Shown here: positions 1 to 45,740 of the stretch, piece by piece
Position numbering within the stretch: position 1 is the first letter of the stretch
Layout of the letters: every line of letters begins with the position of its first letter
DNA from: Ionaspis alba
Taxonomy: Eukaryota
Reading direction: 5' to 3'
Length of the DNA stretch: 45,740 nucleotides
Assembly (NCBI GenBank): GCA_964255285.1
Contig: CAXUUL010000052.1
Span: 1-45,740, forward strand
Made by a program: the position numbers and the translations under genes
The notes under the pieces: generated by a model
Database searches by the model: none
Told to the model about the DNA's origin: nothing
What the model saw: only the letters and a program-made list of their open reading frames with translations

Positions 1-750
1 GCTTTGGATGGGCGGGAGCGGTGATGGTGGTGGTGGAAGGGGCCACGCCGAGGAGGGTGTGGAGTTCGGTGAGGAGGCGGGCGTTGGAAGCGTGGGTGTG
101 GGTGAGGGTGAGGTTTTGTTGGCGCAGGGAGTGCAGGGTTGTGCGGAGGGTGTGGATTTTTTGAGGGGTGGTGGCGGTGGGGGGTGTGGGTAGGTTTAGG
201 TTCTAAAAGTCCTTTTTGTTAGCACATGACATTCCGTTGCCTTCAAGGAGTTTCTTCAAGTCGAGGGTGATGGAATAGCATCATGTGGAGTATGTCAGGG
301 ATAAAACGAACCTCATAATGCGCCAACCGTATCCACTGCGCCAAATCCCCGGGCACAGTTAAGATATTCCGCAGAGTATATATCTCGAATTTGTCGAAGG
401 TCTTGTCGACTGTTGCCTCCAATAGCGTCTCTAATTGATGGACACCATTTTCGATCTCGGTGCGCGCGGCGGGGTTGTCGGTGGGGTTTGTTTCCGAGAC
501 TTGGGAGAGAGGCAAGGGTGGGAAACCGAGGGCGGAGGGAGGTGTGGAGAGGAGGCCGGATTCGATGGCTTGCAGTGCGCGGTAGATTATTGCGTTGACC
601 GTGTTAATTATGTCGTCGATGAGGGACTGTGTGAAGGGGTGATTAGCTGGAGTTGGGGGAGGGCTTTGTGTGGTGAGAGCCGCGTACGAGAGGAGTGTAG
701 CGGAAGTGTTCGGTCAGGAGCGCGTCGGCTGTTGAGTGTGAATCTGTCAT
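1..750 (-). CDS. MIS12: Kinetochore protein Mis12/Mtw1 (3' end runs off the window); exons approx. 750-688, 626-312, 202-<1
   Basis: Spliced translation MTDSHSTADALLTEHFRYTPL|SLIDDIINTVNAIIY...EIENGVHQLETLLEATVDKTFDKFEIYTLRNILTVP matches the Mis12 family signature; GT..AG introns at 687-627 and 311-203. Confidence 0.92.
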
Positions 751-1287
751 TGCAATGATGTAGAGAGCGTTCTCTCGACTGGGACGAAATTGAGGTTGCG
801 AATGATTCGAGACGAGATGATCTGCATGAGGGAGACGTGATTTGTTTACGGTGAGAGCAATGGAAGAAGGTTTCACCGTGCCTGAGCTAGTCTCCAAACA
901 GATTGGACCGACCTTGAGCCCTTTTTCTTGGCATGGCCTTCTTGTGAACAATATTAGACCCAACTTCTAATGAGGGACGGCCGATCATCGTCTTGGGCAT
1001 CTATCAAGTCCTTAAGAGTCTTGCAGACTTTTTCCTGTGAAGTAGTAGATCGGACTCAGGCGACGAAGAATCTGGGAGCCTAGACTCTCATGTCCCAAGC
1101 TCGTTAGACAACTCAAGCATTCAAGACAGACAAGACACCAAAAGGACTTTGTACTAACGATTTGAAATATTTGATAAAAAGACTATCGCATATAGACAAT
1201 GCGTATCCAGCACTCAGAAAAATGTACCTCTCTATCTATTAATCGAGCAATATAGTTCCCAAATCCATCATACCCTCCACACTTCCC

Positions 1288-2296
1288 CTACAACCCAACT
1301 GCTGCCAAAATCGCAACCAAACCAGCCACACCCCCACCAAGCACCACATCCCTTCCTCCTGCCGCCAATCTACCAGCCGCATTCTTCGTCTGCACCGCAA
1401 TACTGGCCGTCGCCGTTGCGCTTCCACCGGCCCCGGCACTGGCCAGGCTGCTGGACATCTCACTCGACATAGCAGTGGGCATGGTAGTCATAGATGCGAC
1501 AGTAGTGTTGGAGCCCATTCCCATCGTGGTGGTCATGCCGGAGGAGGCTGTACCCATGGACATGCTGGCCATCTGGCCAGGAGAGAGATTTTGCGGGGCG
1601 AGCTTGGCGAGGGCGGCGAAGGTGTCGATGTTCTTTTGGGGAGCTGCTGCGGGACTGTGGGTGGGATGTCAGTATAGTAATGCGCAGGGAGATGGAATTG
1701 GGAGCTTACGGGTTGATGACGCCAACCATGCCAGATTGGCAATGCTTGCCTTGCGAGCAGTAGAACCAGATGGGTTTTGTGTCGTTGATGGCGACGGTAT
1801 ACATGGGCATCATGGCGCCGGGTGAGACGGGCATGAAACCTGAGAAGAGACCGGTGACGTTGGGCATGATGTTGTGGATGGGAACGCAGGGGTTGTCGAA
1901 GGTGGATTGGACGACTGAGTGGTTCTGATGAGAGACGTGTTAGCTCAAGGTACAGAAGATTGTGTTCAGTAGGGGATGTGTGCATACCTTGGGGTAGAAT
2001 TGGAACTGAATCATAGAGCCCACCTCTGCCTTGAGGCTATTGGGCGTGAATTTCAGCGCGCCGTCTTTGTTCGAGACTTTTACGACTTGGACGTTGACCA
2101 TGCTAGAAGAGCCGGCGGTGGCCATAGCCATCATGGAGGACGAAGAGGACGAGGAGGCCATTGCCATAGACATGGAAGAGGATGGGGCCATTTCCATGGC
2201 CATGGAGGTTGAGGCGCCACTGCTGCCATAGCCGTACTGCGCCAGCGCACTACTGGTAAAGAGCAGAGCGGTTGAGAGGACGGATGTGAAATGCAT
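1288..2296 (-). CDS. Secreted, probably GPI-anchored Ser/Met-rich cupredoxin-like protein; exons 2296-1988, 1924-1710, 1654-1288
   Basis: Signal peptide MHFTSVLSTALLFTSSALAQ; spliced domain F-x-P..QFQFYPK|NHSVVQSTFDNPC...PIWFYCSQGKHCQSGMVGVINP (type-1 Cu ligand pattern H...C-x4-H-x4-M); Ser/Thr-rich stalk; hydrophobic C-terminus. Confidence 0.88.
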
Positions 2297-3381
2297 GGCC
2301 GAAAATTAATGAGGCTTTTTCCTGACAAAAGAGCGACTCGCGCTGTTCTGGTATTTGGGTGTTGCGGATGGATAACACAAAGGAATGCAAATATGAAAAA
2401 ACGAGATTAAAGCGACAGACTGGTAACACGCTGAACAGATGAGAGGCAAAGGAAAGAAGAACTGTTTGATGGAGGGGAAACATCTGGGATGCGCCAGCTA
2501 TATACATAGCTTATGCATTGAAGAAGAGGGCCTGGCTGGTCAGGTCGGCATGAATGCTAGTGATACTCGGATGAGATTGCGGCGTAACCTTGGTTGCCAA
2601 TTTCGTGCATCTCCAGTTTCACCGTGCCGGATGGGAGATGAGCCGCGCTCTGGAATAGACGGGAGGCGTGGCTTTGAATCTATTTTCAGGGCGCATTGAA
2701 CATCACATGGGCGTTGGTGGAACGAGAGAAGAATGGAGGACGGAAATAGATAACTTGTCGATGTTTGTTGCCGTATTGCCTCAGCGACGACAGAGTTCAC
2801 AATTCGACGAGTAGAGTTAGGGAATCATAGAAATCGCAAAACATAATCACGATACATCTCCAAAGAATTCGAGCTTTGGCATGTAGAACTTCCCCGAAAC
2901 TCGTTGGTGGAAAAGCTTCGCATGAACGTGGATGGGTTTGGTGGAATCGCTTGGAGTTTCGGATCCGTCTCAGATGTCACCTCGAGGATCATCAGCAGCG
3001 GTGCAACATTGGCTGACCTGTCTATGCTAAGCGCTACATTATTTCCTTACCGTTGTCGCAGCAATGCGTTCTTGAAGAACTAGAATAACATTTTGGGCAT
3101 GTAGTTATTCTTGAATCGCCACGTGTGAGAAAATCCGCATTTGCTGTCGTTTTGCATTGATCGTTTGTACCACCTGAATAAGCCTACTTGCCTGTCGTGC
3201 CCGTCAATCTAGAGTTGCACCGTTGCGACTGTTGGATATTCTCGTACCTTGATACAAGCTTATACCTTCATGGCATACTTGTGAGCCTCATGGCATGATT
3301 CATCCCTTCAGAATGTTTGTAGTCGTCCGAACCGCCCATGTCGCCTGGTCGTATCACCACCCTCCCTTCCCTCCTATCCAC

Positions 3382-3927
3382 TCAGAAATCTAAAATCAGC
3401 TGCGGCGCAAGTTTCTCAAGATCCTCAACCTACACACACATCCCTTCGCATCAGCACATTCTCTCTTCCCAGCCACATCCGCACATCAGACCATATGAAC
3501 CCACCTCCAAGAAATCTCCTCCACCAACCTCACGCCTCTCAAACGCAGCCCTAGCCAATGCCTCACGTACAAAAGTCTCCATATATTTTCCCACTATCGC
3601 GTTCGCGTCCTTACTCAACCTAGTCTTTTCGTCCGCGAAATGATGGTGTAGCAGCTTCGTGAGTAACTTCGGTGGAATCGTAGGAGGCGCGTCATGCGTC
3701 GCAGTGGGAGTGGTTCTGGCTTGGGGAGCGGAAGCCTGAGAGAGCTCGTCGGCGTCTTCTCTGTCTTCGTCTTCGGAACTTGTGAGGGATTGGGGCACGA
3801 GTGAGGGTGCGGATATCCGGCGGGGTGGGGGATTGGTTTTGGTAGAGGGCTTGGAGGCTGGGCGCGGAGGTTTAAAGGTAGCGGATTTGGCTTTGTTGCC
3901 GGAACCCGGGGGCCGGCCTGGGGGCAT
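3382..3927 (-). CDS. MHF2: CENP-X / MHF2 histone-fold protein; exons 3927-3505, 3429-3382
   Basis: TIPPKLLTKLLHHHFADEKTRLSKDANAIVGKYMETFVREALARAAFER...FLE|VEDLEKLAPQLILDF* is the typical CENP-X C-terminal domain; intron 3504-3430. Confidence 0.88.
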
Positions 3928-4223
3928 GATTGATGAGAATTCAAGAGGTATCGAGGCCTTTTTAATAGTCTCGGTGTGGAGTCGAGCGGCTTAGGCTTTG
4001 CTCTGGTTCGAGGAAAGCAAACGGACGTCTTTGCCAAGTCCGCCCATTGACCTGAGAAGCATTTTCGCAATACTCCATCCTAAGACAAGTCTACCTCACC
4101 ATTTGTACATAGATTTCACAAAATTTGAATATAGATTGAGAATTCCACCTGAATATCAATATGTAAATTGAACGCTAAAAATAAAGAGTCACTTGGTCAA
4201 CAAGTGTCGACGTGTGGCAAGTC

Positions 4224-6146
4224 TCAGTATTTCTGCCACCGTTGCCAGGTACTGTGCGGCAGTCTTCCAGGCATAGTGACTTCCCGAGTCTGCCTCGTCG
4301 TTCTCAAGGCTGCGTCTCTCGAAGCTGACGCCCTCGGAGCCTCAATAGCTCCCGAACCTGACGCCTTCGAAGCCTTAGCAGCTCCCCGAGTCCTCTTCGT
4401 CGCTTTCGGAGCCACTTCTATCACATCCTCAGTATCATCCCTGTATCTCTTCGTCGCTTTCGGAGCCACTTCTATCTCATCTTCAGTAGCTCCCCGAGTG
4501 CTCTTCGTCGCTTTCGGAGCCACTACTATCTCATCCTCAGTATCATCGTTGTATCTCTTCTGGTTCTTTGCCAGCCTCGTCTTATTTCTCGCTCGAGTCT
4601 CAAGTTCCAGATTCCCCAAATGGCCCGCGACAGTGGAAGCGCCACTTCCTCTTTCTCTTGCCAGCATTTGAAACACTTTTGAATGTGCGAGCTTTGTGAG
4701 TGCTAGCCGGTGGGTCAGTCTCCCTTCGTAGGGACGATTAGGTAATGCGTAATGCGGGTAGTCATCGGGGATGTCGTGGTTCTTACACATCTGGATAAAA
4801 TCTTCAGCAGTGCCTACCTCGTACCGCGTACCCATCTTCATCTTGTTCTTCCCCCTCGGCTCGTTGGGAAGGTGGCGATCGTCCACTCTGACGTCGAGAT
4901 CCTGACAGAGTAGGGGAAAATCCAGAAATTTCTCAAGGCAGTAGAGGTGGACATAACCAGCATTGTGCTGAGGATCGTGGTTAGCATTCCTCCAGTTCTG
5001 CTCGTCAAACGCAACGCGATACTGCCCTTGATTGATACAATGGTACGACGCGACGCAATCCTCGAAACGGCAACGATTCGAGGTCGAGTGTGGGTATCTT
5101 CTAGCACTATCCGCCGGGTTGCGCTGAAGCCAAAGTGTCAAGTGACGTGGGTGTTGCCTCAAAAATTGCTCGATCTCGGGCACAGAGTAGAATCTTTTGT
5201 AATCAAGCTCGCCTTCCTTGGTATAATTGAAGCATGCCCAGCTTCTCGGGATGGCTGGTAGCGGAGTGTAGACCTCCTGAGGGTTGTAATTTCGGACATT
5301 TTCAGAGCGTTTGCTTGGACCTTTTACTAAATGGTTCCTGACCCAAGGCTTGGAAACATCAGTCGGCAGTGTTGACCGAATGTGGGGCAGCTCAATTGCC
5401 GATCCAGGAGGAGAGCTAGGCATGTCAGTCGGAAGCCTCGGTGGAGAGCTAGGCTCTTCATCCGTCAGGTCCGAGGACTCGTCGACTGCCTGCATCTTGT
5501 CGGTAGAGGGAGTTAGTGCGAGCTCCTCGGCACCGTTGTCATCTTTTGGTATTGGCGCGTAACGCCCTCGAGCTCCATGGAGCAGAAAGGTCGGGCTCGG
5601 TGCGCCGGGCGGAAAACGTTGAGGATTGTTCATTTGGAGGATAGTCGAAAGTCTGGAAGTTGGCAGTTGCTGCTGTACTTCATGACCAAACTGCTGCAAA
5701 AATCCATTATCAAGCGCACGTGAGGTCTCTTTGTTGAGGTCACGCAAGAATTCTTCATCATACTCACCGACAGCGGCTTCAAAAAGCTTGTCCTCCATTG
5801 GATATGGCCGTGATGTGTGGGGTCCCGGTTCTGGGTAGGAGACCTTGACGCTTTCGTTGACCTGAGGAACTCTTGGCGGAGACCAATTGTAAGGAGGAGT
5901 AGTATCTAATCCAAGCAGTCGCGCAATCTCCGAAATAGTAGGGCTAGGGGACCCCTTGGCGTGCTGTCGCGGTGGACTCCTCGTAAGATCAACCAAGTCC
6001 GGAAAGAACTCACTCGAAGCCTTCGAAGAGGGCGGATTAACTTTAGGGTCAGCTTCCTTTGCTTGTTGTGGAGGATCTCGTGGCTGGACGTCTTGCTCTA
6101 GCTCGTCAAAAAGGCTGTCAAGGTCGGTCATTTCGATATCTTGCAT
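4224..6146 (-). CDS. Hypothetical protein, 640 aa, intronless; disordered N-half, Cys/His-containing globular domain, repeat tail
   Basis: Uninterrupted 1923-nt ORF; central segment rich in W/Y/F/C/H (LTLWLQRNPADSARRYP..CRFEDC..QGQYRVAFDE..GYVHLYCLE). Confidence 0.8.
   Translation of the reverse strand: MQDIEMTDLDSLFDELEQDVQPRDPPQQAKEADPKVNPPSSKASSEFFPDLVDLTRSPPRQHAKGSPSPTISEIARLLGLDTTPPYNWSPPRVPQVNESVKVSYPEPGPHTSRPYPMEDKLFEAAVGEYDEEFLRDLNKETSRALDNGFLQQFGHEVQQQLPTSRLSTILQMNNPQRFPPGAPSPTFLLHGARGRYAPIPKDDNGAEELALTPSTDKMQAVDESSDLTDEEPSSPPRLPTDMPSSPPGSAIELPHIRSTLPTDVSKPWVRNHLVKGPSKRSENVRNYNPQEVYTPLPAIPRSWACFNYTKEGELDYKRFYSVPEIEQFLRQHPRHLTLWLQRNPADSARRYPHSTSNRCRFEDCVASYHCINQGQYRVAFDEQNWRNANHDPQHNAGYVHLYCLEKFLDFPLLCQDLDVRVDDRHLPNEPRGKNKMKMGTRYEVGTAEDFIQMCKNHDIPDDYPHYALPNRPYEGRLTHRLALTKLAHSKVFQMLARERGSGASTVAGHLGNLELETRARNKTRLAKNQKRYNDDTEDEIVVAPKATKSTRGATEDEIEVAPKATKRYRDDTEDVIEVAPKATKRTRGAAKASKASGSGAIEAPRASASRDAALRTTRQTREVTMPGRLPHSTWQRWQKY
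4381..4560. repeat. Coding tandem repeat, 54-bp unit x ~3.3, alternating A/B variants
   Basis: ctcttcgtcgctttcggagccact recurs at 54-bp spacing; protein KRYNDDTEDEIVVAPKAT / KSTRGATEDEIEVAPKAT / KRYRDDTEDVIEVAPKAT / KRTRGA. Confidence 0.92.
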
Positions 6147-7029
6147 GTAAATACTTTATATTGATATTTTGAATTTTTGATTTATATTTTGTATTGTCGA
6201 CTTGTAACACGTATTCAAAGGTAGAGACAGATAATGGGCGCAAAATGATACAGATTAGACCTAAAGGTTACCTTCTTGGGGACTATTAAGCATATATACG
6301 TTCCTTTGTTCAACTCATGCCAAAGAATTTGGGCGAACAATCAGAACATACAACGATGGTATAAGCCATTCTTTATGCCTGACAGCCACCAATTCTGAAT
6401 GAGAAAGAAATTGTCGAGAAGTACTATTTATCTTCTTTGAACCATTTTTAGAGTGCGGTATTTATGGCAATCAGTCAAGCAACGAAGCCAATGCACGGCG
6501 ATGAGACAGCAACACATTCGTAGCAAGAAACTCAGAGGAACACAGTGACCAGCAACGTTCCTTGATGCGCTCAAATCGAGTTCGATATAGGACATGAAGG
6601 AGAGATCCATTCTTGGGCATCATCAGGCAAAGTTCCGAGCTTGATCATAGCACCTCTATTTGATAGACATTCTGGCGTAGAAAATATTAGTCGATGGGAA
6701 AGACATGACTAAAGATCGTTAATCGATACCGACCAGATGCAACGATCTGTGACCACGAGAGTTCAATAGAGAGTGAAATACACCTGAAGTACGTGTCATG
6801 GCGCCCACGCGAGAAGGTCTCGTTTATGGCTACACTAGCGCGAAAGGCTCATGCAGTTGCTCTGTGCTTCATTACAGGGTTTAATGCCAAGCCCTTTGTT
6901 TACAGCCGATTTCACCAAATCTAGACACTGTCACCAATTTCAACCACGAGTTTTGTGTCTAAGTTCCCAAAGGGCAGCTGTCACTTTTCTACAGCTTCTT
7001 GCATGCTAGTCGATGATACCCTATCTACT

Positions 7030-8812
7030 ATGGAGCCTGTCTTCAAAATTCCAGCCTCACCAGGCACACCACTGTTCCCCATCTCTCCTGAACGCGCCAA
7101 CCGTCGACAGCTGCCTCAATCGCCTTCTCTACCCAACGATCTCTCGGCAATAAACACCGACTCGTTTGTGTCGCGTCACTCCAGGCAGTCATCGGATGTG
7201 CAAGGCAAGGTCGCACAATTCAACAACTTGAGTAAAGAAGCTACGCAGAGGCGGAAAGACAATGAAGCTGCGCTTGTTAGAGCAGTCGTTGGCAGAGAAG
7301 AGGCCGAGAGTGAGACGAGGAGGCTGAAAGAAGAGACCAGGGCTCTACGAAAGGAGGTAGAGGAAGGAAGAGTAAGAGAGAGGAGGGTGGGTGAGAGAAT
7401 GGAAGCGATGATGGTATGCTTATTGTCGTAATTACCATAAACAAGTATCGACTCCTTCTAACGATCTGTCTGCACAGGAAGAGATGCAGCGAATGAAAGA
7501 GACCCAAAACCACTCTAAGACACTGTACGAGAAAGAGGTCAGGAGAGCCCGAAAGGAAGCATTCAAATCGTCCAGTGCACTCGTCAATCTACAGGAAGAG
7601 CTCAAGACTACGAGGAACAGGTACACGTTGATGCGGGAGGATGTTGAGGTTCAGAAAAGAAAGGTCGAGCTTCGAGAGCAAGAAACATTTAGTGCTCAGT
7701 ATCAATTGGTCGGAGTGCAGGAAGAATTGGAGGAGCAGAAACGGCAAATGAAGCTGGTGGAGGAAGAGCGAGATATGCTGAAGACAAACCTGAAGGAAGA
7801 AGAGGTAGCAAGAATCGCCGCGGAAGGAAAGATTCCCCTCCCAATCCAAGCGGGAAACGACGAGTTTTCTTCGCCCAAAAAGCAGCGACCAGAGATCAGG
7901 AGGGAAAGTGGTAAAGAGAACTGGGATCCGATGTTCTTCGAAGACTACGATCAACTGGATGAGCTAGGTCGACTAAAGGAGGACCTCCGAGCTGAGAGGA
8001 ATCTCAGAGTCCGTGCGGACGATCTGGTCGAGTTCATGAGGATGGAATGTCAGTTCAAAGTGTGCTCGTGCCGAATAGCAGAACGAACAGGGAGTTCATA
8101 CGTGCACGACAACAGGTTTGAAGCCAGGATGCAAGAGATCGCCAAGGGCATGGGAGATTACAGGCCAACGAAACCAAAGAATCCGACCATCACGGCACCA
8201 GCCATAGAAACGAGCGACTCTATAGCAAGCCCGGAGCGAGAGGAACGGGAAGATACAGAGCCATTGATCGAATTCTCTCCCACTACAGGCACATTCCGAA
8301 CCATCCAATCTCCTTCTCGAATCCCATCAACCCTCAGCCCACCACCACCTTCCCGCCTCTTCTCCACCGAACTCGCCTCCCTTGCCGTACCCCTGGCAGC
8401 CACCACGCTCTCGGAATCGCCCTCCCTTCTGTCTCTCACTGAAACGAACCCCAAGCCAGAATCCGCACCCAGAACCCACACTCCGCCTCCCATCTCCATC
8501 CCGGCCACGCCTCGCGCTCTCCCCTGCCGTCCAATATCAGGAGCCGCCACAATCAACGGCCCGAGTCGCATTATCAGTAACACGATCACGACCACCATTC
8601 CGCTTGCTGATCCTTTCAGTCCCACTAAGGATATGCCGTTTAGTCCTGGGGCAAGCATGACGAAGGAGCAGGCGTTGGAGCAGATTCGGCAGAGGAGGGG
8701 ACGGGCGAGGAGTATTGCTGCTGGGAATGGAACCCCAAGGAAGCCGATGGTGGATATTAGGGGCCTGCGGAGAGATATTAGTGCCCCAGCAGCGGGAACG
8801 AATGGGATGTGA
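7030..8812 (+). CDS. Coiled-coil protein of unknown function; exons 7030-7413, 7478-8812 (alternative ATG at 7003)
   Basis: Two ORFs joined in frame by a GTATGC..CAG intron 7414-7477; long E/K/R/Q heptad region, CQFKVCSC motif, Pro/Ser/Thr-rich tail. Confidence 0.82.
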
Positions 8813-8840
8813 ACCTAGCAAAGGGAAAATAAAGGTAAAG

Positions 8841-9050
8841 TTGGATATGAGATCCGATCTCGTTGTGATGAGAGAAGGAGAAGAAGTGCGTTCTTNNNNN
8901 NNNNNNNNNNNNNNNNNNNNNNNNNNNNNNNNNNNNNNNNNNNNNNNNNNNNNNNNNNNNNNNNNNNNNNNNNNNNNNNNNNNNNNNNNNNNNNNTTGGA
9001 TATGAGATCCGATCTCGTTGTGATGAGAGAAGGAGAAGAAGTGCGTTCTT
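8841..9050. other. Scaffold gap (N 8896-8995) with identical 55-bp flanks
   Basis: 8841-8895 equals 8996-9050. Confidence 0.95.
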
Positions 9051-9219
9051 TGTACAGTTGCTGTCTGCGTCGTCCTTAGCGTACGAAATATAGTGCTTGC
9101 ACTCATTTTAGAGACAGTTGGAGTACATAATACATGGTAGCTTAATTGCTCTCCGGTCTATCAGCGGTTGCCATTTTATCATTTTCCCCACCCTATTCCA
9201 CACCTCCAGCAGTACATTC

Positions 9220-10151
9220 CTACAATTTATTCCTTCCTAGCACACTACCCCCATCGATAGTAATATTCGCCCCATTCACATGTCCCGCTGCTCTACTACA
9301 TAGATAAACCACCGTCCCCGCAATATCCTCCGCCTCACCGAGTCTTCCGTCCGGGACCTCAGCCGCCATCTTCTCCTGTCCGCCATAAATTTCCATCAAG
9401 CCATTAGCCATTCTCGTGGGAAAGAATCCAGGCGCAATACTGTTCACAAGAATATGTCTGGGTCCTAGCTCAACCGCTAGGTTCTTGGCTAGATGAATTG
9501 CTGCAGCTTTCGAGGCGGAGTAACCATATGTGCCCTGTGCTCCAGTTGAGCCTACGGCGATGCCAGCAACGGAAGCTGTGATGATGACTCGGGAAGGATC
9601 GCGAAGGGAGGCCTTCTTTTGGAGGAGGGGCGCAAATCTAACATCAGAATCAGCACAGTCAGCTCCTGACAACCAGGACAATATTCAAATGAAGAAGACC
9701 GAACGGAGAGGAACACCCACAGTCTAATAGTGTTAAAGACGCTCTTTACATTCAAATCCATCACCTTAGCAAACGCCGTATCCGGATGCGTGTCGAACTT
9801 CTCTCCCCACGTCGCCCCCGCATTCGCAAACAATATATCCACATGATCCGTAGTCTTGGCCACCTCTTTGACCAATCTTTCCACCTCCTCCACTTTCGCC
9901 GAGTCAGCGGGGACGGAAATGGCTTGGGCACCCGGAGCTTTGTTGGGGAGTGCGTTGAGAGCTGCACAGGCTGCTTCGCAGGCAGAGGCTTTCCGTGAGG
10001 TTATGTAGACTTTGGAACAGCCGGCTTGTAGCAAGCCGGAGGCGGCGTGAAGACCGAGACCTCGCGAGCCTCCGGTTATGACGGCGATTTTTCCTGAGAG
10101 GGAGTAGATGTTTTTGAAGTCGTGGAGACGGACTTCGGCTTCGGCTGCCAT
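9220..10151 (-). CDS. Short-chain dehydrogenase/reductase (classical SDR, RhlG-like); exons 10151-9721, 9637-9220
   Basis: TGGSRGLG nucleotide-binding motif, ANAG, YSASK catalytic motif, VNSIAPG; C-terminal -NKL resembles PTS1. Confidence 0.93.
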
Positions 10152-10756
10152 GTTGGTAAAGTTGTGGGGCAGGTGAGGGTGCTATGGGTTTGCAGAGTGA
10201 TGTAAATTTGGGAATTGTTTGGTGATTGAACGAGGACAGAGAGGAGACTCAGGGACTTGTGCTGACAAGTGAAGAGAAAGGAGTAGTCTGAGCCGTAAAT
10301 TGATAGTTTGACGTTGGATACGATTGACTTGTATTTGGAGATGTGGGGAAGCCGAGGTATCTAGACCTCGGCCATTTTCGTATCGTTTTCTCCAAGCGGT
10401 TAGGCATTGTGTCACAACAGGTCAATGGTCTGTGTGCCAGAGCGCATATAATATATTGCACCACGGAACATACTCCAAAGTAAACTCCGATATTGCGACT
10501 CGCGATGGCTATCGATGTTTCGGCAATAGCACGGCATCTAGTGCTGACTCACGAGCAAGCCACGTGCTGAGAAACTAAACCAAGATCCTAGCCATATGCT
10601 GTGCCTCTGCATGCGTTGTTGGACTGGTCCCCTATGTTTCCAGCTCAGTGAAAGAGCTTTTTAATAATCTTGAGAGACTGTTCTTTCGAACCATCAATCG
10701 AATTGCGTTTAGTATCCTTCGTTTGCGCTTTCGCGTTACTATTCTATTTCAGCAAC

Positions 10757-12636
10757 ATGTTCGTTGATATTTCTGCACTGGGCGCTCGCCCACTGCTCCT
10801 GGCAATTTCTATCCTTTTAGTTGGCGGTTTCCTCAAGTTTCTGTTCGAAGGCTATAAAGCTCGTAGTAGGTTCGTCGAATTACAGCGGCAAGGCATGGTG
10901 AGCCGTCGTCTCGTAGTTCCATCCGCGTTGAAGAAAAGGGACTGAAGAAGCACAGCCCATGCCACCACACAGCTTTATATTCGGTCACGTCCTCTGGTAC
11001 GGCAGAATTGCAGCTCAATACCCTTCCGATATGCATGGGCATTATATTGCAACAGTCGTCAAAAAGGCCTATCCTTCACTGCCATCTTGTTTCTACCTCG
11101 ATCTCTGGCCATTTAGTGCTCAGTTCCTCCTGGTTGGAGATCCGAGCGTAGCTGCTCAGTTCACGCAGGACCGCTCCATGCCAAAATTCGAAGGGATCAA
11201 AACCTATACAAGACCGATTTTGGGGTCGAATGATCTGCTTACAATGGAAGGGCAAGAGTGGAAAAAATGGAGGGCCTATTACAATCCTGGCTTCACACCT
11301 GGTCATTTGATGACACTGGTCCCAGGTATTGTCGAGGATACACTGACCTTTTGCAACATACTCCAGCGTCATGTCAAGGAAGGAGATCTGTTTAGTTTAG
11401 AGGAGGCTACTACCGGATTGACAGTTGATGTCATAGGTAGGGCAGTGCTGTAAGCGTCCCCGAGAGTCTCTAGTCTGTCTGCCGCTGCTCGACACTGAGC
11501 GACCACACCATTCAGTTCGCTTTATTATCGCTAAAAGTTTCTAGTGGTGCCCCGATGGGCGCACAATTAGTTCCCAACGATCTTGTGAAGGGTTTCAGGA
11601 GTCAAGTTCAATGGGTTCCTATTGGTGATGAGATCAATCCGTTCAAAAAATACAAGCCTTTCCGACCATTCATTTATGCCTATAATACTCGGAGAATGAA
11701 TGGATACATCTCCCGCGAATTGGACCAACGTTCCGCAATGCGACGCAATACGGAACACCAAAAATTTAGCAAACGAAGTAAACCAATTATTGATATTGCT
11801 CTCGACGTCTACCTAGAGGATGAGAACCGAGATTCGTCTACCGACGATATCGATCCCACGTTCAAATCCTTTGCCATCGACCAGATCAAGCTGTTCATGT
11901 TCGCCGGTACGTTTACCATTGAACCTACCAATAACCACACCATTCTTATACCACTTCTATGTTCTAATCAAGACGTCTGATAGGTCACGACACCACAAGC
12001 AGCACCCTCAGTTATATTTTCCACCTCCTTCCTAACCAGCCCGAAGTCCTCTCCAAGCTCTGCGCCGAGCACGATTCCGTCTTCGGGACCGACCTAACCA
12101 AGACCGCAGAAATCATCACCAACGACCCCTACATCCTCAACAAACTCCCTTACACTGTCGCCGTAATCAAGGAGACCCTCCGTCTTTATCCTCCAGCATC
12201 CAGCCTCCGCCAAGGTCTTCCAGACTTCTACCTCAACGTATCCGGCCGCCAATATCCCACCGATAAAATGACTCTCTGGTCCGTACAGCAAATAATGCAC
12301 CGCAATCCGGAACTCTGGCCCCGGCCCGAGTCCTTCGTTCCCGAGCGACATCTGGTGGCTGAAGGTGATCCATTATTCCCTGTCAAAGGAGCTTTCAGAC
12401 CTTTCGAATTTGGACCCAGAAACTGCATCGGACAGGAATTGGCGATGCTGGAGTCAAGGCTTATCCTGGCCATGGTTGTCCGGGAATTCGATATCAGGTC
12501 TGATTATGGGAGCTTTGATAGGAAGAGGGGCAGGAAGGGAAAGTCGATGTTTGGGGAGAGGGCGTATCAGGTGCTGCTAGGGAGTGCGAAGCCGGTCGAT
12601 CATATGCCAGCGAGGGTTAGTCTCAGGGAGAGATGA
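10757..12636 (+). CDS. Cytochrome P450 monooxygenase; exons 10757-10897, 10956-11449, 11545-11906, 11984-12636
   Basis: N-terminal membrane anchor, AGHDTTS I-helix (across an intron), KETLR, PER and FEFGPRNCIG heme motif; the spliced frame is intact. Confidence 0.95.
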
Positions 12637-12907
12637 GGACGGTCAAAAAGAGAAATCGTGTTATTCCCGGATTGGTGCTTCAGATAGCTGTTGAGATTGT
12701 TGATCGAACTTAGCTATTTTAGATATGCACTTTATTGTTCATACTAGACCCTGTCATTACCCAACCGTAATTATTGGGGGTATCATTCGTCTTATCAAAC
12801 TTTCTTTAGGTCTTTTACAAACTCAAGGACTTGCTATACGTAACGCTTAGGACGCTCGAAAACACGACCAGTCCGTTCCCAACGGCTGTTCTCTAACCAC
12901 ACAAGTC

Positions 12908-14467
12908 CTACAAAAACCACCTAAAATCCTCCACACTGGGCCCGTCCCTCAACTTCTCCGTCGGCACGTCCTTGGCACTCAACACCCTTCCCAACTTCCT
13001 ATCCCTCCTCTTATTGTCCCAAACCATATACGTTCCTAGTAGCCCCGCCGCCACCGCACCCGTAGCTCCAAATGCCGCCGTCGTCGCCAGGGCTGGCAAA
13101 TACTTCGGGGCATCCTGATTCCTGAAGATATTGCCACTAACCACACCCATCAGATTCGCCAGCGGCACGCCCACAGATGTCAACACAACACGTCGCCCCT
13201 CGTGCGCAACGTTGTTGTTGTACCAGGTGGATAGTAACACCGAGGGTGCGGCCGTGCCCCAAGTCATCATGAATGTGGCAAAGTAGGCAGTGTGCACGCT
13301 CGAGGCGATATCGACGGTGGCGTAGACGATCATGCCGAGGAAAGTGAAGAGAAAGCCAAGGACGATAAAGGGCGAACGGAGACGCGTGAAGTCGGAACTG
13401 AACGCTAGGATCAGGAGCATGACTGCGCCGCTGATATTCGGGGCCACGGTATAGAGATTTGTTTTGACCGTGTCATAACCTAGGCGGGCGACAATTTGCG
13501 GCAGGAAAAGCGTGACGCTCTGCAAGGGGACGCCGAGACAGATTTCAATAGCCAGGAAGCCGTACGTGCTTGGGTTCTTGAAGATCTGAAGGGAGTCACG
13601 AAGGTTGAACTTCTCGTTCACGATGCTAGAGCTGTCGACTTGTATGCGGTGGTATGCAAGGGCTTTTTCCTCAGGGGTCAGGAAACGGGCGACGGAGGCG
13701 GAGTGTGGCAGGTACCAGTAGGCGAAGAGGGCGAAGAGGAAGGTACAGCTACCTTCGATGAGGAAGAGGTAGCGCCATGAATAGAGGGGCCCACTTTTGA
13801 CGTGGAAGACACCGTAGGCGAGGAGGCCTGCGAAGGCTGAGGCGATGTTGGAGGCGGCGTAGAAGAGGGCGAGACGACGGGCGAGTTCGCCGCGGCGGTA
13901 GAAGGTTGTTTGGTAGTAGACTACGAGAGGGAAGAAGGCCGATTCGGAGATACCTGGGTGAAGGAGGGACCGGGTCAGCATAGGAGGGAAAGAGGGAGTT
14001 TGGTGCGGATGATTACCGAGGAACCAGCGAAGAGTCAGCATGCCGGCGAAGTTGTTGGCTGCAACGCCAAGAATGGTGAAGATACCGAACGAGGCCATCA
14101 TGATGGGGAGGACACGGCTTGGACCGAATTTCTTGCCCAGCATGCCAATTGGTGGAGCGAAGAGCACGTAGGGAATGTAGAAAATGGAGATGAGGATGTT
14201 GTATTGGTCGCTCTTGAAATTGAGGTCTTTTTCCATATTGTCGGTTTTGGCGTTGCCCAGATTACCTTTGTCGAGCGCGTTGAAGAAATACATGACGGCG
14301 AGGACAGGAAGGAGGCGGAGGTCGAATTTGCGACAGAGGGCTCGCTCGGCTTGGTGGTCGATTATTCTGGCGGTCTCCCCTTCGGTGGTGATGGTAGGAG
14401 AAACTGCTTCTCGAGAGCCGAGAGAGGAGACATCGTAGGGTGTCTTTTGTTCGTCGGTTGCAGTCAT
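12908..14467 (-). CDS. MFS transporter, anion:cation symporter (Dal5/Tna1-like) family; in-frame 63-bp intron 14016-13954
   Basis: RKFDLRLLP, LDKGNLGNAK, FYRRGELARR, WRYLFLIEG and DAPKY motifs; multiple TM helices. Confidence 0.93.
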   Translation of the reverse strand: MTATDEQKTPYDVSSLGSREAVSPTITTEGETARIIDHQAERALCRKFDLRLLPVLAVMYFFNALDKGNLGNAKTDNMEKDLNFKSDQYNILISIFYIPYVLFAPPIGMLGKKFGPSRVLPIMMASFGIFTILGVAANNFAGMLTLRWFLGNHPHQTPSFPPMLTRSLLHPGISESAFFPLVVYYQTTFYRRGELARRLALFYAASNIASAFAGLLAYGVFHVKSGPLYSWRYLFLIEGSCTFLFALFAYWYLPHSASVARFLTPEEKALAYHRIQVDSSSIVNEKFNLRDSLQIFKNPSTYGFLAIEICLGVPLQSVTLFLPQIVARLGYDTVKTNLYTVAPNISGAVMLLILAFSSDFTRLRSPFIVLGFLFTFLGMIVYATVDIASSVHTAYFATFMMTWGTAAPSVLLSTWYNNNVAHEGRRVVLTSVGVPLANLMGVVSGNIFRNQDAPKYLPALATTAAFGATGAVAAGLLGTYMVWDNKRRDRKLGRVLSAKDVPTEKLRDGPSVEDFRWFL

Positions 14468-15207
14468 ATTAAATAGCACTTGCTTGATCACAGCAGGCGA
14501 GGGCAAGCAGGGTCTTCACGGCGATTTAGAGAAATATTGTACAAGATTCAACCACAAGAGACTTAATGATCAATTGAAGGAAACTATGCTATTCATATTC
14601 GAGAAATTGATTGAGAAAACGATGCGAGGAGAAGGGCCGATTGCGGCGTACTTGTGGTTCGTTTGCTTTCTTCTTTCCTCGACCTTATCAGGGCCAAGCG
14701 ATTTCTTCACAGATAGCATGCATCCGATCATCGCATTGCAGATCGTGTGACTCTGAGCTGCTTTAGGTCAATATGTGCATACAATCGTAGCAGGGAAGAT
14801 CTTTGGATTCGGCCATCACGCTAGGAGACCGTTGGTCGGAGCCGCCCACAATGCAGAGCAAGCCACAGATGAAAACATCCCTTTTCAAATGTGAGGACGA
14901 TAAGAATGTCTTGTAAGGACAGGGTCTCAACATCAGGCTAGTCGTAGGCTTTGTGAGTTGAGTAGTGACATATATTGCATTCTGGCATACTATGTTGCGA
15001 GCATGAGGGCGCAATAATGATACAAAGCAACATGGAAAACTCCTGGACGGTAGAAGTTCTTAGGGCTAATTAGCCTTGCCGCTAAGATAACGGCGGCCAT
15101 CGGAGAAATGGTTGATACGGTGCGCCAGCCGCCAAATTCACCCGTCAAAATATCCAAAATATTTCAAAAGCAGATGAACTGCATTGCGCCGATGGAATAA
15201 GCCGGCT

Positions 15208-17788
15208 ATGGCGCCTCAGTCTCTGGATGACGACTTTGTGCTAACCATCTCTGATGACGATGCTACCTTCCCCCTTCCAGACGAAGAAGAAGAAGACACA
15301 GCGCCCAGCACTACAGGCTTCAAAGCAGAATCGAACGGAACGAAGCGCAAACGAGGCATCGAAGTTTCAGTTGGGCTTGACTCCAGTATAAACGGGCAGA
15401 GCAAGAGGCAGAAGAGATTAAAGAAGAATCGGCCTGTAAGTTCGAGCAATGGGAAGGATGACAGGAGTGCGACCGAAGAATCAGAGGAGGGGTGGGCTGC
15501 AGGAGGACAAGATGATGGTGCTATGGACTCCGACTTTGAATTCCAAGTTGGAGATGTGGATACTGGAGTGATGGAGGACTTTGATGGTTGGGGATTGAAT
15601 GATCAAACAACAGCAACTAGTCGAGGTAATAAGAAGGGTGTCGACATTGATGATTTAATTGCGCGAAGACGCAAGGGTGGGAATAAAAATCGTGAAGTTG
15701 TTGGCGTGGAAGAACCTAATGGCGCCAGCGATAATGGTATTGAGGACGAAGCGGAAGAGGAGGAAGGTGTTACACCTAATATCATCGGGGCAGTAGAAGA
15801 GAGAGAGGAAGAAGATGAGCTCCTTGCACCAGATGGGTTCGGAATGGGAGCTACAGGAGAGGATGAGGAGAGCGGTGATGATCATACAGGAGAAGGTTCT
15901 GCAGGCGAATTCGATCAGAATGCCGGCTTGGAGGACGAGTCAGTAGCATCTCCTGTCCCACATCCGGGTGATCATGATATAGATGTTGCATCCAACAACG
16001 ACGACGAGGACGACCCAGCAGAAAAAGCCCGACGGGACGCCTTCTTTGCACCAGAAGAGAAGCCGGACAAAACCGGGTCAAGGAAAGAACCCTCTATGAA
16101 TTCCTTTCAATCGATGTCTCTTTCTCGACCTATCCTTCGTGGACTCGCTTCAGTCGGCTTTTCAGAACCGACTCCAATTCAAGTCAAAACAATACCAGTC
16201 GCCCTTCTCGGTAAAGATGTAGTGGGTGGGGCTGTGACAGGATCAGGAAAAACAGCTGCATTCATGATTCCGATCCTCGAACGCCTGCTGTACCGTCCCA
16301 AGAAGGTGCCTACCAGTCGAGTGGCCATCCTGATGCCAACTCGAGAGCTGGCTGTTCAATGTTTCAACGTTGCCAAAAAGCTCGCCAGCTTCACCGATGT
16401 CACTTTCTGTCAACTGGTCGGAGGTTTCAGCCTCCGGGAGCAGGAAAGTGTGCTGAGAAGCAGACCAGATGTCATCATTGCAACACCAGGACGATTCATT
16501 GATCACATGAGGAATTCTGCAAGCTTCACTGTGGACACACTTGAGATCCTCGTGCTCGATGAAGCCGATCGAATGCTCGAAGACGGTTTTGCTGACGAGC
16601 TCAACGAGATCCTGACCACTATCCCCAAGTCTAGACAGACCATGCTCTTCTCGGCCACCATGACAAGCAGTGTAGACAAGCTGATCCGAGTTGGCCTAAA
16701 CAGACCTGTACGACTCATGGTTGATGCTCAAAAGCAGACTGTGGGGACTCTCGTGCAGGAATTCGTTCGTCTACGTCCTGGGCGAGAAGATAAACGACTT
16801 GCGTGTCTGATACATCTTTGCTCTACGATTTACACCGATCGCGTGATTATCTTCCTTCGGCAAAAGAAGGAAGCCCATCGTGTGCGCATTATCTTCGGAC
16901 TTTGTGGTTTTAAAGCAGCTGAGCTTCATGGCAGTATGACACAAGAGCAGGTAGATCATTCGATCCTTATTTATGCTCTCTTGTTCCTACTTTTCATCAC
17001 TTCATATCTCCTGATCAGCACTAATGCTCTCTTCCCAGCGAATCTCAAGCATCGAATCCTTCCGCTCAGCAAAAGTTACTCACCTCCTTGCCACCGATGT
17101 AGCTTCTCGTGGTCTCGACATCAAAGGCGTAGAAACGGTCATCAACTACGAAGCGCCTCAGTCGCACGAAATCTATCTCCATCGTGTTGGTCGAACAGCC
17201 AGAGCGGGACGAGCAGGAAGATCCTGCACAATCGCTGCTGAGCCGGATCGCAAAGTAGTGAAAGCAGCGGTACGATCTGGTAAAGCGCAAGGTGCGAAGA
17301 TTATGAGTCGCATAGTGGAAGCTTCCCTGGTGGATGAGTGGGCAAAGAAGATCGAGAGCATGGACGATGAAGTAGAAGCTATAATGAAAGAAGAGAAGGA
17401 GGAGAAGCAATTGGGCCAGGCGGAGATGCAGGTGAAGAAAGGTGAGAATATTATGGAATTCCAGGGAGAGATCATGGCAAGGCCGAAGAGGACTTGGTTT
17501 GAAAGTGAAAAGGAGAAAAAAAACGCAAAGTCTGCGGGAAGGGTGGAGCTCAATGGGATGGAACAAGGGAAGGCGAAGAAGAAAGGGAATTTGAGTGGGA
17601 AGGATAAGAAGAAGTTGGATGATACTAGGGAGAGGGTTGAGGGCAAGATGTGGAAGAAGGGAAAGGCAGACAGAGATGGTAAGGGAGGAAAAGGTGGAGT
17701 TGTGAAAGGAGGCAAGCCAAAACGTGCTATGGCATCTGGTGGCAGGACGAGTGCAAAACACAAGAAGGGTAATCGTGGGAGAAGATAG
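15208..17788 (+). CDS. DRS1: ATP-dependent DEAD-box RNA helicase DRS1 (DDX27); exons 15208-16950, 17039-17788
   Basis: Acidic N-terminus, Q motif, [36 protein letters not shown], and the RPKRTWF motif typical of Drs1. Confidence 0.95.
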
Positions 17789-18015
17789 GATAAAAGATGC
17801 ATACTGGAGAGCGATATGAAGCGATTGGTTAATCTGAAATCCCTGCACAGTGTAACGTGACTTCGTGATGATCTGGTGTCTGCAGCTAAGCCTTATGTCA
17901 ACAAAACAGCGCTTCTGCCCCCAACCAGTAGAAAGTTTACTCTGCATATGCGCGAACGCCATCGAATATTGGACCCACTTCGAAACCTAAACGCATCGAG
18001 AACAGACAATAGAGT

Positions 18016-20948
18016 ATGGCGCCAAAAGTTTCGGGACATAAAGCGCTACAGGCGAGTAGCGGCAATACCGGTCGTGCTGGCGCAATGCCCAACAACGCGA
18101 ATGGCAAGCGCAAAATTGAGGTTATTGACCTCGTCGATAGCGACAATGAGTTCGCCAATCCCTCTCGCAAGATACCCAGAGCAAACAACACTCCAGGTTC
18201 CTATACTCAGGCAGAGCGCGACACATGGGTCATCAGCGACGATGATGAAGCGGACGAGCTCATTCTCAACGGCCGGGAGGATGACGGTTTTGACAACGGC
18301 TTCGATCTCTATGGCACACTGCAGACCAAAATTGTCGGTGTCCGCTTCTACCATGGCTACGCGACAATTGGCGAACATGTCCTCATCAGACGAGAGCCTA
18401 GCAATCAGTACGACCGGAATGCTATTCGTATCGATAATGTGCAAAGAGAGCAGATTGGTCACATCCCGCGCCAAGTGGCTGCGAAGTTGGCAAGATACTT
18501 GGATAATGGATCCTTAGTTCTCAGTGGAACTATCTCAGGGCGCAAGGGAGAGTTCGATTGCCCCATCGCCGTCGAGCTCTACGGGCCAAGCGAAGCAGGT
18601 GCCAAAGCACAGCTGAAAAGGGAGATGGAAATGGACAGACTGCCTGTGGACGAGCTCAATAGGCAGGAGGCTGCAGAGAAGAAACGCAAAGCGGCTGAGC
18701 TGAAGAATGTAGCAAAGCAAGGCGCTGGAGTGGCTCCTGCCGCTGGAAGTAGCCAACAATGGGGAAATGGAACCAGTCAGGTCAATCTTGCTGGGAGTTC
18801 TTCCCAGGGCATGGCGGATGCAAGCCAGAGTATTGAAACTATCATGCTTGAAAGTGAACGGTTCAATCCAAGAGAGATGGGTCAGGCTGTTGAGAAGTAC
18901 GGGGCTCAGGAGGAGTCTCTTGCGCAGATGCCGATGGCGGATATACCGAGTCGTCTTAGCACCAGTTTGCTTCCTTACCAGCGTCAAGGGCTTGCCTGGT
19001 TGTTGGACAGGGAGAATCCAAAACTACCAGCTCCTGGATCTCTGGATGTGGTGCAATTATGGAAACGTTCGCCAAACAACCCAGCACTGTTCACGAATAT
19101 TGCAACAAATTATTCTACTAAGGAGAAGCCGGTCCTTGCCAGTGGTGGTATTCTTGCCGATGATATGGGTCTGGGAAAGACTTTGGAGATGATCGCTTTG
19201 ATGGTGGCCGACATGGATTCGTCTGCCTATGCTCAAGCCCTGAGCCAGTCTAGAGCTACCTTGATCATTGCACCTGTCAGTGTTATGAGCAATTGGAGTG
19301 GCCAAGTAAGTACTTCCGTTCTCCAATATACAGTTACTCAGTCACTAACGACAAACTATAGATTGCACACCACGTCCTAGAAGACAGAGCACTACGTGTT
19401 TTGACCTACCATGGGAGCTCACGAAAAGCCCTCAAACCAGCCGATTTTGCAGAATATGATGTTGTCATAACTACATATGGCACTCTTTCTGCTGAGTACC
19501 TTCCCAAAAGTAGCAAGAAGACTCCTGCCCCAATTCCGCGGGCCTCTGGACTGTTCTCAGTCAACTGGCGCCGTATTATACTTGACGAAGGCCACAATAT
19601 CCGGAACCCAGGCACAAAGGGAGCATTAGCCGCGACCAGCATACTCGCACGCTCTCGTTTTGTCCTGACAGGCACTCCCATCGTCAACAATCTGAAAGAC
19701 TTATACTCGCTAGTCCGTTTTATTGGACTGAAGGGTGGCCTGCAACAACTCGAGATCTTCAACCATCTGCTCATCCGACCTCTCAAGAATGGCAGTGAAC
19801 AAGCAACACTGCTCCTGCAAGCACTCATGGGAACTCTTTGCCTTCGTAGGCGCAAAGACATGTCATTCATTGATCTTCGCCTTCCGGAGCTGTCCGAATA
19901 CGTCCATCGGATCAAGTTCCTTTCCCATGAAAAGGAGAAGTATGATGCTTTGCAGGCAGAGGCGAAGGGAATGCTCCAAACCTACCATACTCGTCAAGGG
20001 AAAGGAGATGGTAAGAAAGCACAGGACGCGTATCGTCATTTGCTTGAGATTCTGCTCCGGTTGAGGCAGGTCTGCAACCATTGGAAGCTTTGCGGAGAGC
20101 GTGTCACATCACTCATGTCTTTGTTGGAGACACAGAAGGTGGTGGATCTGACTCCCGAAAATCGCCAGGCACTGCAAGATATGCTGCAGCTAAGCATTGA
20201 ATCGCGTGAAGACTGCCCCATATGCTTGGAGAATCTACACAACCACGGACCCGTCATCACCCATTGCGGCCACGTCTTCGGCACCGACTGCATCACTCGT
20301 GTCATCGAAACCCAGCACAAATGCCCCATGTGCCGAGCCGAGTTGAAGGACGAGACGATCCTCGTCCAGCCAGCCACCGAAACTGGCGACGGCAAAGAAC
20401 AAGAAATCGACATCGACACCACCAGCAGCAAAATCGAGACTCTGCTCACCATCCTCAAAGCCTCCCACCGCAAACCCGGAACCAAAACCATCCTTTTCAG
20501 CCAGTGGACCTCCTTCCTCGACATCGTCCAGAAGCAACTCGACCAGCATGACTACACCTATGCCCGAATTGACGGTCGGATGCCCGCCGCCGCTCGCGAC
20601 AAAGCGCTCCAAGCCCTCGATACCGACCCCAATTGTACCATCATGCTAGCTAGTCTGGGTGTCTGCGCCGTGGGCCTCAACCTCGTCGCGGCTAATCAGG
20701 TCATCCTCATGGACAGCTGGTGGGCGCCGGCGATCGAGGACCAGGCCATCGATAGGGTGCATCGCTTAGGACAGACGAAGGAGACCACGGTTTTTAGACT
20801 GGTCATGGAGGGAAGTATCGAGGAGCGGACGCTGGAGATCCAGAAGGAAAAGAGGAAGTTAATGATGACGGCATTTCAGGAGAAGACCACTAAGCGCATG
20901 GGCGGGAAAACGGCGAGGCTGGGAGATATTGAGAAGTTGCTCAAATAG
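18016..20948 (+). CDS. HIRAN-SNF2-RING helicase/E3 ligase, HLTF/SMARCA3-like (Rad5/Rad16 family); exons 18016-19305, 19362-20948
   Basis: HIRAN (IVGVRFY..REPSNQYDRNAI..IGHIPR), LADDMGLGKT, DEGH, TGTP, RING CPIC..CGH..CPMC, FSQW, QAIDRVHRLGQ. Confidence 0.94.
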
Positions 20949-21132
20949 GAAGCGTTGGCTTGGCGAGACTCTTTCATGATGAACTTTCTGAGTGCAGCTG
21001 AAGGGATCTAGAGCGAGGCTCATCTGTAGCTAAACTTACTAGAACCGGCCGAAAGTATGGTAACACAAAGGATTGAGTGGGATAGTTCGAGTCGGGACAC
21101 CCCGTTGCTGCTGAGATGTTGCCTTATAAGAG

Positions 21133-21141
21133 TTATCTGAT
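21133..21141 (-). promoter_or_regulatory. Candidate SreA-type iron-repression GATA element ATCAGATAA
   Basis: TTATCTGAT on + is an exact match to ATCWGATAA, ~1.8 kb upstream of the ferric reductase; single copy only. Confidence 0.3.
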
Positions 21142-22914
21142 CGCTCAGGGTTCGTAGGGATGGAATGAGCCGAGCATATGCTTAGGTGAGGCTTGCTAAT
21201 CTACAACCGTTTCCGGCAAAGGTGGAGTGAAGAGGTGGAGTCTATCTCTCGAGAGGTACCCTTGATCAAGTAGCGTGGGATTTTCAGCTGTTGTGATGAG
21301 AATAGCTAGAGTTGCAATCAATACATTCCCCACCTCGATGTGCCTCGTGTTACCGCCATAAATAAAGAAACTGATCCCACAACGCGTAGGCCGTAGCTTT
21401 GATGACCACAATGTAAGGCTACAGTACCGGTAACCGTGACTTGAGATCTCCAGAGCATGGGTCGGCCGTGGGATGGTCGCGTTTCGCAAAGCGTGGAAGG
21501 AGATCAAAGAAATGGATGAAACTCGTTCCTCGTTATTCGTTTCTTTGTGTTTCGCTTGGCGCGCGCCCGCGGCCCATTCTCCCGGGACTGGACCGACTTG
21601 CTCGGCTGAACCACAACCTGCCAACTCATTCTGATACTTAACTATCGCTGGAGTATCATCCACCCACAGCGAAACAGCTCATGATGCATTCTGCTGGCTC
21701 TGGCAGAAGTCTCCGTGTGGCTGGGATGTGGAGGTATCGTATCGGAAGCATAGCCCGTGGGAACCACTACTGCTACCTCGTCGCAGAATTATTACCATCG
21801 TCTGGATGACATTCAGCGGCTCTGCCGCACGCCTCTCTCTGCACTGTCAAGTCCAGAAGTCATTCTCGACCAGTCGATATCGAGGAAGCATGCTTGACTC
21901 GGCAAGTCTCAAGCTCGGTCGCTTTGGGGTTGCAGAAGCTTAAATCAGCTACTGGATCTGGATCATCTTTACGATATCACGTACCTGAACACGGGCTTGA
22001 CTCAAAGGACCCGGTTCAAGCACTTCCTGACTAAACTACATCAGACCTTTGATGATGCTTCTACGAGGAGTACCTCATGGAAGTGGAGACTTCTCTCCAG
22101 ATTTTTCCTTGTCTATCTATACTCTCTTGCTCACTTCGAGCATAGATTTTTTTTGTTCTGGCCTCCACTTCAAATACGCCTCTGCTTACCATAGAACTTT
22201 GTTTCCTTCGAGGTCTGCGGGTTCAGCACCGAGGACCTCCATCTACCTATCGCCCTCCAACAGCACATGCTTTCTTATCAGGTAGTCGGTTCTGTGTTGC
22301 ACTGCTATCTGCGCCTCTCTCCACAATAGTCTCACAGCTCAGGTTCAGCTGCTTCCTTCTCGCGAGAGATAACGAGCAGTACGACCTTAACCGATGCCCG
22401 ATACGAGGAGTACGACAATGAAGGCATCATTGAGGTGGAAGAAGCCTTGACGCCAGTGCTTGTTTAAAATGCTTGAACAAAGCTTCAGGTTCGTCGTCCT
22501 ATTGTCTATTGTTCTCTTACAAGTCTATTGTCACTCAGGGCTTTGTTTACCATTGTTCATTGTGGCATTATAGCTGACTTGCCCTGTTCATAGTCTATTG
22601 ATTCCCTCCTATTGTCGAGCATCACCTATCACTCACTATTCACTTCATGTTCTATCAACAACATTTCTTGAGACGACTATTCACGTCATACTCAGTGTAG
22701 CATTCACTGAGTTTGTACGTGTAATAGCTAAGCGAACGCGTCTTCTCGACCTCAACCTTCGAACTTCGACATCTCTGTTGTCGTATCACAAAGTCTCGGA
22801 ACGGCCAAAGGAGGTCTTCATCTCACTCCGCAGGATCGCAGTGAGCTGTACCGACTGGGGAGTTTAAGAAAAAGTGCTCGACATACTCTAGAGTTCTCCT
22901 ATCCTCTGTGCACC

Positions 22915-24822
22915 ATGACAGACCGTGCCACGGCACAGTTCAGCCGTCTGTCACCAGATAATGTCAGTGCAGGCACTGAAAGGCTGGTAGCTTTCACGAC
23001 TGGCTTGACAGGCGTCAACATCGGTCATGATAATATTTCAAGGTAAGTTTAGATGGCAAGCTGGACCCTCACGATATTTTGAACATCTGCTAACATCTTT
23101 CATAGTTATGCCCTTTGGGGTACGATAGCCTTTCTCTTCCTCATCATTACCGTCGTCCGCTTAGCGCAAAGAAGTAACGCCCATCTCCGACACCTCACCA
23201 CCCTCTCGAGTTCGAAGCCCCATCACCAGAGTTACTGGACTCAGGATTATCTATCATGGTGGCCTACCGTCAAGAAAGAGCTGCTATATGCACCTCTACA
23301 CAAGAAGCGCCACAATAGGGAGATACAACTCTCGAAGGCAATAAATGTTGGAACACTTCCGTCAAGATTACATACCTTGATCTTGGCTGTCTATATCGCC
23401 AGCAACATCGTTTACTGCTGCTGGCTGGATTACGCTCGAATGGAGCAACCTGCTGTACTTGCAGAGCTTCGCGGACGGAGCGGCCACCTCAGTGTTGTCA
23501 ACATGGTCGGACTTTTTCTTCTTGCTGGACGAAATAATCCTCTAATCCCACTTCTTCGGGTATCCTTTGACACCTTCAACCTATTTCACCGATGGATCGG
23601 ACGAATCGTCATCATCGAAGGAGTAATTCATACCTGTGCCTGGGCGGCCAACAAAGCCCATGTAGAGGGATGGGACAGTATCAACGTGGCATTTCGGAAC
23701 GACCCATTCATCCAATATGGACTGCTCGGCACCCTCGCCATGGTCGTCATCCTCGTCCAAGCTCCCTCAGCCGTCCGCCATGCCTTCTACGAAACCTTCC
23801 TCCACATCCACCAATTCCTCGCGTTCCTAACCCTACTTGGCGTCTACATGCACGCCAAGCTCGGTCCTCTCCCTCAAATCCCCCACATGATCGCCATCAT
23901 CGTCCTCTGGTCCTACGACCGCCTCTTCCGCTGGCTGCGCATCCTTTACCGCAACGTCTCCTGGCGAGGAATGACCAAAGTCACGGTCGAAGCCCTCCCA
24001 GGCGAAGCCTGCCGGGTGACCTTCGAGCTACCGCGACCCTGGCGCCACCGTCCCGGAACCCACACCTACGCCTACCTCCCCGCCATCTCCCTGTGGATGT
24101 CGCATCCCTTCTCCATCGCCTGGTCCGACACTCGGCCAACACCATACCTCTCCCTCGAAGACGAAAAACTCCCCTCCAGCATCAAAGACCTCGACCTCGA
24201 AAACCCGCGCCCGGGCCGCACCGCAACCTCCTTCTCCCTCATCATGTCCAAACGCACCGGCATGACAGCCTCCCTCTACAATCGCGCCGCCAAAGCCCCA
24301 GGGCGCATCCTCTACCTGCACGGCATGCTCGAAGGGCCCTACGGCGGGCTGGAATCCCTCCACTCGTACGGCACAATCATGCTATTCGCCGGCGGCGTCG
24401 GCATCACGCATCAGATCAGCCACGTCCGGGACTTGCTAGAGGGCTACGCCGCTGGCACCGTCGCGGCGCGGCAGATCACGCTCATATGGACGGTGCGCTC
24501 GACGGAGCAGCTGGAGTGGGTGAGGCCGTGGATGGATGAGATCCTGGCGATGCCGGGGAGAAGGGAGGTGCTTACTATCCAGCTGTATGTGACGAAGCCG
24601 ACACAATCTCGGGAGATTGTCAGTGCGAGTGCGCGGGTGGTGATGCTCCCGGGGAGGCCGAAACCGGATGTTTTGGTCCGGAAGGCTTTTCAGGAGCGGA
24701 TCGGTGCTATGGTGGTGGGCGTTTGTGGACCGGGGGCGCTGGCGGATGATGTGAGGGCTTCGACGAGGAAGGTGGTGGGGGATGGGAAGTGTGATTTTTG
24801 GGAGGAGGGGTTCACGTGGTAG
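22915..24822 (+). CDS. Ferric/cupric reductase transmembrane component (FRE family); exons 22915-23042, 23106-24822
   Basis: RNNPLI, FHRWIGR and other heme His residues, HPFS (FAD), EGPYG, AGGVGIT (NADPH), VCGP, terminal EEGFTW. Confidence 0.93.
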
Positions 24823-25345
24823 ATGATTCCCCCTAAATCGGGCGGTGCAATAATGCTTATGATTCATGTGTTTACGAATTTTCTTGTGTATGAAGACTAG
24901 AGTACAAATGCTGCAAAGACGCAGGGATGAGTGCAGAGTGCGCGGGGTCTGGGCGGGGTTGGACATGGGGTGAAGGTCGGTGATATCATTCATATAATAA
25001 TCTTCGGATTTCTTCATGCTTCTTGTGCGGTGCCTCTGAGTTCTTTTGGCGGGTTTCTTGTCCGCTTGATGCTTTGATTGTGTGACACCCCGCTCCTCGG
25101 CCTGCATTCGTGATTTTGGTTTTTGTGAGCCCTGCATTCTCGCTTGCAGGCTGTTACTGTTAGCGAGTCACGTTCGCTTTCTCCCCCCTCTCGTCAACAC
25201 AACATCAGATGAAGATTGACGTCAAGAGAAAAAATTGATTGATAAATCTTGTGGTTCACGACCTGAAAGCAGCTGTCGCGTCTCTCTGTTCTGAAACCAT
25301 TTATCGTTTGGTTGGCGTACAAATAGAAAGAAGACCGGGAAGAAG

Positions 25346-28022
25346 ATGAAGCTCTACCTAGTTGCGTTGATGGTCATCGGCGCCGCTCTAGGCACTGGTA
25401 TATCTCGTCGCAATGTTCCTCCTGATATCCATCTGGACAAGAGGCAGTTCGGTTTAGCGCAGACCCAGGGCATCAATGCTTCGCGCCCTGACTTCTCTCC
25501 TGTCCACTTGGAGGTTCGGACGAAGAGTGGAGGACGAAATGAAACAGCTCCATTACTCTATGGCTTGATATTTGAAGATATCACCGTTCGTTCTATCTTG
25601 AATGCAGACGTAACGATTTAGATGGTTGTGCTTATGATGGGATAGCACTCAGGTGATGGTGGTGTTTACGGCGAGATGATTAGAAATCGCGCTTTCCAAG
25701 GTGCCGAGTCTCTCAGTAAAAACTTCTGTAGTGGTGCAGGAGCTGACTGCTATTGCTTAGGCTCCGAGGTCACGACCGGAGTACGAGAAGGGTTTGTCGG
25801 TCTGAGTATCCTATCAGCCGAGAACCCTTTTGTCCCATACGGACCTGTGCTAAACTACTGGCGTCCCATCGGAGACGTGCAACTCTCACTGGATATTCTC
25901 CATCCTCTCTCCGATGCTCTGCCTACCGTGCTGCAGGTTGACATCCCCTGGAACGCCACCGGAGAAGTTGGCTTCCTGAACGAAGGTTGGTGGGGATTTG
26001 ATGTGCGGCCACAGAGGTATAATGCTTCTTTCTATATCCTCCCATCGACGCCTCGGTACAACAAGACTCTGACTCACATCGATGTATCCTTACGGTCAAA
26101 TCTGACTGACGACGTGTGGTCCAAATCGACCATTGTCGTTGACAACCAGCTCTCCACCTACAATTACACTAAGTTTGAAACCCAACTCCATAATATCGTC
26201 AAAGTAGACAACGCCAACAACTCCTTTGCGATCACGTTTGATGCATCTGAGGTTGCAGGATCGACCTTCTACATCTCACTCATAAGCTTGTTCGGCGAGA
26301 CGTTTAAAGGCCGGCAGAATGGTTTACGAAAGGACATCGCAGATGTGCTGTATGATGCGCAGCCGAAGTTTCTGCGATTTCCTGGTGGCAACAATCTTGA
26401 AGGACGGTCGATTCCAACGCATTGGAAGTGGTATAATACTGTCGGGTGCGTAATCTCTGTTGCGTTTGCTTGAGGAACAGAGGAGTTGACAATGTAGCAG
26501 CGATCTTAGATACCGGCCTGGACGAGTGGGCGTCTGGAGTATGCACGATTTACGAGCTTAAGGTGGTGTACATCACGCTGACTTAAGGAAACAGATTACT
26601 ACAATACAGATGGCCTCGGCTTGCTAGAGTATCTCGAATGGTGCGAAGATATGGGAATGGAGCCGATATTGGATATTTATGCAGGAGCAGCTTTGGATCA
26701 ATTCTCTCTCAACCTTACGACTTCCGTTCCTGAAGATCAGATGCAACCAGTATTGCGGGAAGCCTTGGATGAGCTTGAATATCTCACTGGTAATACAAGT
26801 ACGATATGGGGTGCTCTGAGAGCGAAGCACGGGCACCCTGAGCCTTTCAAGATCAAGTCGGTGCCTTCAGTACAAATACTTCATTCGAGATATTGATACG
26901 ATTATAGCTTCGTTGAGATCGGGAATGAAGACTTCTTCAGCGAAACCTACCACTACCGCGTGCGTTTCCCCACTAGGCCCTTCATCCAACTCTACTAAAA
27001 TTCCCAGTTCCAAATCCTATACTCCGGCCTGAAAAAGGCCTATCCACAGATCACCTTCGTAACGTCCTACTACAACGAAAACCCCTTCCACTACATCCCC
27101 AACATCACCGCATTCCGTAACCTCACCCCTCCCTCTCCCACCCACACCTTCCACTAACCCTCCCCTCTCCTAGTCCCACCAGGCTCCATGTACGACTTCC
27201 ACCACTACGACGAACCCTCCTGGTTCCTCGAAAACTTCAACCAATGGGACAACTGGGAAGCCGTGACACACAACCCGAACATCACAATCTTCATCGGCGA
27301 ATACCAATGCATCAGCATCGACACGCCTTCGGGCGACTCCTCCTTCTCCTCACCCCCCAGCCAAAAGCTCTTCTTCCCAGAGCTGTTCTCGGCACTGGCG
27401 GAAGGCGTTTACCAACTAGGGGCTGAACGTAATCCCAATGTGGTCAAGATGATGGCCCTGGCGCCTGTGTTGGCGAATTATGATAATCTGGCGAGTAGCC
27501 CGAATACGCTCGTGTTGACGGCGAACGAGACGCTGGCGAGTGCGAGTTATTGGCAGCAGTGGCTTTTTGCGAGGTTTAGGGGGAGGCAGACGGTGCCGGT
27601 GGTGGATACCAAGGGGGGATTGAATCCGTTGTTTTGGGTCGCGACGGTCGATGATGTGATGAGGGTGGTGTATCTCAAGGTACGTAAGCTGAGCTTTTGG
27701 ATTATTGGGATGGGGTTGCTGATGGCGGAGCAGGTCATCAATACGGGGCGCCAAGCTGTGCCGCTGAGTGTGGGGATTGATGTCCCGTATACTGGGGTCA
27801 ATGGCACGATATTGGTAAGCTGATCTCATTTTCCTTTGGTATTTGAGTTGGAGGATTGCTGATACGAGTGTATTGTAGACGTCGCCTAATCTCAACGATT
27901 ACAATTTCTTCAATAACAAAACCGCCGTCTTTCCACGCGCGGCCAATCTTCCCACATGCAACGGCACGTTTGGATGGGATGTCCCGCCGTTCTCGTCGAC
28001 CGTGCTGCAGTTTGATCTTTGA
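25346..28022 (+). CDS. Secreted alpha-L-arabinofuranosidase, glycoside hydrolase family 51 (~9 introns)
   Basis: Signal peptide; LYGLIFEDI|HSGDGGVYGEMIRNRAFQ, LRFPGGNNLEG, TDGLGLLEYLEWCEDM, VEIGNED (acid/base), FIGEY (nucleophile); last exon ends ..VLQFDL*. Confidence 0.93.
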
Positions 28023-28243
28023 GATTCCAAAGGGGGAAGTTTTGAGAAACATTGCTTCATGTTAGATGTGAGAGTCGTTGCTATGGGATGTCAGACACGT
28101 TCGAGAGGAGGACGTGACTGAGATAGAGGATATGGTGGGCAATCTCAGCTATAATCGATGCTGATTTCAGCTGGTCTTGTGGTGCTCTATGTCTAATAGC
28201 TTTGGTGGTGGCTGTACTCAGCTACTTATGGCAACGCTTTCAA

Positions 28244-28453
28244 ATCAAATCGATGTTTCTAGCATCTTACACCATGAACAGCTGATTCATCTATGTGTNN
28301 NNNNNNNNNNNNNNNNNNNNNNNNNNNNNNNNNNNNNNNNNNNNNNNNNNNNNNNNNNNNNNNNNNNNNNNNNNNNNNNNNNNNNNNNNNNNNNNNNNAT
28401 CAAATCGATGTTTCTAGCATCTTACACCATGAACAGCTGATTCATCTATGTGT
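28244..28453. other. Scaffold gap (N 28299-28398) with identical 55-bp flanks
   Basis: 28244-28298 equals 28399-28453. Confidence 0.95.
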
Positions 28454-28958
28454 TTCATTCATCTGATCTAGTGCATCTAACTAACATGGCAAAGGAGTTG
28501 AGAACAATTTCAGTAGTCGCAGCCACAAAAATAAGTATCAAGTGCAAAACACCACGCAACATGGCATCGATGAGCTGAGCAGAGTGGGAGAACAAGAAAG
28601 AACCGAGCAGCCACTTATCCAATGCAGGGTCAGCGTCCAGAAGGGTAGCCAGACAGAGCAAATGAATAGCAGACAAGGCATTGAAATCGATGATTTCGCC
28701 GAGTCGGTGGGCTGCTAGTCGATGATTTGTTTCCTGGGAGTGAGAATAGACAGAAAGCTAGCTCTCGAATGCCGTAAGCTGTGCCGGTGTAGTGTATCGG
28801 TGTAAACATAGCAAGTCGCAAGATAAGTCGTAACATCGTAGATCTTCAATCTTCATAGTTGGTTACAATTTGTGCAGAGAGTAGATAGATACTGAAATCG
28901 AGTGGTAAATGACCAGCAAAGACGGGCGGTTGTGTAAGGAGCTGGTGTAGGGTAGCAG

Positions 28959-31900
28959 CTACTCCGCCTGCTGCTTTTGTTGCTGCTCTCTTTCGGCTAG
29001 AAGACGCTCTTCTTCTGCTTTGCGGAGAGCGACGATCTCGCCGTGGGGCATGCGATCGGGCTCATTCTTGAACCAGTCTGTTCGTTATGATTAGTCGTTG
29101 AACTCCTGTTCAAGCTGTCGATGAGAGCTTACTTGAGGAGCCGTGTGACTGGTTGGTCTCCAACAGCATCTGAGCGACGTGAACACTAAAAGAGAGATGT
29201 CAGTGTATGCTCAATTTGTCAAGCAATATTGTGCCAGATGGCTGACATACCCTTTGCCAAACTTCATCCCAATGTTCCTCATATTTCCCACCTGGTCAAA
29301 CTCCCAATTCTCCTCCAACCACTTCTTCTTCCACGCAAGATCCTTTTCCTCTCCAGTGCGGTAGGCGACATTCATGATGACCTTGCGAATCTCCCTTCGC
29401 CCACCAGCCTCATACTTGTTCTTATCTGGAGCCAAGAAGTCTGTCGCCCCCCAAGACACATATCCTTGGTCCAAGGAAGGAATGATGCGGTCCATCAGAG
29501 TCTTCCCAACACCCTGTTTGTACTGATCCGGGCGAACGTAGATCTGAAGCTCGGCGGTGTGTTGATACATTGAGTTCTTTCCCGCAAAATCTTCCGCAAA
29601 GGCAAAGCCGAGAATGGTCTCTTGGACCGCACTGAAAACCCTTTGTCCATTTCGTCCACCACGGCCATTGCCACGTCTGTTTCCGCGACCGTTGCCACCA
29701 CCATGAGTTTCACGACTTTTGGGAGGTTTGGAGCTCTTCGATACTGCCACAAGGAAGGCAAAGCTCTCATCGTCGACGCTCTGCAGACGATCAACCCAGT
29801 CGCTTTCGTCGGTCTTCTCAAGCTCACTGGCAAAGACGGTGTTCTCAATGTAGTGGTTGTAGATGTCAGTGATCTGTCTGACGTCCCAGCGGTCTGCTGA
29901 ACGAATGTAGATATTTGCATCGGGAACGTGTTCTTTGGCTATCACCGGTTTCTGTGAGTTCGACTTGATGTGGTCCTTTCGCACAGCGTCATGTGCAATT
30001 CTGGTGCGCTTGCTATCCTTGTGGTGTTTCTTGATGTAAGCCTTTGACGATGAGTGCGAGGTCTGGGTCATTCGTCCTTCAGCATGAGACCAAGGATCGT
30101 TCGGCGGGAGTTCCTCAGTAAGGTCCCAATTGACTGCGCCGTATTCGAGAGGGATCTTCCCCCAGATGCAGTCCTTAGGGTGATCCTGAAGCTGCTTTCG
30201 TGTGCCAGAAGCTGGGATGATTCCGGTTGCAAAACCAGGGCTCGAGGTATCAACTTTGAATGGTCGCTGGAGGGACTCCTTAACTTGCTTGTCCATCCAG
30301 CTCTCCATAAATCGGATGTGTCTTCTATCGTTATTAATGAACTGACCACGGGCATCCCACTCAACTGGTGCAGGCGCCCAGTCTCCGTCCCATCCAGCTA
30401 AGCCTCCAGCAGCCACCTCGTACTCCAATTTGTTCTTCGGATCTTCCGAAGTGACAGAAAATACGTCCTCATTGAACCACCTCCATGGATTGGCAGGCTT
30501 CTTGCGTGGCATTGGGGATTTGGATGAAGAGCCTCGGCCCGAGATTTCTGTGAGCATAGAATCTGAGTCGTTGTCGTTCAAAACTGGCTCAGGACGAGTC
30601 TCATCAGCTGCCAATTCGTGATCAAGCTGTGCAAGGGGTGCGACTTTGAATGTAGGGATTCCGGCAGCTGCTTCCGATATCTGCTGCTCATGAAGATTGT
30701 TGGGTGCCACAATCACGGGTGGGGTCGAGGTTACCTCTGCTCCGCGGGCGTGGGTGTGAGCGAGTTCCAGTTCTGCGGCATCTTTCTGCCCTTCGCGTAA
30801 AATCGTCGCTGTGTCCCGTTGAGGCTCAGCACGTGTCGGCTTTGGTCTATTCCTACGTCCCTCATAGATAGGTTCGGGCAGATTACGTAGATGCTCTGGA
30901 AGGAGGTGCCCAAATCTCTGTTCCAGCGACAATTTGACAGGTCCAACCTTCAGAGGCTTCGCAGCTTCTTGGGGATGATCAGGCACTGGCTGTTGAGGTG
31001 TCTGCTGCTTGTTGAGCGTACTCTGCGATCCTTCTTTCTGGCTAGAACCGATTTGAGCTTTGACTTCATTCGCTTTGCTAGATTCTCCATTTGAAATCTT
31101 GCCAGGATCTTGGACATGTAGTGCTAGCTCGCTGATCTTTCGCGCGTCGAACTGCGCCTGATTTTGTGCTTTGGTTCTCTTGGTAGTGCTAGACGACCTC
31201 GACGAATTTCCATCAGCGATTGGCTCCTCAGCTTTGACGACATCAGCCCAACGCAGATGAGGAGGGGTAGGCTTCTGCTCCACATCTGACTTAGCAATAG
31301 CATTGAGCGTCAGCTTGACCTTTCGTTCCGCCTTTGGTTGGACGTCGTGTTCAATCTTTGCCTTGAGCATTGGCTCTGTCATGACCTCGATGTTTGGTTG
31401 AGCTGTGACTTCGAGCATTGGCTCCGTCTTGACCTCGATCTTGGGTTCAGCTGTAATCTCGAGCATTGACGGAGGCTTCGGCTCAGCAGCCACTTCAGCC
31501 TTTGACGTGATGACCTGCTCAGTTTTCAAATTGACTGTTGGCTCGGTCTTCAACTTGACTGCGTCGTCAGGCTTCTGCTCAACTTTCTCTTTAGCCTCAC
31601 GCTCAAGCTTCAGCTGACGCTTCTGCTTTTTCGTTTGTTTGGGTTTCCACTCCGATTTCAGCTCGAGTCTAAGCATTTTCACTGGCTCAGTGTTCGGCTC
31701 GAGCTTCTGCTCGACCTTGGGCTCAATCTTTGCCTCAGCTTGCTGCTTGACCTGCTGCTCCATTTTGACCTCACTCTTCTCGGTCCATCGTAGGTGGGGA
31801 GGGACGTAGTTAGCCTTATCAGGACGCGCTGGCTGCTGGAGCAGCTTGTTGCGCAACGCGTTGTTTTCGCCGAGTGCCACAGGATTTGATCCAGTGAAGA

Positions 31901-33715
31901 CTTGCGATGAACCATGCTCTTTAACCTCAGATGACACGACACTAGCCATCGATGCAGACTTTATCGCGGGAGTGAGTGGCTTAGTTTCATTGGCCATGGT
32001 GAATTGATCGAGTTGACACTTTGGCGGCTTCTGTTCTTTGACCTCAAAAGCATTCTCGTGGTAAGAAGGAGAAGTTACGTCGGATCTCATGTCAAGTTTG
32101 TAACCTGGAGACCCTGTGCGGATGGACAGATCTCGGCGAGGACTCTGATAATCTAGCGAAGAAAGCCTTAGCAGTGAAGAGAAGCTCAGGACCCATAAGA
32201 CTTACCTGTCGTTGCAATGGAAGTCGCAGCTGGACGACCATATCGGCTCTGTAGAGACTTGACAGTATTGTCCACATCGGACAAGTAAGACGTCGGACTA
32301 GAGACCTGCATTATGTCCTTGGTCTTGCGTCTGTAAGGTGCACTGAGCGCACGACGCAACAGTGGGGTCAGGCTGGTCAAATTGTTTCGCTCAGCGAGAC
32401 GGTTAACCAGTAGCTTGTCAGCGTCTGATAATTGAAGTCAGTGTTGCTGTCATGAAAGAAGGCTGGCTATGATAGCAAGGGACGCAACATACTCGGTAGA
32501 CTTGAAGATCTTGGCTCACGCCTACGATGTGAGAGGTTATTGGTTGTTGTGTTGCCGTTGTAGACAGTGATGGTTGCGGTAGGCGGGAGAAAAGCAGAAG
32601 TGGTGGAGGTGAGTGAAGCAAGCTTCTTGTCAAGTAGCGAAGAAGATTGCGTAAGCGGGGTTGAAAGATGGGGTTGTGGTTGATTGCCAGAATCAATTTG
32701 GGGAGAAGAATTCTTGAGCTGAAGATTTCTCTTTAATGGTCGCTTTCGCGGGCTCCTTTTGACCTTATTGATGGCTGGGTCGACAATAGAGACTTGAAAG
32801 CTATTGTTCTCAATGTTACCGCCTATTGTTGTGGTAGGGCTCGGTTTCACGCTATTGTTAGGTTGTTTTCCCTGGCCGACCCCATGAATGGGTTTAGCTA
32901 GCACAGAACTCTCACCAGCCACCTCAGCCTTAGATCGATGCTTTCTTCTGGCACGCCGTTCGCGTCTGGCGTCTACCCTAGCAGGTTTCAGCTGCTTCGA
33001 ATCCTCTGACGCAACAGCTTTCAGCTCCTCTCTGCTGGCTGGCAAAGGCGAAGCTGAGGCCCGATCATATCGAATAGGTGAGAGATTTGCAAAAGATCTT
33101 CGAGAGCTGGCACAATGGCGCAAAGGCGTAGTGAGGTTGTTCGTCGCAGCAGAGAGGTCTGCTATCTTGTCACGAGAGTCTGGCTTGCAGGTGGTCGTTG
33201 ATCTCGCAGTAGGTGCTGAGGGATCTCGGACTTCTCGCTCACCTCGTGCCGTGGGCTCTTCTCTTGCGCTTGCTTGAACATCGTGATAAGTATTCTGCCT
33301 CTCCTTGTCCGCTGACTGGCGTTTCCTATGGCACCTGCCACCTCTAGGCCTCTTCTTTGCTTTGGTGATCAGCCCATCTCCTGTGGCCAGCATGCTCTGC
33401 TTGCCAAGACTAAGTGAAACATCTGCTTTGAGCTCGTCACTCTGTTTAGGGAGCTTTGGTGGTCCACGAGACCTTTCTTTCGTTCCGTCATTGATCTGAT
33501 TGAGAGGCGCAGACGGTTTCGCTATCTGATCTTAGCTTCGTGGTATTCAACAAAGAATGATTCCAACCTTGGGCATCGATCATCTGATGCTGTGAGCTAG
33601 TATGTGCGCTAGAAGTGTTGACGGCGTTCTTCTTCTTCGACTTCCATCCCCTCTTCCTCTGTCTCTTTCCTTTCTCTTTGGCGTCTAGGTTCTTCGCGAC
33701 TCCTTCTGCGTCCAT
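28959..33715 (-). CDS. Large (~1,500 aa) protein with disordered N-terminus and C-terminal GNAT acetyltransferase domain; exons approx. 33715-33568, 33521-32493, 32424-32206, 32152-29251, 29185-29133, 29077-28959
   Basis: GNAT motifs IRSADRWDVRQITDIYNHYI, ILGFAFA, LQIYVRPDQYKQGVGKTL, GMKFGK. Four separate ORF-track ORFs join in frame through GT..AG introns. The first intron (46 bp) and the last exon are the least certain. Confidence 0.8.
31365..31468. repeat. Coding tandem repeat, 48-bp unit x ~2.2, within a wider 8-aa periodic region
   Basis: gagcattg at 31365, 31413 and 31461; protein MLEITAEPKIEVKTEP / MLEVTAQPNIEVMTEP / ML. Confidence 0.85.
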
Positions 33716-33849
33716 CTTCACACCCGTCCAAAGGTTGAGACTGGATTGTGTAGCTGGAGAAGAAAAGATGCGAGAGTCAGGAACTTGTTGTGTTGAGACA
33801 CAGAGGCAGAGAGTGGCTTGATAGAACGACTGGCTGTTCAATTATTTCA

Positions 33850-33949
33850 NNNNNNNNNNNNNNNNNNNNNNNNNNNNNNNNNNNNNNNNNNNNNNNNNNN
33901 NNNNNNNNNNNNNNNNNNNNNNNNNNNNNNNNNNNNNNNNNNNNNNNNN
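33850..33949. other. Scaffold gap without flank duplication (true missing sequence) in the divergent GNAT/ARL2 promoter
   Basis: 100 N; the flanks differ from each other. Confidence 0.9.
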
Positions 33950-33957
33950 AAGCGAGA

Positions 33958-34767
33958 ATGCTATCCGTATTGAGGAAGGCACGGTTGAAGGACAAGGAGA
34001 TGAGGATTCTCATGCTGTAAAGAGTCATGCTGCGACGCAGAATGGTTGCTGAACATGTACAGGGGATTGGACAATGCTGGTAAAACGACTATAGTCAAGA
34101 AGATCATGAACGAGGACATCACGACCGTGAGTCCTACCTTGGGATTCATCATCAAAACCATTGACTACGAAGGGTAAGTGCGAGTTATCATGGAACGCAG
34201 CAAATTCATTGACAGGTCGTGGAAAGTTACAAACTCAACATATGTATGCATTTTCGCCACAACCCTGAAGTATCTTAAATTGCGTTAAAGGCTAATTCGA
34301 CCTCTAGGGGATGTAGGCGGCCAGAAGACTTTGCGCTCGTACTGGAGAAACTACTTCGAGAAGACAGATGCCTTGATATGGGTTGTGGATGCAACAGATC
34401 GCCTACGCATCGAAGACTGTAGGGACGAACTTGCCGGGTTGCTGCTCGAGGAGGTCGGTCCCTTCCACAGACCACGCCTCAGTAGCACTGATCTTGATAG
34501 CGTTTGATGGGCGCCAGTCTGCTTGTCTTCTCGAATAAGACAGATGTTGGTAGCTGCATGTCGGACGAGGAGATTCGGGAAGTAAGAATGATCACTTTCT
34601 CCGGTGTCTTGTCGGGTGTACTGAGTCTTTTCTAGGGGCTCCAGCTGGATGCGATCAAGACACATAGATGGACCATCATTCAATGCAGTGCTGTTACAGG
34701 CAAGTGCCTCAGGGAAGGCCTGGAATGGGTCGTTCAGGACGCGAAGGATCGTCTTTTCCTTTACTAA
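33958..34767 (+). CDS. ARL2: ADP-ribosylation factor-like protein 2 (Arl2/Alp41/Cin4), 6 exons
   Basis: Spliced [94 protein letters not shown]...LVFSNKTD...CSAVTG...AKDRLFLY*. Confidence 0.95.
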
Positions 34768-35227
34768 GACATAAGAAAAGGCAGGAGTGAGGGAGTCAAG
34801 GGGGGTTATTGAGGGAAGCGGCATTTCATTAGCGGATAGATAGCCGACCAGGCACTTGACAGGGGCAGCGCGTGTCGAGTGGCAGGCGCTGAGGGGCCAC
34901 AACAAACAGGCCACTGGAAATTTATATTTGGCTCTTTGCATTAGTATCCACTCGATCGCAGGGCAAATCGTTTGCTCGAGGCTCGAGGCTCGAGGTATGG
35001 GAGATCAGAAGCATACTCATATCCACACCATCAATCTTCAAGGGCAGGTCCAGGCGGATGACCACATAAAACTCGTATTGTCAAATCGGTGAACGGAAAG
35101 ATCTACCGAGCAGACCTCCAACTTAAGAACCACCCACGACTACCGACCATTGTGCCAATTACTCCATTGATTTTCGACGCTTTGTCTGGTGGCAAGATTG
35201 ATGTTTTCTTAGTAACCTCTCGCAGCA

Positions 35228-38200
35228 ATGATTGAAGAGGACGGTTCAGAGGACGTCAATGACTTCCTGCAGCGAATACGGGAACTGGGTGACAAGCGGG
35301 ACAAGGAGGATGAAGAGCGCACGCGCAAGCTCGAGGAAGAGATTCTGCAGGGCAGAAAGGAGAGACAAGCTCGCCGAGCAGGTCAGGGCCTTGAACCACA
35401 ACTGGCGAAAGACGCATGTTTGCGCTAACACGTTTGGCATGAAGAGCGCGCTAGGTCAATATCTCCCACGAAAGACTCGCCTTCAAATGCCGGAACTCCC
35501 TCCTCAGTTCATACTATGACAGATACGCCGACACATCAGAGCTTCCTTCGAGGTTCCATTGATTCTCTACAGCCATCTCCGTCTATAGCCATGGATCGCG
35601 GCGAGGATAACGTGCAGTCAACCGGCGTTCCCAATACTCGAAGTGAGATGTCTAGAGAAAGAAACACAACCCGAGCGCTACACGATTCTCAGCTAGGTCT
35701 CAAATCTAGTCCGACACCCAGTGCTGCGATGCCGTCGCGCTCTGGAACACTCTCATGGCAGCAGCGCCCAACCTCCAGAGGTTCAACCAGTGCAAAGAGC
35801 CGGCCACTCTCTATGGGCGCGTCTGAGAACAGCGCAATGAGGTCTCCACGCGCAACACCCGGCCCTACGCCTTTGGATGTAAAGGAGAAGGAGAAGGAAT
35901 TGTCAAGAGACCAGATATCACACTCTTTGGCTTCAAAAGATCCTACTTGGTTCCGACAAACAGCGGATCGAGGTGCGGGCTCAGCTGCGTATCGGAAAAA
36001 CAAGGAAGATGATAGCTCAAATACAACTTCGTTGACTGGAAGTGTACGCTTACCTGGCTTCTCGCGTGAGTCCACAGTTGAGCCTGAAAAGGAGCATATT
36101 GTGCGACCCGAAAGTGTTCGTTCATCATCCCCCTCTCGAGATGACTCAGTACGAGGTAGCAGTGCCTGGAGTCAAAGATTTTCGAGTACTGCATCTTCAT
36201 CTTCTACAAACCCGGTTGGCTCTCCTCTCCCAACGTTGAGCTCTCAGCGACTCGAACCTCCCTCATCAGACACAACGTCTTCTAAATCAATCGAGAACAC
36301 GATTTCACGAAGCCCCGCTATGTCGCCGTCTCAAGGTCGCATCTCTCCTGAACGGATGGAGCGGCCAGTGTCACCTACTAAAGGTCTGGGAGGGTTCGTC
36401 CAAAGCGCTATGCTGAAACGTTCAGACAGTGTCAATAAGAGATGGAGTGCTCAAGCTGGTACTGGGCTGAGCCGAGGGAACTCAATTGCAAGCAATCGAA
36501 GCGGATACGATGGTGGTTTAAACGCGCTCAGTGGTGTAGGTTTGAGTCGCGAAACCTCTCCCATCGCCAGTTCGCGGCCTGGATCAAGCCACAGCAACGC
36601 CACGGTTACTCAGCGCGAAAAGTCCTGGGAATATGACAAAGTGACAGCTGCTGAAGCTTCTACGAAAGATGGGTTCGTAAAACCAGCTCTTCCTGTCCAC
36701 TCTCGTGCTCGTCAGAATACTTCGAACGATCTACAGAGCTCCAGTGGAGACACCCTTGACAGCAGCCCCCCATCAAGTCCAAGCAAGACGACAGAAGCCA
36801 AGAAATGGAGTCCCACAAAAGCCAGCTGGCTTGAAAGCGCGATTAACAAGCCAGACTCTCCCAAGCCAAAAGCTCCAGCTCCAAATCAACCTAGCTGGAT
36901 GGCCGATATTAACAAAGCTAAGACATTACGAGGCAGCGTGGACTTGGGAAAGTCTACAAGCTTTAAGGAAGTATCTACTGGTGGCTTACTCAGATCACCT
37001 CCAATGGGTACTACTTCAAAATCGCCAAGTCTTGGAAGTCTTGGAAGTCTTGTCAGCCCATCTGCGACTACATTATCGAAAGTCAAAGGGCCGGATATGC
37101 CGAGTGATACGAATTCCCGCGTAAAGCCAGATGCCCAGGACGATAGTGATTCCACATTGCCCGATATACAGAAATTACATTCGCCTTTAGAGCACGGCAA
37201 AAGCTCATCAAGGACTACAGCGGGAGAGTTGGGTCCTTCGTCCGAATCAATCGAGCCTCCCAAAATTGAGAACCTTGCCAGCGAGCGGTCACCAAAATCC
37301 CCACCCATTCTGAAGCCCAAGCCAATCACGCCCACGAAAAAAGACTTTAGATCTACATTGAAACCACGACAAATTTCCAGTGATAATGAAAAGAGTGCTG
37401 AGCCCGAGTTCAAGAACGTCTTTGGGAAATTGAAACGGACAGAGACAAAGAACTACGTTGCACCAGATGAACTCAAGAATAATATCCTGAGAGGCAAAGC
37501 CGGTCTCGCGGTCACCGGCGGACCTAAGAAGACTGAGAGGAAAGATGAGTTTAAGGAGAGTATCTTAAAGAAGAAAGAAGAGATGAAAGTTGGGATTTCT
37601 TCTAATGCAACGCGCAAGACTAGCAATAGCAGTCTTAATAGTGCTCAAGACTCACCAGCTCCAGAAGCAATCGCCAAAAGAAATGACCTGATAAGACCAG
37701 AGAGTGCTCTCGGTAATCGCAGTATTAGCACGGATACGTCGTCTGTGCCAGCAGCTACTGAGCTGGCATCCCGACAATCGAGTCTAATCGATAAACCTAA
37801 GCTTGAGCTACCAGAGAAAAAGACTAGCGCTCCTGCCCGTCTGCAAAAAGAGTCTGCAACGGGTGGAAAGCTAGCAGATCGATTCAACCCTGCCTTGGCT
37901 GGCCTTCTGCAGCGTGGGCCATCTCCGTTGACTGGTGGCGTTGCCCCCCTGCGAACGATGAGTCCCGTTAATTTCAAGGACGAAAACCAGACATCAGCGC
38001 CAGTCGCATACCACAATAGTGCTTCCGATCCTCCACAACAACTTACTCATGCCACAAAAGCTAGAGCTCGTGGCCCTAAGCGACGTCCTCCCACGTCTAC
38101 GAATACCGACAACGAAAACACCCAACCATATTCCGTCTCAGAGTCAACCTCTCCACAGCATCTGTCCCCTTCGCTCGATATTCCCAAAATAACGAAGCTA

Positions 38201-40241
38201 TCCTCTCCTCACGCTGAAGACGCAGCTTCGGTTCGGGACCCACTTCCAATGCCATTATCCAACATCACTAATAACAGTAACAAGACAATACAAGCTAAAT
38301 CACCCGCGAAATCTAGCAGTCCGACCAAGCGTTCGGCCTCCATTGAAGCCAAGCATATAGAAAATAGTGGTTCTTCGTCGCCCAAAGCGGCATTCTCCCC
38401 TCAGCAAAGGTCTCCATCAATCACGAAAGGAAAATCCGCGAAAAGTCCTCGAGCTCCGGGAGTGCGAAAGCCCTCGGCTAGTGTCGTCAAACCTTCAAAT
38501 ACTGCATCTCCATCGATCGCCACAGAAGCCAAAGCAGAATCTAGTAGTCCAAGTCGTGAGACCATGGGTACACCCAAAGCTCAAATGTTGGAAAAAGAAG
38601 CAAAGGCTGTATCTGTTGCTAGTGCTGCAGCTCATTGGAGAACCTCAGCAACAACAGAGATACAACCTGCGCCACGAGCAAGATCCCCGATCAAGTTGCC
38701 TACGCGACATGACGAGGAGGCTGCCACGAGAGAAGCTGGTCTGCCTGACCGAGATGCTCAGAGTCCAATTGGTTTGGGTATCGATTCTATGTCTTTAGGA
38801 CCTTCACCGAAAGCCACTAGATCTCCTCCTCCGCCTGCCAAGAAGCCAGAATCCATAGCCCATCGAGTTGTCTCAACCACTGCGCTACCCACACCTCCTC
38901 AGCAAACCGTCGAGTCTCCAACCGTCGCAAATTCAGATGCCAGTCGCATTCTCCGCAAATTCTTCGGTGAGAACCTCGCAACCAAAGTCAAACTCGATGT
39001 CGACGCGCAACCAATCCTCGCCTCCCGAGGCACCAACCTCGACTCTGGCAAGATCAAAACCTTACGAAAACAAATCTGGGAAGTCAGCGAGTCTGGCAAG
39101 CGCCTCCCCATCCCCTCACATCAAGAGCACATCCTCTTCGAAGAAAGCCTCTACCTCTGCACGCACGTCTTCGGCACCGCCAGCGGTAAGCGCACCACGG
39201 AAGTCTACCTCTGGTGCGGTGACGGCGTGTCCCCACCCGCTATCGAAGACGCTCAACTCTTCTCCAAAACAGCCGCCAAAGAAGCCGGTGGCAAGCTCAT
39301 CATCTTAGCTCAGGGTAAAGAAACCTCCAACTTCTTTGAAGCACTCGGCGGCATCGTGATCACGCGCCGCGGATCCAGCAGCCGCTTTAGCTCCTCTGCT
39401 GGCGCTGCTGCAACCTATATGCTCTGTGGCCGCCGCCACATGGGCCAGATCGCCTTCGACGAAGTCGATTTCTCACCCGCCAGTCTCTGCAGCGGCTTCC
39501 CCTACATCGTGTCCGCAACCTCGGGGCGGCTCTACCTATGGAAAGGCCGTGGCTCCGGTGCGGACGAGCTAGGCTGTGCGCGTCTCATTGGCATGGATCT
39601 AGGCCTGACCGGCGAGATCGAAGAAGTGGATGAGGGCAAGGAGCCTCCCGCGTTTTGGCAGGCTTTCCCTGGCGCACCGAAAGCTGTGGATATGCCTCAG
39701 GGGCACTGGCATCTGAAGCCCGGGTGCGAGAAATACACCACCAGGCTCTTTGCGCTTGAGATGGAGGGACGGCCGAAGTCGAGCTCGAGCTTTATTTGGG
39801 GGAGGAGGGGTAGTGCGCCAGCGTTGGATGATTCATTAACGGCGCAGGTGAGGGAGGTTGTGCCGTTTACGCAGAAGGATTTGAGTGCTGAGGGCGTGTT
39901 TGTGCTGGATGCTTTCTTCGAGATTTACATGTGAGTCTTCCCATCCTTCGCGCATCTTGGGTATGGTTATGCTGATCGTTATCAGAATTGTTGGTGCTGC
40001 TGCCATTTCTAAATTGCCCAACTTCCGTGCTGCGCTGCTTTTTGCGCAGGAGTATGGGATTCTGGCTGCTTCGATGGAGGATCGACCGTTCGTGCCTGTA
40101 AGTACCGTTGTACTAGAGGGAGTGCCGGCTATTGTGAAGAGTGTGTTTCGGAAATGGGACGATAGAAAAGTCGTGACGCGGGAGAGCGGAGACCTGGTTG
40201 TCGTGCTACTGAATTCGGCGGTAGAAGCTACAGGCGGGTAA
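35228..40241 (+). CDS. Gelsolin/villin-repeat protein with long disordered N-terminus (DUF4045-type); exons 35228-35381, 35445-39930, ~39986-40241
   Basis: N-terminal DFLQRIRELG..DEERTRKLEEEI, PTKGLGGFVQSA and SWLESA motifs; C-terminal gelsolin-like repeats (VYLWCG..QGKE..FF, LYLWKG..EGKEPPAFW, DL..EGVFVLD). Confidence 0.88.
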
Positions 40242-40396
40242 TGAGTATGGTCTTACATGATCTATCAGAGACACATAGTTTCTTCGCTCTACTTTTCTTG
40301 TATATATTTAGGGGTGTGCTGGATAAGGGGTGGGCCGGCCATGGTGTTATTCGCAGGAGAGGCAGCATTGGGTGTGGGAGTGATCGTTCTGTATAA

Positions 40397-40606
40397 CATT
40401 GATAGGATACACGGATCATAGTTCTGTTTCCACGGTGCATTGCGAGACTCTNNNNNNNNNNNNNNNNNNNNNNNNNNNNNNNNNNNNNNNNNNNNNNNNN
40501 NNNNNNNNNNNNNNNNNNNNNNNNNNNNNNNNNNNNNNNNNNNNNNNNNNNCATTGATAGGATACACGGATCATAGTTCTGTTTCCACGGTGCATTGCGA
40601 GACTCT
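40397..40606. other. Scaffold gap (N 40452-40551) with identical 55-bp flanks
   Basis: 40397-40451 equals 40552-40606. Confidence 0.95.
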
Positions 40607-40777
40607 AGCGTTCTACACAATGCCCATCAGGCGCTGGGGTGGCATGACTCCAGATGTGATAACTTTGAGGTAGGCGAATTACTGTCCAGGAGGTCGCCGA
40701 CGGCGTCAAAAGGAGCAAATCCCAATAACGATCCTTGCCCGCATTATTTTGGCAGATAAGGAGTAGAAGGAATCATG

Positions 40778-41250
40778 GCATGATATATCATGATCGGCAG
40801 GCTCAAGATATGATATCGAGGAGGGCACCACATTGTCAAACGTATTGCGAGTATGACATAGATCATGTGACACCAACTGAACAGTAAAGAAAACAGAAGT
40901 TGACAGCATATCATGCTTCGCAAGCCAGAGATGTGATATCTAGGAGGCCGCCCACTGTGCACCATCCAGCTGTAAGACAAACGCTGGTCATGTGACCTCA
41001 CCAGGGATGATAATCACTGATAGAGGTTGCATCATTTTATATTCTGCATGCCCAAGATCTGATATCCAGGTCTCCTTGGTCGTCAACAAAAGGACAGCTC
41101 CGACGCAAATCTTATGACACCAGCACGGAAGGCAATGGCAGTAGGTCTGTAGTCATATCACGTCTTCCCAGTCCAAGATATGCTAATCAGGAGGGCGCCT
41201 GTCATACCGCAAATCTGTAACTCACACACCAATCATGTGACTCAGGCGAA
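40778..41250. repeat. Diverged non-coding tandem array, 4 units of ~121-126 bp with conserved motif blocks
   Basis: AGATNTG(A/C)TA block at 40806, 40929, 41055, 41176; TCATGTGAC-like block at 40863, 40988, 41110, 41233; CATATCA-like block at 40784, 40907, 41033, 41154. Confidence 0.85.
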
Positions 41251-41436
41251 AAAGGCAATGAAGAAAAAGGGCTTGCAAAGATATCAATATGTCTTTCCGC
41301 TCTTCTCTTATCAAGTCCGCAACTACCTTCACGCTCCAGGACCTATGTTACACAGCCATTTTCCATCCACCCCAAACTCCACCGCTATGTATGCAACAGA
41401 ACCCCTTCCGACCCCAATTCTACTCAACTGACGCAT

Positions 41437-44024
41437 TTACTCGCCATCAGTATCTGTATCCGTATCCGTATCGCTCGTTTCCTCCGCCTCTCCCTCTGTA
41501 TCACTCTCATCACTATCGCTCTCCGCCGCCCGCACCTTCTTCGGCTTCTTCGCCGTTGTGGGCGAGCTCATGCCGCCCGACTTGAGCATATTCATCTGGC
41601 CCGCAAGAGAATCTGTACCAAACCCGCATTAGCCATAATCCCTCACAATCAAGCCTTAGACGCAAAGGCTCATAAAGCTATGGCAAATGAGTCAACTCAC
41701 CCTCATCCGGCTCACTAATTTCCTCCTCCTCACTAATCCAATCCGCCTTCTCCGCATCCTCAACCACCAACGTCGCCTCCTGCCGACTATCCATCCCAAT
41801 GTACGAATCACACACTAGATGAAAGACAAATGTGTAACTGCCCGGCTGTGGCGGTGCCTGGAATTGCAGTTTCATCGTCTGCATGTTGAAAGTCGGCCTC
41901 CCCGAATCGTCGAAAATAGGTTTGGCGAAAGTGGTGATGATAGAGGGAGGAACGGCGACTCGATTCTGCTTGCTCTCGCCCAGGAACATGTGCCACCGAG
42001 GTGAATGGTCGCGCGCGAAGTAGGGAGCGAAAGCTAGAGGTGGAGCGACAGGATTATCGTCTGCGGCTGCCGATGGTATGGTCCCCTCGGCGTTCTTGGC
42101 CCTCGAGTTCTTGTGAGGTTTCCGCCCGAGTAGTGCATCCATGTCGCCCTCATCGGGATCGATGTCCTCGAGATCGAGCTCGTTGACTTCGGGAACATTT
42201 GCCGTTCCTGGGGGAACGACACGGGCTTTGGTGACGAATTGGACCAAGCTGCCGGGAACAATATGCTTCTCACCCATAACTTTGAAGAAGATCTTTTCGA
42301 CTTTGAGGAGAGGGATCTGCCGTGCGACGGCAACGGCATCGTTGTATTGTTGAGGAGTAAGCGTGCCGGGTTGGTCGGTGGCGAGCTTTCGACGCTGATA
42401 TTCGGGCATGGCCATGAATTGTTGGATGGTGAGGTGTTTCCGTGCGCTTTTGCCTTCGATGACTTGGGCGATGGAGTGCGTTATATATGGGAGCTGGAGG
42501 AGTGGTGAGGACTTCGGCGGAATGGTTTGCATTATGTACTGCGAGGCTCGGTAGGCGCTGAGGAGGGGAGCCAAGGAGCCATGGGCGAGGCAGATGGCTA
42601 TGAAGGATTCGTTCATGGCCAGTGCGAGCGGCGCGATTTCGTACTTCTCTGTCAGAGCGTCAGTTTTGTTTTCCTCGAAAAGACTTCATGACGGCTCACC
42701 ATCGTCTAGGGCAGGATCGCCAAGGTTTACTCGACCCAGATAAGCCCATAACAGAGCCAAGGTCTTTCTACGTGTTCCTTCGAGCTCTTCGATCTGTTCT
42801 CGGTCCTTCGCAGATAAACCAGCAGCCGTAACAGTGACTTTACCGTCTTGGAAGATTGCTTTCTCAAGCTTTTCGAGACCAGTATCAGCCCTGCCTCCCT
42901 TCAGAACTCCTTCGAACTCCTCTCCGCTGCTTAAAGCACCTAGGACACCACCATCTGAGATATCTTCTTTGTATTCCTTGAACAGTTTACCAGCACTTGC
43001 GACCAAAACCTTCTCTTTCGTCATTTTTTGAGTACCATNNNNNNNNNNNNNNNNNNNNNNNNNNNNNNNNNNNNNNNNNNNNNNNNNNNNNNNNNNNNNN
43101 NNNNNNNNNNNNNNNNNNNNNNNNNNNNNNNNNNNNNNAGTTTACCAGCACTTGCGACCAAAACCTTCTCTTTCGTCATTTTTTGAGTACCATACCACCA
43201 TTTTCCAACTACGTATGGCAGAAGAACACCAAGGAGCAAGCCGTAGACCATCAAGACGTATTTCCCGTTGCCATCCGTTATGATGAATTTCGGAAGCGCT
43301 ATCCCAATACTGAAACTTTGCTTCCCGTCTGGATGCCCAAACTGTATGTAGTTGTTCCGCACTTCCTCGTCCGTCAGGGCCTTGTAGGCTTTGCTGATCT
43401 CAACATAACGCGCCGTTGCATCTTCGACAGTCTGATTCTCCGCAAGCTTGACTTTATCGGGATGGTAGAGTAGCGTGAGTTTTCTATAGCGTGATTTGAT
43501 AGTCTTCTCGCTGGCGGACTGCATTCCGTGTCAGCACATACCTCAGCAAGTTTGGGAACGACCAATTCCCGCACCCTCGATATCTCTAATATGTTATAGG
43601 GATCCCAGATTTTTGGTATCGTCCTCGCAGTCACCATGATCAAATAGACCATCCACGCCATGATTAGGTATCCTGTAACAACTGTGATAAACCGCTTCAA
43701 TCTCCTTTCTCTTCGCCATTGTTTCCTCTTCTGCCCCTGTATTAGGTCTTCGTCTTTCGGCTTGAAATCAGTCTTTATCCGCGGCGCTGTATTCTCGAGC
43801 TCTGGATGGTTGTCAGTAACAGGTAATTCCGCGGTTCTGATAGTGACTTTGTTAAGCAGACCTTTGCTTGGCTTGAGGAGGGAGTATGTGAGCGGGAGGG
43901 TGACCAGGCCGGTGATGGTGAGGATGAAGAAGGGAAAGAATTGGCCCTGTAGAGGTCAGTCCATGCTCTCGTCTCTCATGTAGTCTTCACACACCTGCTC
44001 ATCGTAATTATAGTCTGTAGACAT
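41437..44024 (-). CDS. SEC63: ER translocon subunit Sec63 (J-domain + Sec63/Brl domain), multi-exon, crossing an artefactual gap
   Basis: MSTDYNYDEQ|GQFFPFFILT, WDPYNIL, J-domain YHPDK, FGHPDGKQSFSIGIALP, APYFARDHSPRW, CDSYIGMD, acidic tail ..DTDTDTDTDGE*. Confidence 0.96.
42984..43193. other. Scaffold gap (N 43039-43138) with identical 55-bp flanks inside SEC63
   Basis: 42984-43038 equals 43139-43193; collapsing the duplicate restores WWYGTQKMTKEKVLVASAGKLFKEY. Confidence 0.95.
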
Positions 44025-44958
44025 TTTGCACGGCGGCTAGTGACAGTTGAAGCACAAAGCGAGTTCCCAGGAACGAATGCGCGGGGACGCGTTGAGCTGG
44101 TAGGACAGAATTAAATATGGAGGACAGTAAGCCAGATCATGAGTTAACAGATCATGCAGAATAGCTGAAGAGGGTCTGCAGGCACAGATATAAATTTATT
44201 ATTGCTCAGCCTCCATCTACAACACAGTCCGGGCGGCCGTTCGACATGTGTCCTTAAATATTTCTTGGCCTCTATGCTTGATCCGGCTAGCTGATTCGCT
44301 AAAACAAAGGGCTACAACGGTGTTGACAAGGTGCTTATCGTTACACTTTATGATGGAATCACATAGATAGAGACACACATAAGATGTAACATTATAGATT
44401 GGAGGGTGCCTAGAGTCCGCCAGGTATGTAATTCCAATCCACAATCGCAACCGGGACCTTCAGCGCACACATGTCCAGCAATCGACAAACGCGAGTAAAT
44501 TCCCTTTCCTTCAACCCATCAAGTCCTCCTTTCCTTCCTTTTCTCTCATCAGCGAGCTCCAGCAGTCCCGTCACTTGTCCTCCTAAGTCGGAACCGCGAG
44601 CACACAGCTGCATCTACACCATTTTTGTCCCATTTTCCTCCGCACGAGTGGGATACTAGAGTCCAATGGGTTCAGACAATAGACTAATCCTCCTCCTTTC
44701 GTCCTCCAACCCAACCGAGTTGTAGTATTCCCAGGGGCGATCTGCTTCGAGTCGAGTCTTCACATGTTCCATGCCTCTGCTTCAGGGATCGGTAAATGTA
44801 GACTCGATTGTTGTTGATGTCATCAAGACATGTCTGTGTAATAGCCAACAGCATTCCAAATGAATGGCGAACATGCGCCAAGCAGTAGCGCAAGGTATCC
44901 CAAAGTTCATGTCGTTTGCGACGCCAGTAAAGTGTCAGAGACCAAACTCCTCCAACTC

Positions 44959-45312
44959 CTAGGGCTCGATAAAATCAAGACCCCCAAAATATTCCATCAT
45001 CTTAACGCACAATCCTTCATCTTCTTCTCCACCTTCGCTTGCCTCGCCAAAGATCCGGCGCTTTTCCAATTCCAGTTTCTCGGCCTCCTCTCGTTGTCTG
45101 CGCTCTCGCACTTGCCAGGCCACGTATCGATTGTGCCAGTGACGGGCCGAGACTCCGTTACGTCGGCTAGAACCGGAGGGCGGAGATGGCATCGATGCAA
45201 GATCACGGGATCCTGCGACCGTGTCTATAGGATGGTCAAAGGTGCCTGGTTTGACCGGCATACCGGAAGCTTTGTGGCTACCGCGGGTGCGGCGTCTATT
45301 GTGTCTGCTCAT
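44959..45312 (-). CDS. Small hypothetical protein, 117 aa
   Basis: ATG in good context after a pyrimidine-rich leader; basic N-terminus, charged helix (RERRQREEAEKLELEKRRIFG), acidic patch. No family recognised. Confidence 0.6.
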   Translation of the reverse strand: MSRHNRRRTRGSHKASGMPVKPGTFDHPIDTVAGSRDLASMPSPPSGSSRRNGVSARHWHNRYVAWQVRERRQREEAEKLELEKRRIFGEASEGGEEDEGLCVKMMEYFGGLDFIEP

Positions 45313-45740
45313 GCTTGGTCATGCGACAGTAGATAGAAAGTAAAGAAAGGCTGGGAAAAGAATGATTGATCGATCCGGAGAAGGATGAAGGGAATGCATC
45401 GTGACCAGTAAGGGGGGGGCATTATATAGACATTGCTTGGGGGGTTATGTGTCATCATGTGATGACCCATAATCACGAAACATAGGATGAATGTTTCTCT
45501 GTTCTCTGAGTCATTCATGTGACAGCAAGAAGCAAGTTTGGATCATAAAGTGGATTGCGACAAAATGATTCGCCACCGCGTGACTCACAAAACGAACTTC
45601 GCTTCCGAACTCGGATATCGCCCAGTGACATAGCCGAGTTCTAGACCAAGTAACTCGTGATGGAGGGCTCGATAAGTCCCAGATACTTGTCAACCATCAC
45701 TAGAATGCTCTTCGATATTGGTCGCAACAAAATATGAGCA

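Follow-up and report, generated by a model that had tools for sequence, protein, structure and literature searches.

CDEI sites are found at budding-yeast centromeres and in MET gene promoters. In the budding-yeast centromere, CDEI is adjoined by CDEII, a segment of about 80 bp with an A+T content above 90%, and CDEIII has a CCGAA core. The subterminal regions of some DNA transposons contain units of about 100 bp, which are repeated in tandem and share short conserved motifs. In fungal polycistronic or intron-hosted snoRNA clusters, units of about 120 nt contain short kept boxes with variable stretches between them. Diverged intergenic minisatellites are composed of near-equal, non-coding units, which are arranged head to tail at a single locus. 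Roadblock terminators, at which a DNA-bound general regulatory factor (Reb1, Rap1 or Abf1) halts Pol II, are known as single sites. The sequence RTCACRTG is described as the Cbf1 site at CDEI and in certain promoters in one report (PMC10516642). In another report, the oligonucleotide with the Cbf1p binding site contains the 10-mer ATCATGTGAC, and Cbf1p sites give a subtle, weak accumulation of Pol II, which is less than that at Reb1p, Rap1p and Abf1p sites (PMC5052057).

We analyzed 45,740 nucleotides of Ionaspis alba DNA (assembly GCA_964255285.1, contig CAXUUL010000052.1, positions 1 to 45,740, forward strand), and this whole stretch is called the window hereafter. Judged by its intron signals and gene content, the window probably derives from the draft assembly of a filamentous fungus. 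As shown in Table 1, four head-to-tail units of 124, 125, 122 and 122 bp, which span 40770-41262, are present between two convergent genes. The array goes back to an old tandem duplication, in which a non-coding segment of about 123 bp was multiplied four-fold, and it is found at a single locus so far. A tandem repeat or minisatellite has two or more units, each 10 to a few hundred bp long, which are arranged head to tail, and the array belongs to this class. A 26-nt block, which forms one repeat family, occurs in every unit with spacings of 123, 126 and 121 bp, and its second, third and fourth copies share 77, 65 and 81% identity, respectively, with the first copy. The MAFFT alignment of the four units comprises 126 columns, of which 32 are invariant. 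In unit 3, the E-box is broken to ATCTTATGAC and the AGGAGG box is lost. The block identity of this unit is 67%, as compared with 77-81% among the other units. The sequence-only reading had described four units with the same spacings, had named the third as the most degenerate, and had listed the motif blocks; the repeat search and the alignment agree with this description, and CATATCATG, the 26-nt block and ATCATGTGAC were all located in the units.

It should be mentioned that none of the 23 rows given by TRF for the window falls on the array, because the units are too diverged (their identity is below the range of TRF). The 19-nt core AGATATGATATCNAGGAGG, with up to three mismatches, occurs three times, always within the array, while 0.07 occurrences are expected by chance and none of 100 shuffled sequences reached three. 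TRF did report tandem repeats at 4316-4560 (33/54 bp) and 31361-31773 (24/36/48 bp); they have matches of 78-84% and appear to be in-frame repeats within the coding sequence of other genes.

Table 1. Positions of the array, its motif blocks and the neighbouring features in the Ionaspis alba window
Feature	Position	Strand	Basis
Gelsolin-repeat gene (DUF7904 and Gelsolin repeat)	35429..40241	+	Pfam domains, ORFs, sequence
Assembly artefact (55-nt exact duplicate and 100 N)	40397..40551 (N at 40452-40551)		Run X1 contig joins 40396 to 40552
Unit 1	40770..40893		MAFFT; nhmmer unit profile recovers 40772-40890, by construction
Unit 2	40894..41018		MAFFT, nhmmer unit profile
Unit 3 (most degenerate)	41019..41140		Repeat search, MAFFT, block identities
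Unit 4	41141..41262		MAFFT, nhmmer unit profile
Block A0, CATATCATG type	40784..40792; also 40907-40915, 41033-41041, 41154-41162		MAFFT, RNAalifold
Block A, unit 1, CAAGATATGATATCGAGGAGGGCACC	40804..40829; copies 40927-40952, 41053-41078, 41174-41199		Repeat family
Block B, unit 1, ATCATGTGAC, Cbf1/CDEI-type E-box	40862..40871	GTCACATG on - strand	RTCACRTG match
Block B, copies	40987-40996 (GTCATGTGAC); 41109-41118 (ATCTTATGAC, broken); 41232-41241		Motif search
SEC63 homologue (DnaJ and Sec63 Brl domains)	41437..43955	-	ORFs, Pfam domains

Open reading frames and Pfam domains verify that the array is located downstream of both the gelsolin gene (+) and SEC63 (-), as had been claimed from the sequence. 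The gelsolin-repeat gene possesses one intron at approximately 39932-39985, the borders of which were read from the sequence, and its stop codon is TAA (40239-40241). From the stop codon of SEC63, the distance is 175 bp to the end of unit 4 and 187 bp to position 41250. The spacer on the gelsolin side contains a duplicated segment with a run of N, which is an assembly artefact, because a run X1 contig joins its two sides directly. When this artefact is removed, the array starts about 380 bp from the stop codon of the gelsolin-repeat gene. Therefore, the true stop-to-stop distance is about 1040 bp, and the gap hides no units.

The window contains five runs of exactly 100 N (8896-8995, 28299-28398, 33850-33949, 40452-40551 and 43039-43138). 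Four of them are flanked by a 55-nt exact direct duplicate with a spacing of 155 bp; the run at 33850 is not among these four. Contigs from run X1 bridge two N runs, the one beside the array and another one, where 42983 is joined to 43139. The N runs with their duplicates are scaffolding artefacts, namely unmerged k-mer overlaps, and a false 155-bp insertion has thereby been placed in SEC63 and in the intergenic spacer. Run X1 also includes minor variants: a G is inserted behind 40881 (depth 28 of 105) and three bases are missing at 41249 (depth 29 of 99). Both indels are just outside copies of block B. Moreover, the main contig of this run differs from the window at four positions in 41331-41368. 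These variants suggest a second haplotype or strain in the sample. Runs X2 and X3 are from other organisms and, when compared at 80% likeness, cover coding pieces only, so that the array is uncovered and these runs have no bearing on its conservation. In run X2, contigs of low depth (about 3) are identical to the window in 38500-45000, and a 27-kb contig with a depth of 17.7 matches only the coding parts of SEC63, with many differences. Run X2 thus seems to contain the organism of the window, or a near-identical one, at low abundance beside a more distant relative.

Three blocks are kept in the units: CATATCATG (block A0), the 26-nt CAAGATnTGATATCnAGGAGGGCGCC (block A) and ATCATGTGAC (block B). 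Block A contains a GATATC palindrome and a purine/GC box, and GATATC is present in three of the four units (only at 40812, 40935 and 41061). The CATATC of block A0 is inverted relative to GATATG in block A, and the two make up a dyad of 6 bp whose arms are 17 nt apart; 22 of the 24 cells pair, with no compensatory changes. In the MAFFT alignment of block A, no 3-nt period was seen among the variable columns. In their form, the motifs resemble sites for DNA-binding proteins more than signals in RNA or coding sequence: GATATC is palindromic, CATATC and GATATG form a dyad, and the flanks of the E-box in TCATGTGA are symmetric. The symmetry of block A would suit a dimeric DNA-binding protein, and the block was matched to no known factor. 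The distances from block A to block B are 58, 60, 56 and 58 bp, and those from block B to the next block A are 65, 66 and 65 bp. Thus, the two main blocks do alternate about every 60 bp, as the sequence-only reading had stated. This spacing is held within 1-4 bp although the intervening sequence is near saturation, a soft argument whose weight depends on the indel rate.

The minus strand of block B, GTCACATG, is the form that matches RTCACRTG. The match to the Cbf1/CDEI consensus, which had been proposed for the array E-box, was found in three of the four units (40864, 40989 and 41234, all on the - strand) and is broken in unit 3. The exact 10-mer ATCATGTGAC is present in units 1 and 4. Since a single duplication gave rise to these three matches, they are not independent. 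In the window as a whole, RTCACRTG shows no enrichment, with 7 occurrences against an expectation of 6.1 and at least 7 in 40 of 100 shuffled sequences. As compared with the known sites of Cbf1-type bHLH-zipper proteins, the array is alike in that three of its four units carry GTCACATG and units 1 and 4 carry ATCATGTGAC. In contrast, the array sites are downstream of both neighbours and not in a promoter or a centromere. A perfect TGACTCA heptamer (41238-41244), which is an AP-1/Gcn4-type site, overlaps the E-box of unit 4; at this place the other units have TGACACC or TGACCTC. Two more E-boxes of the same type are present near the end of the window, 60 bp apart, at 45454-45463 (ATCATGTGAT) and 45514-45523 (TTCATGTGAC). 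The former is within the palindrome TCATCATGTGATGA. Neither of them shows further similarity to the array units when compared by the unit profile. The consensus of the fungal bZIP site is ATGRYRYCAT, and ATGATATC was considered as a site of this type and dropped, since only 8 of 10 positions agree by eye.

The CDEI matches in three units raised the comparison with a point centromere, and a centromere-like site had been among the earlier suggestions. This comparison fails at the other elements. The segments before and after the E-box are 47-62% A+T, neither CCGAA nor TTCGG occurs within 40778-41250, and both the AT-rich CDEII and CDEIII are absent. A point centromere is therefore not supported.

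The sequence-only reading had also taken the blocky conservation as a sign of selection rather than uniform decay. Identity between units is 67-81% in the three blocks (47 columns) and 31-49% in the other 79 columns, while 26% is expected from composition alone. The alignment columns were shuffled 10,000 times, and this permutation gave p of about 0.001 for the lag-1 autocorrelation and p of 0.0003 or less for the variance of window means. Because column permutation ignores alignment anchoring, we added a simulation of uniform decay, in which 400 four-unit families were generated on a star tree with the same aligned identity (0.51) and passed through the same MAFFT step. Nine correlated statistics were compared with this simulation; the blocks themselves had been defined after looking at the data. 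Among the nine, the variance of 10-column means was the best, with 5 of 400 simulations as extreme as the array. The corresponding numbers were 7 for the variance of 26-column means, 9 for the lag-1 autocorrelation and 9 for the best 10-column window. For the best 26-column window, the lowest 10-column window and the lowest 26-column window, 21, 28 and 44 simulations, respectively, were as extreme. Thus, the clustering of identity exceeds uniform decay modestly, at approximately the 1-5% level and in four paralogues only. The blocky pattern stands in this sense (5-9 of 400 in the four best statistics), at a modest strength. We infer from it that the blocks may be under selection.

We considered whether the blocks could be coding or splicing signals. 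No stop-to-stop open reading frame across the array is longer than 89 amino acids, none of the four open reading frames over the array matches Pfam at E≤1, and no convincing open reading frame was found after removal of the gap artefact. These results rule out a coding relic. In units 1 and 2, blocks A and B are in different frames, and for these two units the earlier remark that no single frame carries both blocks is correct. Block B resembles a branch point followed by a 3′ splice site (TGAC...AG). This candidate was rejected: it needs introns of 29-34 nt, and unit 3 has no GT upstream. Introns of about 54 and 88 nt were recognized in the flanking genes. A RIP signature was not found in the array (TA/AT, 0.52; (CA+TG)/(AC+GT), 1.65).

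We tentatively favour the idea that the kept blocks are a lineage-restricted, homotypic cluster of protein-binding DNA sites at fixed spacing. Under this proposal, most of each unit would have drifted to near random sequence, while three motifs and the distances between them would have been kept. The first motif would be the Cbf1/MiT-type E-box TCATGTGAC of block B, to which a Cbf1-type bHLH-zipper protein may bind. The second would be the GATATC palindrome followed by AGGAGGGCGCC, so that block A may be bound by another, probably dimeric, factor. The third would be CATATC, which makes the dyad with GATATG 17 nt away. In this way, four evenly spaced complexes might be loaded between the two converging transcription units, and they could act as a downstream enhancer, as the promoter of an unannotated transcript, or as a barrier that slows read-through polymerases. 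Here we infer protein binding, and any effect on transcription, from the form and arrangement of the motifs. Several facts stand against the proposal. Conservation does not extend to every unit, since both the E-box and the AGGAGG box are lost in unit 3. Clusters of transcription-factor sites are not usually located downstream of both neighbouring genes, as this one would be. Moreover, only four sequences are available, all of them paralogues, and no second array was found in the window or in the metagenome, viral and prokaryote collections.

Nearly as likely is a neutral explanation, in which the array is a minisatellite in decay: an intergenic stretch of 123 bp would have been multiplied four-fold by replication slippage or unequal exchange and would have drifted since then without a function. 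The blocks would then reflect chance, local differences in mutation rate, patches of gene conversion or alignment anchoring. The array has the near-equal head-to-tail units, the non-coding nature and the single locus of a diverged intergenic minisatellite, and it has eroding edges and one eroding unit. There are only four units, which are too diverged for TRF, and unit 3 has already lost two of three blocks. Possible vestigial units at the edges, although non-significant, fit an array that is eroding from its ends; one is at 40648-40665 (E 2.2), and a weak resemblance was seen in the alignment at about 41280-41325. Neither a homologue nor a second locus was found in the window or in the metagenome, viral and prokaryote collections. 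Furthermore, the spacers are not fully saturated because non-block columns keep residual identity in some pairs (49% in units 3 and 4; 44% in units 1 and 3), and the evidence for constraint is only at p of about 0.01-0.05 when the nine correlated statistics are allowed for. Against this explanation, gene conversion would give patches specific to particular pairs, but all or most units keep the same blocks. The clustering is above the uniform-decay null in 391-395 of 400 simulations for four statistics, and the spacing varies by only 1-4 bp despite heavy substitution. In a minisatellite, identity would be spread evenly, whereas that of the array sits in three short blocks at fixed spacing; the array also has only four units and is old enough to escape TRF. 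We consider it unlikely that the array acts as RNA, either in a long 3′ UTR of SEC63 (-) or of the gelsolin-repeat gene (+), or as an independent non-coding RNA, with the blocks as sites for RNA-binding proteins or as processing signals that give unit-length RNAs. Transcripts could reach the array, given the distances of 175 bp and about 380 bp from the two stop codons, and on the + strand three changes in the sole consensus hairpin, CATATC/GATATG, can be accommodated by G-U wobble pairs. However, no Rfam match was found at E≤10 over 39500-42000 or at the gathering score in the whole window. The predicted fold of 40760-41270 (511 nt) is no better than those of dinucleotide shuffles (MFE z, +0.50 on the + strand and +1.83 on the - strand). 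RNAalifold gave only the 6-bp hairpin on the + strand (-1.5 kcal/mol; 0 of 6 pairs compensatory), with an uninformative shuffle control, and nothing coherent on the - strand (2 of 10 pairs with a double change and 5 of 10 broken in one unit); this covariation test has low power with four paralogous sequences. ARAGORN detected no tRNA. In 40560-41440, both strands were scanned for RUGAUGA and CUGA boxes 45-130 nt apart, with one C-box mismatch allowed and a terminal stem of at least 4 bp. One pair (41007/41059) was found, without a terminal stem, while four are needed. Splice-signal readings also require introns shorter than those in the flanking genes. Thus, the array shares with snoRNA clusters the unit length of about 120 nt, the short kept boxes and the variable stretches between them, but it is without C/D pairs closed by a stem, an Rfam match, and a stable or conserved fold. 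The repeat-spacer precursor of non-coding RNAs, which had been suggested from the sequence, accordingly finds no support in the Rfam, folding, compensatory-change, C/D and tRNA results.

It is very improbable, in our judgement, that the array is the relic of a mobile element (a DNA transposon or MITE), in which the units would have been subterminal repeats or an internal satellite. An 18-nt inverted match to block B is present at 40248-40265, as such an origin might leave. This match is at chance level (blastn E 1.0) and is missed by the unit profile; it was therefore also rejected as an extra unit. The inverted pairs around the array are only 15-18 nt long, again at chance level, and no terminal inverted repeats were found. 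The depth of run X1 is 111-117 over the array and about 97 in the flanks, and the excess is partly due to the minor variant contigs (about 28), so that the array looks single-copy. No transposase or other Pfam domain is encoded in the open reading frames of the array, no further copy of the array is present in the 45-kb window, and the missing RIP signature also argues against a mobile element. A match to the subterminal repeats of a known transposon or MITE had been named as the outcome that would speak against a functional array; the single-copy depth and the lack of terminal inverted repeats point away from it, within the scope of the 45-kb window and the depth of run X1. In the 45.7-kb window, the four-unit profile detected only the four array units, the candidate fifth unit upstream at 40648-40665 was discarded as not significant, and outside the array, blastn found no match in the window with an E value better than 0.083. 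We then used the gapped pattern GATATCNAGGAGGN{30,48}TCATGTGAC, which joins blocks A and B. In metagenome contigs, four single matches and no array were found; the unit profile gave them 5.0-9.4 bits over the forced part, and they show no likeness to the units beyond the forced letters. The viral contigs gave 0 matches. In prokaryote genomes, three single matches were found, which is the chance level (about 5 estimated for 596 Gb). A literature search on the 10-mer ATCATGTGAC and on minisatellites of filamentous fungi gave no such array among the matches listed, which is not proof of absence.

Within the proposal of a cluster of protein-binding sites, a more specific form can be described, which we regard as quite unlikely. 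In this form, the array would be a phased platform under selection, on which a Cbf1-type dimer at the E-box and a second dimer at GATATC/AGGAGGGCGCC would be bound about 60 bp apart. The platform would constitute a barrier of about 500 bp between the two converging genes, coated with protein, that may halt read-through polymerases or position cohesin-type complexes. Its possible barrier position between converging units is similar to that of the roadblock terminators. In contrast to the known roadblocks, which are single sites, this array has four units; furthermore, in the report cited above, the general regulatory factors block Pol II much more strongly than Cbf1p does (PMC5052057). If the platform were real, a filamentous fungus would have an intergenic insulator or roadblock of the array type, in which a centromere-type E-box is used outside any centromere.

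The meaning of the array depends on whether the blocks are selected. The finding is to be taken as a lead and not as a discovery in itself. If the blocks are not selected, the array is one more decaying minisatellite. If they are, it would provide a compact example from nature of composite transcription-factor sites at even intervals between convergent 3′ ends, through which one could study how converging transcription units are kept separate in compact fungal genomes.
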